DNA from: Candidatus Fermentibacteraceae bacterium
GTDB lineage: Bacteria > Fermentibacterota > Fermentibacteria > Fermentibacterales > JCC-6
Direction of reading: 5' to 3'
Length of the DNA stretch: 64,000 nt
NCBI GenBank assembly: GCA_016936235.1
Contig: JAFGPK010000002.1
Coordinates: 20,672-84,671 of the forward strand
The notes under the pieces were generated by a model. It saw only the letters and a program-made list of their open reading frames with translations, did no database searches and had not been told where the DNA came from. Positions 1-64,000 of the stretch are shown here, piece by piece. Both the position numbers and the translations under genes were made by a program. Numbering within the stretch: position 1 is the first letter of the stretch; each line of letters begins with the position of its first letter.

Positions 1-1499
1 ACCGATGCCAGCTCGTCCCTGAGGTCCAGGTACGCCTTCTGATCCCACTCGCTTCCCGGAGGATCGGGAAGGCAGTCGTCGGGCTGTACTCCAAGGGATG
101 ACAGCATGCTTCCGATCGAGGAGATTGAACCCTGGACCTCCTTCCTGGAGGCTTTCAGCTTTTCGACCTCGTCATCCCACCGCTCGGCAGTGACTTCCTC
201 ACCGGTCAGCAGGTAGAGCTTCCTGCCTATCCTTTCCTCAAGCCCGTTCACTTCCCGCAGTGCTTCAGCCCTGCTTTCCAGAGCGTTCCTGTACTTGATG
301 CGACCGGTTTCCAGTTCCTGGCGAACCAATCCCATCGTTGCGGTATCCGTCAGCTGTCTTCCGAATCTCCTCAGGAATTCCTCCTCCAGCTTCCTTCGGC
401 GCTCCTCCTCCCCGCTGGAAACGGGAGGGGATGATGCAGACATGCGATGATAGACAAGGCACACCGCCGCTCCGGCGGCGGAGACCAGAGTCAGTATCCT
501 GCTGAAAAAGGCTCCGGCGGCAGCCAGCAGAAGCAGAAGGGGGAGGAGATAACCGCAGATCCTTATCGAAAGGGTCCTGCTGCGGTCGGCGGCAATATCC
601 GCCACATATTCCTGACTGGCGTTATCCAGCCAGTTCAGGTCCTCATCCACGGGAGCGAGGTCTTTCAGCCGGCCGTCCAGCCGGTCAAGATCCCTCCGCC
701 TGGTCCTGCAGAGGCTGATATCGGTGCCAAGGTCGATGAGGTCATGTTCCGTCGGGAGTTCACCCAGCATCAGGTCGAGTCTCCTCTGTTCTCCATAGAG
801 CTGGTAGGCCCTGTGCCTCCTGGCGTCTTCCAGGTCGCCCAGCCGATCTTCAAGCATCGCCCTTTTCCTGTCCAGGGAGTTGAGGACTGCAAGGGAAGCG
901 TTCTCGTCCACAGACAGCTGAAGGTCGTCAAGGTATCGAATCTCATTCTCAATCGTTAGCTTTTCCTTGAAGGGCCCCTTCTTTTCGGCTTCTATCCTGC
1001 CTCCGGCGACAACCGCATTCTTCACGGTCTCGTGCTTTATGTTCGACTCGACCTCGTCAAGAACCCTGTTGCCTGAAAGATGGGTTCGAAGCACTTCATC
1101 TCCGACTCCGTCCAGGGAGTCAGACAGCCTGGTGTCCCCTGCCCTGACCACCATTAGCCTGGAAAGGTCCTCCGGCAGACCCTTGTCTTTCCAGGTGTAG
1201 TCCTCCATCCTTCTGCTGCCGGGAGTGAACAGAGTGCTGCCCTTCTCCAGTCCAGTCACCTCGATCTCGCCCCTGGGGTCCCATGTTCTGACGTTGGCCG
1301 ACTTGGTCTTCGTCCATTTGCTTATCCAGGGAGTGTCCCTTCCGGTCCTGAAAAGAAGCGATATCATGGTCTCGACGATGTATGTCTTGCCGGTTTCGTT
1401 CCTCCCGAAGATCAGGTTGAGGCCCCCTGGTTCCATCAAGACGTCTTCCCGGAGTGGACCCTCACGTTTGATGGAGATCCGCCTGATCCTGATCGCCAT
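1..1499 (-). CDS. SMC/Rad50-like AAA ATPase (YhaN/SbcC-like), runs off the left edge
   Basis: Manually translated, absent from the ORF track because it is incomplete. ATG at 1499 overlaps the TGA of the upstream nuclease. Begins MAIRIRRISIKREGPL..GLNLIFGRNETGKT (SMC-type Walker A), followed by coiled-coil sequence and a hydrophobic hairpin (ICGYLLPLLLLLAAAGAFFSRILTLVSAAGAAVCLVY). The frame stays open to base 1. Confidence 0.85.
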   Translation of the reverse strand, partial: MAIRIRRISIKREGPLREDVLMEPGGLNLIFGRNETGKTYIVETMISLLFRTGRDTPWISKWTKTKSANVRTWDPRGEIEVTGLEKGSTLFTPGSRRMEDYTWKDKGLPEDLSRLMVVRAGDTRLSDSLDGVGDEVLRTHLSGNRVLDEVESNIKHETVKNAVVAGGRIEAEKKGPFKEKLTIENEIRYLDDLQLSVDENASLAVLNSLDRKRAMLEDRLGDLEDARRHRAYQLYGEQRRLDLMLGELPTEHDLIDLGTDISLCRTRRRDLDRLDGRLKDLAPVDEDLNWLDNASQEYVADIAADRSRTLSIRICGYLLPLLLLLAAAGAFFSRILTLVSAAGAAVCLVYHRMSASSPPVSSGEEERRRKLEEEFLRRFGRQLTDTATMGLVRQELETGRIKYRNALESRAEALREVNGLEERIGRKLYLLTGEEVTAERWDDEVEKLKASRKEVQGSISSIGSMLSSLGVQPDDCLPDPPGSEWDQKAYLDLRDELAS

Positions 1500-2551
1500 C
1501 AGTGTCCATCCTCCTCGTAGATCACCTTCAGAGCTTCTTCGATGACCTGCTCCTTTTCCGGCTGAACGCCTCCGTAATCCCAGTCCAGTTCATCGATGAA
1601 CTCGATGGTCCTGCGGGCTATCGCATTCCTTCTGCTGTCCCGTGAGACACGGAGGGATGAAATGTCCGGTTCCTCTCCTTCGTAGAATCCGTAATCGGAG
1701 AACATCTCCCTGAGGCAGTGCATAACCGCCTCCCTGTCCGACGAGTAACCCACGGCCCTGACCCTGATCCGGGCTTTCCCCCTTTCCCCGGGATCAAGCC
1801 CCCATGTGGCTATCCTTGCGGAGACCTGGTTCCTCAGCCTTTCCAGCTCGTTGTCATCCGGTATCACAAGGAACCTTTCCCGGAAGAACAGTACGGCGGT
1901 GTCCACCATTTCCGGCTGTACCCTTCCGGTGGCGGTATCGAAGATGAGGAACTGCCTTCTTCCGGTCTCGTTGATGTCGATGCCGCATGGGGAACCCGGA
2001 TAGTGTACATTCGTATTGAGCACCGGCTGGTGAATGTGGCCGAGGAAGACCTTCCAGGGCTGATATCTCTCTATATCCCTCCTGTACAGCGGCATGTAGG
2101 TCCCTTTTTCGTAGGGGTTCCGTTCCTTGATCCCTCCAAGGTAATCGCCGTGGCCGACGAGGACCCAGCGGTCGGCCAGTCCCAGCCCTTCTAGATGTTC
2201 GCCCATTCCCGCGGTCCCGGAATAGGGGACGAGTACCATCGAGAGATCGTCCATACAGACGACGGTGGTCTCCTGGTAGATATGGATATTGTCTCCGACA
2301 ATGATCCTGTCGGAGATGTCAGGATCGTGGTTGCCGGGGATCACATGGACGCTGATCCCGGGATGCTGCCTGCACGCCTGCTCGAACCCCGAATAGCTGG
2401 AGCAGCTCTCGTCGAAGAGGTCGCCGGCCACCACCAGGGTGTCCACTGCCTTACTCTCAATCGTCCCCAGTATGCTTTGAAGCGCCTCGAGCCTTTCGGG
2501 ATGGGCTCCGTCCCGGCACAGATGAACGTCCGCCGTCACCGCGAGCTTCAT
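1499..2551 (-). CDS. Mre11/SbcD/YhaO-like DNA repair metallophosphoesterase
   Basis: Motifs TADVH, VAGDLFD, IPGNHD, GHG, LGHIH, YPGSP. Translationally coupled to the SMC-like ATPase. Confidence 0.88.
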   Translation of the reverse strand: MKLAVTADVHLCRDGAHPERLEALQSILGTIESKAVDTLVVAGDLFDESCSSYSGFEQACRQHPGISVHVIPGNHDPDISDRIIVGDNIHIYQETTVVCMDDLSMVLVPYSGTAGMGEHLEGLGLADRWVLVGHGDYLGGIKERNPYEKGTYMPLYRRDIERYQPWKVFLGHIHQPVLNTNVHYPGSPCGIDINETGRRQFLIFDTATGRVQPEMVDTAVLFFRERFLVIPDDNELERLRNQVSARIATWGLDPGERGKARIRVRAVGYSSDREAVMHCLREMFSDYGFYEGEEPDISSLRVSRDSRRNAIARRTIEFIDELDWDYGGVQPEKEQVIEEALKVIYEEDGH

Positions 2552-2663
2552 GATGTCCGACTCCGTATCGTGAAAGCCCTTCTATCGCGGTTGGGCAATT
2601 GGCAGCCTTTCTGTGATGTGGCGATGGTCCTTCAAGTTCCATCTGTATCGAAGGTTTCAGATG

Positions 2664-2708
2664 AATAATAACAGGAACCCGAATGAACAGGAAGCATGAC
2701 GGGTTCCT
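2664..2708 (-). terminator. Probable intrinsic terminator downstream of nfo
   Basis: Inverted repeat AGGAACCCG (2673-2681) / CGGGTTCCT (2700-2708), followed on the minus strand by GTTATTATT. The loop is long (18 nt). Confidence 0.45.
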
Positions 2709-2823
2709 CTTTATGTTACTGTTTATACACGATGAACGGCATTATGCATTAGTCATGATCCGGCACTGTCCGGATATTACCGATGGAAGGGTCCGTGAGC
2801 GTCATTCCCATGACGATCACGGC

Positions 2824-3636
2824 TCACACCGTAAGGGTCCTGGCGTCGGCGGCCCTGTCACTGTCACTGCCGGGGGTTTCAACGATACCGGGGACATCCC
2901 TGAACTCCTCAAGTGAGGCCAGGTGGAGCAGAGGCGCCGTGCCGATCAGGCCATCGCCTATCCTTGCATGCCTGTCCCTGTGGCTTCCGCAGTCTCCCAG
3001 GCAGTCGTTCATGTGGAACGCCCTGATACGTCCGATGCCTGTCACGGCATCGAATTCCGCCATTACGTCATCTGCAGCCCCTGCAGAGGAAAGGTCGTAT
3101 CCGGCGGCGTGCGCATGGCAGGTATCGAAACAGACACCTGTCCTTTCCGGCATCGCGGTCCTTTCCAGGAGCATCGAGATCTGCCGGAAAGAGAAGCCCA
3201 CAGTGGTACCCTGCCCGGCAGTGTTCTCGAAGAGTATACCGGTGGAGGGATGTGAATTCTTCAGCACTTCCCTGACGGCGGTGGATATGGAGAGCAGGGC
3301 CGCCTCCTCTCCCGCTCCCAGGTGGGCGCCGGGATGGAGAACGGTCCAGCTGATACCCAGGCTGTGCATTCTCAGCAGCTCTTCCTCCAGAGCGATGAAG
3401 GATCGTCTGCTCACTCCGGGGCTCGATGACGCAAGGTTGATCAGGTAGGAGGCATGGGAGAGCACAGGTATCGTTCTCCGGCTGTAGCGTTCGATCTCCA
3501 CATCCGTCACATGCCGGCCCGCCCATCGTCTCTGGTTTGATGTGAATATCTGGCCGCAGCCCAGGTCCAGCTCCTTCAGCGAGTCCAGGGCCCTGTCCAG
3601 TCCGCCGCTCACGGAGGCATGGATTCCGGGGATCAC
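2824..3636 (-). CDS. nfo: Deoxyribonuclease IV (AP endonuclease 2)
   Basis: GIHAS, HASYLINLAS, VLHPGAH, ENTAGQG, CFDTCHAHAAGYD, FHMND, HRDRHARIG and ETP motifs. Confidence 0.95.
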   Translation of the reverse strand: MIPGIHASVSGGLDRALDSLKELDLGCGQIFTSNQRRWAGRHVTDVEIERYSRRTIPVLSHASYLINLASSSPGVSRRSFIALEEELLRMHSLGISWTVLHPGAHLGAGEEAALLSISTAVREVLKNSHPSTGILFENTAGQGTTVGFSFRQISMLLERTAMPERTGVCFDTCHAHAAGYDLSSAGAADDVMAEFDAVTGIGRIRAFHMNDCLGDCGSHRDRHARIGDGLIGTAPLLHLASLEEFRDVPGIVETPGSDSDRAADARTLTV

Positions 3637-3657
3637 GGGTTCAGGTCACCCGATCGT

Positions 3658-4821
3658 TCACAGGCATGTACTGCGGAAAAGGTCAAGTGTCACTGTGCTT
3701 TTCTCCGCCAGCTGGCTACGCTTCCCGGCAATATCCTGGAGGATATCCCTGGATGACTCCCAGGTCCTCTCAAGGAGGTCCCATAGTCGATCAGGCCAGT
3801 CAGGGGCGCCTGTATCGACGGTCAGGTCGGAAAGCCCCACTTCATCCATGAACCGGAAACCCTTGGATGCGTAGGGAACCGCTATGGGTACAGTGCCCGT
3901 AACCACTGAGAGGATGGAGCCGTGAAGGGGAACCGTGACAAGAAGCCTGCATTCGGAGATGCTGTTAAGAAAGCTCCTTATGTCCGTCGGCATCACGACC
4001 GAGGCATGCTCGCTGTGCTCCATCATGGACATCACGGCTATGCACTCCTCATCATCGGAGTTGGACAGACTGCCCGTGTGGAAGGGAAAGAACCTTATCT
4101 CACCCCCGTGGGTCTCTATGTGCCTGTCCAGCAGGCCGGCCCAAACCTTTCGCTGGGCGGACCTGTCCGGTTTTCTGTAGAGTCCCAGCTTTCTCCGCAG
4201 CTCCAGAGGAAGCAACCTGCCCTGCCTGTTCGACACGTTCCTCAGGGCCACCCCGAGTACTTCGGGGGAGCCGTGGAGCTGTGCGAAATCACCTGCGAGG
4301 GTGAAGGTGGAATCGGAGGCAAGCTTCACTTTCGAGGGATCGAGCCCGAGTCCCATGAGAGTATCGTAGGACGGTCCATCCCTTACGGTAACCCCGCTGC
4401 AGTATCCGAGCCATTTCTTCAGCTGCCCCGGTGTCCACCTGGCAAGCTCCTCCCCCTGGCCGATCCCCACCGACCAGGCGAATGCGGGTTTCCTGTACCT
4501 CTTTGCAAGCCTGATCGGATGCAGGTTGAAAGGGGTGTACAGCAGTGAGGATCGATCCTGTGCAAGCTCTCCGCCACCCACTATGACGATATCGGACCAT
4601 CTGACTCCCCGGACCATGGCTCGCAGTCTTCCCCTTCCGACATCGAACCCTCTGGCGCCGTATATCTTCTCAGTCTTCACGGGAACGGCTGACAGCACGC
4701 CTATCTGAACCTGATCGATTGTGGAAAGGTCCCTTATCTGAGAAACGAAGATCGCCTCGTCCCCGACGTTGGACCCGCCCTTCTCCAGCTGACCCCATGA
4801 GGAAGTGAATATCTTTTTCAT
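3658..4821 (-). CDS. Polysaccharide pyruvyl transferase family protein (CsaB/WcaK-like)
   Basis: NVGDEAI, VGGGELAQD, SVGIG, VTVRD..SY, SDSTF, LHGSILS..GTVPIAVPYASK (RLH appears as PLH). Start placed at MKKIF. Confidence 0.85.
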   Translation of the reverse strand: MKKIFTSSWGQLEKGGSNVGDEAIFVSQIRDLSTIDQVQIGVLSAVPVKTEKIYGARGFDVGRGRLRAMVRGVRWSDIVIVGGGELAQDRSSLLYTPFNLHPIRLAKRYRKPAFAWSVGIGQGEELARWTPGQLKKWLGYCSGVTVRDGPSYDTLMGLGLDPSKVKLASDSTFTLAGDFAQLHGSPEVLGVALRNVSNRQGRLLPLELRRKLGLYRKPDRSAQRKVWAGLLDRHIETHGGEIRFFPFHTGSLSNSDDEECIAVMSMMEHSEHASVVMPTDIRSFLNSISECRLLVTVPLHGSILSVVTGTVPIAVPYASKGFRFMDEVGLSDLTVDTGAPDWPDRLWDLLERTWESSRDILQDIAGKRSQLAEKSTVTLDLFRSTCL

Positions 4822-4940
4822 GGGGCGAATATACTCAATTATCACCCTCCTGAATTCGGCCGGGCATTATTGACAGCCGCTGCCGCCGAAAGATATTGTG
4901 CTCTTCGAGATATGGACTTCACATCTGGGAGGTATGCGTT

Positions 4941-5930
4941 ATGAGATACGGCAAACTGCTGTTCCTGTCGGCAGCTGCTTCTGTGGCGTCGGGATGGACC
5001 TTACTGGGAGAACTGCCTGATTATGAGGGATATCCGATCTCCATGGAGCTGGACAGCATCGGAAGTACCGCCGTGGTTCTGATGGAGCAGGAGATTTCCG
5101 ATGTCTGTTACAGGTACGAAGTGATCGTGGGAATTGACGGAGATTTCCACTGCTCCATCGGAGATCCGTACCCCTCTCCCCTGACTGAAGTCCGACCTTT
5201 CGTCCTCTCCCCCCTGTCAGAGGAAGACTGCTTCGACTATTCGCTGCCTATCGGCATATCACACCTGAGCGCTTCAGGGGACACGCTCTGGGCGACAGCA
5301 TTGGATACCCTTTCGGGCGATGAGATCGAGATACTGAGGATACTGCCCTCCCTGGATGGGGGATGCTACGCGGTCCTTGGTCCTTCTCCGGGGTCGGACC
5401 TCTGGAACCTCTACAGACTGGACGAATCCGGGAACCTCCTGATGAGCAATCAGTTCCAGCTTCAAGGTGGCCCGGTACTCGGGCTCAGCGACATGGTGGA
5501 GACCCGGGGATCCGGCATCCTTCTCACAGGCGTCACGGACAGTCTCGGAATGAGCCTGTACATGTTCCTCCTCGGGTTCGACCAGGATGGGAGAGACCGC
5601 ATGAGGATACTGGAGGGTTTTCGTTTCCACGCTTCCGGGGACATTATCCGGCTGGATGAGCGCGGGAGCATCTATGTCGCAGGACATACAGGGTACGAAC
5701 GGGACGACGGTTACTTCATGCCGCCGGTGCAGAGCGACGTGTTCATCATGAAACTGGACAGCCTGGGGAAAGAGGAGTGGCGCACGGTGTTCGTTCAGCC
5801 TCTGGAGAACGTACCGAGGTTCATGGACATTTCCGGAGACGGTGAGGTGGTGATCCTCGCCAGGTCCCACCTTGAAGATGGTTCTGACCCGGACGCCCCT
5901 CTGTACTCCCTGCTTCTGTACAGCCCGTGA
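4941..5930 (+). CDS. Secreted hypothetical protein with beta-propeller-like repeats
   Basis: GGAGG RBS, signal peptide MRYGKLLFLSAAASVASG, C-terminal propeller-like motif GSIYVAGHTG..DVFIMKLDSLGKEEW. Confidence 0.65.
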   Translation: MRYGKLLFLSAAASVASGWTLLGELPDYEGYPISMELDSIGSTAVVLMEQEISDVCYRYEVIVGIDGDFHCSIGDPYPSPLTEVRPFVLSPLSEEDCFDYSLPIGISHLSASGDTLWATALDTLSGDEIEILRILPSLDGGCYAVLGPSPGSDLWNLYRLDESGNLLMSNQFQLQGGPVLGLSDMVETRGSGILLTGVTDSLGMSLYMFLLGFDQDGRDRMRILEGFRFHASGDIIRLDERGSIYVAGHTGYERDDGYFMPPVQSDVFIMKLDSLGKEEWRTVFVQPLENVPRFMDISGDGEVVILARSHLEDGSDPDAPLYSLLLYSP

Positions 5931-5957
5931 TACCGGCCGGTGGGACTCTCCGGTGCT

Positions 5958-8336
5958 CTAATCGTGGAATGCGAAGGATCTGAGGGTCTCAGCCATCTGT
6001 CTCAGTCTCCTGTCCACCTTCCCGTAAATGGTATCCGGCTCATACATCCCGTCCGGCATCAGTTCGCCTGCCCTGGTTCCCATGAGAAGCTCGGCACCCT
6101 CATCGATACAGTCAACGGGATAGATATGGAACCTGCCCTCACTGACTGACTCGATGACGTTCTCCCTGAGATGCAGGTCCTTCACGTTAGCGCCGGGGAT
6201 CATTACTCCCTGTTCGCCTGTCAGACCCCTGCCGCAGCACACACGGTAGAATCCCTCGATCTTCTCGTTCACTCCCCCTATGGCCTGTATCTCGCCGAAC
6301 TGGTTCACGGAGCCGGTCACGGCGATATCCTGCCTGACGGGCAGTTCGGAAAGGGCGCTGAGCAGAACGTAGAGTTCCGTCGAGGAGGCGCTGTCACCTT
6401 CTATCCCGCCGTAGCTCTGCTCGAAAACCACACTGGCGGAGAGGGAGAGGGGATACTCCCTGGCGAACTTGCCCTGGATGAAACCTGATATTATCAGCAT
6501 TCCCTTCGTATGGGTGGTGCCGGACATGTCGGATTCGCGCTCGACATTGATAAGACCCTTCCGCCCTGCAGATACTCTTGTGGTGATCCTGACCGGCAGC
6601 CCGAAGGCGTAATCCACTCCCTGGTAGACCGCAAGGCCGTTCACCTGGCCCACTTTCCTGCCCTCCGTGTCGATCATCACGGTTCTGTCGACTATCTGCC
6701 TGGTGGCATAGGTCTCGCCGAGGTTCAGTCGGAAAATCTTCTGCCTGATAGCTTCCCTGACATGCTCTTCGGTCACCGTAACATCGCCTCCGCGCCTGGC
6801 GAAGTAGGTTGACTGGCGGAGGTAGTCGGTTACCCTGTTGAATTCCAGGGATATCCTCTCCGGTATGCCGGCTATCCTGGCGCTTTCCTCCACAAGCTGT
6901 GCAACCGCTCCCGGGTTCATGGGAAGCAGCTTCTCGGACCTGATTATTCCCGCCACCACATTGGCAAAATCCCTTACGTTGTCCTTCGTGGCTTCCATGG
7001 TGAAGTCGAAAGCGGCCCTGATGCGAAAAAGGAGCCCGAACTCGGGTTCGTAGGAAGCCAGGAGCTGGTAGAGCATCGAGGAACCGATGAGGATCACCTT
7101 CACGTTCGTGTCCAGGGGCTCCGGATGGAGGTGCACCGGGTAAATGCCCATTGGATCATGGCACCTGATCACGGTGGTCTGGTTCCTGAGGGTCTGTATC
7201 AGCCTCTGCCAGAGGGATGGTTCCCTGACAAGGTCCAGGGCGTTCATGATCAGATACCCGCCGTCGGCCATGTGAATGGCCCCCGGTCGTATCATGGTGT
7301 GGTCGCTGTAGGGCTTGTTGTCAACGATGACCCGTTCGATGTTGCCGAAGAGGCTTACCGAATCGGGGAACTCCTCTATCAGCACAGGCCGCTTCCTGTT
7401 ACCCGAGTTGTCTACTATGAGGTTAGGTATGAACAGGACGTAGGGGTCATTGTCATCGGAGCTGCCGGCGAAATCGCTGAGGTTCTCCAGGATGATATCC
7501 ACCAGGGAATCGGCCCATCTGTCCGCCTTGTCATCGCCTATCTCCTTCAGTATGGCTATGATACCGGCGATGGTGGGCTGTACGAGCCTTCGCGACATCT
7601 TCTCGATCTTCGCCTTGAACTCAATGTCCAGGTCCCTGGTCTTCCGGAACGCCTGGGTCAGCTCCTTGAAAAGATCCTCGTGCTGTTGCGTGTACCTGTC
7701 CAGATCCTCCTGTGAAAGCTTGCCCTCGTCCTTCATACCCTCCAGCGTATCGAAGGTCACCGGTTCATCGTTCATGACGGGAAGCACATCGGGCCTGAAC
7801 TCACCGGGTCCCACCGGGACGTTCACGATAGTGAATCCGTCTTTCGAGGCCTTGTTCTTGACCTGCTCCATGATCCCTTTTTTCCGATCGCTGAAGGTGG
7901 TCTTCAAAGCTCTGGATTCCATCTCCGCCTTCTCACTGCTGAGGACGGCGGGGATGTTGCTCTTCAGGAGGGCCACACACTCCTCGAGGGCGTCGACGAA
8001 CCTGGATCCGTCTCCTGCGGGAAAAGTCAGCACCACCGGATTGCCGGGTTCCTCCATGTTTCTGACGTACATGATGTCCCTCAGATCATCGGTGGTGGTG
8101 TCCATACCGTCCAGGATCCTCTTGATGGTAGTCTCACGCCCGGTACCGGATACTCCGGTAACGAACATGTTGTAGCCTATGGAAGGTATTTCCAGCCCCA
8201 GCTTCAAGGCCCTTATAGCCCTCTCCTGCCCGACGATCTCTCCAGTGGGCTTGATGTCGTCAGTTGTTTTGAAGTCGAGAGCATCCATCGGGCACTTCCA
8301 TCTGAGCTCTTCCGGCTTGAGCGGTCGTACTGCCAT
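5958..8336 (-). CDS. Lon-family ATP-dependent protease (AAA_32 + Lon_C, LonB/LonC-like)
   Basis: IVGQERA, degenerate Walker A GVSGTGRET, HMADGGYL, GQVNGL, Ser-Lys dyad motifs GDSASSTE and GGVNEKIEGF. Confidence 0.92.
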   Translation of the reverse strand: MAVRPLKPEELRWKCPMDALDFKTTDDIKPTGEIVGQERAIRALKLGLEIPSIGYNMFVTGVSGTGRETTIKRILDGMDTTTDDLRDIMYVRNMEEPGNPVVLTFPAGDGSRFVDALEECVALLKSNIPAVLSSEKAEMESRALKTTFSDRKKGIMEQVKNKASKDGFTIVNVPVGPGEFRPDVLPVMNDEPVTFDTLEGMKDEGKLSQEDLDRYTQQHEDLFKELTQAFRKTRDLDIEFKAKIEKMSRRLVQPTIAGIIAILKEIGDDKADRWADSLVDIILENLSDFAGSSDDNDPYVLFIPNLIVDNSGNRKRPVLIEEFPDSVSLFGNIERVIVDNKPYSDHTMIRPGAIHMADGGYLIMNALDLVREPSLWQRLIQTLRNQTTVIRCHDPMGIYPVHLHPEPLDTNVKVILIGSSMLYQLLASYEPEFGLLFRIRAAFDFTMEATKDNVRDFANVVAGIIRSEKLLPMNPGAVAQLVEESARIAGIPERISLEFNRVTDYLRQSTYFARRGGDVTVTEEHVREAIRQKIFRLNLGETYATRQIVDRTVMIDTEGRKVGQVNGLAVYQGVDYAFGLPVRITTRVSAGRKGLINVERESDMSGTTHTKGMLIISGFIQGKFAREYPLSLSASVVFEQSYGGIEGDSASSTELYVLLSALSELPVRQDIAVTGSVNQFGEIQAIGGVNEKIEGFYRVCCGRGLTGEQGVMIPGANVKDLHLRENVIESVSEGRFHIYPVDCIDEGAELLMGTRAGELMPDGMYEPDTIYGKVDRRLRQMAETLRSFAFHD

Positions 8337-8365
8337 CTCTTTATCCTTCCAGCAGGTTCACTTTC

Positions 8366-11242
8366 CTATCTCTCGGGAGGTTCAGGCGCCAGCGGCTCGA
8401 TGGACAGCGGGCCGGCTTCCACCCGCATCCCCCTGATCCTGTTTCCCCGTTCCACCTTTCCCCTTACTATAATGGTAGCCTCGGGACGGACAAGAATGGA
8501 CTCAGCCCTGGCGAAAAGCGGTGAAGGAAGGAAGATGTCCGCCACACCGGTGGTGTCCTCCAGCATCAGGAAGCCAGCCCCGGCCCCAAGCCTCCTGCCC
8601 GTGACGAACCTCCCCCATATGCTGAAGCAACCTGAGACAGGCACCTCTCCCAGCGGGACCGTCCCGTCGGGCGGGTTCATCAGCTCAAGGGGGTTGCACG
8701 CCAGTGGAAGTCCCAGGAGCCCCAGCTCCATGGCGACCCTGGTCTCCAGGGAATAGTCCGGCAGGGCGGGGGTTCCCGGAGGCGTGCCGGGGAAGAAGCC
8801 TCCATCCCCGGCCTCCAGCTGCATCAGCGCCTCGGGAGGTGAGAAACCCAGTTCCCCGAAGCATCCCGCCGCCGCGATGTTCCTGCACAGGGACAACCCG
8901 CATCCCGCGGCGAGGACGTCCGACGGGTAACGATAGGGTCTTCCCGCCGCCAGCTTTTCGTACTCCACCGCTCCCATATCCTTCAGGTGGTGGAATCCGG
9001 GGACTATGTACCCGTCCCTCTCACGGGTCAGCCATTCGCCCGTGTTCACTCCCGGCGGCCGGAAATCCGCGCCCAGCCTTCTGGCTTCCTCCAGGTAGAC
9101 CCTCGAGGAGTAGAATCCGCCTCCCGCCGCCATGACCGACGCCATATAGACAGCCGGCCGTTCCACCTTCAGACCGGCGGCGCCGCAGGCGACCGCAGCG
9201 TAGGTGAAGGCATGGGCCTTGCAGAAACCGTACCCTGCGTAACCGGAAAGCACCTTCCACACCGCCCCTGCCTTCTCGGGCCCCATGCACCTTCGCCGGC
9301 AGACGGAGATTATCTCCTCCTCGGCCACCTTCTTCTTCTTCAACTGTCTCCTGAGGAGATCGGAAGAGGCTTCGTCCAGCCTCAGCAGCACCTCCGCCGC
9401 CCTGGACACATCCTCCTGGTAAAGCATCACGCCCATGTTCTCCTTCAGCAGGGGACGAAGCTCAGGAAGGCATGAATCGTGCATCCTGCCTGAATACACG
9501 CACTCCATGTAGTTCTGTCTGCCTCCTCCCGCAGCCGCTCCGGGTCGCACCAGTGCCAGTGCCCTGCCCACGTCCTCCATGGTCCTTATCCTCATCTCCC
9601 TCAGGAGACTCCTCATGGCCGGTGATTCAACGTGCACTACCCCTATGGTGGCGCCCCTGTCCAGCAGTTCCATTGCATCGCGGGGAATACTACCCCCCCT
9701 CCGGAACACCTCCATGGGGTTCCTGCCCAGCCTCGAGCAGACTATGGACACCGTTGTGAGACCCCTCTGGCCAAGAAGGTCCATCTTGAGGAGTCCCATC
9801 TTCTCCACGCCGTCCTTGTCGAAGTGTGTGATGTGGCAGCCCATTGCGCTGGGATGCAGGGGGACCAGCCGGTCCACGGGCCCGTGTGTGCACACCAGAC
9901 CGCAGGGATGGGGAGCCAGATGAGAGGGAATGCCCCTCAGGAGCAGGGAGTCTTCAAACGCCCGTCCTGCCGCCGGTCTCTCCCAGACCTTGCTCTCCCT
10001 GTAGCGCAGAAGCTTCGTCAGTGTGTCCATCTCCGCGGTGCTCATCCCCAGCCCGGACGCGGCGACCCTGAAGGCCGATCTGGACCTGTGGGTAACGGTC
10101 TGGGACACCGCGGCCCCCCTCCTGCCGGATTTCTCCAGGAACCAGTCTATGACCTGGTCCCTCCTGGAGCTGTCTATGTCCAGGTCTATGTCCGGTGGGC
10201 TGGACCGGAGCACGTTGAAGAACCTGGAGAAGGACAGGTCGTGCTGAATGGGACAGATGATTGATATCCCCAGGAGATAGGCGACTATGCTCCCGCCGGC
10301 GGAACCCCTGGCCGATACCGCAATGCCGCGTTCCCGGCAGTGCTCCACTATCTCGAAGAACCTCATGAAATAGCCGGCAAGGCCGTTCTCCGTGATGGCC
10401 CCCAGCTCCATTTCCATTCTCCTGCGGGCGGCCAGGCTGCCCCGGTAGAGGATTTCCAGCCTGCTTCCGGCTATTTCCGAAAGAAGCCGCTCCTCTTCGC
10501 TGACCCTGGCCCTCTCGCAGTTGCAGGCCACCGGCAGTGACGGCAGTGTCTCGGCAAGGTACCGGTTGTTCAGCAGTGACCGGTCCGCTCCCCGGAAGCT
10601 TCTGCGAAACGCTCCGGCGTCGGGCATCACGTTCCCCGGGCCGTTAAACTCCGATTCCACCATCTTTCTTTTTTCGATGGCAAGGTAACCCCGCCTGAGT
10701 ATGCGGTGGGCATTCACCTGCTCAGGGCAGGTGAACATCGACGGCCACAACGCCAGCGGAGAGAGTCCTGCGGCCAGGATGTCCGCTTCCGCCGAGGCCG
10801 GGGGTATCCCCGACAGGCGCTCGGGAAGCACACCCACGAAGACCCTGCCCGGAAAGCCCTGCTCGTTCCTGAGCCTCATGGCAGACACAGGATCGGGTGT
10901 GACCGCCGCCAGCGAAGACGCGTCCCTGAGGGCCTCGTCCAAAGGAACCCGTTCAGGCAGCAGGATTGATGTTATAAGCAGGCATAACTCCTCCCAGCCT
11001 CCTTCCATGGCCGCGAAGAGGATGTCCGATCCTTCCACCTCCAGCTGTACGCCGGCTGCTCCTTTCACTCCCTGCTCCGCGCACTCCGCGGAGAACTCCA
11101 GCTGTCCCGAGGAGATACCGGGATCGGCTAGTATCCCGCCTGCAAACCCACGCCCGGCTATGCACCGGGCCATGTCCTTCGGAGGGACGACTCCCCTTCT
11201 GAAGGAGAACCAGCTTCGTATCGGCGCGATGATGTGGTTCAT
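8366..11242 (-). CDS. dnaE2: Secondary DNA polymerase III alpha subunit (DnaE2-like), PHP domain degenerate
   Basis: RGSAGGS, PDIDLD, KMDLLG, YQED, GYGFCKAHA and a C-terminal OB fold (FLMLEDTTG). Start moved to MNHII (11242) because the called extension overlaps a divergent gene. The dnaE2 subtype is inferred. Confidence 0.8.
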   Translation of the reverse strand: MNHIIAPIRSWFSFRRGVVPPKDMARCIAGRGFAGGILADPGISSGQLEFSAECAEQGVKGAAGVQLEVEGSDILFAAMEGGWEELCLLITSILLPERVPLDEALRDASSLAAVTPDPVSAMRLRNEQGFPGRVFVGVLPERLSGIPPASAEADILAAGLSPLALWPSMFTCPEQVNAHRILRRGYLAIEKRKMVESEFNGPGNVMPDAGAFRRSFRGADRSLLNNRYLAETLPSLPVACNCERARVSEEERLLSEIAGSRLEILYRGSLAARRRMEMELGAITENGLAGYFMRFFEIVEHCRERGIAVSARGSAGGSIVAYLLGISIICPIQHDLSFSRFFNVLRSSPPDIDLDIDSSRRDQVIDWFLEKSGRRGAAVSQTVTHRSRSAFRVAASGLGMSTAEMDTLTKLLRYRESKVWERPAAGRAFEDSLLLRGIPSHLAPHPCGLVCTHGPVDRLVPLHPSAMGCHITHFDKDGVEKMGLLKMDLLGQRGLTTVSIVCSRLGRNPMEVFRRGGSIPRDAMELLDRGATIGVVHVESPAMRSLLREMRIRTMEDVGRALALVRPGAAAGGGRQNYMECVYSGRMHDSCLPELRPLLKENMGVMLYQEDVSRAAEVLLRLDEASSDLLRRQLKKKKVAEEEIISVCRRRCMGPEKAGAVWKVLSGYAGYGFCKAHAFTYAAVACGAAGLKVERPAVYMASVMAAGGGFYSSRVYLEEARRLGADFRPPGVNTGEWLTRERDGYIVPGFHHLKDMGAVEYEKLAAGRPYRYPSDVLAAGCGLSLCRNIAAAGCFGELGFSPPEALMQLEAGDGGFFPGTPPGTPALPDYSLETRVAMELGLLGLPLACNPLELMNPPDGTVPLGEVPVSGCFSIWGRFVTGRRLGAGAGFLMLEDTTGVADIFLPSPLFARAESILVRPEATIIVRGKVERGNRIRGMRVEAGPLSIEPLAPEPPER

Positions 11243-11247
11243 GTCGT

Positions 11248-11261
11248 ATATGTAAACATAT
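11248..11261. promoter_or_regulatory. Palindromic operator candidate ATATGT-AA-ACATAT upstream of the dnaE2-like gene
   Basis: Perfect 6+6 inverted repeat 6 bp upstream of the start codon, abutting a TGGACA-N16-TATACA promoter-like sequence on the minus strand. Confidence 0.45.
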
Positions 11262-11350
11262 GTATACTGATTGGCAAGGGTCTGTCCACCGTAGAGTGAC
11301 TGGGATATATTGCCCCTGAGAACGGAACTCTCTAACGGATTGGAGATTTC

Positions 11351-12118
11351 ATGAAGAAATACCTTATCATTTCGACCGTAATGGCGCTTGTGCTGGGATG
11401 CTCCAGCGAACCGTCGGCACCCTCGGGAACTCTTCCGGATGTCCAGAACCTTCAGATCGACGAAGATGCATCCAGGGGGGATACAGTAGTGCTGTTCTGG
11501 GACCCAGTCGATGTCACCGTCGACGGCTACCACATCTACTTTGCCACGACTATCCCTGGATCATGGTCAGAGTACGTTTCGGCGGACACAACTTATGCCC
11601 ACATAGCCGCTTCAGCCGGTTACTACCAGGTGAAGGCTTCCCAGGGATTGAACTACTCGGCAGGTTTCTCGAACAGGGTTGACACCAGGGCTGAAGCCCA
11701 GATGAACGAGAGGCAGATGAGGGTGGGCACCGAGTCCAACGGGCTTGTCTTCTACGACAACGGCACCGGATGGGGTCTGGGCTGCGCCGACTCAATGGAC
11801 TTCGCCCAGGACATCTACATAGACACTGTGGGCAACAAGCTCTACCTCTTCTCCGGCAACGCCGACCCGGTGATGTACCCCGGCGGCAACGACACCAGGC
11901 TGTGTCCCAGGGGATGCCACGGCAGGGTCGCGCCGGAGCCGGGTTCGCTGGACTGGGTCGACTCGGTGCAGGTCACGGATTTCGACTGGGTGTTCGTGCA
12001 GCTGAGCAACGACCATTACGCCGAACTTTACATAGACAGCGTGTTCACCAACGGAGCCGACCTGCTCTCCTACGAGTACCAGCTGATAGACTTCCTCAGG
12101 CTGTTCAACGTTCTCTAG
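11351..12118 (+). CDS. Hypothetical lipoprotein with N-terminal FN3-like domain
   Basis: GGAG RBS, lipobox VLGC, FN3-like pattern VVLFWDPV..DGYHIYF..YYQVKA. Confidence 0.7.
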   Translation: MKKYLIISTVMALVLGCSSEPSAPSGTLPDVQNLQIDEDASRGDTVVLFWDPVDVTVDGYHIYFATTIPGSWSEYVSADTTYAHIAASAGYYQVKASQGLNYSAGFSNRVDTRAEAQMNERQMRVGTESNGLVFYDNGTGWGLGCADSMDFAQDIYIDTVGNKLYLFSGNADPVMYPGGNDTRLCPRGCHGRVAPEPGSLDWVDSVQVTDFDWVFVQLSNDHYAELYIDSVFTNGADLLSYEYQLIDFLRLFNVL

Positions 12119-12122
12119 CTTT

Positions 12123-12193
12123 AGGGACGCACCCAATTTCGCCAAGTTACTGCTTTAAACAAGGCGCAACTTGGCGAAATTGGGTGCGTCCCT
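12123..12193. repeat. 26-bp perfect inverted repeat with 19-nt spacer (REP/MITE-like hairpin)
   Basis: AGGGACGCACCCAATTTCGCCAAGTT (12123-12148) and its exact reverse complement (12168-12193). Confidence 0.9.
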
Positions 12194-12274
12194 CCTACGG
12201 AATAAGATATCCCAAAATCGTGTAACAGCAGTGAAAGAAGGAGCGAGATCTACTTTTACAGTTAACGGGAGGTA

Positions 12275-13585
12275 ATGAAAATGCTGCTGAACACGATGAC
12301 GACCCTGATGATCATATCGGTGTCCGTTGCCGGGTACTTCTGTCCAGGCAGGTCGGCGCGGGAGGACTACCAGGAGGTGGTCAACAGGGTGGCGGAGATG
12401 GTCTGGGACAGCAAGGTGACGCAGATGGCCTATGCACACGGCCTGGACGTGGTGAACGTGACCTGGGAGGACACCGGCAGGTACTACGGCTCCTGCTGGG
12501 GACCCAACATCTCTGACATGACCATACAGGTGCACAGCTACCAGAACGGTGCGGAACATCCAACTCTAACCTGCATGCCGGTGATACGATACCCAAACTT
12601 CCACGACCTTTCTGCGGACATGGACCCGGACAACTTCTACCTTCTGGTGGGGAACGAGATAGGTGAAGACCTGGCCCCGGTCTCGCTGACCGATTTCGTG
12701 GACAACATACGGTACTACCTACACGATCCCGAATCCTGGGACAGTGACGAACACAGCCTTCTTGCAGAGCGGGACAGCGTAGTTCTGGTCAGCGCACAGG
12801 CAGTCTTCCTGCCCATCCCGGGAGACGGCAACGCGACTTTCAACCCGGTGCTCTACAACTACCAGTCCTACGAGGGGGACCCCGCAGTGCTGACGATACT
12901 CGTTACCCGTGAAGGAACCAGCGTCACGGTGATAGACAACGCCAGGGACGCCGTCCCCGGCTCGTGGAGCTGGGGCCAGAGACTCTTCTTCAACGACAAC
13001 GGAGAAAGGGCAAGCCTCACGGGACAGAGGATCTCCGATTTCAGAGTCGAGTACGCCCAGCAGGGCGGCGACCCCTCCGAGATCTCCGAGGAGAGCAACC
13101 TGAACATGGTTCTCCTCATCCAGATACCCCTGAAGCAGAGGAATCCGCAGAGCACATGGTTCGACGACGTCGAGTGCTGCCAGGATGCCTGCATGACAAT
13201 GGGCGCTGCGGGTGAGTCTTCATCCAGGACCTCCGACGTGGAGGCAGCCGTGATAGGCCATGGCGAGCTCGAAGGACCCTTCACCGAAATAGACGGACTC
13301 GAGATAGAGAGGGACCCCAACTTCCCCATACGCGTAACCGTACAGTTCTACAAGGCCACTTCCAACGGGGTAGCCTCCCAGGAGGACATAGACACGATAG
13401 CCGAGGAGATAGACAAGGTCTACAGCGAGGGTTCCTACGTCGGTTCACTTGTTGTTCCGGACCCCGGTGTCTACAGACCCACCGACTGGGACAGGGCCTC
13501 GGTCCCCAGGAGACTCAACAGGTACTGGCGCTACGTGCGCAACGGTTACCTGGGATGGTTAGGCAGACCCGACCTGATGAACTGA
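12275..13585 (+). CDS. Hypothetical protein of unknown function, probably exported
   Basis: GGGAGG RBS, 436-aa ORF with hydrophobic N-terminus and distinctive motifs VTWEDTGRYYGSCWGPNISDMTIQV and RDPNFPIRVTVQFYKATSNG. Confidence 0.85.
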   Translation: MKMLLNTMTTLMIISVSVAGYFCPGRSAREDYQEVVNRVAEMVWDSKVTQMAYAHGLDVVNVTWEDTGRYYGSCWGPNISDMTIQVHSYQNGAEHPTLTCMPVIRYPNFHDLSADMDPDNFYLLVGNEIGEDLAPVSLTDFVDNIRYYLHDPESWDSDEHSLLAERDSVVLVSAQAVFLPIPGDGNATFNPVLYNYQSYEGDPAVLTILVTREGTSVTVIDNARDAVPGSWSWGQRLFFNDNGERASLTGQRISDFRVEYAQQGGDPSEISEESNLNMVLLIQIPLKQRNPQSTWFDDVECCQDACMTMGAAGESSSRTSDVEAAVIGHGELEGPFTEIDGLEIERDPNFPIRVTVQFYKATSNGVASQEDIDTIAEEIDKVYSEGSYVGSLVVPDPGVYRPTDWDRASVPRRLNRYWRYVRNGYLGWLGRPDLMN

Positions 13586-13608
13586 TCGTTTGAGAATAAT
13601 ACCAGTCT

Positions 13609-13636
13609 GAGGGCGGTCCTGTGGCCGCCCTCTTTC
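13609..13636 (+). terminator. Intrinsic terminator
   Basis: Stem GAGGGCGGTC / GGCCGCCCTC followed by TTTC, 24 bp after the stop of 12275-13585. Confidence 0.7.
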
Positions 13637-13714
13637 TACATGAGACTTGCGTTTCTGGAAAAGAGCAACATATTCATCCAAATCCTTTTAACTGAATCGA
13701 AGGGAGCGTACGAT

Positions 13715-14875
13715 ATGAGATCATGTCTGCTTCTGCTTCTACTTGTCTCAACGGTGGCATTCTCCCAGACCTTCAGCTTCGCGTCCCCCTATAATCTGCA
13801 GTCCGGCGGCACAACCATTGACGTCGGGTACTACGCGGCGCCCTGCGTGGTGGATTGGGACGGGGATACTCTGAAGGACCTCATACTGGGCCAGTTCTCA
13901 TCCGGTTACATACGGTTCTACAAAAACGAGGGAAGCAATGACGCCCCCGTCTTCAACTCGTTCTCCTACCTGCAGGCCGACGGTGTGAACATCACCATGG
14001 CCTCTGGTTGATGCACCGGTTCCACTAATCCACAGGTTGTGGATTACGACGGCGACGGAATGCTGGACATCATAGTAGGCGACCGTAACGGTTTCATACA
14101 TTACTACAGGAGGACCTCCGAGAATCCCGTCACCCTGACGAAGGAGCCGGACCTCGTCTGCGGCGGCGTGACCATAGACGTGGGTTACAACGCCGCGCCG
14201 GTGTGCGTGGACTGGGACGAGGACGGCGAGAGGGACCTTCTCGTGGGGACCCAGGGCGGCGAAGTGAGGCTCTACCACAACGACACCATCGACACCGACC
14301 CCGTGTACAACACCTACACATTCATTGAGAGTTCGGGAAGCGCCATCAATCACTACAGGAACTGTCCCCAGGTGCTGGACATGAACCAGGACGGGAAGAA
14401 GGATCTTCTCTGCGGGGCAAATGATTACAGGATATACTACTACGAAAACACCGGGACCAATGCAGAGCCGGTCTTCTCCGGTTCCGAGAGCATCATCAAC
14501 ACCGGAAGCTCCGGCGCCCGTTTCTGGGTGAACGACTGGAACGAGGACGGTCTGCTGGACGTACTGGCGAGCAACTTCAATGGTTTCGTCCAGGTATACA
14601 TACAGCAGAGTACGAGCATCACCGAAGAAGGGGGCATCGGGCTCCAAAGGAGGCTGACGCCGGACCTGAACCCCTTCAGCTCCTCCGTTACCATTACTTC
14701 CTCCGGATTCGGACAGGGAACCCTGACCCTGTACGACATGTCCGGAAGGGCCCTGCTTACGGAACCCTTCTGCGGGTCGTTCCTCCTGAGCGGTTCCGGT
14801 CTTGCAGGAGGCTGTTACATAGTCGAGGTGAGGGACGCCGAAGGGACCGCCGCTCTCAAGCTCATGAAGCTCTAG
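13715..14875 (+). CDS. Secreted FG-GAP repeat protein with T9SS-type C-terminal sorting domain; candidate selenoprotein (in-frame TGA at 14009-14011)
   Basis: ORFs 13640-14011 and 14039-14875 are in the same frame and separated only by one TGA. The gene has a signal peptide MRSCLLLLLLVSTVAFS, five DxDxDGxxD repeats, a C-terminal domain NPFSSSVTI..LYDMSGR..GCYIVEV, and a SECIS-like hairpin after the TGA. Confidence 0.8.
14012..14046 (+). promoter_or_regulatory. Candidate bacterial SECIS element
   Basis: Perfect 9-bp stem TAATCCACA (14026-14034) / TGTGGATTA (14038-14046) with a GGT loop starting 23 nt after the TGA. The CAGGTTG apex resembles the CAGGUCUG apex of the E. coli fdhF SECIS. Confidence 0.72.
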
Positions 14876-14888
14876 CTACAAAAGGAAC

Positions 14889-14929
14889 AAATGTCCCATT
14901 CCGGTGCCAGGCACCGGAATGGGACATTT
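14889..14929. repeat. 20-bp perfect palindrome with 1-nt centre, core GGTGCCAGGCACC (REP-like; may double as terminator)
   Basis: AAATGTCCCATTCCGGTGCC-A-GGCACCGGAATGGGACATTT, 13 bp after the stop of the FG-GAP gene. Confidence 0.9.
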
Positions 14930-15002
14930 TCTTGCTTACCATTTCTGAGCCAGCCGAAAAGTCAAGATAGTTACGTCCGACTTGGTTTTGTAGATTAGCC
15001 GC

Positions 15003-15791
15003 ATGGTTGAAAAGACATCTGAGCGCAGGCACTGGGACGACTTCTGGCGTCGTGACCGAGACCTGGACGAGATATACGACAACGACGGGCGCATTCCCGA
15101 GGAACTGGGCAAGCGCATGGACGTGGCCGGCATGACCATCATGGAAGTCGGGGCCGCAACCGCAAGGGACAGCGTCACCCTGGCTTCCCGGGGTGCCGCG
15201 GTCGTGGCTCTGGACTACTCCCACGAGGCCCTCCGGCTGGCCCGGGAAGCAGCTGAAAGAGCCGGAGTGAAGCTGCTTCTGGTTTGCGGCGACGCACTTG
15301 CCCTGCCCTTCAGGGAGTGCACTTTCCACCTTGTCTTCCACCAGGGTGTCCTCGAGCATTTTCACCGACCCCTTCCCTTCCTGGAGGAGAACGCAAGGGT
15401 AGCCAGACCCGGCGGCACGGTACTGGTGGATGTGCCCCAGACACTGCATGTCTACACCCTCATGAAGAAACTTCTCATAGCCCTTGACGCATGGTTCGCC
15501 GGCTGGGAGACCCAGTATACAGTTGGAAGCCTGGGCAGGCTCCTGAAGAAGGCCGGTCTGGAACCCCGGAGCAGCTATGGAAGGTTCTTCTCACCCTCGC
15601 TTTTCTACAGGGTTCTGAGGGAGGCCCTGATGAAACTTGGAATTAAGCTCCCGCTGAGACCCGTGATCCTGCCCCCCTTCCACAGATTCAGAGCAAGGAT
15701 CCGGAAAGCTGCGGAGGCATCCCCTCTGGGACCCGGTCTGGGATGCGTGATAGGGGTCTTGGCCGAAAAACCGGGGAAGAACCTGACATGA
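15003..15791 (+). CDS. Class I SAM-dependent methyltransferase
   Basis: IMEVGAATA (motif I variant), VALDYS, CGDALALPF..TFHLV, VLEHF. Confidence 0.88.
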   Translation: MVEKTSERRHWDDFWRRDRDLDEIYDNDGRIPEELGKRMDVAGMTIMEVGAATARDSVTLASRGAAVVALDYSHEALRLAREAAERAGVKLLLVCGDALALPFRECTFHLVFHQGVLEHFHRPLPFLEENARVARPGGTVLVDVPQTLHVYTLMKKLLIALDAWFAGWETQYTVGSLGRLLKKAGLEPRSSYGRFFSPSLFYRVLREALMKLGIKLPLRPVILPPFHRFRARIRKAAEASPLGPGLGCVIGVLAEKPGKNLT

Positions 15792-16909
15792 GAATTCTGG
15801 CACTTAACTGGAGGGACCCCAGGAACCCGGAAGCCGGTGGAGCGGAGGTACACCTCCATGAGATCCTCAAACGTTCTGCGGCGTCCGGCCATAGGGTGAC
15901 CCAGATATCACACGCCGTGACCGGACTTCCTGCTGAGGAATGGATCGACGGAGTGCGCATCCTACGGCACGGGAGGAGAAACACCTTCAATTTCACGCTG
16001 AAGAGGTTCGCCCTATCCCTGGACATTGGTTCGAACTTCGACCTGGTGATCGAGGACCTCTGCAAGGTGCCGTTCTACAGCCCGAGGTGGTCTCCCGCGC
16101 CGGTGCTCACCGTGGTCCCGCACCTTTTCGGGACAACGGCCTTCCGCGAAGTGGCGTTCCCACTGGCACTCTATGTGAACTTCATGGAGTCCTTCATACC
16201 CAGGGCCTACAGGGGCTCCCGCTTCGTTGCCATCTCCGATTCCACCAAGCGGGACCTTGTCAGAAGGGGAATATCCGATGGGGAGATCTCCGTGATTCCC
16301 TGCGGGATAGACACGGCATTCTACACTCCCGGTCCTCCTGATCCCGATCCGGCCACTTTCCTCTATGTCGGTAGACTGAAGAAGTACAAAGGGATCCAAA
16401 TGATAATAACGGCGCTGGGACTTCTCCGGCAGACAGGGACGGACTGCAGTCTGGTGGTCCTTGGATCCGGCGATTACGAAGGGGAGCTGAGAAAGCTCAC
16501 AGCGAGGCTCGGTCTGGAGGGTTCCGTCAGCTTCGAGGGCTTCGTGGCCCAGGAGCGGAAGCTCCACTGGCTCCGGCGCGCCTGGGCAGCTGTGTTCCCG
16601 TCGGAGAAGGAGGGGTGGGGTCTGACCGTGATAGAGGCTAATGCCTGCGGTACCCCGGTAATAGCAAGCGACAGCGACGGCCTTCGCGACTCCGTCAGGA
16701 ACGGCGAGACCGGCATCCTGGTGCCCCACGGCGACCTTGAAGCCCTGGCGAGCGAGATGGGTAAGCTGTCCGCGGATCCGGCTCGTAGATCGCTGCTGGG
16801 GAATAACGGGATAAAGTGGGCCGGGAGCTTCGACTGGGATATCACCGCCGAAAGGATGCTGCGCGTAATGGAGGAAACTGCCTCCAGCCGGAGTCACGTC
16901 CCCCGGTAG
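15788..16909 (+). CDS. Glycosyltransferase family 4
   Basis: GGAEVHL, LYVGRLKKYKG, PSEKEGWGLTVIEANACGTPVIASD. The start overlaps the methyltransferase stop (ATGA). Confidence 0.92.
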   Translation: MRILALNWRDPRNPEAGGAEVHLHEILKRSAASGHRVTQISHAVTGLPAEEWIDGVRILRHGRRNTFNFTLKRFALSLDIGSNFDLVIEDLCKVPFYSPRWSPAPVLTVVPHLFGTTAFREVAFPLALYVNFMESFIPRAYRGSRFVAISDSTKRDLVRRGISDGEISVIPCGIDTAFYTPGPPDPDPATFLYVGRLKKYKGIQMIITALGLLRQTGTDCSLVVLGSGDYEGELRKLTARLGLEGSVSFEGFVAQERKLHWLRRAWAAVFPSEKEGWGLTVIEANACGTPVIASDSDGLRDSVRNGETGILVPHGDLEALASEMGKLSADPARRSLLGNNGIKWAGSFDWDITAERMLRVMEETASSRSHVPR

Positions 16910-17604
16910 AGTCTCTGCCACAGGACCTCGGGAAGCGATTCCTCCCGTATCCTGGCAGCGGCGGCGTCAATCGAGTACTCCACCCTGCGATGCTCCCAGG
17001 TCCTCTTCTCGGTGTCGATCAGCAGGTAGGCGGCTCTGGGGTCGCGATCCCTCGGCTGTCCCACGCTGCCCACATTGATGAGCCTCACTCTGGAGAAATC
17101 ACCCGAGTCGATCTCACTGTAACTGCCATCCTCCGACCACACCCCCGGCAGATGCGTATGGCCTATCAGCGATATCTGGCCCTCCCTCGCACTTATTGAA
17201 GCGAGGGCCTGGTTCCGCCTCAGGACGTATGTCCAGCTCTCGGGGTCAGCCGGATAGCTGTGGCAGAGGAAGAACTCCTGCAGCTCGAAGAAATGAGGGA
17301 GAAGCGAGAGCCACTTTATCTCTCCATGGTCCAGAACGGATTTTGTCCAGCGTATGGCGGTTGCGCCCTCCCAGTTGAACCTGTCAAGGGAGACCTGCCC
17401 CGAAGCGCCGGCGTCATGGTTGCCCCGCACCACCATTCGGCAGTTTTCCCTTACCAGCTGGATGCAACGGGCGGGGTCCGCTCCGTACCCCACCACATCT
17501 CCGAGGCAGAGCGTGCTGTCGGCCGAGGCTCCGGGAGGGTCCGCCAGGACCGCTTCCAGAGCCTGCAGATTGCCGTGGATATCAGTTATGATTCTGAGAA
17601 GCAT
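16894..17604 (-). CDS. Metallophosphoesterase family protein
   Basis: TDIHGN, CLGDVVGYG, RGNHD, GHTH, INVGSVGQPRD. Confidence 0.9.
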   Translation of the reverse strand: MLLRIITDIHGNLQALEAVLADPPGASADSTLCLGDVVGYGADPARCIQLVRENCRMVVRGNHDAGASGQVSLDRFNWEGATAIRWTKSVLDHGEIKWLSLLPHFFELQEFFLCHSYPADPESWTYVLRRNQALASISAREGQISLIGHTHLPGVWSEDGSYSEIDSGDFSRVRLINVGSVGQPRDRDPRAAYLLIDTEKRTWEHRRVEYSIDAAAARIREESLPEVLWQRLYRGT

Positions 17605-17617
17605 ACCGCCCTCCCTG

Positions 17618-18055
17618 TCACTTCCTCTGACCTGCCGAAATGGAGTCAAGCACGCCGTTCACAAGCCCGGCAACCTCGTCAGTCTCGAACATCCTCGCCA
17701 GCTCGATGGACTCATCGATTACCACCGCTGCAGGGGTGGGGGGGTGCTGGTAGATCATCTCCCCCAGAGCCTGCTCAAGTATCAGTCTGGCAACAATGCT
17801 GAGTCTGTCCAGGGTCCAGTTCTCAAGGGCCTTCCCGATGCTTTCCCTTATTTCGGGAAGGTTGTCCTGGACCGACTCTGCAAGGGAGGCGATCCAGTTC
17901 CAGTCCTCCTCGTCGAGGGGAACGCCGATACCCAGCTCCGGGTCGGCAAGGAGTCTTCGCAATGACTCCAAATTGACCGACAGGGACCTGCCGTTGATCT
18001 CAGCCGCGAATCTGGCCTGAAGCAGTGCCTTTCGGCCACGGTTCCTTGATCCCAT
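17618..18055 (-). CDS. nusB: Transcription antitermination factor NusB
   Basis: R..GRKALLQ, WTLDRLSIV..ILE, VVIDESIELA..F, VNGVLD. Follows ribH. Confidence 0.88.
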   Translation of the reverse strand: MGSRNRGRKALLQARFAAEINGRSLSVNLESLRRLLADPELGIGVPLDEEDWNWIASLAESVQDNLPEIRESIGKALENWTLDRLSIVARLILEQALGEMIYQHPPTPAAVVIDESIELARMFETDEVAGLVNGVLDSISAGQRK

Positions 18056-18061
18056 GGATCC

Positions 18062-18577
18062 TCAGTCGCCCTCTTCCTCCTGGGGCGCCTCCTCGCTGGA
18101 GGACTCCAGGTTAGAAACATGGTCGTAAAGGGCGGTCATCTCCAGGGCAGTCATGGCTGCATCGAAACCTTTGTTGCCGGACTTGGTGCCTGCCCTGTCA
18201 ACCGCCTGCTCCACGGTGTCCGCAGTGACAACTCCATAGATAACGGGAACATCGGTCAGCATGGCTGCCTGGGCTACTCCCTTGGCGCTCTCGGAGGAAA
18301 CGTACTCGAAATGTGGCGTCTCTCCCCTTATCACGGCACCGAGACAGATGACGCAGTCGAATATCCCGGTATCAGCCACGCGCAGGGCCAGGGCCGGTAT
18401 CTCCCAGGCTCCGGGCACCCAGAAGACATCTATGTCATCGGTGTTCACATTGTGCCGCTCAAGGCAGTCCAGGGCCCCGTCCAGCAGTTTCCCCGTGATG
18501 AAGCTGTTGAAACGGGACACCACAATGGCCGGCTTCAGCCCCTCGCCATCAAGCTTGCCCTCATGTATCCAGGTCAT
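18062..18577 (-). CDS. ribH: 6,7-dimethyl-8-ribityllumazine synthase
   Basis: [47 protein letters not shown]. Confidence 0.97.
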
Positions 18578-19778
18578 CGTCAACCTCCTCAAGCATGTGT
18601 CCCAGCTTGTTCTTCTTGGTCCTCAGATAGTTAAGGTTCTCCTGTGTAGGCGGGACCTCGATGCCCACCCTCTCCGTTATCTCCAGACCGTAACCCCGCA
18701 GTCCTATCACCTTCCTCGGGTTGTTGGTCATAAGCCTAATGGTGGTCAGACCCAGCTCGGAAAGAATCTGGGCGCCCGTTCCGTAATCCCTCAGGTCCGC
18801 GGGGAATCCAAGCTGTTCGTTCGCCTCCACGGTATCCATCCCATGGTCCTGAAGATGGTAGGCCCTGATCTTGTTCGCCAGTCCGATACCCCTGCCCTCC
18901 TGGGCCATATAGAGGATGACTCCCGTTCCATGGGCATCGACTCTCCTCATGGCGGCATGAAGCTGGCTTCCGCAGTCGCACCGCCTTGAGGCGAACACGT
19001 CTCCTGTCAGGCACTGTGAATGCACCCGCACCAGCACGTTCTCCTTACCTCGCACATCTCCCTTGACCAGCGCCACGTGGACTTCACCGTCGGTGACGCT
19101 CTCGAATATCCGCAGCGCGAAGGTACCGTAGTCCGTGGGAAGAGTGGATGACGCCACCTCCCTCACCAGCTTCTCCGTCTTCCTCCTGTACCTTACCAGC
19201 TCCTCCACTGAGGTGAGCACCAGACCGTGCTTCCCGGCAAACTCCGTCAGCTGGGGAAGCCTGGCCATCGAACCATCACGGTTCATTATCTCACAGATGA
19301 CCCCTGCTGGTTTAAGCCCCGCCAGCCTGGCCAGGTCCACCGCAGCCTCGGTGTGCCCTGTCCTCGAAAGGACACCACCCGGTCTGGCGGCCAGGGGAAA
19401 GATGTGTCCGGGCCTGGCAAGGTCGGCGGCCTGGGAGGACGGATCAATGGCCACGGATATGGTCCTGGCCCTGTCGTGGGCAGAAATGCCGGTGGACACT
19501 CCCTCGATGGCGTCGATACTCACCATGAAGGCCGTTTCGTGAAGGGAAGTGTTCCTGGGAACCATTTCGTGTATCCCGAGCCGCTCAAGGTCATCCTGCT
19601 CCATCGACAGGCATATGAGACCCCTTGCCTCCAGGGCCATGAAGTTCACGGCTTCGGCGTCGCACTTTTCCGCAGCGATTACGAGGTCCCCCTCGTTCTC
19701 CCTGTTCTCGTCGTCCACCACCACCACCATCCGTCCATTGGATATGGCGCGGATCGCTTCCTCTGCACCGGATATCAT
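18561..19778 (-). CDS. ribBA: Bifunctional DHBP synthase / GTP cyclohydrolase II
   Basis: [60 protein letters not shown]. Confidence 0.97.
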
Positions 19779-19779
19779 G

Positions 19780-20397
19780 CTACTGCTCAAGGTACTTCCT
19801 CAATTCAACCGCGGAAAACAGTGCTTTGACCTGTTTTTGAACGTACTTGCCCAGGATGTCGTATTCAAGGTTCACGGGAGTACCCGGTCTCCAGTTTTCA
19901 GCCGTGGTCCTCTCCAGGGTTTCAGGTATCAGGACGACCGAAAACCTCGCGGAGTCCAGCGATGCCACCGTCAGACTGATCCCGCACACCGCCACCGAAC
20001 CCTTCCGCACCAGAAGACCCGCGCTGCCCGAAGGGCAGGACACCCATGCGGTCATCCCTCCAGCTTCCCTCTGGACCCTTAACACGGATGCAGTCTCGTC
20101 CACATGGCCGGTGACAAGATGACCGTGGAGCCGGTCCGAGAGCCTCAATGGCCTCTCAAGGTTCACTTCAAGGCCCGGGTGGTATCCGGATATCACGGTC
20201 CTTGCGATGGTCTCGGGAGAGCACTGGAAGAAGAGGCTTCCCCTTGTCTTCCCGGCCACCGTGAGGCAGGAGCCGTCTACGGCCATGCTGTCTCCCTCCG
20301 CGGATCCCTCGGCCAGTACAGTGGCCACCGTGAGTCTGCCGCCGGCGAGACCCGTGACCTTACCCCTGTCCTCAATCAGTCCCGTGAACAAACTCAC
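19780..20397 (-). CDS. ribE: Riboflavin synthase alpha chain
   Basis: [48 protein letters not shown]. The true start may be TTG at 20391. Confidence 0.95.
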
Positions 20398-21487
20398 CCT
20401 CCGTGAGGAAATCGGATCCGGACCGTCTGCAGGTTACGTTCTCAAGCCTCAGCGCTTTTTCCATGCTCCGGATGCCCAGCTCCCCGAAAGCGGGTCTTCC
20501 CTCTCCCCCCAGCAGCATCGGGGCGGAGAAGACCATGACCGAATCTGCGAGATCCTGCAAAAGAAGAGCTGTGGAGAGCCCGGGACCGGCCTCGCACAGT
20601 ATCTCACCGATACCCTCGGACGCGGTGCGCTCAAGAAGCGGGAGAAGCCGAACCCCGCCAGTCTCGTCATGCGGCATCTCCCACAGCTCGACCTTCCTGC
20701 TGTCCCTGAATTTCTTCATAGCTGGTCCGGCGCTGTCGGGATAGGCCAGGATCACCCTCCCGGGGGCCCTGATAACATTCTCCGAACCTCCAAGGTCACC
20801 GCTGCGCGTAAGGATTATCCTCGCGGGCTGACCCGACGGAGGCAGCGCCGACAGTCTGACGGTGAGTTCCGGGTCGTCCTTCCTGACCGTTCCGGCGCCG
20901 GTCATTACGGCGCCGACGGACGCCCTTTTCCTGTGGACTGTCTTGCGTGACTCCTCGCAGGATATCCAGCGGCTGGTTCCATCGGCGGCGGCGATCCTTC
21001 CGTCCAGGCTCAGAGCCATCTTCAGGGTCACCCAGCTTCTTCCTGTCCTGAGGTAATGGAGGTAGACGCGATTCAGTCTCGCCGCTTCACCGCTCATCAG
21101 GCCCACCTCGACCTCTAGTCCGGCATCGCGAAGCTGCTCCACTCCCCTGCCGCAAACCCTGGGATCGGGATCCTCCATGGCGACGACCACCCTTGAGATC
21201 CCTGCATTGATTATCCGATCTGTGCAGGGTCCTGTCCGTCCCTGATGACAGCAGGGCTCCAGTGTGACAACGAGGGTGCCGCCCAGCACCCTGTCTCCGG
21301 CGGATGAGATCGCCACAGCCTCTGCATGGGGTGCTCCGCATTTCCTGTGAAAGCCGTCCCCGGCCTCGGTCCCGTCATGTGCCAGTATGACCGCACCTAC
21401 CATGGGGTTGGGAAAGGTGTTCCCCCTTCCACGGACGGCCAGCCTTAGGGCTTTCCTCATGGCAAGGGTCTCTCTGTCCGAGATCAT
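20372..21487 (-). CDS. ribD: Bifunctional riboflavin deaminase/reductase
   Basis: PNPMVGAV, HAE, TLEPCCH..TGPC, KMALSLDG, GTVRKDDPELTVR. Start at MISDRE overlaps the upstream TAA. Confidence 0.96.
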   Translation of the reverse strand: MISDRETLAMRKALRLAVRGRGNTFPNPMVGAVILAHDGTEAGDGFHRKCGAPHAEAVAISSAGDRVLGGTLVVTLEPCCHQGRTGPCTDRIINAGISRVVVAMEDPDPRVCGRGVEQLRDAGLEVEVGLMSGEAARLNRVYLHYLRTGRSWVTLKMALSLDGRIAAADGTSRWISCEESRKTVHRKRASVGAVMTGAGTVRKDDPELTVRLSALPPSGQPARIILTRSGDLGGSENVIRAPGRVILAYPDSAGPAMKKFRDSRKVELWEMPHDETGGVRLLPLLERTASEGIGEILCEAGPGLSTALLLQDLADSVMVFSAPMLLGGEGRPAFGELGIRSMEKALRLENVTCRRSGSDFLTEGEFVHGTD

Positions 21488-22920
21488 TACCTTCCAACCA
21501 GTTCGGCGATACTCAGTCTGCCGATCACCGAATTGACAACGTACTGGGACTGGAGATCGCCGGTGGCCAGAATGATATGAGTGCCGTCGGCGACATACTG
21601 ACCGAATGTGGGATCCATCGCGACCCACTGTCCGACCCAGACCATTGGCCAGGCATGGTAGCCGAAGGAACCGTCCAGATAGACTATGCCGGCGCAAATC
21701 CTCGCCGGCAGGCCCACCGATCTCGCCAGAGCGACGAAAAGAATGGTATGCTCGTTGCAGTCACCCCTCAGGTTCTCCATAACGTCCACTGCGGAGGGGA
21801 GCGAGACGGTGGGGCTGTTCTCCACGCTGGTGTCCACAAAGGAGCATATCCTCCTTGCGGCTTCCCATGAATCCCCGCTTCCGGACGTGACTTCCACGGC
21901 GGTGGCCGCGATCAGGGGATCCCGGCACTGTATCATAGGTTGCGGCTCCGTGTACCGCAGAAGTGTGTCCGGCAGGCTGACAGGAGGGAATGGAACGGCT
22001 GCATCCGGGATACAGTTGGACACGGAGACCGTACACCCCGATGCTGTCTGAACCGGGGGCAGGTCCAGCTGGAACTGGCTCCAGTCTATATCACCTTCCA
22101 GGACGAAGGTCCTGTTCCCCACCGAGCGGGGGTTCTGCACGGGAGTCGAGGAAACGGCGAAAACCTCGTAAAGATCCCTGGTGGCGATTATCTCTCCGCC
22201 CTGCCCGGGAGGGACCCTTGTCATGTCCATTCCAAGTCCCTGCTCGTACTCCCTCACTATCTGACCTTCGCAGATCCAGACCAGGTTCCTGGTTCCCATC
22301 TGGGAGAGTTCCAGTCTTGCGGCGATCACCGTGTCCCCCAGAAGATCCACCGGCTCGAAACCCTGGCAGACCGCCGAAGCCGACAGAATGACACCGCTGG
22401 CAGGATCGAACGACTGAAAGGTCCGTTCCTGTCCTTCGGTCCAATCCATGGAGGCACAGGCCAGATCGGCAAGGACCGGAAGATATTCACCCTCTATGAC
22501 GGTGCTGTTCTCAATCTCTCTGCCTGCCGTACCTATGGACGAGAACAGGATGGAATCACGGCGGACGGCACTGACGGATATCTCCGCGGAGCCGTCTGAC
22601 ATCAGCATTTCCATCCGGCCCAGGTCGAAGATCGTGTCCGTGACTGCCGTCATGGACATCTCGATGTCCCTACGATTTCCCATGAGTATCATGTTCCAGT
22701 TAATCGTCTGTGTGATCAGAAGGGAATCGGAGCCGTACTCCTCGATGTCAAGCTGCATGTAGCCCACGTCGTCCCCCTGAATGGACACGGCGAATCTCTG
22801 TGTGCCGGCGCCGGCTGTGGATATCCCCAGTCGGTCACCGGCGGAACCGTCCTCACAACCTGTCCCCCAGGTAAGTGCAAGCAGGATCGCAAAGGCACAT
22901 GATCTTGGCAGGAGCCTCAT
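21487..22920 (-). CDS. Exported transglutaminase-like (cysteine protease fold) protein
   Basis: Signal or lipoprotein-like N-terminus. Triad motifs GDCNEH, YHAWPMVW and WVAMDPT. Confidence 0.85.
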   Translation of the reverse strand: MRLLPRSCAFAILLALTWGTGCEDGSAGDRLGISTAGAGTQRFAVSIQGDDVGYMQLDIEEYGSDSLLITQTINWNMILMGNRRDIEMSMTAVTDTIFDLGRMEMLMSDGSAEISVSAVRRDSILFSSIGTAGREIENSTVIEGEYLPVLADLACASMDWTEGQERTFQSFDPASGVILSASAVCQGFEPVDLLGDTVIAARLELSQMGTRNLVWICEGQIVREYEQGLGMDMTRVPPGQGGEIIATRDLYEVFAVSSTPVQNPRSVGNRTFVLEGDIDWSQFQLDLPPVQTASGCTVSVSNCIPDAAVPFPPVSLPDTLLRYTEPQPMIQCRDPLIAATAVEVTSGSGDSWEAARRICSFVDTSVENSPTVSLPSAVDVMENLRGDCNEHTILFVALARSVGLPARICAGIVYLDGSFGYHAWPMVWVGQWVAMDPTFGQYVADGTHIILATGDLQSQYVVNSVIGRLSIAELVGR

Positions 22921-23981
22921 CTTTTTCCTCCAATGAATTCCTCTATGGCCGCTGATATCCTGGCCCCGGAGCCGCCATCCCAAAGAGGTATCTCCGGAGG
23001 CTCGGGCGGGCGTTTATCCATCTGCCTGCTGACAGCGCCCCCGAGGGCCGAGACATCCGGGCACAGGACATTGGTGCCGAGTTCCAGGGTCACCGGCCTT
23101 TCAGTGCTGGTCCTCACGGTGACGCAGGGTACTCCCAGAACGCTGGTCTCCTCCTGGACCCCTCCGGAATCTGTGATCACACCCGCGGCGCATGCCTGTG
23201 CCGAAAGGAACTGCAGATAGGTCATGGGCTCCCCCATGACTATGTTCCGAGGCACTTCCAGATTCCAGTTCCGGATATTGCCCTGTGTCCTCGGGTGTGC
23301 GGGGAATACGACTGCCAGATCCTCCAGGGACCCAAGGGCGTTGAGCAGCTCCTGCAGCCGCTGGGGATCATCCACGTTGGAGGGCCTGTGCAGCGTGACC
23401 AGGCAGTATGGACCCTGGGCAGGAGGCTCTTCCGTTGCCATGGCCATTGGAAGAAGTCTCCTCAGGGTGTCTATCATGGGATTTCCAACCAGCTTTATCA
23501 TAGAGCTGCTCCGGCCTTCGGCAAGAAGGTTGTCCCTTGCCTCGGAGCTGGTTATGAGCAGGAGCCCGGCTATCTGGTCGGTGAGCACACGGTTGATCTC
23601 CTCAGGCATGCTCCTGTCAAAACTGCGAAGACCCGCCTCAACATGAATCACAGGGATGCCGTACCTGACCGCCACGATTGAGCAGGCCAGGGTCGAGTTG
23701 ACATCACCTACCACCACCACAGCCCCTGGCATCCTCTGAAGCACGACTTCCTCGTACCTCTGCATTATCTCTGCCGTCTGCACGGTGATACTGGCGGAGC
23801 CCACCTCCAGGTTCAGGTCAGGCGGCGGAAGCTGGAGCTGATCGAAGAAACTCTGGGACATGATGTGGTCGTAATGCTGGCCGGTGTGAACGATACGCAC
23901 CGGAATCCCCTGATCCATGTTCCGGACGATGGGGTCTATCTTCATGAAATTGGGCCGGGCGCCGCAGATCAGGTCTATCAT
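22917..23981 (-). CDS. wecB: UDP-N-acetylglucosamine 2-epimerase (non-hydrolysing)
   Basis: GARPNFMK, HTGQHYD, VVGDVNST, HVEAGLRS, PEEINR, TLHRPSNVD, TDSGGVQEE, TERP. Confidence 0.95.
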   Translation of the reverse strand: MIDLICGARPNFMKIDPIVRNMDQGIPVRIVHTGQHYDHIMSQSFFDQLQLPPPDLNLEVGSASITVQTAEIMQRYEEVVLQRMPGAVVVVGDVNSTLACSIVAVRYGIPVIHVEAGLRSFDRSMPEEINRVLTDQIAGLLLITSSEARDNLLAEGRSSSMIKLVGNPMIDTLRRLLPMAMATEEPPAQGPYCLVTLHRPSNVDDPQRLQELLNALGSLEDLAVVFPAHPRTQGNIRNWNLEVPRNIVMGEPMTYLQFLSAQACAAGVITDSGGVQEETSVLGVPCVTVRTSTERPVTLELGTNVLCPDVSALGGAVSRQMDKRPPEPPEIPLWDGGSGARISAAIEEFIGGKR

Positions 23982-23997
23982 ATGCTCCTCCGCGATT

Positions 23998-24450
23998 TCA
24001 GATGCGCTCATCCCCCGGGAGTGAATCCATCTTGCAGACCCTTCTTTCGTGCCTGCCTCCGTCGAAGGGCTCGCGAAGAAAAACCTCCACTATTTCCCGG
24101 GCCAGGAAGGGGGCTGTCACTCCTCCCCCCAGCACCAGGACATTGGCGTTATTATGATGTCTGGCCCAGTAGGCCATGTCGGGGTAGAGGCAGAGGGCTG
24201 CCCTGATGTCGATATACCTGTTTGCGCTCATGCTCATCCCTATCCCTGAATTGCAGATGAGAATGCCCCTCTCGGCATCTCCCGACAGGATCTGCCGGCA
24301 GAGGAGCCCGGCGTAATCGGGATAGTCAACTGAATCTAGATTTTCAGGCCCCAGGTCCGCCGGTTCCACTCCGTCCAGCCCCGTCAGCCAGGAGAGCAGT
24401 TCCTCCTTCAGCGGGAAGCCTGCATGGTCACTGGCTATGGCCAGCTTCAT
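23998..24450 (-). CDS. rpiB: Ribose 5-phosphate isomerase B
   Basis: IASDHAG, VDYPDYA, CNSGIGMSMSANRY, HNNANVL, FDGGRHERRV. Confidence 0.95.
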   Translation of the reverse strand: MKLAIASDHAGFPLKEELLSWLTGLDGVEPADLGPENLDSVDYPDYAGLLCRQILSGDAERGILICNSGIGMSMSANRYIDIRAALCLYPDMAYWARHHNNANVLVLGGGVTAPFLAREIVEVFLREPFDGGRHERRVCKMDSLPGDERI

Positions 24451-25376
24451 CAGCTTCCACCTTCGCGTCCGTAACTGGCAACCACGCCCGAGAGCACTAT
24501 GGAGCAGAGCTTGGACTCCGCTGAGTCGGCCCTGGATGTGAGCACCACGGGATTGAGAGCACCCATAATAACGGCTCCCAGCTCCCCGCCGGCCAGGAAT
24601 ATCAGGGTTTTGTACAGGATATTAGCAGCTTCTATGTCGGGGAGTATCAGCAGGTCGGCCTCTCCGCAAACCGGGCTGTCGATCTTCTTAATCCTGCATG
24701 CGTCCTTCGATACGGCCAGATCCATGGCAAGGGGGCCGTCGAAGATAATGTCGCCGAACTCCCCGTTATCCGCCATCTCCTTCATCCTGGCAGCTTCCAT
24801 GGTGCATGGCATCTTGTCGTAGGGAACCTCCTTGGCGCAGACGTAGGTGGATTTCGGATGCTCGATCCCGAGGGCCTTGGACACTATTATTGCGTTCCTG
24901 AGCATGGCCACCTTCATATCGAAATCCGGGGCTATGTTCATTGCCGCGTCGCTGATTATGAGAAGCTTCGGGTAGGATGGTACATCGAAGGCGGCCACAT
25001 GGCTGAGGGCTCCGGGTCCCCTTATGCCTGTCTCCCTGTCAAGGATTGCATGAAGGAAGGAGCTGGTGGCGACCAGGCCCTTCATGATCACGTCGGCCCT
25101 GCCGGAGCGAACCTCCTCGACTCCCTTGCGGGAAGCGGTGTCGTCATCCTCGGCATGTATGATCTCGATGCCGTTGAGGTCCACCCCCGCCTTATCGGCG
25201 GATTCCCTTATGCCCTTCTCCGGACCTATGAGGACGGCGTCCACCATGTCGTCGCTGACGGCGGTGCCTATGGCTGTGATGGTCTCAACCTCGTCGGCCC
25301 TGACCACGGCCACTCTCTTGGATGGAAGCTCCCTGGCCAGACGCTTCATCTCTGCGAGACTCCTGATAGGTTCCAT
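24450..25376 (-). CDS. ptb: Phosphate butyryltransferase / acyltransferase
   Basis: MKGLVAT, LSHVA, SDAAMNIAPD, DGPLAMDLAVS, PDIEAANILYK, VLTSRADS. Confidence 0.9.
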   Translation of the reverse strand: MEPIRSLAEMKRLARELPSKRVAVVRADEVETITAIGTAVSDDMVDAVLIGPEKGIRESADKAGVDLNGIEIIHAEDDDTASRKGVEEVRSGRADVIMKGLVATSSFLHAILDRETGIRGPGALSHVAAFDVPSYPKLLIISDAAMNIAPDFDMKVAMLRNAIIVSKALGIEHPKSTYVCAKEVPYDKMPCTMEAARMKEMADNGEFGDIIFDGPLAMDLAVSKDACRIKKIDSPVCGEADLLILPDIEAANILYKTLIFLAGGELGAVIMGALNPVVLTSRADSAESKLCSIVLSGVVASYGREGGS

Positions 25377-25607
25377 ATATCCCCCTGTGAGTAAGTTTGG
25401 AAGTGCTGTGCACAAATTCTCAAGATAAGAAGGAATATAGCTGGACAGCAACGATGCCTGCAAGAAGTGTTGACAAAGGAGGCCTCCTGGATGAGATTTG
25501 AGGGCACTCATCAGTAAGTTAATGTATCAGATTAATCTATGCATCAGGCAGCCACACCTGGCACCTTCTGCTTCAAGCATTATTGATCTCCGGAAAGGGG
25601 TGGTATC

Positions 25608-26933
25608 ATGAAACACATGCCCGCTTCAGAAGTAAGGCCCACAATAGCACGCCACATGCTGGCGGACGGGTTCGATATGGTTCTCGACCTCAGGAAGAGC
25701 AGGGGCTCGATCATCCACGATGCCCTGCAGGACAGGGACTATCTCGACCTCTTCAGCTTCTTCGCTTCGGCTCCTCTGGGAATGAACCACCCTGCCCTGT
25801 GCACAGACGAGTTCAGGACCCTTCTTGCGGATGCAGCCATAAACAAGCCGTCCAACTCCGATTTCTACACCGAGGAGATGGCCGATTTCGTAAGGACCTT
25901 CGCGGACACCACCATACCTGACAGCCATCCCTACCTCTTTTTCGTCTCGGGCGGCGCGCTTGCTGTTGAGAACGCCCTCAAAGCCGCCTTCGACTGGAAA
26001 GTCAGGGAGAACATGAAGGCCGGGAGGGGGGAGACGGGAAGCAGTGTGATCCATTTCCGGAACGCGTTTCACGGCAGGTCAGGCTACACTCTCTCCATGA
26101 CCAATACGGCGGACCCGCGGAAATACATGTATTTCCCCAAGTTCGACTGGCCCAGGGTGGACAGCCCCTCCATCGTCTTCCCGCTGAACGAACACCTGGA
26201 TGAGGTCGAAAAGGCCGAGAAGCAATCACTGGAGCAGATAGACAGGACCATCGACCAGCACGGCCATGATATCGCATGTCTCGTCATAGAACCGATCCAG
26301 GCTGAGGGCGGCGACAACCACTTCAGGCCGGAGTTCCTCCAGCAGCTTCGCCTCAGGGCGGACAAGCACCAGTTCCTGCTGATCTTTGACGAGATACAGA
26401 GCGGGATGGGTCTCACTGGGGAATGGTGGGCGTGGCAGACCCTGGGAGTCGAACCCGACATCTTCTGCTTCGGCAAGAAAGCCCAGGTCTGCGGCATAGC
26501 CTCCAACAGGCGCATTGACAGCGTAGAGGAAAACGTCTTCCACGAATCCAGCCGCATCAACTCCACCTGGGGCGGTAATCTCGTGGACATGGTGAGATGC
26601 ACTAAATATCTGCAGATAATGGTGGAGGAAAACACGCTCGAGAATGTCAGGGCCAGGAGCATCACACTCATGGAAGGCCTTGAAGATCTGCAGGAGAGGA
26701 ACCCCGGTCGAATAGGCAACGTCAGGGGCAGGGGTCTCATGTGCGCCTTTGACCTTCCCGACACCATGACCAGGAACATGATGCTGAGCGAGATCATGAA
26801 GAACGGCGCCATCATCCTCCCCTGCGGGACCAGGAGCATACGCTTCCGGCCGCCTCTGAACATCACGGATGATGAGCTGGTGAAAGGCCTGGATATGATA
26901 TCCCGCGCAGCCGATACCGTACTCAGGGATTAG
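25608..26933 (+). CDS. lat: L-lysine 6-transaminase (class III aminotransferase)
   Basis: YLDLFSFFAS, SGGALAVENALKAAFDWK, AFHGRSGYTLS, EPIQAEGGDNHF, FDEIQSG, FGKKAQVCG, STWGGN. Confidence 0.92.
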   Translation: MKHMPASEVRPTIARHMLADGFDMVLDLRKSRGSIIHDALQDRDYLDLFSFFASAPLGMNHPALCTDEFRTLLADAAINKPSNSDFYTEEMADFVRTFADTTIPDSHPYLFFVSGGALAVENALKAAFDWKVRENMKAGRGETGSSVIHFRNAFHGRSGYTLSMTNTADPRKYMYFPKFDWPRVDSPSIVFPLNEHLDEVEKAEKQSLEQIDRTIDQHGHDIACLVIEPIQAEGGDNHFRPEFLQQLRLRADKHQFLLIFDEIQSGMGLTGEWWAWQTLGVEPDIFCFGKKAQVCGIASNRRIDSVEENVFHESSRINSTWGGNLVDMVRCTKYLQIMVEENTLENVRARSITLMEGLEDLQERNPGRIGNVRGRGLMCAFDLPDTMTRNMMLSEIMKNGAIILPCGTRSIRFRPPLNITDDELVKGLDMISRAADTVLRD

Positions 26934-26944
26934 ACGATCCGGGA

Positions 26945-27775
26945 ATGGACCTCATAGAGGCGACCAGGGAGGAAATAGGTACGGTGGCCGCCCAGCTGGC
27001 ACGCAGCGGGTGGGCCGAGGCCAATGCGGGCAACATATCCGTCCTCCTCCCATCCGGGTCCGACAGCTCGATCTGGGACGGCGAGGTCATGACCGAAGAA
27101 CTGCCGGTCCCCATTCCGGAGCTCTCCGGCCGCACTTTCATGATTACCACTGCCGGAAGCAGGTTCAGGAAGCTTATCAGCCGCATGGACACTGAGATCA
27201 TCCCTGTCAGGGTATCGGCCGATGGGATGAAGGTGATAAGACTGGCAGCGGACAGGCAGCCGACCACGGAGTTCAGCACACATGTCCTGGTTCTGGCCCA
27301 GGCCGCCGGAAGAGGTTGGGATACGGCTTCCCTTGTTCACACGCACTCGACCCACATGCTTGCCCTTTCCTCCAGCGACCTTCCTGCAGAGATGCTGGAA
27401 GACGCGGTGAACAGGTCCCATCCGGAGATCTCCCTACTGATGAAGAGAGGTGTCCGGTTCCTTGATTTCATGACCCCGGGCACATGGGAGCTCGGGATCG
27501 AGACCGCGGCCGCCTTCCGTGAGAGCGACTGTGTCATCTGGCGCAAGCACGGTATTCTGGGCCTCGGCCGTGACCTCGATGCAGCATGTGACGCGGTGGA
27601 AGTGGTTGAGAAGGCTGCCAGGCTGCTGCTCCTGGAAAGATCCGCATTCGGAAAGTTCGTGGGACTGAAGGACCGTGACCTGATGCTCCAGACAGGTATC
27701 TACGAAGGGGAGACCGACGAACAGGAGGAGGACGAGACAGGCCTTCCTCCGGGTCCTCCGGTGATCGAATCCTGA
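26945..27775 (+). CDS. Class II aldolase, rhamnulose-1-phosphate aldolase-like
   Basis: GWAEANAGNISV, PTTEFSTH, HTH and WRKHG zinc ligands, EVVEKAA. Confidence 0.8.
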   Translation: MDLIEATREEIGTVAAQLARSGWAEANAGNISVLLPSGSDSSIWDGEVMTEELPVPIPELSGRTFMITTAGSRFRKLISRMDTEIIPVRVSADGMKVIRLAADRQPTTEFSTHVLVLAQAAGRGWDTASLVHTHSTHMLALSSSDLPAEMLEDAVNRSHPEISLLMKRGVRFLDFMTPGTWELGIETAAAFRESDCVIWRKHGILGLGRDLDAACDAVEVVEKAARLLLLERSAFGKFVGLKDRDLMLQTGIYEGETDEQEEDETGLPPGPPVIES

Positions 27776-27788
27776 GTTCAGCCGATGT

Positions 27789-29132
27789 TCAGGGGGTGAG
27801 TCGCTTTACATCCCTGGGAAACATCGTGGTAAGCCTTATGTTCTCCACGTCAAGTATCCTGGCTGTCAGCCTCTCCAGACCGATTGCAAGCCCTCCATGA
27901 GGCGGCAACCCGTACTTGTGGGCCTGCAGGTAACCCTGAAACGAATCCGGGTCCAGCCCGAATGCCCTCATCTTGTCCACCTGAGCCTGCCAGTCATGGA
28001 TCCTCTGGCCTCCTGTGGTGACCTCCAGCCCTCGAAGAAGAAGATCGAAGCTCAGGGTGGTTCCCGGTTCCTCAGGGTCGTCCATGGTGTAGAACGGTCT
28101 CTTCTCCGTGGGAAAATGTGTTACGAACAGGAATTCCGACCCCCATTCCTCCATTGACCTGGCGCACAGGACCTTCTCCTCCTCAGGGCTCAGGTCCGGC
28201 TCCCCGGTGCAGTCCTCACCGGTCATATCAAGGAATATTCGATGAGCTTCCGCAAGGGTGATCGCGGGAATCGACTCCGGTATTTCGGGAAGCACTGCTT
28301 CAAGCATCTCCAGCTCGTATCCGTTGATTTCCCTCAATGCCGAAAGGCACTTCCTGAGGACGGATATCTCCACCGCCATCACATCATGGAAACCGTTTAT
28401 GAAGCCCATCTCTAGGTCAAGGGAGGTGTACTCGTTGATGTGCCGGGATGTCTGATGAGGCTCCGCTCTGAAAACCGGCCCGATCTCGAAGACCCTCTCG
28501 AAGATACCCACACCCATCTGCTTGTAGAACTGGGGCGACTGGGCGAGGAAGGCTTCCCTGTCGAAATACTTGACCCTGAAGATGTTGGCGCCGCCCTCGG
28601 CCCCGGCTGAGCAGATCTTCGGTGTGTGTATCTCGGTGAAGCCCATGCCTGAAAGCGAATCCCTGAAGGCGGAAGCCAGGGTTTCGGCCACCTTCAGCCT
28701 GGCCCTCTCCACCGGATGTCTCAGGCTAAGGGGCCTCAGGTCGAGATTGGTGTCGATGTGAAGGTCCAGGACCTTCTTCGTCATGTCCACCGGTGACTGC
28801 TCCGCGGGGGAGTTCAATACCCGCACCGAGTCCAGCTGGAGCTCGACGGTCCGCGGGTGGATGGAGGAATCCTTGATCCTGGCATTCTTCACGGTGCCCG
28901 TGACTTCCACCGCCTGCTCCACCACCAGCCGGTCAAGAACGCTTTCGTTTCCCTCTGCTCCCATAACGCACTGGAGGAGCCCGTCATGCCGGCGAAGTAT
29001 TATGAAGGCCCCCCATCCAAGGCGGCGTATTCTCTGGATCACGCCGTGGAGAACGATTGTCTCCCCTGCGGATCTCTCCAGTTCCACGGCCGCTATCGGT
29101 GATTCGACGTCTCTATCCGTAATGCCCTTCAT
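27789..29132 (-). CDS. aspS: Aspartate--tRNA(Asp/Asn) ligase, non-discriminating archaeal-type
   Basis: HTPKI, AEGGANIF, AQSPQFYKQ, VFRAE, SRHINEY, GGQRIH, PPHGG..GLERL. 447 aa, with no GAD insertion. Confidence 0.92.
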   Translation of the reverse strand: MKGITDRDVESPIAAVELERSAGETIVLHGVIQRIRRLGWGAFIILRRHDGLLQCVMGAEGNESVLDRLVVEQAVEVTGTVKNARIKDSSIHPRTVELQLDSVRVLNSPAEQSPVDMTKKVLDLHIDTNLDLRPLSLRHPVERARLKVAETLASAFRDSLSGMGFTEIHTPKICSAGAEGGANIFRVKYFDREAFLAQSPQFYKQMGVGIFERVFEIGPVFRAEPHQTSRHINEYTSLDLEMGFINGFHDVMAVEISVLRKCLSALREINGYELEMLEAVLPEIPESIPAITLAEAHRIFLDMTGEDCTGEPDLSPEEEKVLCARSMEEWGSEFLFVTHFPTEKRPFYTMDDPEEPGTTLSFDLLLRGLEVTTGGQRIHDWQAQVDKMRAFGLDPDSFQGYLQAHKYGLPPHGGLAIGLERLTARILDVENIRLTTMFPRDVKRLTP

Positions 29133-29238
29133 CTGATTCCTTTCAGGTTCCTTGGATACCGGTCAGGTAATATAGCTGGACCAGACGGGTCACGGGAACT
29201 CCCTCTCATCACAAATGGTTGCAGGATAATTTGATATT

Positions 29239-29598
29239 CTAGATTTCATCAGCGGAGGATGCTTCTCTGCGTGCCCGGAGGAGTCTGCTGGGAGTGGAGA
29301 CCAGGTGGGCGTCAAGTTCCAGGGCCCGCTGCCTGCAGGTCTCCGCAAGGTCCTCCGCTTCCTCTCTTGCGGGCAGGTCCGCGGATATGAGGTGCCTGAG
29401 CCTGAGTATCTCCCGCGAAAAGCCTGCCAGCTTCATCCTGTAGTACGACTGCGCCCGCCGGCGAAGCTTTTCCAGGGGCTCGGTCCCGGAATCCTGAACA
29501 GCCTCCTCCTTTTCAATCCTGAATCCCTCGAGCAGCCTGTCCATCTGCCTCAGCATTACCTTGAGCTCCTCGATCACCGCAAAGTTGCTTTTTTTCAT
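29239..29598 (-). CDS. Small helical hypothetical protein
   Basis: Fills the gap between aspS and buk. ATG preceded by GGGA. No recognised motif. Confidence 0.55.
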   Translation of the reverse strand: MKKSNFAVIEELKVMLRQMDRLLEGFRIEKEEAVQDSGTEPLEKLRRRAQSYYRMKLAGFSREILRLRHLISADLPAREEAEDLAETCRQRALELDAHLVSTPSRLLRARREASSADEI

Positions 29599-29691
29599 AT
29601 AATTGGCATTCCCGCTGATGTGAGTTAGTATAATGCTGAATTGAATAAGCATGAACATTCAATCTTACAAGCATATCCAGATGGGAGAACA

Positions 29692-30792
29692 ATGTCAGAC
29701 ACTTTCAGGATACTTGCCATAAATCCAGGGTCGACCTCCACAAAGATATCCGTTTTCGATAACGAAAAGGAGGTCTGGTCGACCAAGATCACCCATTCCA
29801 GCGATGATCTTGCCGGATTTGACCATATCTTCGACCAGTACGATTTCAGAGAGGGTGTCATTCTGAGCGAATTGAGGAAGGCCGGCATGGACATAACTTC
29901 TTTCGATGCCATCGTCGGACGCGGCGGCGTGCTCTACCCCATCGAGGGGGGGACCTACTCCGTCGGGGACCGCCTTATAGAGGACCTTCGCAAAGGAGTC
30001 CAGGGAGAGCATGTCTCCAACCTGGGTGCTCCGATAGCAAGGGAGCTCGCCAGGGTGGCGGAATGCCCTTCTTTCATAGTGGACCCGGTAGTGGTTGACG
30101 AGATGGAGGACATCGCCAGGTATTCAGGACATCCGGCGCTTCCCCGGCGATCCATCCTCCATGCCCTGAACCAGAAGGCGGTCGCCAGGAAGGCTTCATC
30201 GGACCTGGGCCGGGATTACCGCGATTTGAACCTCATCGTCGTCCACCTCGGGGGAGGTATCTCCATCGGGGCGCACAGGAAGGGCAGAATAATCGATGTG
30301 AATAACGCCCTGAACGGCGATGGACCCTTCACTCCCGAAAGGTCCGGCGGTCTTCCGGTGGGTGACCTTGTGGACCTGTGCTTCAGCGGGAAGAAGACCC
30401 ATTCCGAAGTGAAGAAGATGATAAAGGGGGCGGGGGGAATAGTAGCGTATCTCGGGACGAACGACATGCTGACCGTGGAAAGGGAGATAGAGAAGGGTAA
30501 CAGCGAGTTCGAGGCCGTCTACGAAGCCATGGCGTATCAGGTGGCCAAGGAGATAGGAGGTCTATCGGCTGTCCTTGAAGGCGAGGTCGACGCTATCGTG
30601 ATAACCGGCGGCATCGCCTACGACAGGAACTTCATCAGCTGGATAAGGAGAAGGGTCGGCTTCATCGCCGATATCATGGTCTACCCGGGCGAAATGGAGA
30701 TGGAAGCCCTGGCCCTTGGCGCTCTGAGGGTCCTCAGTGGCCAGGAGGAGGCCAGGGAGTACGATCCCACGGAAAGGCTCAGCAATGGGTGA
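29692..30792 (+). CDS. buk: Butyrate kinase
   Basis: [68 protein letters not shown]. Confidence 0.96.
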
Positions 30793-32449
30793 GGACAGGT
30801 TCGAGAAGGAGCATGCCGACTGGAGGGAGAAGGTCCTGGAACCGGTCCTGGACAAGTATCCCGAAAGGAAGGAAGTCTTCAGGACGGGTTCCGGGGAACC
30901 CGTTGAAAGGGTCTACTTCCCCGGCGACCCGGGTGATGATTACCTGGAAGAGCTGGGATTCCCCGGAGAGTTCCCTTATACGCGGGGGGTCCAGCCGACC
31001 ATGTACAGGGGCAGGTTCTGGACCATGCGCCAGTACGCGGGTTTCGGAAGCGCCGAGGAGTCCAACGCACGGTACCGTTACCTTCTGGATCAGGGTCAGA
31101 CAGGTCTCTCCGTGGCTTTCGACCTTCCCACCCAGATAGGCTACGATTCGGACCACCCGCTCTGCGCAGGTGAAGTCGGAAAGGTCGGGGTGGCCATCGA
31201 CAGCCTGGCGGACATGGAGGTTCTTTTCGACGGGATACCGCTGGACGGCGTCTCCACTTCCATGACCATCAACGCTCCCGCCTCCGTGCTGCTTGCGATG
31301 TACATGGCAGTGGCCGAGAAGCAGTCGGTTCCCGCTGCAAAGCTCAGGGGAACGATACAGAACGACATCCTTAAGGAGTACATGGCCAGGGGGACCTACA
31401 TTTTCCCTCCAGGACACTCAATGAGGCTGATAACGGACATTTTCAGCTTCTGCAGCCTCAACGTGCCCAAGTGGAACACGATCAGCATATCAGGATACCA
31501 TATCAGGGAGGCTGGAAGCACCGCTTCACAGGAAGTGGCCTTTACCATAGCCGACGGAATAGCCTATGTCGACGCGGCGGTCAGGGTCGGGCTCGAAGTG
31601 GACGATTTCGCACCCAGGCTGAGTTTCTTTTTCAACGCTCACAATGACCTTCTGGAAGAGGTGGCGAAGTTCCGCGCCGCCAGGAGGATGTGGGCCAGGA
31701 TAATGAGGGAGAGGTTCGGAGCCCGGGACGCCAGAAGCATGATGCTCAGGTTCCACACCCAGACCGGAGGGTCGACTCTCACAGCCCAGCAACCGGACAA
31801 CAACATCGTAAGAGTGGCTGTCCAGACACTGGCAGCAGTGCTTGGGGGAACCCAGAGCCTTCATACCAACAGCCGCGATGAAGCGCTTGCGCTGCCGTCG
31901 GAGCACGCTGTCAGGATAGCGCTCCGGACTCAGCAGATCGTGGCCAACGAGTCCGGTGTGACCGGTACTGTGGACCCGCTGGCCGGAAGCTATTATGTGG
32001 AGGAACTCACCGACAGGATAGAGGACCAGGCCATGGAGCACATAGGCAAGATAGACTCGCTTGGTGGAATGGTCAGGGCCATTGAGGACGGTTATCCTCA
32101 GAGGCAGATCCAGGAGTCCGCATACAGCTGCCAGAGGGAAATCGAGGATCGGGAGCGGATAGTAGTGGGGGTCAACAGCTACACCATGGAGGAGCCTCCG
32201 CCGGAGGGACTCCTGAGAGTCGACCCATCGGTTGAGAAGGCTCAGTACCGGAGACTGAGCAGCATAAGGGACAACCGCGACAACGGAGAGGTCGCCGGAA
32301 GGTTGAGGGCTCTGGCCGATGCAGCCGCCGGCCCTGATAACCTGATGCCCTTCATACTGGACGCGGTCCGTTCCTATGCGACACTTGGAGAGATATGCGG
32401 CGTCCTGAGGGATGAGTTCGGGGAGTACACTCCCCAGACAGTCCTGTGA
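30785..32449 (+). CDS. Methylmalonyl-CoA mutase, large (substrate-binding) subunit, split type
   Basis: [15 protein letters not shown] (Tyr, as in MCM rather than Phe as in ICM), [14 protein letters not shown] (Arg), [16 protein letters not shown]. No B12-binding domain in this ORF. Confidence 0.92.
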
Positions 32450-32475
32450 CGGACCCCTAAGAAACAGGGAACATT

Positions 32476-34104
32476 ATGAGAGAGATAGGAGGATCGGTTA
32501 TTTTGAACAATGCAACCAGAAAGGCAGCAGTGGTAGCGACGCTCCTCACGGTAATTGCGGTTTCCGGATGCGGTTCCGCCGGAGTGGAAAGCACCGCCTG
32601 GCTGCTTATAGTCGCGGAAGACACGATGACAGTGGGCGATCTTGGAGATGCCTGGACCGGAATGGACCAGGATCAGAGGGACATGTTCCTTGAGAAGGAG
32701 AATACCGTAGGTGAGTTCATAGTCACCTACGGAAGGAAGCTTCTGCTTCAGATGGAACTGCAGGACTGCGGTTACATGGACGATGAAGAGCTGCTTTCCA
32801 TGGCGGATTCCTGGGTCATGGAGCGAACGGGGGAAGTCAATCGCAGGTTGATGTACGAATCCCAGGAGGATGCCGTCTCACCGGAGGACATCGATCACTT
32901 CATGATCTATCTCGGGAAGTACGCCTTCTTCACCATGGATCCCGGGCTGGAGGAGGAGATAAGCTACGGTCCGGTCCACATGCCTTCTCTCCCCGATGAC
33001 ATGATAGGTCTCCTGGATTCACTTGCTGCAGGTTCCACAGGCATCAGCGAAACCGGGATGATGCTCCGGCTGGACTCCGTCCAGACAGCCGATTCCGTCA
33101 CCATGGCGACGATCTTCGCAGATTCGGTAACACTTAGAGCGAATATTGTATCTTCAATAGCTAATAAAAGATACAATGAGGAATACGAAGACCTCAGGGC
33201 TTCCCTGCTGTCGGAGTATGGCCTCAGCATCGATTCAACGGTCCTCGAAACCATCAGTGCCAGTTTCGCTTCAGATTCGCCTCTGACCGACCTTGAGGCG
33301 GTGGTGATGGAATCCCAGGTCGGTACTTGGACGGTTGAGGACTTCCTCAGGGAACTGGTCTACTACAGATCCAAGTACAATATAGACCCTTCCGACGTGC
33401 TATGGCTGAACACACTGCTGGAGCTGTTGCATTACAATGAATACGCCAGGTCGTCAATGATGGACCAGCACCAGGATGTGCTGGACTCGCTGTATTCCGA
33501 GAGAATGTCATACCTTCTGGATATAGCCTCGGACAAGTTCTACGCGGATCGCATCGAGTCAGCGGTCACGGTCACGGAAGAGGACATGCGTGAGTTGTTC
33601 GAGAACATGGAGGAGCCCATCACCATTCCAGAAAAGAGGGTTCTACAGGCGATCCAGATGCCTTTGGATTCCGCGATAGTCTTCCGCAATCTCCCCGAAG
33701 ACCAGCAGGATGCATACCTGCTCCGCATGCGGGGTTTTGCCAACCTGGCGGCTGACACCGCCCAGTCTCAGATCACTCGCCCCCTGCGCTTCAGCGAAGT
33801 GCCCGGCTTCCACGGAGAAGAGGTTTTCGCCATGGATCCTTCCGATACCACCACATGGCTTGGTCCTCTGGAACTCTTTGGAGGCGAGGACGTCTGCATG
33901 TTCAGGCTGGTGGAGGTTATCCCCGAACGGAACGCCACCCTGGAGGAGGTCAAGGACCAGATCAGGACCATGACAAGGAACCGGATGGAGGAGCAGGCCA
34001 CGGTAGAGGAGTTGAGATTGCTTGAAGAAAGGTACGGAATGGTGATCAATGAGGAGATACTGGACCTTCTCCCCGCTGATCCGGGACTCTGGGCCGGTCT
34101 CTGA
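32476..34104 (+). CDS. PrsA/SurA-like lipoprotein chaperone with degenerate parvulin (PPIase) domain
   Basis: Lipobox VSGC, VTVTEEDMRELFE, and C-terminal FRLVEVIPERNATLEEVKDQIR. The start may be TTG at 32503. Confidence 0.65.
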   Translation: MREIGGSVILNNATRKAAVVATLLTVIAVSGCGSAGVESTAWLLIVAEDTMTVGDLGDAWTGMDQDQRDMFLEKENTVGEFIVTYGRKLLLQMELQDCGYMDDEELLSMADSWVMERTGEVNRRLMYESQEDAVSPEDIDHFMIYLGKYAFFTMDPGLEEEISYGPVHMPSLPDDMIGLLDSLAAGSTGISETGMMLRLDSVQTADSVTMATIFADSVTLRANIVSSIANKRYNEEYEDLRASLLSEYGLSIDSTVLETISASFASDSPLTDLEAVVMESQVGTWTVEDFLRELVYYRSKYNIDPSDVLWLNTLLELLHYNEYARSSMMDQHQDVLDSLYSERMSYLLDIASDKFYADRIESAVTVTEEDMRELFENMEEPITIPEKRVLQAIQMPLDSAIVFRNLPEDQQDAYLLRMRGFANLAADTAQSQITRPLRFSEVPGFHGEEVFAMDPSDTTTWLGPLELFGGEDVCMFRLVEVIPERNATLEEVKDQIRTMTRNRMEEQATVEELRLLEERYGMVINEEILDLLPADPGLWAGL

Positions 34105-34113
34105 TATGAACCA

Positions 34114-34141
34114 GGGCGGGGGCAGTATCCTGCCCCCGCCC
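34114..34141. terminator. GC-rich hairpin between convergent genes
   Basis: 12-bp stem GGGCGGGGGCAG / CTGCCCCCGCCC with a TATC loop. There is no clear U-tract. Confidence 0.6.
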
Positions 34142-34161
34142 CTCTCCCCGGAGGATATTTC

Positions 34162-35664
34162 TCAGTCTATCAGGGTCAGAGCGGCAGAAGCCGTACCGGA
34201 ATCCGATGAAACCCTGACAATGTAGCATCCTGAGGCAAGATCGCGCAGGTCGACCGTACACTCCGAACCAGTGAGTTCACCGGTGGCCGAGAGCCTGCCG
34301 GAGATATCGTAGATCTCCACAATCCCGGTTTCCCCTCCATGAAGCGAGACGGTCACTGAACCCGTGCAGGGATTCCCCGAGAGGCTGATGGAAAGAGCAG
34401 TTTCAGGCGGAACACCCTCCTCGATGCCGAGAATGTGCATTGCAGGCATAAGGGAAGGGTCCCCCAGGAGGACCATCCCGAGGTGCCAGGATTTTTCGCC
34501 GGGGGTGAGACCCCCCGAGGCAATGTATTCCCACCAGTCCCTGTAAGCCTCGCCAAGTGAGCTTCCATCGGCCAGGGGCAGATAGAAAGGGTTGAAGTTC
34601 AGCATCGCGCCGCTCTTGGTGCTTCCCACGGCTCCCAGCCCGCTCCCGGTGCAAAGGGAGTAGACGGACCCCATGCAGTGGACCGTTGTGAACCTGCAGT
34701 TCGAGCAGGCGAAGAGGTTGTAGAAACGTGCGTGGGGCAGGGCAGGAACGAGCTGGTTCCATAAGGTGGTCGGGCCCGGTGACCAGTAGTGGCCCCCGGC
34801 ATTGGAATGGACGAAGGGGCTGATCCAGACATACTCGGCGGGCAGCCTGTTCTCTATGTAATCAGTACCGTTGGTCTGGGCTTCATCGCTGACCAGCTCG
34901 GTGCTGGGGTAAAGGTACTGCATGGCTGCCTGGTAGCTGGGAGCCCAGGGCGCCCAGTCGTCGTCTACGTAGCAAAGCGCTGTAAGAGGCTCCGGGTCTC
35001 CGTTGATACGCCAGTCGTGGTTCCTCTCGAGGTAGGTGCACAGTATCTCAGTGGGGTCGCCGAGGGCGGACAGGTTATCTATCCTTATCCTTCCGACGTA
35101 GATCTCCGGATCCAGGCTGCCGGAGAAAGTATCGTACATGCCATCGCTTCCGGGGTTGCCCATGAAGGGATAGCCTATCCAGTTGTCCAGCCAGATGCCG
35201 TCCAGTTCCATATAGAAGTAATCTGCGGGGAAGGTTTCACCGCTCTGATTCGCTTCCTTGGCATCCTCCAGGGCGCACCAGGCCGTGGGAAGGTTACCCA
35301 CGAGGACCGCTCCCTGCATTCCCTGTGAGTACTTCTCCTGCAGGTAGGTCTTGAGCTCCTCGGCCTGGCTGTATGTTACCTCCACCACCTCCGTGCTAAG
35401 ACCCCCCGACTGTATGTCGGTGGTCCACTGGTCAAGGAGACCGGGAGTCAGGCTGTCCGTAAGGCCCTCCTCGAAGATCAGGAGGAACTCCGCCCCGTCG
35501 GTTCCGGAGATGGTCCTGACCTCAAAGGGTTCGTAATCCGGCTGTCCTGCCAGCCATTCCTCGTAGGTGCCCTCATGGTAGTTAGGGTCCGTGTTCACTG
35601 TCATCGGGGTATAGTCATAGACGTTCCCCGATATCATCATCAGAAAAAGCATCAGTCCCAGCAT
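34162..35664 (-). CDS. Peptidase C25 (gingipain-like) with T9SS-type C-terminal sorting domain
   Basis: AVLVGNLP, ADYFYMELDG, PEIYVGRI, His (FVHS) and Cys (FACSNC), LLGDPSL. C-terminal domain NPCTGSVTV..IYDISGR..ASGCYIVRV. Confidence 0.8.
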   Translation of the reverse strand: MLGLMLFLMMISGNVYDYTPMTVNTDPNYHEGTYEEWLAGQPDYEPFEVRTISGTDGAEFLLIFEEGLTDSLTPGLLDQWTTDIQSGGLSTEVVEVTYSQAEELKTYLQEKYSQGMQGAVLVGNLPTAWCALEDAKEANQSGETFPADYFYMELDGIWLDNWIGYPFMGNPGSDGMYDTFSGSLDPEIYVGRIRIDNLSALGDPTEILCTYLERNHDWRINGDPEPLTALCYVDDDWAPWAPSYQAAMQYLYPSTELVSDEAQTNGTDYIENRLPAEYVWISPFVHSNAGGHYWSPGPTTLWNQLVPALPHARFYNLFACSNCRFTTVHCMGSVYSLCTGSGLGAVGSTKSGAMLNFNPFYLPLADGSSLGEAYRDWWEYIASGGLTPGEKSWHLGMVLLGDPSLMPAMHILGIEEGVPPETALSISLSGNPCTGSVTVSLHGGETGIVEIYDISGRLSATGELTGSECTVDLRDLASGCYIVRVSSDSGTASAALTLID

Positions 35665-35773
35665 TGTGTCATCCTCACATTGAATTTGCTTCCAGCTTTC
35701 GCGAATGCGATAGCGCTACTTCACATATAGTTGAATAACGAAAAGGGCTGCCGGTGGCAATACGGTATCCCCG

Positions 35774-36406
35774 CTACAGGCGGGGGAGGTATGCGTAAAG
35801 GTCCAGATGACGCACTGCGAAGTTGAGGGCCGGCATGAGTATGTCCCCGATGACGCCGAGCCAGAGAAGCCCGAAGACTATCAGCAACCCGAAACTCTCC
35901 AGTCTCTGGTAACTGGCCAGTGCCTGTCTGGAGAGGAACCTGGCCACTATTCTGCTGCCATCAAGGGGGGGTATCGGCAGGAGGTTGAAGACCATCAGCA
36001 CAATGTTCATAAGAGCCGCCATGGCCAGGCTGTGCACCAGGATGGAAGGCATCGCGGAACCCGCAAGGTGCAGCAGCCCTGTCAGGAGGAGGGCTATGGT
36101 GAGGTTCGTAGCAGGCCCGGAGGCGGCCACCCACATCATCCCGGACCTGGGATTCCTGAAAAAGGCCGGGTTGACGGGGACGGGTTTCGCCCAGGCAAGC
36201 ATTATGGGGCTGTTTGTGATGAGGAAGAGAGCCGGCAGCATAATGGTTCCCACCGGATCGATATGAGAGACGGGATTGAACGTAAGCCTACCCATCCTGT
36301 AGGCGGTGGGGTCGCCAAGCCTAAGGGCCACGTAGCCGTGGGCTATCTCGTGGCAGACTACACTGAAGAACACCAGGACTATGATGAACGGTGTCTCTAC
36401 TCCCAT
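35774..36406 (-). CDS. Site-2 protease family (M50) membrane metalloprotease
   Basis: HEIAHG, GDPTA, WAKPVPVNP, AASGPATN, FNLLPIPPLDG. Confidence 0.95.
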   Translation of the reverse strand: MGVETPFIIVLVFFSVVCHEIAHGYVALRLGDPTAYRMGRLTFNPVSHIDPVGTIMLPALFLITNSPIMLAWAKPVPVNPAFFRNPRSGMMWVAASGPATNLTIALLLTGLLHLAGSAMPSILVHSLAMAALMNIVLMVFNLLPIPPLDGSRIVARFLSRQALASYQRLESFGLLIVFGLLWLGVIGDILMPALNFAVRHLDLYAYLPRL

Positions 36407-37096
36407 CTACCTCCTCCTGCCGGCCAGGAGGAGCCAGACCATCTGGCCCAGGGAAGCCAGGGCTGCGGCAACGTAGGTCATGGAAGCAGCGGTGAGTACC
36501 TTTTTCACTCCATTGAGCTCGCCGCTGGACATGCTGCCGCTTTGCCCTAGGTAGACAACGGCCCGTCTGCTTGCGTCGAACTCCACGGGGAGTGTAACCA
36601 GCTGGAACAGCAGGGCGGCTCCGTAGAGAGCTGCTCCGATGTAGTAGAGTTCAGTGATCCGAAAGAAGAGTCCCCCGATTATCAGAGGGAAAAGCATCTG
36701 GGATCCCAGATTGGCCACGGGGACCAGCTTCTGCCGGATCTGGAACGGGCTGTACCCCATGGCGTCCTGCACCGCGTGCCCGGCTTCGTGGGCCGCTACT
36801 CCCACAGCGGCTATGGATGTGCCTCCAAAGACGCCGGCTGAGAGGTTCAGCACACCCTTCGAGGGATCGTAGTGGTCGGTCAGGGTCCCCGCTATCTGCC
36901 GGACATCAATATTTGAAAGACCGTAACTGTCCAGGATCTCCCTGGCCGTTCTGGCGCCGGACATCCCCTTGCCTGTGGCCACCTGGCTGAACCGTCTGTA
37001 GGTGCCTGTGACCTGCGACCGCGCCACGAGACCCAGTATCAGCGCGGCGATTATTATCAGGAAACCGGCGTTCATGTCTGCGAAACCAAGATACAT
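36407..37096 (-). CDS. YugP-like membrane zinc metallopeptidase
   Basis: LTDHYDP, AAHEAGHAVQ, FQLVTLPVEFDASRRA, VLTAASMTYVA. Confidence 0.93.
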   Translation of the reverse strand: MYLGFADMNAGFLIIIAALILGLVARSQVTGTYRRFSQVATGKGMSGARTAREILDSYGLSNIDVRQIAGTLTDHYDPSKGVLNLSAGVFGGTSIAAVGVAAHEAGHAVQDAMGYSPFQIRQKLVPVANLGSQMLFPLIIGGLFFRITELYYIGAALYGAALLFQLVTLPVEFDASRRAVVYLGQSGSMSSGELNGVKKVLTAASMTYVAAALASLGQMVWLLLAGRRR

Positions 37097-37240
37097 CTTC
37101 AAACCTCTTCGGATGAGCAATTATCAGCGCGAATGCTGTCTTTCCCCAATACGTCATCAACCAAATATAAGCAAGAATGATTCCCGGGCATGAGCCCACG
37201 ACAGACGTCCCGTTCACACCGGCACTCCCGCTATGGGTCA

Positions 37241-37978
37241 TTATGGCGCAGAAATCATGTCCCTGAGAGCTGCGGGTTCCCTGTTCCGGAGAAGTCTCCT
37301 GAGCTTTCCGATTACCATCGCACTGCTCTCGGCGGACAGGAAATCCGAGGGATGGACCGCGAACCTGAGAGTGTCCGCTCCTGCACAGAGTGTTCCGTAG
37401 ATGTCCACCCACAGAGATGCCAGCAGCCTCTTCAGCGGCCCCCCGCCTGCGTAGTTCGCCACGGGAACCCTTAGAAGAGTGGTCCTGCCGGAAGGGCTCC
37501 AGATCCTCCACCTGCTCTCCGCAAGGCGGAAACCCGTGTGCTCCAGTGCCTTCAACGTCCCCCTGCTGTAGAGCCAGGCCGGCGCCACGAAACTCTCCGC
37601 CTGAATGCCCAAGGCAGCTGCAAGAGTCCGTTTCCCGTTCAGGATCAGGCGCTCCGCCTCATCCCTGTCAAGGTCCAGGAACTCCCCCTCTCCCCTGGTG
37701 AAAAGGAGAGAGCGCAAACCGTTCCATGAAAACCTTTCCGCTGGACTTCCCATGTGGGTCTGTCCGTGGAGCACCATGTCCACTCCCCCTTCTGCAAGTC
37801 CCGAGAGCCAACGGCAGAATTCCGGGTGTTCCTCCAGCGGCCATTCTCCATGGTAATCCGGAACCACCAGCATGCTGTACCGGTCAAGACCCAGTTTCTC
37901 CAGCTCCCCGGCAATATGCCTGAGTGCCCGCTCGTTGGCCGGGGATACATCGTGGACAGCCAGCAGCAGTCTTTTCAT
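37241..37978 (-). CDS. DUF2334-type polysaccharide deacetylase family protein
   Basis: AVHDVSP, LVVPDYH, LHGQTH, EGEF, FVAPAW, FAVHP. Confidence 0.8.
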   Translation of the reverse strand: MKRLLLAVHDVSPANERALRHIAGELEKLGLDRYSMLVVPDYHGEWPLEEHPEFCRWLSGLAEGGVDMVLHGQTHMGSPAERFSWNGLRSLLFTRGEGEFLDLDRDEAERLILNGKRTLAAALGIQAESFVAPAWLYSRGTLKALEHTGFRLAESRWRIWSPSGRTTLLRVPVANYAGGGPLKRLLASLWVDIYGTLCAGADTLRFAVHPSDFLSAESSAMVIGKLRRLLRNREPAALRDMISAP

Positions 37979-37982
37979 TGCT

Positions 37983-39188
37983 CTACCACCAGTCGCCGGG
38001 CGGGTTGAGACCGTCCAGGTCGCCATCCCTCCGGGCCTTGAGGATCATCTCGTAGAAACCCTCCATCCTTCTGAAGGTATCTTTCCAGCAGTGCCTGGAA
38101 ACTGCGTACTGCCGAAGCTCCTCCTTAACGCCCCTTCGAGAGACCTTCACCGCCTCGGCCAGCGAAACTGCCAGGCTCTCGGCGCTCTCCGACCGGTAGG
38201 GCTCCAGAACTCCAAGGGATTCAGCCATCTCCGCAGACGCCCCGCGATCAGGAAACACCGTTACGGTACCGCAGGCGATTGCCTCCAATCCGGCCAGCCC
38301 GAAGGTTTCGTACTGCCCCAGGGCCAGGAACACGTCGGCCGAGGCCATTGCCCGGGCAACACCCTCCCTGCCTGTTATGTACGGCAGCCTCGCCACTTCC
38401 GGGTACCGCGCGATGAATTCATCCACGAGCCTTCTGTGCGGCCCCCGGCCTCCGATGACCAGCTTGATCCTGCCAGGGTCCCTGAACAGGGGGTAGGCCT
38501 CGATCAGCCGATCCAGACCCTTCTCCCAGTGGAACCTTGCCATGTAGAGGACCAGTACTCCTCCCTCGGGGACGCCCATGGATCTTCGGAAGCCTTCCGA
38601 CCGGGCAGCCGGAGAGAACTGCTCGACATCAACGCCGAGCGGGGTATGGAAGAGCCTCTTCACGCCAAGCTCCCTGAGCTTCCACAGCATGCACCTGGAG
38701 GCGGCGAATACGGCGGTCATTGCCCGGTAGGTCCTCCCGGCATGGGCCCTGGCCGTGTCGTAGAGCATTCGGGCGACCCGGCGGGGGAACAGCCTCGAGG
38801 CGTAAGGACCTACGTAGCTGTCGGGGAAGTCAGTGTGGTAGAAGCCAACCACGGGTATGTCTTCTTTCCCGAGGGCGCTCCTGGCAAGAGAGGGAAGGAG
38901 GTACGGGCTCCCCACCTCGACTATGTCCGGGCGGTAGTCAAGTACGACGGAGTTGAGGCCTCCGGACTCCAGGATGATACGATAGCCGGAGCCGAAGAGG
39001 GGCATGGACCTGAGATGGTAGACCCTGGGAGGTCCCTCCGAAACCAGCCGGTCGTCCCTGCCGGGGACCGCAAGGGCTGACGTGTTCTCCGATATGCCCG
39101 ATGAGAAGTAGTCCAGCTTCCTCTCGTGATAGACCCTGATGCCTCCCCCGGTAGGGGAGTAGGAGCTGTTAACGTCCAGTATCCGCAT
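37983..39188 (-). CDS. Glycosyltransferase (GT-B, GT4-like)
   Basis: YSPTGGGIRVYH, GFYHTDFP, PLGVD, RFHWEKG, ETFGLAGLEAIACG. Confidence 0.9.
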   Translation of the reverse strand: MRILDVNSSYSPTGGGIRVYHERKLDYFSSGISENTSALAVPGRDDRLVSEGPPRVYHLRSMPLFGSGYRIILESGGLNSVVLDYRPDIVEVGSPYLLPSLARSALGKEDIPVVGFYHTDFPDSYVGPYASRLFPRRVARMLYDTARAHAGRTYRAMTAVFAASRCMLWKLRELGVKRLFHTPLGVDVEQFSPAARSEGFRRSMGVPEGGVLVLYMARFHWEKGLDRLIEAYPLFRDPGRIKLVIGGRGPHRRLVDEFIARYPEVARLPYITGREGVARAMASADVFLALGQYETFGLAGLEAIACGTVTVFPDRGASAEMAESLGVLEPYRSESAESLAVSLAEAVKVSRRGVKEELRQYAVSRHCWKDTFRRMEGFYEMILKARRDGDLDGLNPPGDWW

Positions 39189-39208
39189 GGACCCCTTCTC
39201 GGGGAGCG

Positions 39209-41230
39209 TCAGTGTATGCCGTCACCGGGGATGGCGTCATCGGCGGGCTGAAGCAGTCTTACCCGGCCCTTCCCGTCATCGGATGCCAGCACCATGCCGT
39301 TGCTCTCCACTCCCCTTATCTTCACCGGCTGAAGGTTGACCAGCACCACCACCCGGCGGCCGGTAAGCTCCTCCGCCGTGTAGTATGGCTTCATACCCGC
39401 AACAAGCTGACGCACATGGTCCCCCAGGTCCACCAGCAGCCTGAACAGCTTGTCGGCGCCCTTGATCTCGTGGACTTCCGTAACGACACCGACCCTCATG
39501 TCCATCTTCATGAATTCCTCATAGGGGACGGTCTCCCTAACATCCGGCGATCCCTCTGGAGCCTTCTTCGTGGTCTCCGGTGCAGCGTCATCATAGATAA
39601 CGGTCTCGAATCCTGTCTCCAGCTTCTCCAGAAGTATCTCGGGCCGTCCGAGCCTGTCACCCGGCTTCAGGTTCTCACAGCCTGCCTCTTTCCATTCGAG
39701 GGCTTCCCTGCCCAGCATCTTCCCGGTCCTCTCGCAGGTGAAGGGAATGTACGGAGCGAACAGGATCCTCAGAGCGTCCGCCAGCTGAAGGCTGTAGTAA
39801 ATGGTGGTGGCGCAGCTCTCCCTGTCGGTCTTGGCAGTCTTCCAGGGCTGGCTCTGATCGAAATACCTGTTGCCCTCCCTGGCCAGCTCCATTACCCTCA
39901 GGCAGGCCGTCTTCAAACTGAAGCCCCTGATCAGGTCCTCCACCTCGTCCCTTGTGGCCCTGGCGGAAGACATAAGCTGACTCTCGGCCTCACCCGCCTC
40001 GCCGGGGGCCGGGACCATACCGTCGAAGGTCCTGTGGGCGAACTTCATGATCCTGTTGATGAAGTTCCCGAAAACATCGGCAAGCTCGTTGTTCCTGGCG
40101 CGGAACTCGTCCCAGGAAAAATCGGTGTCGCGATTCTCCGGAGCGTTGATGGCCAGGGCGTACCTCATGGGATCTGGAGGGAAATAGGCCAGGTAATCAT
40201 TCAGCCAGACGGCGGTGCCCCTGCTTGTGGAGAATTTCTCTCCCTTGATGTTCAGGTACTCGTTGGCGGGGATGTTCCAGGGCAGGACGTACCCGCCCAG
40301 TCCGTGAAGGACGGCGGGTTGTATGACGGCGTGGAACACTATGTTGTCCTTGCCTATGAACTGGACAAGCCTGGTCTCGGGATCAAGCCAGTACCTCTTC
40401 CAGCCTTCGGGATCACCGATGTTCCTGAAGTACTCCCTGGTGCTGCTGACATAGCCCAGCAGAGCCTCGAACCAGACGTAGAGGACCTTGCCCTCCGCTC
40501 CAGGGACCGGCACCGGAACGCCCCAGTCCAGGTCCCTCGTGATAGCCCGTTCACGAAGACCCTCGTCCATCCATCCCCTGCAATAGTTCAGCACGTTCCC
40601 CTTCCAGTCGGGATGACCCGCCAGCCACTGTTCGATCCATTCCTGGAACGCATCAAGACGAAGGAACCAGTGCGTGGTGTCACGGGGCACAGGAGTGGAA
40701 CCGCATATTGAGCATAGAGGCTCCAGAAGCTCCAGGGCTTCCAGCCAGCTGCCGCAGTCATCGCACTGGTCGCCCCTGGCATTGGCGGAACCGCACTGGG
40801 GACATGTCCCCCCCACATACCTGTCAGGCAGGAACCTGCTGCACCTGTCGCAGTGGAACTGCTTCATGGATTTCTCTACTATGTAACCCTTCTCAAGCAG
40901 GTCCAGGAAGACTTCCTGGGCGAAGCGATAGTGCTCGGGCTTCTCGGTCCGTGAGAAATTGTCGAACGAGATCCCGAACCGCTGGAAGTCCCTGGCAATA
41001 ACCTCGTGGAACCTGTCCACCGCTTCCTTCGGGGTGATACCCAGCTGCTCGGCCTTGATGGTGATGGGTACACCGTGTTCGTCGGTGCCGCAAATGTATT
41101 TGACATCTTCGCGCTGCATCCTGAGAAACCTGACATAGATATCCGCAGGAAGGTATGCACCGGCCAGATGGCCCAGGTGCAGGGGGCCATTCGCGTAAGG
41201 CAGCGCGCTAGTTACAAGATATCTTGACAT
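39209..41230 (-). CDS. metG: Methionine--tRNA ligase with C-terminal tRNA-binding domain
   Basis: TSALPYANGPLHLGH, zinc-knuckle CxxC pairs, ITRDLDWG, YVWFEA, GKDNIVFH, KFSTSRG, C-terminal Trbp111-like domain. Confidence 0.98.
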   Translation of the reverse strand: MSRYLVTSALPYANGPLHLGHLAGAYLPADIYVRFLRMQREDVKYICGTDEHGVPITIKAEQLGITPKEAVDRFHEVIARDFQRFGISFDNFSRTEKPEHYRFAQEVFLDLLEKGYIVEKSMKQFHCDRCSRFLPDRYVGGTCPQCGSANARGDQCDDCGSWLEALELLEPLCSICGSTPVPRDTTHWFLRLDAFQEWIEQWLAGHPDWKGNVLNYCRGWMDEGLRERAITRDLDWGVPVPVPGAEGKVLYVWFEALLGYVSSTREYFRNIGDPEGWKRYWLDPETRLVQFIGKDNIVFHAVIQPAVLHGLGGYVLPWNIPANEYLNIKGEKFSTSRGTAVWLNDYLAYFPPDPMRYALAINAPENRDTDFSWDEFRARNNELADVFGNFINRIMKFAHRTFDGMVPAPGEAGEAESQLMSSARATRDEVEDLIRGFSLKTACLRVMELAREGNRYFDQSQPWKTAKTDRESCATTIYYSLQLADALRILFAPYIPFTCERTGKMLGREALEWKEAGCENLKPGDRLGRPEILLEKLETGFETVIYDDAAPETTKKAPEGSPDVRETVPYEEFMKMDMRVGVVTEVHEIKGADKLFRLLVDLGDHVRQLVAGMKPYYTAEELTGRRVVVLVNLQPVKIRGVESNGMVLASDDGKGRVRLLQPADDAIPGDGIH

Positions 41231-41261
41231 GTTCACTCCAATTTTCCGGTGGACCCGCGGA

Positions 41262-42167
41262 TCATTCCAGCGGCTCCTCATCATCAATGTCGATCCTGCC
41301 AGAAGCTTTCCTTCTCCTGTGGAACTTCTCTATCTCCATTGCCTTCTCCTCGCCGTCATCCATCTCCAGGGTGACGGTCTCCTGGAAAATGTCCACACCG
41401 CTCACCCTTGCCTCCCTCCGTCCTATAAGGACTTTGACGCCCAGCTGAGGATAGAGCTTTGAAGCTTTTCTGTAGAACTCAGTCTCGTAGTTCAGGCAGC
41501 ACATCAGTCTTCCGCAGACCCCTGAGACCTTGGCGGGATTCGGGGCCAGGTCCTGTTCCCTGGCGGCCTTCAGCGTGATCGAGCGGAAACGGGACAGGTA
41601 CGCTGAACAGCAGAGCCTTCTACCGCATATGCCTATTCCGTCCTTCTGGCGCGCGTCGTCCCTGACTCCTATCTGCCTCATTTCTATTCTGGCGTGGAAC
41701 TTGCTGGCCAGGTCGCGGACCAGTCCCCTGAAGTCCTTGCGCTGATCGGCGGTGAAGAACACCCTTATCTTCCTTCTGTCCAGCTGGGCCTCGCAGCTGG
41801 TCAGTTTCATTTCCATGCTCCTGGTTGATACCCGTTTCATGCAGAATTTCAAAACCTTGTCCTCGAAATCGCGGTTCTCCTCGTATATCCTGATGTCCTC
41901 TGGAGTGGCAATCCGCAGGAAGTGACCGTCGATGGACGCCACCGGGTCCCTGGGACTGTACTTGGCTACTACGATGCCAAGGTCCTCGCCCCTGTCCACA
42001 GCGACCACCACCATCTCTCCCACGGAGATCGGCTGCCGGGTCAGATTGATGTATGTCTCCAGCCTCCTGGAGCTGAACAGGAGCCTGAAGAGTTCGGTGG
42101 CGCCGGACCTCTCCTTCTCGTAGGAACCGTTCCCGATGTCCCCGTTTCCGCCAGTCAATGAGATCAA
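41262..42167 (-). CDS. ricT: PSP1 domain protein (RicT/YaaT-like)
   Basis: DFRGLVRDLA..FHARIEMRQIGVRD, GICGRRLCC, SGVCGRLMCCLNYE. Sits between holB and metG. Start estimated at a TTG overlapping the holB stop. Confidence 0.88.
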   Translation of the reverse strand: MISLTGGNGDIGNGSYEKERSGATELFRLLFSSRRLETYINLTRQPISVGEMVVVAVDRGEDLGIVVAKYSPRDPVASIDGHFLRIATPEDIRIYEENRDFEDKVLKFCMKRVSTRSMEMKLTSCEAQLDRRKIRVFFTADQRKDFRGLVRDLASKFHARIEMRQIGVRDDARQKDGIGICGRRLCCSAYLSRFRSITLKAAREQDLAPNPAKVSGVCGRLMCCLNYETEFYRKASKLYPQLGVKVLIGRREARVSGVDIFQETVTLEMDDGEEKAMEIEKFHRRRKASGRIDIDDEEPLE

Positions 42168-43243
42168 TCCCTTCCGCCGCCGCGTGCCCTGTCCCAGATA
42201 CCCGTGAACGCCGCTCCCAGCGCAATATTCACCATAACGTTGCCGGCAAGCCTCGCCTCTGCCTTTCTGAAGAGCTCCACGCCAAGGGCGCACGCCTCCT
42301 CGTCCAGTCCCATCCCGCCGGTCTCCTCCCGGGAGTGGCTGATGGGACTCATGCCGGTTTCACCCCTTCGCAGATCGTGAATGAATGCCTGCATGTCCCT
42401 GCAAAACTCCAGGGATCCTTCCCTGCCGAGTTTTCGGGACACCTCGGAAGCCAATGATAATGCACAGGAGACGGAAGCGCATTCCCGTATCATCCTGAGC
42501 ACGGAAGCAGGGTCATTGTCACCCGGCTCCCGCCCGGAGTCATCGGCCCTTGCCAGAGCGGTTCCCGGCCTGCCGTCGGATGACAGGGCCAGCTCAGCCG
42601 CCCTTTCAGGTTCGATACCCAGCCTCTCCACCAGAATGTCCCTGACGATGTCTTCGCCCAGCCTCCTGAACCGGACAAGATGGGTCCTTGACCTTACTGT
42701 GGGAAGAAGGGCCGACCATCTGGAGGAAAGGAGTATGAGGACGGTGTCTTCCGGAGGTTCCTCCAGGGTCTTGAGGAGCGCGTTCGCGGCTTCCACTCCC
42801 ATCCTGTCGGCGTCGAGGATGATCTCGACGTGCCCCCGGTCTTCGTAGGCCTTCATGGAGAGCCTGTCCTGCAACTCCCTGATCTGGTCTATGCTGATCC
42901 TTGTGTTGCCCTCGAACCTGATAGGGGTCACGCCGTCCTCCAGCCTTGTCCTGATCAGTGAGGCGACATCCTCCGGATCGGTGGAGCCCATGGCCGGTAT
43001 CGTCAGCATCACATCCGGGTGCTGGAAATCGAATACCCTGCGGCAATCCCTGCATTCACCGCAGTAGCCTTTGTCGTTCACCCTGCACATCCACGCCGCG
43101 GCGAGCTCCAGGGCCGCCGTGAGCCTTCCTACGCCTGAGGGTCCTGCAAAGAGGTAGGCGTGGGAAAGCCTTCCGGAAGTGTACGCTCTCCCGATGAGCT
43201 CGTCCGCCTTTTCCTGCCCCCTGACCTTCTTCAGTATTCCCAT
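42164..43243 (-). CDS. holB: DNA polymerase III delta-prime subunit
   Basis: HAYLFAGPSGVG, CGECRDC, HPD, ISIDQIR, AANALLKTLEEPP, LLPTVRSR. Confidence 0.95.
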   Translation of the reverse strand: MGILKKVRGQEKADELIGRAYTSGRLSHAYLFAGPSGVGRLTAALELAAAWMCRVNDKGYCGECRDCRRVFDFQHPDVMLTIPAMGSTDPEDVASLIRTRLEDGVTPIRFEGNTRISIDQIRELQDRLSMKAYEDRGHVEIILDADRMGVEAANALLKTLEEPPEDTVLILLSSRWSALLPTVRSRTHLVRFRRLGEDIVRDILVERLGIEPERAAELALSSDGRPGTALARADDSGREPGDNDPASVLRMIRECASVSCALSLASEVSRKLGREGSLEFCRDMQAFIHDLRRGETGMSPISHSREETGGMGLDEEACALGVELFRKAEARLAGNVMVNIALGAAFTGIWDRARGGGRD

Positions 43244-43244
43244 T

Positions 43245-44360
43245 CTACTCCAGGTAATCCTCGGGATCCGACGGGTGTCCGCCCTTTCTCACTTCGAAGT
43301 AGTAGCCGGGCTGGCCTCCGGGAACCGGGCCTGACCTGCCTATCAGAGTACCGGCATCGACCTGGTCTCCGAGACTTACAGCAAGCTGTCCCAGGTATCC
43401 GTAAACGGTGAAGTATCCGTCCTGGTGGTCAAGCACCACCATCTGGCCCCTATCCAGGAATTCCCTGGCGTATATGACTACGCCGGGTGCTGAGGACCTG
43501 ATGTCCTGAGAGGGCTGTGTGACAACGGTGATGCCGTCGCTGGTTGTCTCCGTGCCGTACTCAGGGTGGGTCTCGATCCCGAACCCCCTTACAACCTGGC
43601 CGTCGGCGGGCCAGATCACGGAGCCCCGCTGACGCTCCAGGTAGGCATCCGATCCTGGCTCAGGAAGGAGCGCGGGAGAGCTGGACGAAGTGGATCTGAC
43701 ACTGAGTTGTGTCACGAAGCTCGATGTTGCCAGTCTCCTGTCCTCAAGAACCTGCAGCGATTCCCTCGCCGCCGCTATCCTGCCCATGATCTGGCTCCTC
43801 AGCAGAGCCTGCCTGGCCTCCTCCTCGTAGATTCCTCCCTGAATGTTCTCCATCTGCTGACGCAGATGCTGAACATTTATCAGGAGCACTTCCAGGGAGT
43901 CCCTGTAGCTGCCGAGGGAATCCTGGCTCATGGACAGCATGAAGACCTCGCCGGCTGCCTTTGACGCAAGGTAATCTATGTACGCCTGCCTGTGGAGCAT
44001 CCTCCTGAACCCCCCTTCCACGAAGAAGCTCCCCACTCCCCCGAGATTACGATGCGAGTAGAGGTAGAGCATGTAGGACGACAGGCTCTCCACCAGGGTC
44101 TCCCTGAGGGAATCCTCCTCGGTGAATACGCCTGATACCCGGTTCAGCTGCTGAAGGATCCGGGCCTCCTCCAGTGCCAGTTCGTTGTAGTACTCCCTGG
44201 ATGTCAGCAGATGCACGTGGATGGCGTCCAGTATTGTGGACAGGGTTGCTTCTTCCTCTTCCAGCCTTGTTATCTCCTGCTGCATGTCCTGCAGGCATGC
44301 GTCAAGACTGTCCAGAGAGCCGGCGGAGAACATGGCCGCCATAAGCAATACAGCAGTCAA
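43245..44360 (-). CDS. Coiled-coil M23 peptidoglycan endopeptidase / EnvC-like activator
   Basis: Long coiled coil followed by WPADGQVVRGFG, APGVVIYA, LDHQDGYFTVYGYL, YFEVR. The zinc ligands look degenerate, as in EnvC. TTG start with GGAGG RBS. Confidence 0.85.
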   Translation of the reverse strand: MTAVLLMAAMFSAGSLDSLDACLQDMQQEITRLEEEEATLSTILDAIHVHLLTSREYYNELALEEARILQQLNRVSGVFTEEDSLRETLVESLSSYMLYLYSHRNLGGVGSFFVEGGFRRMLHRQAYIDYLASKAAGEVFMLSMSQDSLGSYRDSLEVLLINVQHLRQQMENIQGGIYEEEARQALLRSQIMGRIAAARESLQVLEDRRLATSSFVTQLSVRSTSSSSPALLPEPGSDAYLERQRGSVIWPADGQVVRGFGIETHPEYGTETTSDGITVVTQPSQDIRSSAPGVVIYAREFLDRGQMVVLDHQDGYFTVYGYLGQLAVSLGDQVDAGTLIGRSGPVPGGQPGYYFEVRKGGHPSDPEDYLE

Positions 44361-44382
44361 ACGAGCCTCCCGTCGATCCGCT

Positions 44383-45537
44383 TCAGAGAAGCCTCGAGGC
44401 CAGCTCCTCCGCCCTGTCGGTCTTCTCCCATGAGAAGTGCCCCTCTTTCTCCGGCTCCCTTCCGAAGTGCCCGAAGGAGGATGTCCTGGAGAATATCGGC
44501 CTCTTGAGCCCAAGATACTCTATTATACGGTAGGGGCGAAGGGGGAATATCTCCCTGACCGCCTTCTCGACCTCTCCAACGTCCTTCACCTTCTCCGTGC
44601 CGAAGGTCTCCACCATGACGGATACGGGATCGGATCTGCCGATCGCGTAGGCCAGCTGTATCTCGCACCTTTCGGCTATCCCGGCGCTTACGATGTTCTT
44701 TGCTATATGCCTCGCCATGTAGGCGGCGGATCGATCCACCTTGGTGGGATCCTTGCCCGAAAATGCCCCGCCTCCGTGCCTGCCGGTTCCACCGTAGGTA
44801 TCCACGATTATCTTCCTGCCGGTGAGACCCGCATCGCCATGCGGTCCGCCGATGGCGAACCTGCCCGAAGGATTGAACAGGAGGTTGCCGTTCCAGGGAA
44901 GGGATGGGCAGCAGCCGCCGAGTACCGGCTGGATGACCTTCTTCAGTACATCCTCCGCCATATCAGGAGTATGCGCGTCCGGGGCATGATGGACGGAGAG
45001 CAGTATTTCGTCGATGGCCACAGGCTGGTAGCCATTGTACTCCACTGTGACCTGGCTCTTGGCGTCGGGCCTGGCCCAGGGCAGTTCGCCGGCCCTGCGT
45101 GATTCTCTCAGCTTCTCCAGCAGCCGGTGGGCCAGCTGTATGGGATAGGGCATCAGGGCATCCGTCTCAGAGCAGGCGAACCCGAACATCAGCCCCTGGT
45201 CGCCGGCGCCCTCATTGTCCACTACACCGTGATCGATATCCGGCGACTGGGAGTGTATCCTTATGCGGTAGGTATTCTCAAGGAAATGGAATCCCAGATC
45301 GGGGATGTCGTAGCCTATGGACTTGACGGTTTCCCTGGCCACATTCTCGTAATTCACTTCCGCATGGCTCTTGACCTCTCCCGCCAGAAGACAGAAATTG
45401 GTTGTGACAAGGGTCTCACAGGCCACATGTGAGTCAGGGTCCAGCTTCAGATGAGCGTCCAGCACTGCATCCGAGATCTGGTCGCAGATCTTGTCCGGGT
45501 GTCCTTCCGACACGGATTCGCTCGTGAACATGGTCAT
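44383..45537 (-). CDS. metK: S-adenosylmethionine synthetase
   Basis: FTSESVSEGHPDKICDQISD, GAGDQG, RPDAKSQV, GGPHGDAGLTGRKI, GGGAFSGKD. Confidence 0.98.
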   Translation of the reverse strand: MTMFTSESVSEGHPDKICDQISDAVLDAHLKLDPDSHVACETLVTTNFCLLAGEVKSHAEVNYENVARETVKSIGYDIPDLGFHFLENTYRIRIHSQSPDIDHGVVDNEGAGDQGLMFGFACSETDALMPYPIQLAHRLLEKLRESRRAGELPWARPDAKSQVTVEYNGYQPVAIDEILLSVHHAPDAHTPDMAEDVLKKVIQPVLGGCCPSLPWNGNLLFNPSGRFAIGGPHGDAGLTGRKIIVDTYGGTGRHGGGAFSGKDPTKVDRSAAYMARHIAKNIVSAGIAERCEIQLAYAIGRSDPVSVMVETFGTEKVKDVGEVEKAVREIFPLRPYRIIEYLGLKRPIFSRTSSFGHFGREPEKEGHFSWEKTDRAEELASRLL

Positions 45538-45568
45538 GGTCCTTCAAACCTCCCAGATTCCTCAGCCG

Positions 45569-45595
45569 AAAAAAGAAAAGCCGCCAGCCGGCGGC
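45569..45595 (-). terminator. Intrinsic terminator of the riboswitch expression platform
   Basis: GCCGCC-GGCT-GGCGGC followed by TTTTCTTTTTT on the minus strand, upstream of the metK start. Confidence 0.85.
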
Positions 45596-45610
45596 CTGAG
45601 GTGAGCTATC

Positions 45611-45666
45611 GGCTTTTTAGCACTTTTTTTTACGTGGTTGCAATATACCCCAAATCATTCCACGGC
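45611..45666 (-). ncRNA. SAM-II (or SAM-V-like) riboswitch aptamer
   Basis: Minus strand reads CCGTGG-AA-TGATTT-GGGG-TATATTGCAA-CCACG-TAAAAAAAA-GTGCTAAAAA. It has the P1 stem CGUGG/CCACG and the UGAUUU, UUGCAA and GCUAAAAA hallmarks, and lies upstream of metK. Confidence 0.8.
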
Positions 45667-45671
45667 ATCTA

Positions 45672-45699
45672 ATGATACAATATATCCCGCAGCCGTCAA
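45672..45699 (-). promoter_or_regulatory. Sigma70-type promoter of metK
   Basis: TTGACG-N16-TATCAT on the minus strand, immediately upstream of the aptamer. Confidence 0.7.
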
Positions 45700-45858
45700 T
45701 GGCAGCGTAAGGGGCTTTGGAGGATGTACCCCGCGAGCCCTCCGACCTGGGAAAAAGCTCTTGTGACGTCCACGGTTTGTGGATATACTGTCGCGGTTCC
45801 CCGGTGCTGGCAGTTGTATTATCTTTTGACCTCGGGTCACTCATTTCCGGAGGCAGTA

Positions 45859-46908
45859 TTGAAGAAGAACGTCAAGGTCATCGCAAGCCTGGTCAGGAAG
45901 GCCAAGAAGAAGCTCTATCAGGGCAAGAGGGACGAAGCTCTGGACCTTATAAAGAAGGCCGTGAACATAGATGACAACAACGGGGTTCTTGTTCAGGTGA
46001 TAAAGGTCATCGGCAAGAAGAAGGTAAGGACCGATTACGAGGATGAGTCCGAACTCGATGAGGGGTTCGAGTCTGAACTCGATCAGGACATCAAAGCCGA
46101 ACTTGAACAGGACATCGAAGCCGACGGGGGTAAGTACATCGCAGCCGAACTCGATCAGGACATCAAAGCCGACGGGGATATGTACACCAAAGCCGACGGG
46201 GATATGTACACCAAAGCCGATTCCGGGGTAATAACGACGCCTGAACCTGAGACTTACGCTGAAGCCGAAGGGGATGATGTCCTCGAATTCGCACCGGAGG
46301 AATACCTGGAACCGGAGACGGGACCGGTTGCGGAAATCGAACAGCCAGTTGAAGAGAAACAGGAAAGGAAACCGTCAATGGCCCCAGAGGAGCGGCTTCA
46401 GAGGCTTTTCGAAGCATCCGACAAGGAGTACGAGAACGGCCATCAGCAGAAGGCCATCGCCTATCTGAAGAAGGCCAAGCAGCTGGCGCCTGACAATCAG
46501 GAGGTCCAGGAAAGGGTCGAACTCCTGAAAACCAGGATCAAGTCGGATAACCTTGTTCAGATAGCCTGGAGGAAACTGGAGTCCGGCGAGGAAGCAAAGG
46601 CCGTTGTCCTGGCCAGGGAGGCGTTCCAGATGTTCCCGGAAGCCACAGGCCTTGATGAGCTGCTGTCGGCAATTGAGTACGGCGACTCCTCCGGAGGTGC
46701 CGGAAAACCAGCCTCCCGCGTGTCGAAGTCTTCGGGATCCGATGAGTTATCAGCCGAAGAGTACATTGCACAGGTGAGACAGATGGTGCAGGACAACGCC
46801 CTTGTGGCAGCGGCGGAGCTGGCTGAACGTGCCTACGGAATTCATCCCCGCAATTCGCTGCTCTCGGAGTTCGTTGACAATTTCAAGAAGCTCGGTCTTC
46901 TGGAATAG
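45859..46908 (+). CDS. TPR-like helical repeat protein with acidic low-complexity linker
   Basis: TTG start after GGAGG. TPR-like segments ALDLIKKAVNIDDNN, AIAYLKKAKQLAPDN, AERAYGIHPRN. Confidence 0.75.
   Translation: MKKNVKVIASLVRKAKKKLYQGKRDEALDLIKKAVNIDDNNGVLVQVIKVIGKKKVRTDYEDESELDEGFESELDQDIKAELEQDIEADGGKYIAAELDQDIKADGDMYTKADGDMYTKADSGVITTPEPETYAEAEGDDVLEFAPEEYLEPETGPVAEIEQPVEEKQERKPSMAPEERLQRLFEASDKEYENGHQQKAIAYLKKAKQLAPDNQEVQERVELLKTRIKSDNLVQIAWRKLESGEEAKAVVLAREAFQMFPEATGLDELLSAIEYGDSSGGAGKPASRVSKSSGSDELSAEEYIAQVRQMVQDNALVAAAELAERAYGIHPRNSLLSEFVDNFKKLGLLE
46051..46218 (+). repeat. Seven 24-bp in-frame tandem repeat units (coding VNTR)
   Basis: Two unit types: GAACTCGATCAGGACATCAAAGCC (exact at 46075 and 46147, variants at 46051 and 46099) and GACGGGGATATGTACACCAAAGCC (exact at 46171 and 46195, variant at 46123). 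Confidence 0.9.
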
Positions 46909-46914
46909 CCCCGC

Positions 46915-47091
46915 TCAGCCTGAGAAGAAATCCGGGACACAGGTCAGAAGAACTCCCAGGACCAGCGCCACGATCCCGATCAGGAACATAAGTCCGGTGA
47001 TGACCGGATGCAGCTTCTTCCCCAGCATTACGAAACCTGCAACGGACAGAAAGAACCCCGGAACAAGAAGCGCCAGATAAGCGTAGTTCAA
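46915..47091 (-). CDS. 58-aa two-transmembrane small protein (below the ORF-track cutoff)
   Basis: AGGAG RBS, TTG start, MNYAYLALLVPGFFLSVAGFVMLGKKLHPVITGLMFLIGIVALVLGVLLTCVPDFFSG-stop. Confidence 0.7.
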   Translation of the reverse strand: MNYAYLALLVPGFFLSVAGFVMLGKKLHPVITGLMFLIGIVALVLGVLLTCVPDFFSG

Positions 47092-47155
47092 AAAGCTCTC
47101 CTTCTTCTGTTTGCGTACCCACCGGGAATAATAATGCGGGTGCCGGTCGTCAAGC

Positions 47156-48175
47156 TTATTTCCGCTTCAGACCTGAGAGCTGCTCCCATAACGCCTTCTC
47201 CTCCTGAGAAGGTGATTCCGGCAGCTTCACCTCCACGTGCACCAGCTGGTCCCCCTTCGTCCCCCTGTAGGGAACTCCCTTCCCCGGTATCCGGAGTATG
47301 GTCCCGGGCTGGGTCCCGGGATGGATCCTCAGCATGACCTTGCCGTCGAGAGTCCTTATCTTAAGTTTGCTCCCCAGTACGGCCTGCGGGGCCGATATCG
47401 CAACAGTGCAGTGGATGTTCCTGCCTTCTCTCCTGAAGAAGCTGTCAGGCTTCACCCTAAGTTTGACCATGACCGTACCTCTTGATGGGGTAGCGAGCCT
47501 GAGAACGGTGCCGTCGTCAGAACCGGCAGGCACGTTGAGGTCCACGGTTTCCACAGAAAGGGTCTCTCCGGTGCCCCTGCAGCTGGTGCAGACATTGGAG
47601 AACTTCTGTCCGGAACCCCCGCATGCGGGGCAGGGCATGACCATCTGGCCCTGCTGTATCCTGCCTGTACCGTCGCACTCCGGGCAGGTCTGGCGGCCTG
47701 AACCTCCAGCCCCCATGCATACCGGGCAGGTCGAGGGCACCTGGAGACTTGCCCGCACGAAACCTCCCAGGGCTGCGGTCCTGAAGGGTACGTCCACGGC
47801 GACGGCCGGTCTGGAGGTTCGCCCCCGGCCGAAACCGGAGGTCTCGAAACCGCCCCCCCCCATTCCGCCGCCGAACATGGAGCGGAGTATGTCGGCCAGT
47901 CCGCCTCCACCGAACGGGCCGGCTCCCTCGCCGCCCGTTTCGCCCCAGGAGAAACCGCCGCCTCCCTTGCGCATCTGGTCGTACTGGGCCCGCTTCTCCT
48001 TGCTGCCAAGGATATCGTAGGCCTCTGACACCTCCTTGAAGCGCTCTTCAGCCTTGCTGTCCCCAGGATTGGCGTCGGGATGGTATTTCTTGGCCAGCTT
48101 CCGGTAGGCCTTCTTCAACTCGTCCTGGGAAGCGTTCTCATCCATTCCCAGGACTGAATAGAGGTCTTTGCTCAC
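47156..48175 (-). CDS. dnaJ: Chaperone DnaJ
   Basis: J-domain with HPD, G/F-rich region, four CxxCxGxG repeats, C-terminal TQPG..LRIPGKG. Confidence 0.95.
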   Translation of the reverse strand: MSKDLYSVLGMDENASQDELKKAYRKLAKKYHPDANPGDSKAEERFKEVSEAYDILGSKEKRAQYDQMRKGGGGFSWGETGGEGAGPFGGGGLADILRSMFGGGMGGGGFETSGFGRGRTSRPAVAVDVPFRTAALGGFVRASLQVPSTCPVCMGAGGSGRQTCPECDGTGRIQQGQMVMPCPACGGSGQKFSNVCTSCRGTGETLSVETVDLNVPAGSDDGTVLRLATPSRGTVMVKLRVKPDSFFRREGRNIHCTVAISAPQAVLGSKLKIRTLDGKVMLRIHPGTQPGTILRIPGKGVPYRGTKGDQLVHVEVKLPESPSQEEKALWEQLSGLKRK

Positions 48176-48181
48176 AGGTGG

Positions 48182-48835
48182 CTATTCTCCCCCTTCGGAT
48201 TCCGGTCTCTCTTCCCGATCCCGGGGTCTGGCCTTGCCCACCTTCACCCTTGCGGGGCGAAGGAGGTCGTCGTCGAGCATGTAACCCCGCTGGAATACCT
48301 CAAGTACGGTATCCCTGTCCAGTTCTTCGGTATTCTCGGCAAGCATGGCTTCATGGATGTTGGGATCGAAGGGGTCGTCCCTTTCAACCTCCAGCTCCCT
48401 CAGACCCTCCTGACCGAGTATTCCAACGAGCTGCTCGGAGGTCTTCATCAGACCGTCCGCTATCTCCTCGACGGAATGCCCGCCTTCCTTCACCAGTTTC
48501 TCGGCCCTGTGGTAGTTGTCCAGTACGGCAAGCAGCTCTAATATCAGATCCTTCTTTCCCTGGGAGCAGAGGCGCCTGAAGTCCCTGGCCTGCCGTTTTC
48601 TGTAGTTATCGAACTCCGCCTGCAGCCTCATCAGCCTGTCCCTCAGCTGAAGCTTCTCAGGATCGGGACCTTCCTTGACGGGCTGCTCCTCTGCAGATAC
48701 TTCCTGAAGGCCCTCTTCATGCTCCGGGGCTGATGACTGCTCCCCGCGGTGTTCATCCCTGTCCGATACGGGGATCCTTCTCCTCGAGGAGGTCCCGTTC
48801 TTTCGCCTGGCGGGTGTTCTCCTTGGATCCGCCAT
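48182..48835 (-). CDS. grpE: Nucleotide exchange factor GrpE
   Basis: RLQAEFDNYRKR, LAVLDNYHRA, FDPNIHEAM, VFQRGYML..LLRPARVKV. Confidence 0.95.
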   Translation of the reverse strand: MADPRRTPARRKNGTSSRRRIPVSDRDEHRGEQSSAPEHEEGLQEVSAEEQPVKEGPDPEKLQLRDRLMRLQAEFDNYRKRQARDFRRLCSQGKKDLILELLAVLDNYHRAEKLVKEGGHSVEEIADGLMKTSEQLVGILGQEGLRELEVERDDPFDPNIHEAMLAENTEELDRDTVLEVFQRGYMLDDDLLRPARVKVGKARPRDREERPESEGGE

Positions 48836-50757
48836 CAGTCATCAACTACTTCGTAATCAGCGTCCACGGTCTTGTCGTTGTCACCTTCGTGGCCTGTGCC
48901 GGCGCTGTCGTGGCCGCCGGGTCCGCCGGCCGCTCCAGCTGACTGCTGCTGGGCCTGCTGCTGCTTGTAGAAAGCTTCTCCGAACTGCTTCCAGGTCTCC
49001 TGCAGCTTATCGAACTTTTTCTCCACCTGTTCGTCGTCGTCACCCTGCAGCGCATTCTTCATTTCCGAGACTGCGCCATCAAGCCTTGAGCGGTCATCGG
49101 GAGCCACCTTGTCGCCGTACTCCCTCATCTGCTTCTCTATCTCGAAGACCATGGCGTCCGCATGGTTGCGCTTCTCTATCTTGTCCTTCTTCCTGGCGTC
49201 CTCCTCGGCGTGCACTTCGGCATCGCGAACCATCTTCTCTATCTCGTCCTCTGAAAGACCGCTGGATGCCTCGATGGTTATCTTCTGCTCCTTGCCCGTG
49301 GCCTTGTCCTTTGCCGAAACGTGCAGTATGCCGTTTGCGTCGATGTCGAAGGTCACCTCTATCTGGGGCATGCCTCTTGGAGCCGGCGGGATGCCGTCCA
49401 GAACGAATCTGCCCACCGTCCTGTTGTCAGCCGCCATCTTTCTCTCGCCCTGGAGTACGATTATCTCAACCTGGGGCTGGTTGTCCGCAGCCGTGCTGAA
49501 TATCTGGCTCTTCTTCGTTGGTATGGTGGTGTTCTTCTCGATTATGGACGTTGCCACACCGCCCAGGGTCTCGATACCAAGGGTCAGGGGAGTCACATCC
49601 AGAAGAAGGACATCCTTCACATCGCCCGAAAGCACACCTGCCTGGATGGCGGCGCCCACTGCCACCACCTCGTCGGGATTGACACCCTTGTGAGGTTCCT
49701 TGCCGAATATCTCGATAACCTTCTTCTGCACAAGAGGCATCCTCGTCTGTCCGCCAACCAGGAGGACATCGTCGATGGCGGACGGTTCAATACCGGCATC
49801 CTTCAACGCGGTCCTGCAGGGTGCCACGGTCCTGTCAACAAGTTCATCCACCAGCTGCTCCAGTCTGGATCTGGTCAGTGTCATGTCCAGGTGCTTCGCA
49901 CCGGTCGAGTCAGCCGTAATGAACGGCAGGTTGATGGATGTGCTCTGTGTTGTTGAAAGTTCACATTTCGCGGTCTCCGCGGCCTCTTTCAGCCTCTGGA
50001 GGGCCATGGGGTCCTGGGAGAGGTCTATCCCCTTGGTGTTCTTGAACTCCGTGACCATCCAGTCGATTATCATCTGGTCGAAATCGTCTCCGCCCAGGTG
50101 GGTATCTCCATTGGTGGACTTCACCTCGAAGACTCCGTCGCCTATCTCCAGAATTGATATGTCGAAAGTACCGCCTCCAAGGTCGTACACAGCAATGGTC
50201 CGGTTTGATGATTCCTTGTCCAGACCGTAGGCCAGGGCTGCCGCAGTAGGCTCGTTGACTATCCTCTCCACCACCAGACCCGCGATCTTGCCGGCATCCT
50301 TGGTTGCCTGTCTCTGGCTGTCGTTGAAGTAGGCCGGAACGGTTACCACGGCTTTTTCGATCTTCTCTCCCAGGTAATCTTCCGCCGTCTGCCTCATCTT
50401 CTGCAGTATCATGGCGGATATCTCGGGCGGGGAGTATTTCTTGCCCATTATCTCAACCCAGGCATCTCCGTTCTTGCCCTCGACGACCTTGTACGGCACT
50501 CTCTGTATTTCGTTTGATACTTCGCCGTACTTGCGCCCCATGAACCTCTTGATGGAAAAGACCGTGTTGTTGGGATTCGCTACGGCCTGTCTGTAGGCGA
50601 CTACTCCCACCAGCCTCTCTCCCTTGTCGTTGAAGCCCACCACCGAGGGAGTGGTCCTGTTCCCTTCGGCGTTGGGTATTACGGTGGGCTCACCGCCCTC
50701 CATTACGGCCACGCACGAATTCGTGGTCCCGAGGTCAATACCTATTATCTTTGCCAT
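48835..50757 (-). CDS. dnaK: Chaperone DnaK
   Basis: [56 protein letters not shown]-terminal DADYEVV. Confidence 0.99.
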
Positions 50758-50883
50758 GTTATCCTCTCCCGTTGATTTCGATCCCTTCCGTTCAGGAAGG
50801 AACTGCTCGATCTTCACCCCTTGCGGGGACTTCTATTCTTGTCGAACGTTCAGACCTTTCTTCATGATCCTAGCGTAAGTTTG

Positions 50884-50899
50884 AGCAATCATCATGCCA
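50884..50899 (-). promoter_or_regulatory. Sigma54 (-24/-12) promoter of the dnaK operon
   Basis: Minus strand TGGCATGATGATTGCT matches TGGCAYR-N4-TTGCW with exact GG/GC spacing. Confidence 0.72.
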
Positions 50900-50919
50900 G
50901 AAGCTATGCTATCTGTAAG

Positions 50920-50932
50920 TAATTAATTGATA
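50920..50932 (-). promoter_or_regulatory. IHF binding site candidate
   Basis: Minus strand TATCAATTAATTA equals the consensus WATCAA-N4-TTR, at about -47 to -59 from the predicted sigma54 start site. Confidence 0.6.
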
Positions 50933-51080
50933 ACTTATTATACCGCAAGCGCTGTGATACGTCCCGTGCAGGCGAAGCATGCGGCGTGCTATTGTGGCAC
51001 ATTCCAACCCTTGATGGAAGTTGTATACTATAGGGTTACGGGACACACTCCCGCACGGAAAACAGCAATGGAAGCAGGTA

Positions 51081-53927
51081 ATGGACAGGATCATCGTCAG
51101 GGGGGCCAGGGAGCACAACCTCAAGAACATTACCGTGGAGTTCCCCCGGAACAGACTCGTGGTCCTCACCGGTGTGTCCGGTTCGGGAAAGAGTTCCTTC
51201 GCCTTCGACACACTCTACGCCGAGGGCCAGCGTCGTTATGTGGAATCCCTCTCCGCCTACGCAAGGCAGTTCCTCGGCCAGCTGGAGAAGCCTCTCTATG
51301 AAAGCATCGAGGGCCTGTCACCGGCGATATCCATAGAGCAGAAAACAGTCAGCCACAATCCCAGGTCGACAGTCGGGACCGTTACCGAGATATCCGATTA
51401 CCTCAGAGTCCTCTTCGCCAGAGTGGGCATCCCCCACTGCCCTGCGTGCGGCAGGGAGGTCTCCAGCCAGTCTCCCCAGCAGATGGTGGACAGGCTTCTG
51501 GAGCTCCCAACCGGGACGCGTATTCTGATTACGGCCCCGGTGGTCAGGAACAGGAAGGGAGCGTACGCCGAGCTGTTCCCCGCCCTGAGGAAGAGGGGTT
51601 ACGTGAGAGTGATGGTGGATGGCGAGGTCAGGGGACTGGACGAAACCATGAACCTGGACGGAAAGAGGAAGCACACCATACACCTCGTGGTAGACCGCGT
51701 GGTGTTGGAAGACAGCATCAGCAGCAGGCTCATGGACTCCGTCGAGACGGCGCTGTCCGAAGGAGAGGGCATTCTGTCCGTCATAGACGCAGACTCCGGG
51801 GAAGAAACCCTGATGAGTGAACACAGCGCCTGCGCCTACTGCGGGATCAGCATGCCGGAACTCACGCCCCAGCTCTTCAGTTTCAACAACCCTATCGGAA
51901 TGTGTTCCGAGTGTTCGGGGCTGGGTTACGAAATGAAGGTCGACCCCCTTCTTGTGGTCCCGAGAAGGGCTATTTCCATCAAGGATGGCGCAGTGGCTCC
52001 GTGGGGAGTCCCCTCGGGCCATGGCAAGAACCTGGTGAGGGCGCTGTCCAGGGAGCTCGATTTCAATCTTGGAGCTCCCTGGCAGAGCCTCCCGGAAGAA
52101 GTGCAGGAAACCATCCTCTACGGCTCCGGCAATCGCAAGATAAGCGTGACATGGTCTTCCAGCAATTCCTCCGGCGTCTGGGAGACCAGCTGGGAGGGCG
52201 TGATACCCAGGATCGAACGCCTATACAGGAGCACCAGCAGCCAGGCTGCCAGAAGGCATTACGAGAGGTTCTTCAACAAATCGCCCTGCTCCGCATGCCA
52301 GGGGACCAGGCTCCGCAGCGAAGCCAGGGCCGTCACAGTCGGGGGCAGCGGCATCCACAGCCTGAACTCCATGACGGTGCAGGACCTGCACGACTTCTTC
52401 AGTGGCCTCTCCCTGGACAGCTGGAGGCAGGAGGTTGCCACGGAACTCCTTCGGGAGATTCGTGGCAGGCTGGAATTCCTGAGGAACGTGGGGCTGCATT
52501 ACCTGACTCTTGACAGGGCATCCCCCAGCCTGTCAGGGGGCGAAGCCCAGAGGATCAGGCTTGCAAGCCAGATCGGCAGCGGTCTTACCGGGGTGCTCTA
52601 CGTGCTGGACGAGCCAACCATAGGACTCCATCAGAGGGACAACAGAAAACTTCTGGATACTCTGAAGGAGCTGAGAGATCTCGGCAATACCGTCCTGGTC
52701 GTAGAGCACGATCACGAGACCATAATGTCCGCTGACCATGTTGTGGATTTCGGCCCGGGGGCAGGTGTGCAGGGGGGCAGCATAGTCGCACAGGGAACCC
52801 CTCAGGAGATCATGTCCACCGAAGGTTCCCTTACGGGGGACTATCTTGCGGGGAGGAGGTTCATCCACCGGACCGTCCCGGCCTCGGGGAAGAGCCACGG
52901 ATACCTCGTCCTGCGCAAGGCCAGCCTTCACAACCTGAGGTGCGTGGACCTGAAGATCCCTCTGGGAAGGTTCGTATGCGTCACCGGCGTATCCGGCTCG
53001 GGGAAGAGTTCCCTGATCAGCCAGACGCTCTACCCCGCCCTCTCGGCTGTCCTGGGCAGTTCCCTCAAGGCAAGGCCCGGTCCATACGGTTCGCTTGAGG
53101 GCGTGAACAGAGTGGACAAGGTCATCAACATCTCCCAGGACCCCATCGGAAAGACGCCAAGGTCCAACCCGGCCACCTATACGAAGGTATTCGATCACAT
53201 AAGGAACCTCTTCGTCGAGACTCCCCAGGCGAAGGTGAGAGGCTACAAACCCGGCAGGTTCAGCTTCAACGTCAAGGGAGGCAGGTGCGAGGAGTGCAAG
53301 GGCGCCGGTGTCAAGAAGATCGAGATGCACTTCCTCTCGGATGTCTTCATAGAGTGCAAGGCCTGCAAGGGCAAGCGGTTCAACCGCGAGACCCTGAAGA
53401 TAACCTATGGAGGTCTCAACATCTCACAGGTCCTGGAACTCACCGTCAACGAGGCCATGACGCACTTCGAGAGGATCCCTTCTATCTACAGGATACTCAA
53501 GGTGCTTGACGACGTGGGTCTGGGATACATCCAGCTGGGTCAGCCTGCAACCACCCTCTCAGGCGGAGAAGCCCAGAGGATAAAGCTGGCCAGGGAGCTG
53601 TCCCGTCCGAGCACATCCCACACGGTCTACATTCTTGACGAACCTACCACAGGGCTTCACTTCCACGATGTCAAGAAGCTCCTGCTGGTGCTCTCGAGAC
53701 TGGTCAAGGCCGGGAACACGGTGATAGTCATCGAACACAACATGGATGTCATCAAGAATGCCGGATGGATAGTGGACCTCGGTCCCGACGGGGGGGACGA
53801 AGGGGGCCTGATAATCGCCACGGGAACTCCTGAACAGCTGGCTGACCAGGAGCATTCACACACCGGTAGGTTCCTCAGGAAGGTTTTCCAGGAGGACTCA
53901 GCGCATTCGGCGGACGATAAGACCTGA
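51081..53927 (+). CDS. uvrA: Excinuclease ABC subunit A
   Basis: [10 protein letters not shown], two GxSGSGKSS Walker A motifs, LSGGEAQRI twice, zinc fingers. Confidence 0.99.
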
Positions 53928-56900
53928 AAGTGCAGCCAGGGCTGCGAAGATGTTCCTTACACTTATGGAGATGACGCCGGAGGATTCCCAGGCGCTTATG
54001 AGACAGCCGCCTCCGGGGAGTCCCGAAGACATTGCATCGTACTTCCCCAGGAGCGACAAATGGATACTCACGCCATCCTCCTTTACGGCGCCGATCTCCG
54101 CGGATATGCTCCTCAGGAACCTGCTGCCGACAAAGGCGCTGCTTCCTCTGCCGTCCTCTATGTAGACCAGTTCACTTCCAAGTGCATCCCTCAGCTTCTC
54201 CGAGATCAGTTCCAGGGTTGGTTCACTGATGGAAAGCAGTTCCATTACGGAGGAGTACACAGAGTGGTCCCAGCCCGGGTCGCCGGTATTGAACATCCTG
54301 AATCCCCCGGGATCGGCGGCTGTCATGCCCTCCGACCATGGAAGGACCCTGTTCCCTCCTCTTGCCTTGACGTTCTCCATAGCTTCTGAAGCGCGGCAAA
54401 GAACCAGATCATGCGCTTCCATGGATGATCCCGCTGTCGAGGCTCCTACGCTGACGGTGACCGGTATCCTGTCCGGGCGGATGTCCACACCGGCCACCGC
54501 TCCGCAGATCCGTTCGGCCACCAAACGGGCTTCCTCCTCCGATGTATCAGGCAGTATCACACCGAAGAGGTCTCCCCTCAGCCTCCCTATGAGGTCATTG
54601 GGCCGAAGCACGCTCCTCACGGTGGAGACCAGGGCCTTCAGGGCGCTGTCGCCGACCCTGTAACCGAACAGGTGATTTATCTGCTTCATCCCGTCCACTC
54701 CCATCAAGAGGACGGAAATGGCCTGCTTCTCAGCCCGGCCGGCCATTATCTCCTCAAGCCTGCTGGTCCATGAGTAGCCGATCACCGCTCCTGTAAGCCT
54801 GTCCATGTACGCCATGGATTCCCGGCTCCTCAGGCTCAGCGCCGCTCCCACCTGTCCGCAGAGGCTGTCTATGAGGTAACCGGGTATCTCCGACTCCTCC
54901 GAGAATGGCAGGTCGACTTCAGCCAGAAGGTAGTTGTCGGAGGCCTTGCGATCGGGAAGCATCGTCCTTTTCTGAGTACTCCCGGCGGAGGAGCTCTTCA
55001 GGGTGATCACCAGACATCTCCTGCTGCCGAAAGGAGTCACCTGGAAACTGTCTATCCAGACCTTGCCGGAGGGTCTTTCCAGTATCGCATCCTGTATCTC
55101 CGTCGCTGGAAGTCTCCATTTGCCGATTCCGTAACCCTCGATGATCTCTATCTCCCCTGCGCACTGCCGGAGGGCCAGGACACGGTTCGCGCCCAGCAGT
55201 CTTCCCATTATCTCAAGGCTGGCGCTTATCTCGGACCTTCCGGATATCCGGGAGGCAATGCCGCCTATTTCGAAAATCCTTTCCGACATACCCGACGCGG
55301 TTTCGACACCCAGTTCGTCCCTCAGCTCGACCAGTGTGGAGTTCTCATCCAGGCCAGCCATCTTATGCAGCTTCATAATCCTGGCTTCCGCGCCGCTCCT
55401 CTCCTCGAATACCCCGGAAAAGTCCTGGGGGAGCTGCTTCAGAATGAACCGGTCCAGTTCAGCCAGTAGAAGAAGGAGACCTGCGGTCTCCCGTTTGTCC
55501 CTTTCCAGTTCAAGACACAGCCTGCATCGGAGAAGCAGCCAGACAAAAAGCAGCCGGTCCAGCTGCCGTGCCATTATCTGTGCGGACTGGAAGAAATCAT
55601 CGGAATAGCGGTCCCGGGAGGAGAGAATGCCGCTCACGCAGAGCTTCCAGGAAATGAAGGGATCCTCTGAGGAACTGCCGAAGGATGAATCCAGAGCCGA
55701 GGCGATTACGGAAGCGGCTTTCCGCTTTCCCCTTGCAAATGCCTCCAATGCCAGGATGAGTGCGTAGACCAGTTTTTCACCGCCCTTGGAAGCAGCTAGA
55801 TGTTCGGCCATCACACCCGCTTCGGAGATCGGGTCCCCGCCCTCCGCCAGCCTGCCCAGGAAACCCGAGGTCCCCGGCAGGATCCCTTCCGCCGTTCCGG
55901 TCAGCGGTTCCTTGTCGGTCAGAAAGCTGATGTAGGCCATGCACCATGCGGAGAGGGGTTCCTCTCGGAGCATCTCTGAAGAGCCGGTGATCTCGCCGAA
56001 CTGCCTGGCGGCCGATGCGGCTTCAGCGAACTGGAGTGTCCTCGTGAACATGTCCGTCAGGTGGTCAAGGGCGTATGTACTGTTTGAGAGGTTCCCGCTG
56101 GCGGAGGCTTTCCTTGATATGTTCCGCATGATCGAGATAAGGTTCCGCACCGTGTAGCCCGGACGCTCCTTCATCTCGCTTACAAGGGTACGCAGTATCT
56201 CCATCACCGTGAGCTGATTATTTACGCTCTCAGCCAGCATCAGGGCCCTCTGGAGCATGGACATCGCAGCCTTCCTCCGTCCTGAGGCAATGTAGACCCT
56301 TGCCCGGGACCACTCGACCGCAAGCTGTGCGGGAAGCGATAGGGAGGGAATGCCTGACATGGCCGAAAGGATGGTCCTTTCCGCAAGGGTGTTCATCCTG
56401 AGCCCGGACTGGGCCAGGGCTGCGGCAGCCCTGATCCTGGCCTCAAGCTCCGGGTCACCGATGCTGCAGACCCAGTCCAGAACCTTCTCCAGCTCCCCGG
56501 ACAGTTCAGTCATCGCCTTGTAATCCCGCGTAAGCTCGCCAAGACTCTCCAGGATAGCTGGAATGTGCTCTCCAAGACCGCTTTCCAGGCTGAGCTGAAG
56601 AGCCTTCCTGAGATGCTCTTCCGCGGAGGACGACCTGTTCTGAAGAAGCTGCAGTTCTCCTAGCCTTGTCAGGGCCAGGATCCTGCCGGTCGTACTCCTC
56701 AGGACCGGCAGGTTGTCCAGAACGAAGCTCTCCGCCCTTTCGATACTGTAACCCCTGAGCCGGCGGGGTTCGAACATGGTGAGCAGTTCCACCGTCTCCC
56801 CCTCGCCCAGCTCTTTCCGGTCCATTATCTCCATGATGTAACCCGCCAGGAGGCTGAACTCCCCGTACTCCCCGGCTTTACGCGCAGCCGACAGGAGAAG

Positions 56901-57287
56901 GACGGGCCTGTTCCTCGCGGGGAGCTTTTCCCATCGGATGACCGTCATCAGCTCAGACAGTGTGACACCGGGGGAGAGGAGCGCGTATTCCGCCAGTCTT
57001 CCCATCCATTCCCCCGCCCCGGCTTCATCCGGCGCGGGCGCGTGTTCAGCTGCTGATGTCCAACCGCTGTGATGAGCTTCCTTGCGGGTCCGGACCTGTT
57101 CCTTACCCCTGAGCCTTTCCAGGGAGGACTCCACCTCTTCGGTGGGAACATCCAGGACAAAGGCGATCGCACCGGTGCTCAGGGTACTGCCGATCCCGGA
57201 AAGGAGGGAAACGATCCTCGGATCCAGGCCATCCTCTTTTCCTGGGACTGGGTTTTTGCTGTGCATGGGTCTCCATTCCGGTTGCAA
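53898..57287 (-). CDS. Large helical-repeat/GAF-like protein with degenerate GGDEF domain
   Basis: GGDEF fold DRLTG..KQINHLFGYRVGD..RPNDLIGRLRGDLF..VTVSVG..KARGGNRV, with the signature changed to RGDLF. Long N-terminal helical region. Confidence 0.8.
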   Translation of the reverse strand: MQPEWRPMHSKNPVPGKEDGLDPRIVSLLSGIGSTLSTGAIAFVLDVPTEEVESSLERLRGKEQVRTRKEAHHSGWTSAAEHAPAPDEAGAGEWMGRLAEYALLSPGVTLSELMTVIRWEKLPARNRPVLLLSAARKAGEYGEFSLLAGYIMEIMDRKELGEGETVELLTMFEPRRLRGYSIERAESFVLDNLPVLRSTTGRILALTRLGELQLLQNRSSSAEEHLRKALQLSLESGLGEHIPAILESLGELTRDYKAMTELSGELEKVLDWVCSIGDPELEARIRAAAALAQSGLRMNTLAERTILSAMSGIPSLSLPAQLAVEWSRARVYIASGRRKAAMSMLQRALMLAESVNNQLTVMEILRTLVSEMKERPGYTVRNLISIMRNISRKASASGNLSNSTYALDHLTDMFTRTLQFAEAASAARQFGEITGSSEMLREEPLSAWCMAYISFLTDKEPLTGTAEGILPGTSGFLGRLAEGGDPISEAGVMAEHLAASKGGEKLVYALILALEAFARGKRKAASVIASALDSSFGSSSEDPFISWKLCVSGILSSRDRYSDDFFQSAQIMARQLDRLLFVWLLLRCRLCLELERDKRETAGLLLLLAELDRFILKQLPQDFSGVFEERSGAEARIMKLHKMAGLDENSTLVELRDELGVETASGMSERIFEIGGIASRISGRSEISASLEIMGRLLGANRVLALRQCAGEIEIIEGYGIGKWRLPATEIQDAILERPSGKVWIDSFQVTPFGSRRCLVITLKSSSAGSTQKRTMLPDRKASDNYLLAEVDLPFSEESEIPGYLIDSLCGQVGAALSLRSRESMAYMDRLTGAVIGYSWTSRLEEIMAGRAEKQAISVLLMGVDGMKQINHLFGYRVGDSALKALVSTVRSVLRPNDLIGRLRGDLFGVILPDTSEEEARLVAERICGAVAGVDIRPDRIPVTVSVGASTAGSSMEAHDLVLCRASEAMENVKARGGNRVLPWSEGMTAADPGGFRMFNTGDPGWDHSVYSSVMELLSISEPTLELISEKLRDALGSELVYIEDGRGSSAFVGSRFLRSISAEIGAVKEDGVSIHLSLLGKYDAMSSGLPGGGCLISAWESSGVISISVRNIFAALAALSGLIVRRMR

Positions 57288-57408
57288 TATTCACTTCCCG
57301 GACCCATGCAACAACCTCCCGACACTTGTGCGGGCGGCCGGCAGGAGTTATTTTTCTGGCTCTCCGCCATTTGCTTGATTATGGCTCATAATAAGAAAGG
57401 AATCTCAA

Positions 57409-59820
57409 GTGACGTTACCCAAGCGTTACAGGCCTGAGGAATCTGAACCTCGCTGGCAGGAGTACTGGGCGGAACGAAGTATTTTCAGGTACAATCCCGA
57501 CTCGAAAAGGCCGGTATACTCCATCGACACTCCTCCCCCCACAGTCTCCGGGAAGATCCATATGGGTCATGTGTTCAGCTATGTTCAGGCGGAGGCGATG
57601 GCCAGGTACCACAGGATGCGCGGCATGGAAGTGTTCTACCCGTTCTGCTTCGATGACAACGGACTTCCCAGTGAGCGCTTCACGGAACGTGAGAAGAACG
57701 TCAGGGCTCAGGACATGCCCAGGAGGCAGTTCGTGGAGTTGTGCCTGGAGGTTACAAAGGAAGCGGAAGAGATGTTCCGGGATCTCTGGACAAGGTTCGG
57801 TTTCTCCTGCGACTGGGACCTGCTCTACACCACAATCGATCCCTGGGTCCAGAGGTTGAGCCAGAGGTCCTTTCTTGACCTGAACAGAAGGGGCCTGGTC
57901 TACAGGAAGAAATCCCCGACCCTATGGTGCCCCGAGTGCCGGACCGCAGTCGCCCAGGCGGAGACGGAGGACAGCGAGCAGGCGTCAGTTTTCCATGACC
58001 TCGAATTCCCTCTGGCGGACGGCACCGGTACTATTCCCATAGCCACTACCAGGCCGGAACTCCTTCCGGCCTGCGTCGCCGTCTTCGTGAACCCGGACGA
58101 CCCCAGATGGAGGGGGCTTGAAGGGAAGAAGGCTGTAGTCCCGGTGTTCGGCCATGAGGTCAGGATACTGGCGGATCCCGGGGTGGATATGGAAAAAGGC
58201 AGTGGAGTGGTGATGTGCTGCACCTTCGGCGACACCACGGACATAGACTGGTGGCAGGATTACGGACTGGACCTGAGGATAGTGCTGGACAGCCGCGGCC
58301 ACATGAACGGACTTGCCGGCTTTCTCGAGGGAATGTACTGGAAGAAGGCCAGGAAGGTCCTGGTGGACAGGCTTGTGGAAGAGGGCTTCAGGAAGGGCGG
58401 CCGCGATATAAGTCACGCCGTCAACGTACATGAAAGGTGCGGTACACCGCTGGAGTACCTTGTGAACGAGCAGTGGTTCGTAAGGATACTGGACCGGAAG
58501 GAGGAGCTTCTCAAGAGGGGCTCCCAGGTGAACTGGTACCCGCCCCATTTCAAGGTCCGGTTCGACCACTGGGTGGAGAACCTGAAGTGGGACTGGTGCA
58601 TCAGCAGGCAGAGGTATTACGGGGTGCCCTTCCCGGTCTGGTACTGCACCGGCTGCGGGGAGCCGATATTCGCGCGGGAGGAGGACCTGCCGGTGGACCC
58701 CCTCGAGGACAGCCCGTCAGGACAATGCCAGAACTGCGGCGGTCGAAGCTTCGCCCCGGAGTCCGATGTTATGGACACCTGGGCCACCAGTTCCCTCACG
58801 CCCCAGATAAATGCGAAGTGGGGCGAGGATGACGAGAGGGAGGGACTGCTTCCCATGAGCCTTCGGCCGCAGGCCCATGACATCATAAGGACCTGGGCCT
58901 TCTACACCATCACCAAGGCTCATCTCCACTCCGACGACATCCCCTGGAATGATATCATGGTGAGCGGTCATGCCCTGAACCCCAGCGGCGAAAAGATGTC
59001 CAAAAGCAAGGGCAACGTAGCCGGCGACCCGCTGCTGGCACTGGAGCAGTACTCGGCGGACGAGCTTAGGTACTGGTCCTGCAGTTCCAAGCTGGGCAGC
59101 GACGTCCTGTTCAGCGAGGAGGTCCTGGGAGACGGAAGGCGACTTGTCACGAAGCTCTGGAACGCAGTGAAGTTCGGAGCCTCGCGGCTGGAGGACTATG
59201 ACGAGGCAGCGAAGCCTGAACTCAGGCCGTACGACAGGTGGATACTCTCCAGCTTCACCAAGGCCGCCGGATGGGCCACGACGGGAATGGACGAGTACGA
59301 GTATGCCACCGCCATGAACAGAACGGAGCATTTCTTCTGGAAGACTCTCTGCGACAACTACCTCGAGATCGTAAAGAGCCGGCTGTATTCCGAGGACGAC
59401 ACCGTTGGCAGGAGGTCGGCCCAGTACGCACTGTACCGAGTTCTCTACGGCTGCCTCAGGCTCTTCGCCCCGGTGCTGGTCCATGTGACGGAGGAGCTCT
59501 ACCAGTCAATATTCAGACCCCTGGAAGGTCACGAGAGCATTCATCTGGCGCCGTGGCCGAGTCCGGAATACATTGACCACCGGGCGCTCGAGTATGGCGA
59601 CATGAGTCTCAGGATCATCGAGGAGGCAAGAAAGTTCAAGAGCGAGAGCAATCTCAGCATGGCGGCCGAACTGGAAAGACTGGAGGTGACAGCCCCCGAG
59701 GCTGACCTGCAGGGACTGAGGGAGATGGAGGACGACCTTCTCAGCGTAACCAGGGCACAAAGCATCATCTGGCTGGAGGGGAAGGATCTGTCGGTGAAGG
59801 TGTTCCCGCCGGAGGTCTGA
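57409..59820 (+). CDS. valS: Valine--tRNA ligase (short, archaeal-like type)
   Basis: DTPPPTVSG, HMGH, DDNGLP, WDWCISRQRYYG, DVMDTWATS, KMSKSKGN. No C-terminal coiled-coil arm. Confidence 0.96.
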   Translation: MTLPKRYRPEESEPRWQEYWAERSIFRYNPDSKRPVYSIDTPPPTVSGKIHMGHVFSYVQAEAMARYHRMRGMEVFYPFCFDDNGLPSERFTEREKNVRAQDMPRRQFVELCLEVTKEAEEMFRDLWTRFGFSCDWDLLYTTIDPWVQRLSQRSFLDLNRRGLVYRKKSPTLWCPECRTAVAQAETEDSEQASVFHDLEFPLADGTGTIPIATTRPELLPACVAVFVNPDDPRWRGLEGKKAVVPVFGHEVRILADPGVDMEKGSGVVMCCTFGDTTDIDWWQDYGLDLRIVLDSRGHMNGLAGFLEGMYWKKARKVLVDRLVEEGFRKGGRDISHAVNVHERCGTPLEYLVNEQWFVRILDRKEELLKRGSQVNWYPPHFKVRFDHWVENLKWDWCISRQRYYGVPFPVWYCTGCGEPIFAREEDLPVDPLEDSPSGQCQNCGGRSFAPESDVMDTWATSSLTPQINAKWGEDDEREGLLPMSLRPQAHDIIRTWAFYTITKAHLHSDDIPWNDIMVSGHALNPSGEKMSKSKGNVAGDPLLALEQYSADELRYWSCSSKLGSDVLFSEEVLGDGRRLVTKLWNAVKFGASRLEDYDEAAKPELRPYDRWILSSFTKAAGWATTGMDEYEYATAMNRTEHFFWKTLCDNYLEIVKSRLYSEDDTVGRRSAQYALYRVLYGCLRLFAPVLVHVTEELYQSIFRPLEGHESIHLAPWPSPEYIDHRALEYGDMSLRIIEEARKFKSESNLSMAAELERLEVTAPEADLQGLREMEDDLLSVTRAQSIIWLEGKDLSVKVFPPEV

Positions 59821-59904
59821 CCAGGTCCCGGTCGAGCTAGCGCCGGGCGCCCCTGTTCTTTATAAATTACGTGGTTGTACGGAAACTCATGCGAGGGGCG
59901 GATT

Positions 59905-60549
59905 ATGGAATTTCCAATATTGCACGATCCCGGGAGCATAGACATGCTGCTGCGAACTGTATCCAAGACCGATCCACCCAAGGTGGTAAGTCATGATTAC
60001 CTTGTCGATCTGGGCTTCAAGCGGGAAGTGGACGAGGGTCTCCTTAAGCTTCTCTCGTTCCTCGGCTTCATAGACGAGAAGGGACACCCGACCGTTCTGT
60101 GGGTCAACTACAACGACACCGACGCAGACGCCGACATACTAAGGGATTCAATCAGGAAAGCCTATGTCGGTCTCTTCGACAAGTACCCGCGGGCCTACGA
60201 CGAGGAGGGAACGGTGCTGATGGACTTCTTCCGCAGCAGCACCGGGGCGTCGGACAGCAACACGGCGTACATGATACTCACCTTCAAGGTCCTGTGCGAC
60301 CTGGCGGAGATGGGAGAGGAAAAGAAGGAGCCGAAGGTTCAGAGAAAACTGAAACCGGCTTCGCCTCCGACTCCAGTGGCGAAGGACACGTCGGAGAAGA
60401 GGGCAGGACCCCGCGTAGCGCCTGCGGAACCCGGACCCGCCGGAAAAACGAACCTGAGAGTATCACTGAATATCGACTTCGACCGGGAAGCGGATCCTGA
60501 GCTCCGCGATCTGGTGATCAGGCTGCTGAAAAGACAGCTGGAACTTTAA
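59905..60549 (+). CDS. DUF5343-like protein
   Basis: PPKVVSHDYLVDLGFK..LLKLLSFLGFIDEKGHPT, AYMILTFKVLCDLA. Family assignment is from motif recall. Confidence 0.65.
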   Translation: MEFPILHDPGSIDMLLRTVSKTDPPKVVSHDYLVDLGFKREVDEGLLKLLSFLGFIDEKGHPTVLWVNYNDTDADADILRDSIRKAYVGLFDKYPRAYDEEGTVLMDFFRSSTGASDSNTAYMILTFKVLCDLAEMGEEKKEPKVQRKLKPASPPTPVAKDTSEKRAGPRVAPAEPGPAGKTNLRVSLNIDFDREADPELRDLVIRLLKRQLEL

Positions 60550-60606
60550 CACAGACTTTGCCTTCAGTGGAATAGGATGAATTACACGAGAGGAGACCAC
60601 TCACTA

Positions 60607-62172
60607 ATGAAGAATTGCAGATGGCTTTTGCCATTGTTCATGATCGCCGCAGTCATGCTGGCAGTAGCATGCGGTGACGATGAAAACCCCCAGGGATCCG
60701 GTGACAACCCCACTCCCTCCACTCTCACCGCCAATCCTGGACTGAACAATTCCGCCTCCGGTTGGTGGACCATGTGTCCTGACAACGACTTTTCAGAGTA
60801 CAGTCTATACCGCTCCACGACATCGGGTATTTCCAGCAATCCACCCGCCAGTCCTATAAAAACTGCTTCCAACGTGACTGACACGACCTTCACCGATGCC
60901 GGGCTGGACTGGGGCCAGACCTACTACTACGCCCTGCGCACCACCAACAGCAGCAGCAACCACGCCTGGAGCAACGAGGTTCAGGTCATCGTACCCGACT
61001 CCGGAAGCGGTTGCCAGTACCTGTCCTGCTACCAGGTCCAGGGCCAGCAGTCCACCTCCCCCTACGACGGGCAGGAAGTATCCGTCACCGGAATAGTGTC
61101 ATCGGGGGGTGATGAGCTTTACGGAAGCCTTACCGTGATATGCGACGCGGGAGGCGGACCCTGGAGCGGTCTCGTCATGTTCGGCGACAGCGCCTCGTTC
61201 CTGGCCAGAGGTGACAGCGTCACACTGTCGGGTACCGTCTCGGAGTACTACGGTCTCACCGAACTCACGTACCTGAACAGCGTGCAGATAATCTCAAGCG
61301 GCCATGCGATCCCCGACGCGATCCCCCTTACCACTTATGCGGTGAACGACGAGCAGTACGAGAGCGTGATCGTTTCGGTCTCGAACGCCATCGTGCAGAC
61401 AGAAGGTGAGCACAGCTACGAGATAGACGACGGAAGCGGCAGCTGCTACCTGGGCAACAGGGGTGATTACACCGAACCCTCCGTTGGCGACACGGTTGAT
61501 GCCAGGGGTCCCCTGCTGTACGAATACGACGAATGGCGTATCCAGCCCAGGGACCAGGACGACGTGACCATCAACGGCGGCGGCGGCGGTGATGTCTACA
61601 CATGCTACGAGATACAGGGCCAGCAGTCCTCCTCCCCCTTCGAGGGACAGACAGTCAGTGTCACAGGCCTGGTGGTTGTCGGTGGTGGTGAGTATTACTC
61701 GTCTACAGCGGCATACGCTGTAATAATGGACGCCGGTGGAGGCCCATGGGCGGGACTCACTATCTTCGGCAGTGATGTCGCAGGTCTGAACAGGAGCGAC
61801 AGTGTTACTGTGACCGGGGAAATACAGGAGTACTTCAACTTCACGGAACTTGCATATCCAAGCAGTGTAGTTGTCCATTCCACCGGGAATCCCATTCCTG
61901 ACCCGGAATCGGTCAGCACCGGCAATGCCGGCCAGGAGCAGTGGGAGTCCGTTCTCCTCGCGATCTCAGATGTAACGGTGACTGAGGATGATCTCGGTTA
62001 CGGTGAATGGGCAGTTGACGACGGCTCCGGCGAGGTCAGGTTAGACGACCTTGGCGATTACTCATACACGCCCAGTATCGGCGATACGTTCAGCCAGATA
62101 GTCGGCGTGTGCTGGTACAGCTTCGATGTCTTCAAGCTCGAGCCCAGGGACGACAGCGACCTGACAAGGTAA
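60607..62172 (+). CDS. Lipoprotein with FN3-like domain and two tandem OB-fold modules of ExeM/YhcR nuclease N-terminal type
   Basis: Lipobox AVAC, FN3-like YSLYRS..FTDAGL..YYYAL, repeated CYQVQGQQSTSPYDGQEVSVTG / CYEIQGQQSSSPFEGQTVSVTG. Confidence 0.75.
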   Translation: MKNCRWLLPLFMIAAVMLAVACGDDENPQGSGDNPTPSTLTANPGLNNSASGWWTMCPDNDFSEYSLYRSTTSGISSNPPASPIKTASNVTDTTFTDAGLDWGQTYYYALRTTNSSSNHAWSNEVQVIVPDSGSGCQYLSCYQVQGQQSTSPYDGQEVSVTGIVSSGGDELYGSLTVICDAGGGPWSGLVMFGDSASFLARGDSVTLSGTVSEYYGLTELTYLNSVQIISSGHAIPDAIPLTTYAVNDEQYESVIVSVSNAIVQTEGEHSYEIDDGSGSCYLGNRGDYTEPSVGDTVDARGPLLYEYDEWRIQPRDQDDVTINGGGGGDVYTCYEIQGQQSSSPFEGQTVSVTGLVVVGGGEYYSSTAAYAVIMDAGGGPWAGLTIFGSDVAGLNRSDSVTVTGEIQEYFNFTELAYPSSVVVHSTGNPIPDPESVSTGNAGQEQWESVLLAISDVTVTEDDLGYGEWAVDDGSGEVRLDDLGDYSYTPSIGDTFSQIVGVCWYSFDVFKLEPRDDSDLTR

Positions 62173-62212
62173 CAGGTCATTCCTGATCGGATATCACGGA
62201 AGGGGGCATGAC

Positions 62213-62953
62213 ATGAAATCTCGTGCCCCCTTTCCGCATCTTCCGCTCCTTACCCTCTCGAACCTCCGGCCGGCGGTATTCCTCCGCCGGAGGAACCGCT
62301 TCGTGGGAATCGCAGAGATCGGAGGTTCCAGGTTTGACATCCATGTGGCGGACCCGGGCAGGCTGACGGAGCTTCTATACCCCGGGAACAGTATTCTGGT
62401 GAGACCGGCTCCGATAGGTTCTCATCGCAGGACCCGCTGGTCCCTCATGGCGGGTATGGGTGAATCAGGCTGGGTCCTTCTGAATACATTCCTTCACAGA
62501 AGAATAGCTGAAAGCTTGCTTTCGAAGCCGGCCATATCCCCCTTCGGTGAGTTGAGGGCCTGGAAGGCCGAGGTTTGTCCTGCCGGCTTCGCAAGCAGGT
62601 TCGATTTCCATCTGGAGCCCGAAGAGGGAGGTCCTGTTTGGCTCGAGGTGAAGGGCTGCACACTGAAGCGGGGGAGGAGGGCTCTGTTCCCCGATGCCCC
62701 AACCACACGGGGGACAAGGCACATGAAGGAGCTCGCGGTGCTCTCCAGGGACGGGAACAGGTGCGCCGTGATGTTCCTTGTCTTTCCCGGGGGCGTTCAG
62801 TGCTTCGCCCCCAACGGCATGACCGATCCGGATTTCGAAGCGGCTTTCAGGGAAGCTCTGGATTCGGGTGTAACGGTACATCCCCTTCAGCTCGGCTTCA
62901 ACGGATCCGAGGTTACTTTCTCTGACATGCTTCCCATCTGTCCCGGATTCTGA
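62213..62953 (+). CDS. sfsA: DNA/RNA nuclease SfsA
   Basis: RRNRF, HVADPGRLTELL, SRFDF, LEVKGCTL, FPDAPTTRGTRHMKEL. Confidence 0.95.
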   Translation: MKSRAPFPHLPLLTLSNLRPAVFLRRRNRFVGIAEIGGSRFDIHVADPGRLTELLYPGNSILVRPAPIGSHRRTRWSLMAGMGESGWVLLNTFLHRRIAESLLSKPAISPFGELRAWKAEVCPAGFASRFDFHLEPEEGGPVWLEVKGCTLKRGRRALFPDAPTTRGTRHMKELAVLSRDGNRCAVMFLVFPGGVQCFAPNGMTDPDFEAAFREALDSGVTVHPLQLGFNGSEVTFSDMLPICPGF

Positions 62954-63082
62954 AAACCCTTATAGCAGTATTCGCTTATAAAATGGCTATAGCAGCCCGA
63001 TGGGAGACAAAGCAACTTCGTTATGCCTATTTATTCAAGGAATGTTAGTCTAGGAACTGGCCGGAAGTTACGTACGACCCCG

Positions 63083-64000
63083 TCAGTCTCCGGATTCCTC
63101 GGTTATGAACCAGCTGGAGGTGTTCTCGCCCACGTTCAGTAGGTATCTCATGTTGTCCTTCTTCACCGCGGGGGGCAGGAAGCTGCCGCCGAAGGGCGCA
63201 AGACAGAGGAACTCGTCAGGGTCGGGCAGCTGGTCCACCACCATGTCCACATGGGGCACCGGCACCGGGTCCACCGGGTATTCGGCCATCTTCGACAGCA
63301 GCAGCTCGCGCAGCTGGCTCCAGGAGAGCCCCTCGCTGCTGAAACCCGCAGCCATCCTGTGTCCCCCGGCGCTTGTGAAGACCTCGCCCATGCTCACCAG
63401 GAAATCCGCCATGTCCCAATCTCCGTAGGAACGGGCCTCTCCCACCAGTTTGCCGTTTTCCCTGTGCGACACGACTATGGTTCCCCTGTGGGTTACGCGG
63501 CTCAGCTTGCTGGCCAGTGTACCGCCCATTCCATCGGGTATGTATTCGAGGAAGACCAGGTTCATGCCGTAGGCGGAAGCCTGATCGTCCCTCTCCCTGA
63601 TTGCCCTGGAGAATATCTCCGAGAGTATCTGGGCCCTTCGCTTGCTCTGCCTCGTCAGTCTCTTCCAGAGCTTCCGGCACCTCTTGTAGTTCTCGTCGTT
63701 CATGAATTCCAGCAGTACCTTTATCCCGGAACCCTCACCCTTGCCTATGACGGACGTTATCGCGTGGCGAACCATAGCCCCTGTCCAGGCCCTCTGTCTT
63801 GCGGGCCACTCCTCCACCATCACTGCCAGGCCTCCGTTCAGGTCCTCCACACGCACCTGCATGAACCTCTCGAGAAGGTACCTGTTCCAGCCCAGGAACG
63901 GCACTCTGTCCGAGACCGTGCCCAGCGCCACAGCTGTCAGCAGTTCGGGCCGGTTCTCCCAGTGGGGATAGATGGATACAAGGGCTGCGTAGAGTACCGA
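63083..64000 (-). CDS. recJ: RecJ-like DHH/DHHA1 exonuclease, C-terminal part (start lies beyond the window)
   Basis: AVALGTVSDRVP, GEARS, AGGHRMAAGFS, LAPFGGSFLPP. The frame is open to the right edge. Confidence 0.7.
   Translation of the reverse strand, partial: SVLYAALVSIYPHWENRPELLTAVALGTVSDRVPFLGWNRYLLERFMQVRVEDLNGGLAVMVEEWPARQRAWTGAMVRHAITSVIGKGEGSGIKVLLEFMNDENYKRCRKLWKRLTRQSKRRAQILSEIFSRAIRERDDQASAYGMNLVFLEYIPDGMGGTLASKLSRVTHRGTIVVSHRENGKLVGEARSYGDWDMADFLVSMGEVFTSAGGHRMAAGFSSEGLSWSQLRELLLSKMAEYPVDPVPVPHVDMVVDQLPDPDEFLCLAPFGGSFLPPAVKKDNMRYLLNVGENTSSWFITEESGD

Follow-up and report, generated by a model that had tools for sequence, protein, structure and literature searches.

A candidate selenoprotein family of exported FG-GAP propellers with a vicinal Sec-Cys turn in Fermentibacterota and other bacterial phyla

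The bacterial selenoproteins known to date are, with few exceptions, redox enzymes of the cytoplasm or periplasm, and most have a thioredoxin-like fold. In the prototype of bacterial recoding, E. coli fdhF, an in-frame UGA is followed by a small-loop hairpin within the ORF with G first in the loop, and the locus described here shares this arrangement, although its product is no oxidoreductase of a known selenoprotein family and its hairpin sequence (AAUCCACAGGUUGUGGAUU) is family-specific and encodes the conserved peptide N-P-Q-V-V-D. The only literature trace that we found of such proteins is Table S9 of Kim et al. (2016, PLoS One, PMC4807772), a supplementary listing, without family analysis, of FG-GAP/ASPIC-UnbV selenoprotein candidates. 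Like the present gene, these are FG-GAP proteins annotated as two adjacent genes cut by an in-frame UGA; most have a bSECISearch match, and their closest non-Sec match carries Gly, not Cys, at the site (PMC4807772), not unlike the G, W, E, A or D that takes the place of Sec in some members of the present family. By their description they are set apart by an ASPIC/UnbV domain of their own (PF07593), absent from the Pfam matches here, whereas the present family has a short five-repeat form with, in Fermentibacterota and Stahlbacteria, a T9SS tail. Nine PF07593 loci that we read upstream through the TGA gave no interpretable Sec site.

Vicinal centers of the same kind are found on other scaffolds. 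The C-terminal G-C-U-G of thioredoxin reductase likewise sets a selenolate next to a thiolate between flanking Gly residues, with the Sec/Cys order reversed and at the C terminus, whereas the pair studied here is internal. Vicinal Cys-Sec pairs can form an eight-membered selenenylsulfide ring. A CU/UC motif also occurs in the bacterial selenoproteins SaoL, HgcA, MbdU and CopZ-like GxUC, which are metal-related and bind soft metals (PMC13188914, Table 1). Unlike in these centers, the pair considered here would sit on an exported beta-propeller lacking a flavin or thioredoxin-fold partner, and the NCBIfam models of vicinal Cys-Sec selenoproteins gave no match and no sequence homology to the present protein.

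The gene lies at positions 13715-14875 of the window, that is, the whole 64,000-nt stretch of DNA that was analysed, where gene callers place two ORFs (13640/13715-14011 and 14039-14875). The initial annotation had proposed that these are in frame and split by TGA 14009-14011, and reading this TGA as U does yield a single 386-residue frame; it is the one internal TGA of the gene, with ..ITMASG-U-CTGSTNPQVVDYDGDGMLDIIVG.. as the read-through peptide. Neither half is complete alone, as also proposed, the signal peptide being in the N-terminal part and the T9SS sorting domain (TIGR04183) in the C-terminal one. The features of the locus are as follows:

13700..13706, + strand: Shine-Dalgarno-like AAGGGAG, 8 nt before the ATG, read from the sequence
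13715..14875, + strand: candidate selenoprotein gene, intact, with 386 codons and a TAG stop in one open frame with TGA as U
13715..13768, + strand: predicted N-terminal signal peptide MRSCLLLLLLVSTVAFSQ, a hydrophobic N terminus read from the sequence and kept in kind in orthologues
13772..14614, + strand: five FG-GAP/VCBS repeats, from Pfam, calcium-loop motifs and integrin alpha alignments
14009..14011, + strand: UGA, putative Sec codon of residue 99, from the Sec machinery and a TGA column shared by all 75 distinct motif-bearing sequences of Fermentibacterota and Stahlbacteria, as well as by those of Planctomycetota and Kiritimatiellae
14012..14014, + strand: Cys100, vicinal partner of Sec, TGC or TGT in 73 of the 75 sequences
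14026..14046, + strand: SECIS-type hairpin within the coding sequence, stem 14026-14034/14038-14046, loop GGU 14035-14037
14669..14869, + strand: T9SS type A C-terminal sorting domain, residues 319-385, from TIGR04183
14889..14929, + strand: intrinsic terminator, a 19-bp stem then a T-rich tail, past the TAG stop

The terminator closes a monocistronic unit, and no terminator-like site was found between the two halves of the gene. The TGA falls, in agreement with the initial annotation, in the lead-in of FG-GAP repeat 2, where the alignment places GYYAAP or GYNAAP at the equivalent position of the other repeats. The gene carries no further lesions, and its homologues, too, as a rule have exactly one TGA each.

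Starting 14 nt past the TGA and with its loop at 23 nt, the hairpin is the perfect 9-bp stem (TAATCCACA/TGTGGATTA) with a GGT loop that had been noticed at the outset, and folds alone at -9.7 kcal/mol (z = -3.9), with equal folding in 1 of 200 shuffles. The extra stability is confined to this local element, as folds of 71 and 52 nt around the UGA are no more stable than their shuffles (z = -0.44 and -0.95, respectively). The published bSECIS model calls for a loop of 3-9 nt with G among the first two positions, a stem of 4-16 bp, a spacing of 16-37 nt and an MFE <= -7.5 kcal/mol (PMC13188914), and the GGU loop, 9-bp stem, 23-nt spacing and -9.7 kcal/mol found here all agree with it. The structure is also retained in evolution: across 85 distinct sequences 92.8% of the cells are paired, versus 22-44% in slid controls, with compensatory AU/GC/GU covariation at three stem pairs, among them coupled substitutions that change the encoded residue (V to A with CCA to CCG; N to S with GAT to GAC). 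Within the hairpin codon choice is frozen for Asn (AAT in 68/68, background 33%), Pro (CCA in 68/75, background 12%) and Val (GTG in 73/73, background 29%), as it is for CAG (75/75), the binomial p-values of this freezing counting kin sequences as independent. A scan of the 2.68-Mb genome with the hairpin model (R1) matched the three paralogues only. Bacterial SECIS elements are family-specific, and it is therefore expected that an Rfam scan of 13900-14150 matched no RNA family.

The genomic context is consistent with selenocysteine insertion. The Sec machinery, which the initial annotation had singled out as a check, is present in the source genome, which belongs to Candidatus Aegiribacteria within Fermentibacterota, with selA, selB, selD and tRNA-Sec(UCA) (selC), selD itself having one TGA. 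Of 47 Fermentibacterota genomes, 43 have selA, and the remaining four are 61-80% complete. All 10 genomes from outside the phylum that have a TGA form also have selA, and the one genome with Cys at the site (L083, Phycisphaerales) lacks it. TGA is also the commonest ordinary stop of the source genome, where it ends 1114 of 1707 long ORFs, and 11 genes of the family have it as their own terminal stop. This rules out a recoded genome with TGA as a sense codon.

More than 100 homologues were found, at identities from 88% down to 27% (27-35% for the most distant), and the approximately 90 distinct ones that were read share one TGA column in the alignment. Of 61 related genomes, 50 have members of the family, more than 100 homologues with exactly one TGA each, and the family is spread over Fermentibacterota, Stahlbacteria, Kiritimatiellae and Planctomycetota; the TGA column is also seen in loci of Gemmataceae, Isosphaeraceae and Sedimentisphaerales. 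The combination of TGA and hairpin at this column was seen in all of the first 32 loci, in 36 of another 39 paralogues and in 17 loci from other phyla, which goes far beyond chance. In a 28-sequence cross-phylum alignment G98, U99, C100, G102 and P106 are invariant, giving the motif G-U-C-x-G. The partner Cys has few exceptions, namely L162 (U-A), L046 (C-U-N, with the Cys ahead of Sec) and L167 (C-U), and both Sec and the neighbouring Cys are lost in L133 (E-T). As to the check, suggested at the outset, of whether homologues have TGA or Cys at this site, TGA is retained by the great majority, and the small minority of non-Sec paralogues and homologues have W, E, A, D or G and only once Cys (L083). 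Cys-for-Sec homologues are the classical hallmark of selenoprotein families, and their near absence counts against the Sec reading. Purifying selection is evident from the aligned sequences on both flanks of the TGA, and conserved motifs appear in all five repeats. Up to nine paralogues were counted per genome, and the presence of several divergent copies suggests that specificity has diversified around one constant reactive dyad.

At the level of the fold, the initial claim of a propeller is borne out by Pfam matches to FG-GAP_3 (PF13517; 3.8e-19, 69.5 bits, cut-off 26.9) and FG-GAP (PF01839; 2e-7, 31.2 bits, cut-off 22.1), as well as by an AF2 model in which the whole 386-residue protein forms one folded unit at pLDDT 90.9. 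The calcium-loop motif D-x-[DN]-x-D-G-x-x-D recurs at residues 47-55, 110-118, 166-174, 222-230 and 274-282, and in a PDB profile search, which matched CRTAC1 as well as integrin alpha-4, alpha-V and alpha-IIb, these loops align to the calcium-binding blades of integrin alpha. Foldseek likewise returned BBSome, CRTAC1, integrin alpha and TcB propellers at probability 1.0, with TM-scores of only ~0.37 that serve for naming the fold class only and are low because the present protein has fewer blades. The body of the protein would thus be an integrin-alpha-like beta-propeller with five calcium-loop FG-GAP repeats, sharing the repeat motif and the D-x-D-x-D-G loops with integrin alpha, CRTAC1 and VCBS propellers, but with five repeats instead of their seven or eight and with G-U-C-x-G in place of one 4-1 loop. 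We know of no FG-GAP structure with selenocysteine. Modelling of the Sec-Cys position, as had been suggested, places U99-C100 at a turn, with G98 bridged to T101 by DSSP, and in the model the vicinal selenolate-thiolate pair would occupy the tip of this tight turn, just ahead of the innermost strand of blade 2. The face of integrin propellers that carries the 4-1 loops is usually the ligand- or substrate-binding one, and by analogy the Sec-Cys turn may be a 4-1 loop on such a face.

Taken together, these data make it very probable that 13715-14875 is one intact selenoprotein gene, in which UGA-99 encodes Sec; the propeller would be exported and would have the Sec-Cys pair as its functional center. 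Judged from the sequences, there is hardly any doubt that the UGA splitting the gene encodes selenocysteine: the hairpin at 14026-14046 would recruit SelB carrying Sec-tRNA(Sec) during translation, and UGA-99, which precedes the GGU loop by 23 nt, would be decoded as Sec with no termination, a step for which comparative support is strong. The signal peptide, within which residues 2-13 of the AF2 model form a helix with low pLDDT, would then take the 386-residue product across the inner membrane, and the type IX secretion system would deliver it to the cell surface via the C-terminal sorting domain. We infer this route from the domains, with a TIGR04183 match of 1.2e-5 (25.2 bits versus a cut-off of 23) and PF18962 annotation precomputed on homologues, and from the presence in the source genome of a homologue of the SprA translocon (315 bits summed).

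Competing explanations fit the same locus far less well. A lone in-frame stop in one genome resembles a fresh nonsense mutation, yet a recent pseudogene or a sequencing or assembly error is effectively refuted by the identical TGA in independent assemblies from dozens of species and several phyla, together with the lack of other lesions and the apparent purifying selection on both sides of the codon. Were the UGA a real stop, the locus would make a 98-residue secreted fragment and a separately initiated 278-residue C-terminal protein, which is how gene callers and public databases list the latter and for which the GTG at 14039 could serve as a start. We hold this to be very improbable: that GTG lies inside the hairpin, neither a ribosome-binding site nor a signal peptide was found in the sequence for the C-terminal half, in more than 100 genes both parts lie in the same frame with a single TGA, and the non-Sec relatives are single full-length ORFs. 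Moreover, blade 2 spans the TGA and the model is confident only as a single chain.

Recoding to a residue other than Sec, where the hairpin slows or disturbs termination and UGA is read by a near-cognate tRNA for Trp, Cys or Arg to yield an ordinary full-length propeller, is improbable, if slightly less so than a two-product locus. TGG is one mutation away from TGA and near-cognate read-through is compatible with the sequence, two distant full-length homologues (P0070 and P0117) have Trp-Cys (G-W-C) at the site, and Cys-for-Sec homologues are very rare. If Trp were wanted, however, TGG would be expected to become fixed, yet about 90 distinct genes from several phyla retain TGA. In its small loop with G in first place and in its spacing, the hairpin also matches bSECIS elements that bind SelB, the TGA forms co-occur with selA in all out-of-phylum genomes tested while the genome with the Cys form lacks it, and the neighbouring Cys is co-conserved with the Sec codon and lost along with it in L133.

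For the Sec-Cys pair of the selenoprotein that we favor, a redox or metal-binding role would be consistent with its vicinal arrangement. We give about even chances to a reversible selenenylsulfide that would exchange with extracellular substrates such as a thiol, disulfide or polysulfide; binding of a soft metal or metalloid at this site is possible but clearly less likely, and some other chemistry is less likely still. We lean, by a small degree, toward the broader view that these genes form a large, Sec-dominant, extracytoplasmic family with a non-thioredoxin fold, unpublished as a family and present in at least four phyla, with a surface selenium center that Cys cannot replace. Such irreplaceability, if true, would account for the near absence of Cys homologues and would make the family a concrete test case for it. 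A surface propeller with an invariant Sec-Cys turn would add both a fold and a cellular location that are new to selenium biochemistry, and the multi-copy family would predominate among the selenoproteins of Fermentibacterota and make up a considerable part of planctomycete selenoproteomes.

The initial annotation had recognised no known selenoprotein type here, and this assessment holds. The table and text of the 2026 catalogue of 119 prokaryotic selenoprotein families (PMC13188914) contain no FG-GAP, VCBS or propeller entry, the deep-Sep supplements contain no FG-GAP propeller family, and an NCBIfam search with the protein returned TIGR04183 only and no selenoprotein model, which leaves the candidates of the 2016 table. 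In public databases the protein is present only as 278-residue C-terminal fragments, labelled 'T9SS type A sorting domain-containing protein' or 'hypothetical protein', and among the 120 listed of 791 database matches nearly all are C-terminal pieces of 225-300 residues. If our reading is correct, hundreds of database entries are truncated fragments of this family, which homology pipelines would have missed because they rely on Cys/Sec pairs, the near absence of Cys homologues being a blind spot of such discovery methods.

No conserved redox or metal-handling partner gene was found near the family loci. The neighbours of the present gene are a 436-residue protein of unknown function, a methyltransferase and a GT4 glycosyltransferase; synteny is kept within the genus only, and the planctomycete copies adjoin WD40 proteins or further paralogues.

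On the plus strand, window positions 13715-14875 form one frame of 386 codons if TGA is read as a residue, with TGA 14009-14011 as the sole internal stop and ...ITMASG-U-CTGSTNPQVVDYDGDG... as the product (U, selenocysteine, Sec); calling with table 11 cuts this frame in two (13640-14011 and 14039-14875). The comparative evidence makes it very probable that this is a genuine selenocysteine gene, one of a large family of exported FG-GAP propellers that spans several phyla and is systematically mis-annotated and effectively uncatalogued. The Sec-insertion mechanism is conventional; the family departs from convention in the kind of protein that carries Sec, in its location and copy number, and in having almost no Cys forms. 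The features of the locus are as follows.

12275-13585, plus strand: 436-aa ORF directly upstream, no Pfam match
13715-14875, plus strand: selenoprotein gene, TGA at 14009-14011
14026-14046, plus strand: hairpin with a perfect 9-bp stem and GGU loop, beginning 14 nt past the TGA, loop 23 nt away
15003-15791, plus strand: SAM-dependent methyltransferase gene, downstream of the selenoprotein gene, syntenic in the genus
15743-16909, plus strand: GT4 glycosyltransferase gene, overlapping the methyltransferase gene by 49 nt, syntenic in the genus

The initial annotation had described two ORFs interrupted by this TGA only, with a signal peptide in the first half, a sorting domain in the second, and a GGU-loop stem just past the TGA; re-reading the sequence bears this out, and every element of the description is correct. 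The start codon is likely ATG 13715, with AAGGGAG 8 nt 5' of it; a signal peptide typical in kind, MRSCLLLLLLVSTVAFSQ, begins there as read from the sequence, and the C-terminal 67 residues are a T9SS type A sorting domain (TIGR04183, 25.2 bits; cut-off 23). No terminator-like site was found between the two halves, a 19-bp terminator lies 3' of the TAG stop, and the locus is monocistronic. The type had also been called unrecognised, which holds for NCBIfam (June 2026), where the window protein matches the sorting domain only, and for the May 2026 review of 119 prokaryotic selenoprotein families and subfamilies, where no FG-GAP, VCBS or propeller protein is listed (PMC13188914). The BSepDB paper and the deep-Sep paper with its supplements mention no such selenoprotein, and full-text literature yielded nothing relevant linking selenoproteins to FG-GAP, VCBS, beta-propeller or Fermentibacter*. 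Kim et al. 2016 provide the sole literature trace found, in Table S9, where FG-GAP/ASPIC-UnbV candidates are each annotated as two genes, mostly with a bSECISearch match, and the closest non-Sec match has Gly at the site (PMC4807772); these candidates are probably related to the present family, as a longer branch within one superfamily.

A six-frame search found the family protein in 50 of 61 related genomes, with more than 100 matches at 88% to about 32% identity and exactly one TGA in nearly all matches covering the site. Homologues, which the initial annotation had proposed to inspect at this column, hold the TGA at residue 99 in 32/32 first loci, within ...G-U-C-T-G-[AS]-T-N-P-Q-V-V-D..., and in 36 of 39 alignable paralogues from a further 40 fetched. 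The three exceptions are L133 (GAA-ACC, E-T), L150 (D-C) and L167 (G006:C29), where TGT-TGA gives the order C-U, with a spacer two codons longer and the hairpin kept. Two other loci with the hairpin kept have variant dyads, U-A with no adjacent Cys in L162 (G029:C16) and C-U-N in L046 (G012:C139). A seeming exception, L066 (CAWJQI010000001.1, Fermentibacteria), carries this TGA and hairpin too, preceded by a frameshift that is probably an assembly indel; the assembly is probably long-read. The site also exists outside the phylum: scanning a single genome of each species turned up the TGA within the motif G-U-C-[ILM]-G-x-x-P-Q-[LV]-V-D in Stahlbacteria, one Kiritimatiellae MAG, Gemmataceae, Isosphaeraceae, other Planctomycetota and Sedimentisphaerales. 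When 28 sequences from across the phyla are aligned, G98, U99, C100, G102 and P106 are the columns near the TGA that never vary, and the remaining invariant columns are mostly Ca-loop Asp/Gly of the five repeats. The codons flanking the UGA are themselves biased, GGT for the Gly directly 5' (window 14006-14008; 67/72 genes vs 22% background) and TGC directly 3' (69/73 genes), which may reflect a context need for Sec insertion or against termination.

[quoted passage not shown] The stem codes for N-P-Q-V-V-D, and protein conservation alone might maintain it. Synonymous choice in 75 distinct genes, set against usage elsewhere in those genes, is nevertheless frozen: Asn is AAT in 68/68 (33% background), Pro is CCA in 68/75 (12%; otherwise CCG, never CCC or CCT), Gln is CAG in 75/75 (85%) and Val is GTG in 73/73 (29%), whereas codons +2 to +5, between UGA and stem, use all synonyms. 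The associated p-values overstate significance because the sequences are related, but the contrast with neighbouring codons is independent of them. Pairing holds for 92.8% of stem cells (A2, 85 distinct sequences) versus 22-44% with the 3' arm slid by 1-3 nt, and these sequences retain the hairpin with compensatory, two-sided changes at three of eight pairs (AU 71, GC 8, GU 3; AU 50, GC 13; AU 74, GU 6, GC 4), another comparison that the initial annotation had suggested. Some compensation alters the protein, CCA to CCG pairing with GTG to GCG (V to A) and AAT to AGT (N to S) with GAT to GAC; each of the five core pairs is either invariant or compensated, and the stem can do without the loop-closing A-U and the pair second from its base. 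In planctomycetes the genes are one codon shorter ahead of the stem and the loop is AGUUG, yet a stem of 6 bp (GUCCAC/GUGGAC) persists some 19-20 nt from the UGA. The frozen synonymous sites, the covariation and the planctomycete stem together point to selection on the hairpin RNA itself. A covariance model of UGA plus hairpin matches three paralogues alone in the whole source genome (66-75 bits; next match 16 bits), and since these were in its training set, the search shows specificity and not discovery.

The source assembly (2.68 Mb, 94% complete; the window is contig C39:20672-84671) encodes the Sec machinery for which the initial annotation had proposed a search, with selA (510.7 bits), an adjoining selB (318.9 bits), selD (311.4 bits) and tRNA-SeC(UCA). 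The selD gene (locus L001, G000 C40:87082-88008, outside the window) holds one in-frame TGA and thus encodes a Sec-containing selenophosphate synthetase. Of 1707 stop-to-stop ORFs with 300 codons or more, 1114 end in TGA, which makes it the most frequent ordinary stop, so the genetic code is not reassigned. SelB with Sec-tRNA(Sec), recruited by the in-ORF hairpin, would insert Sec at UGA-99, a mechanism strongly supported by the comparative data. Across Fermentibacterota, selA is present in 43 of 47 genomes, the four without it being 61-80% complete, and it occurs in 10/10 out-of-phylum genomes with the TGA form; none was found in the Phycisphaerales genome of L083, which carries a Cys form (...PIT-C-W...).

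That locus is the one Cys-for-Sec replacement found; selenoprotein families do not usually show so few, and this is where the Sec argument is weakest. Public protein collections hold nearly only 270-300-aa C-terminal fragments, named 'hypothetical protein' or 'T9SS type A sorting domain-containing protein', and the few full-length relatives have other residues at the Sec-Cys place: E-T in P0040 (= L133), A-W and E-F in P0057, P0059 and P0060, W-C in P0070 and P0117, and G-C in P0110. A single mutation separates UGA from the Trp codon, so the W-C forms agree with two histories, one in which Sec decoding was lost and the site was then repaired in the cheapest way, and one in which tRNA-Trp normally reads the UGA. 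The latter would predict wide replacement of TGA by TGG, and given also the conserved SelB-type hairpin and the tracking of selA by TGA forms, we regard tRNA-Trp reading as highly improbable. L133 (G007:C35:13768-15321), where Glu-Thr replaces TGA-TGC and the hairpin sequence AATCCACAGGTTGTGGATT is intact, looks as if Sec and Cys were recently lost together, as a two-residue functional unit; it stands in tandem with a TGA-bearing copy.

The window protein matches FG-GAP_3 (3.8e-19) and FG-GAP (2e-7) in Pfam and has five repeats, each with D-x-[DN]-x-D-G-x-x-D; the family profile matches the Ca-binding blades of integrin alpha-4, alpha-V and alpha-IIb, as well as CRTAC1 and a secreted esterase with FG-GAP repeats. 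An AlphaFold2 model from the 28-sequence alignment (pLDDT 90.9, pTM 0.73) predicts a propeller followed by a beta-sandwich tail, and Foldseek retrieves BBSome, CRTAC1, integrin alpha and TcB propellers with probability 1.0 and TM ~0.37, a value that fits a smaller propeller, with five repeats versus seven or eight. The model bridges G98 to T101 and makes U99-C100 a two-residue turn directly preceding strand 104-109, which comes first in blade 2 and is its innermost strand; at this place other blades read G-Y-Y-A-A-P or G-Y-N-A-A-P, the FG...GAP signature. The TGA lies in the lead-in to repeat 2, as initially annotated. In integrin alpha topology the 4-1 loop is on the ligand-binding face, and by homology U99-C100 would lie on the 4-1 loop near the central channel. 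Extra cysteines in Fermentibacterota, C44 (13844-13846), C164 (14204-14206) and C215 (14357-14359), lie on or beside the innermost strands of blades 1, 3 and 4 (APC, PVC, NCP) and are not conserved in Planctomycetota. Around the dyad nothing but G-U-C-x-G and P106 is conserved across phyla in the 28-sequence alignment, which argues for the Sec-Cys dyad itself as the functional centre and against a more extended catalytic arrangement. As a vicinal selenolate-thiolate flanked by Gly, the dyad resembles the G-C-U-G redox centre of thioredoxin reductase and also the CU/UC motifs of metal-related bacterial selenoproteins (PMC13188914). We give an even chance to a selenenylsulfide exchanging with external disulfide, polysulfide or thiol substrates, while a soft-metal or metalloid capture site is a less probable option and some other chemistry somewhat less probable again.

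Domain content suggests that the signal peptide and then the T9SS, whose SprA-type translocon the source genome encodes, would bring the protein to the cell surface; planctomycete members (L073-L082, L087) have no T9SS tail and end in a charged, probably helical stretch with a terminal HGFVWVFLR-like motif. The source genome has two additional copies (contigs C114 and C77), and other genomes carry up to nine with TGA (9 in G032, 8 in G014, 7 in G029), many in tandem and often in pairs (e.g. G028:C21, G032:C19, G024:C60, G034:C1, G030:C3, G032:C96), an expansion that speaks for binding specificities having diversified while the reactive site stayed constant. Neighbour genes at the window and planctomycete loci do not point to a function, and synteny of the window locus is confined to the genus, as is the adjacency of the 436-aa ORF to the orthologue (84-98% identity). 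That ORF has its own terminator-like hairpin near 13600. Planctomycete copies neighbour secreted WD40-repeat proteins or more paralogues, and one planctomycete MAG, CBDFNI01, holds at least 7 family copies.
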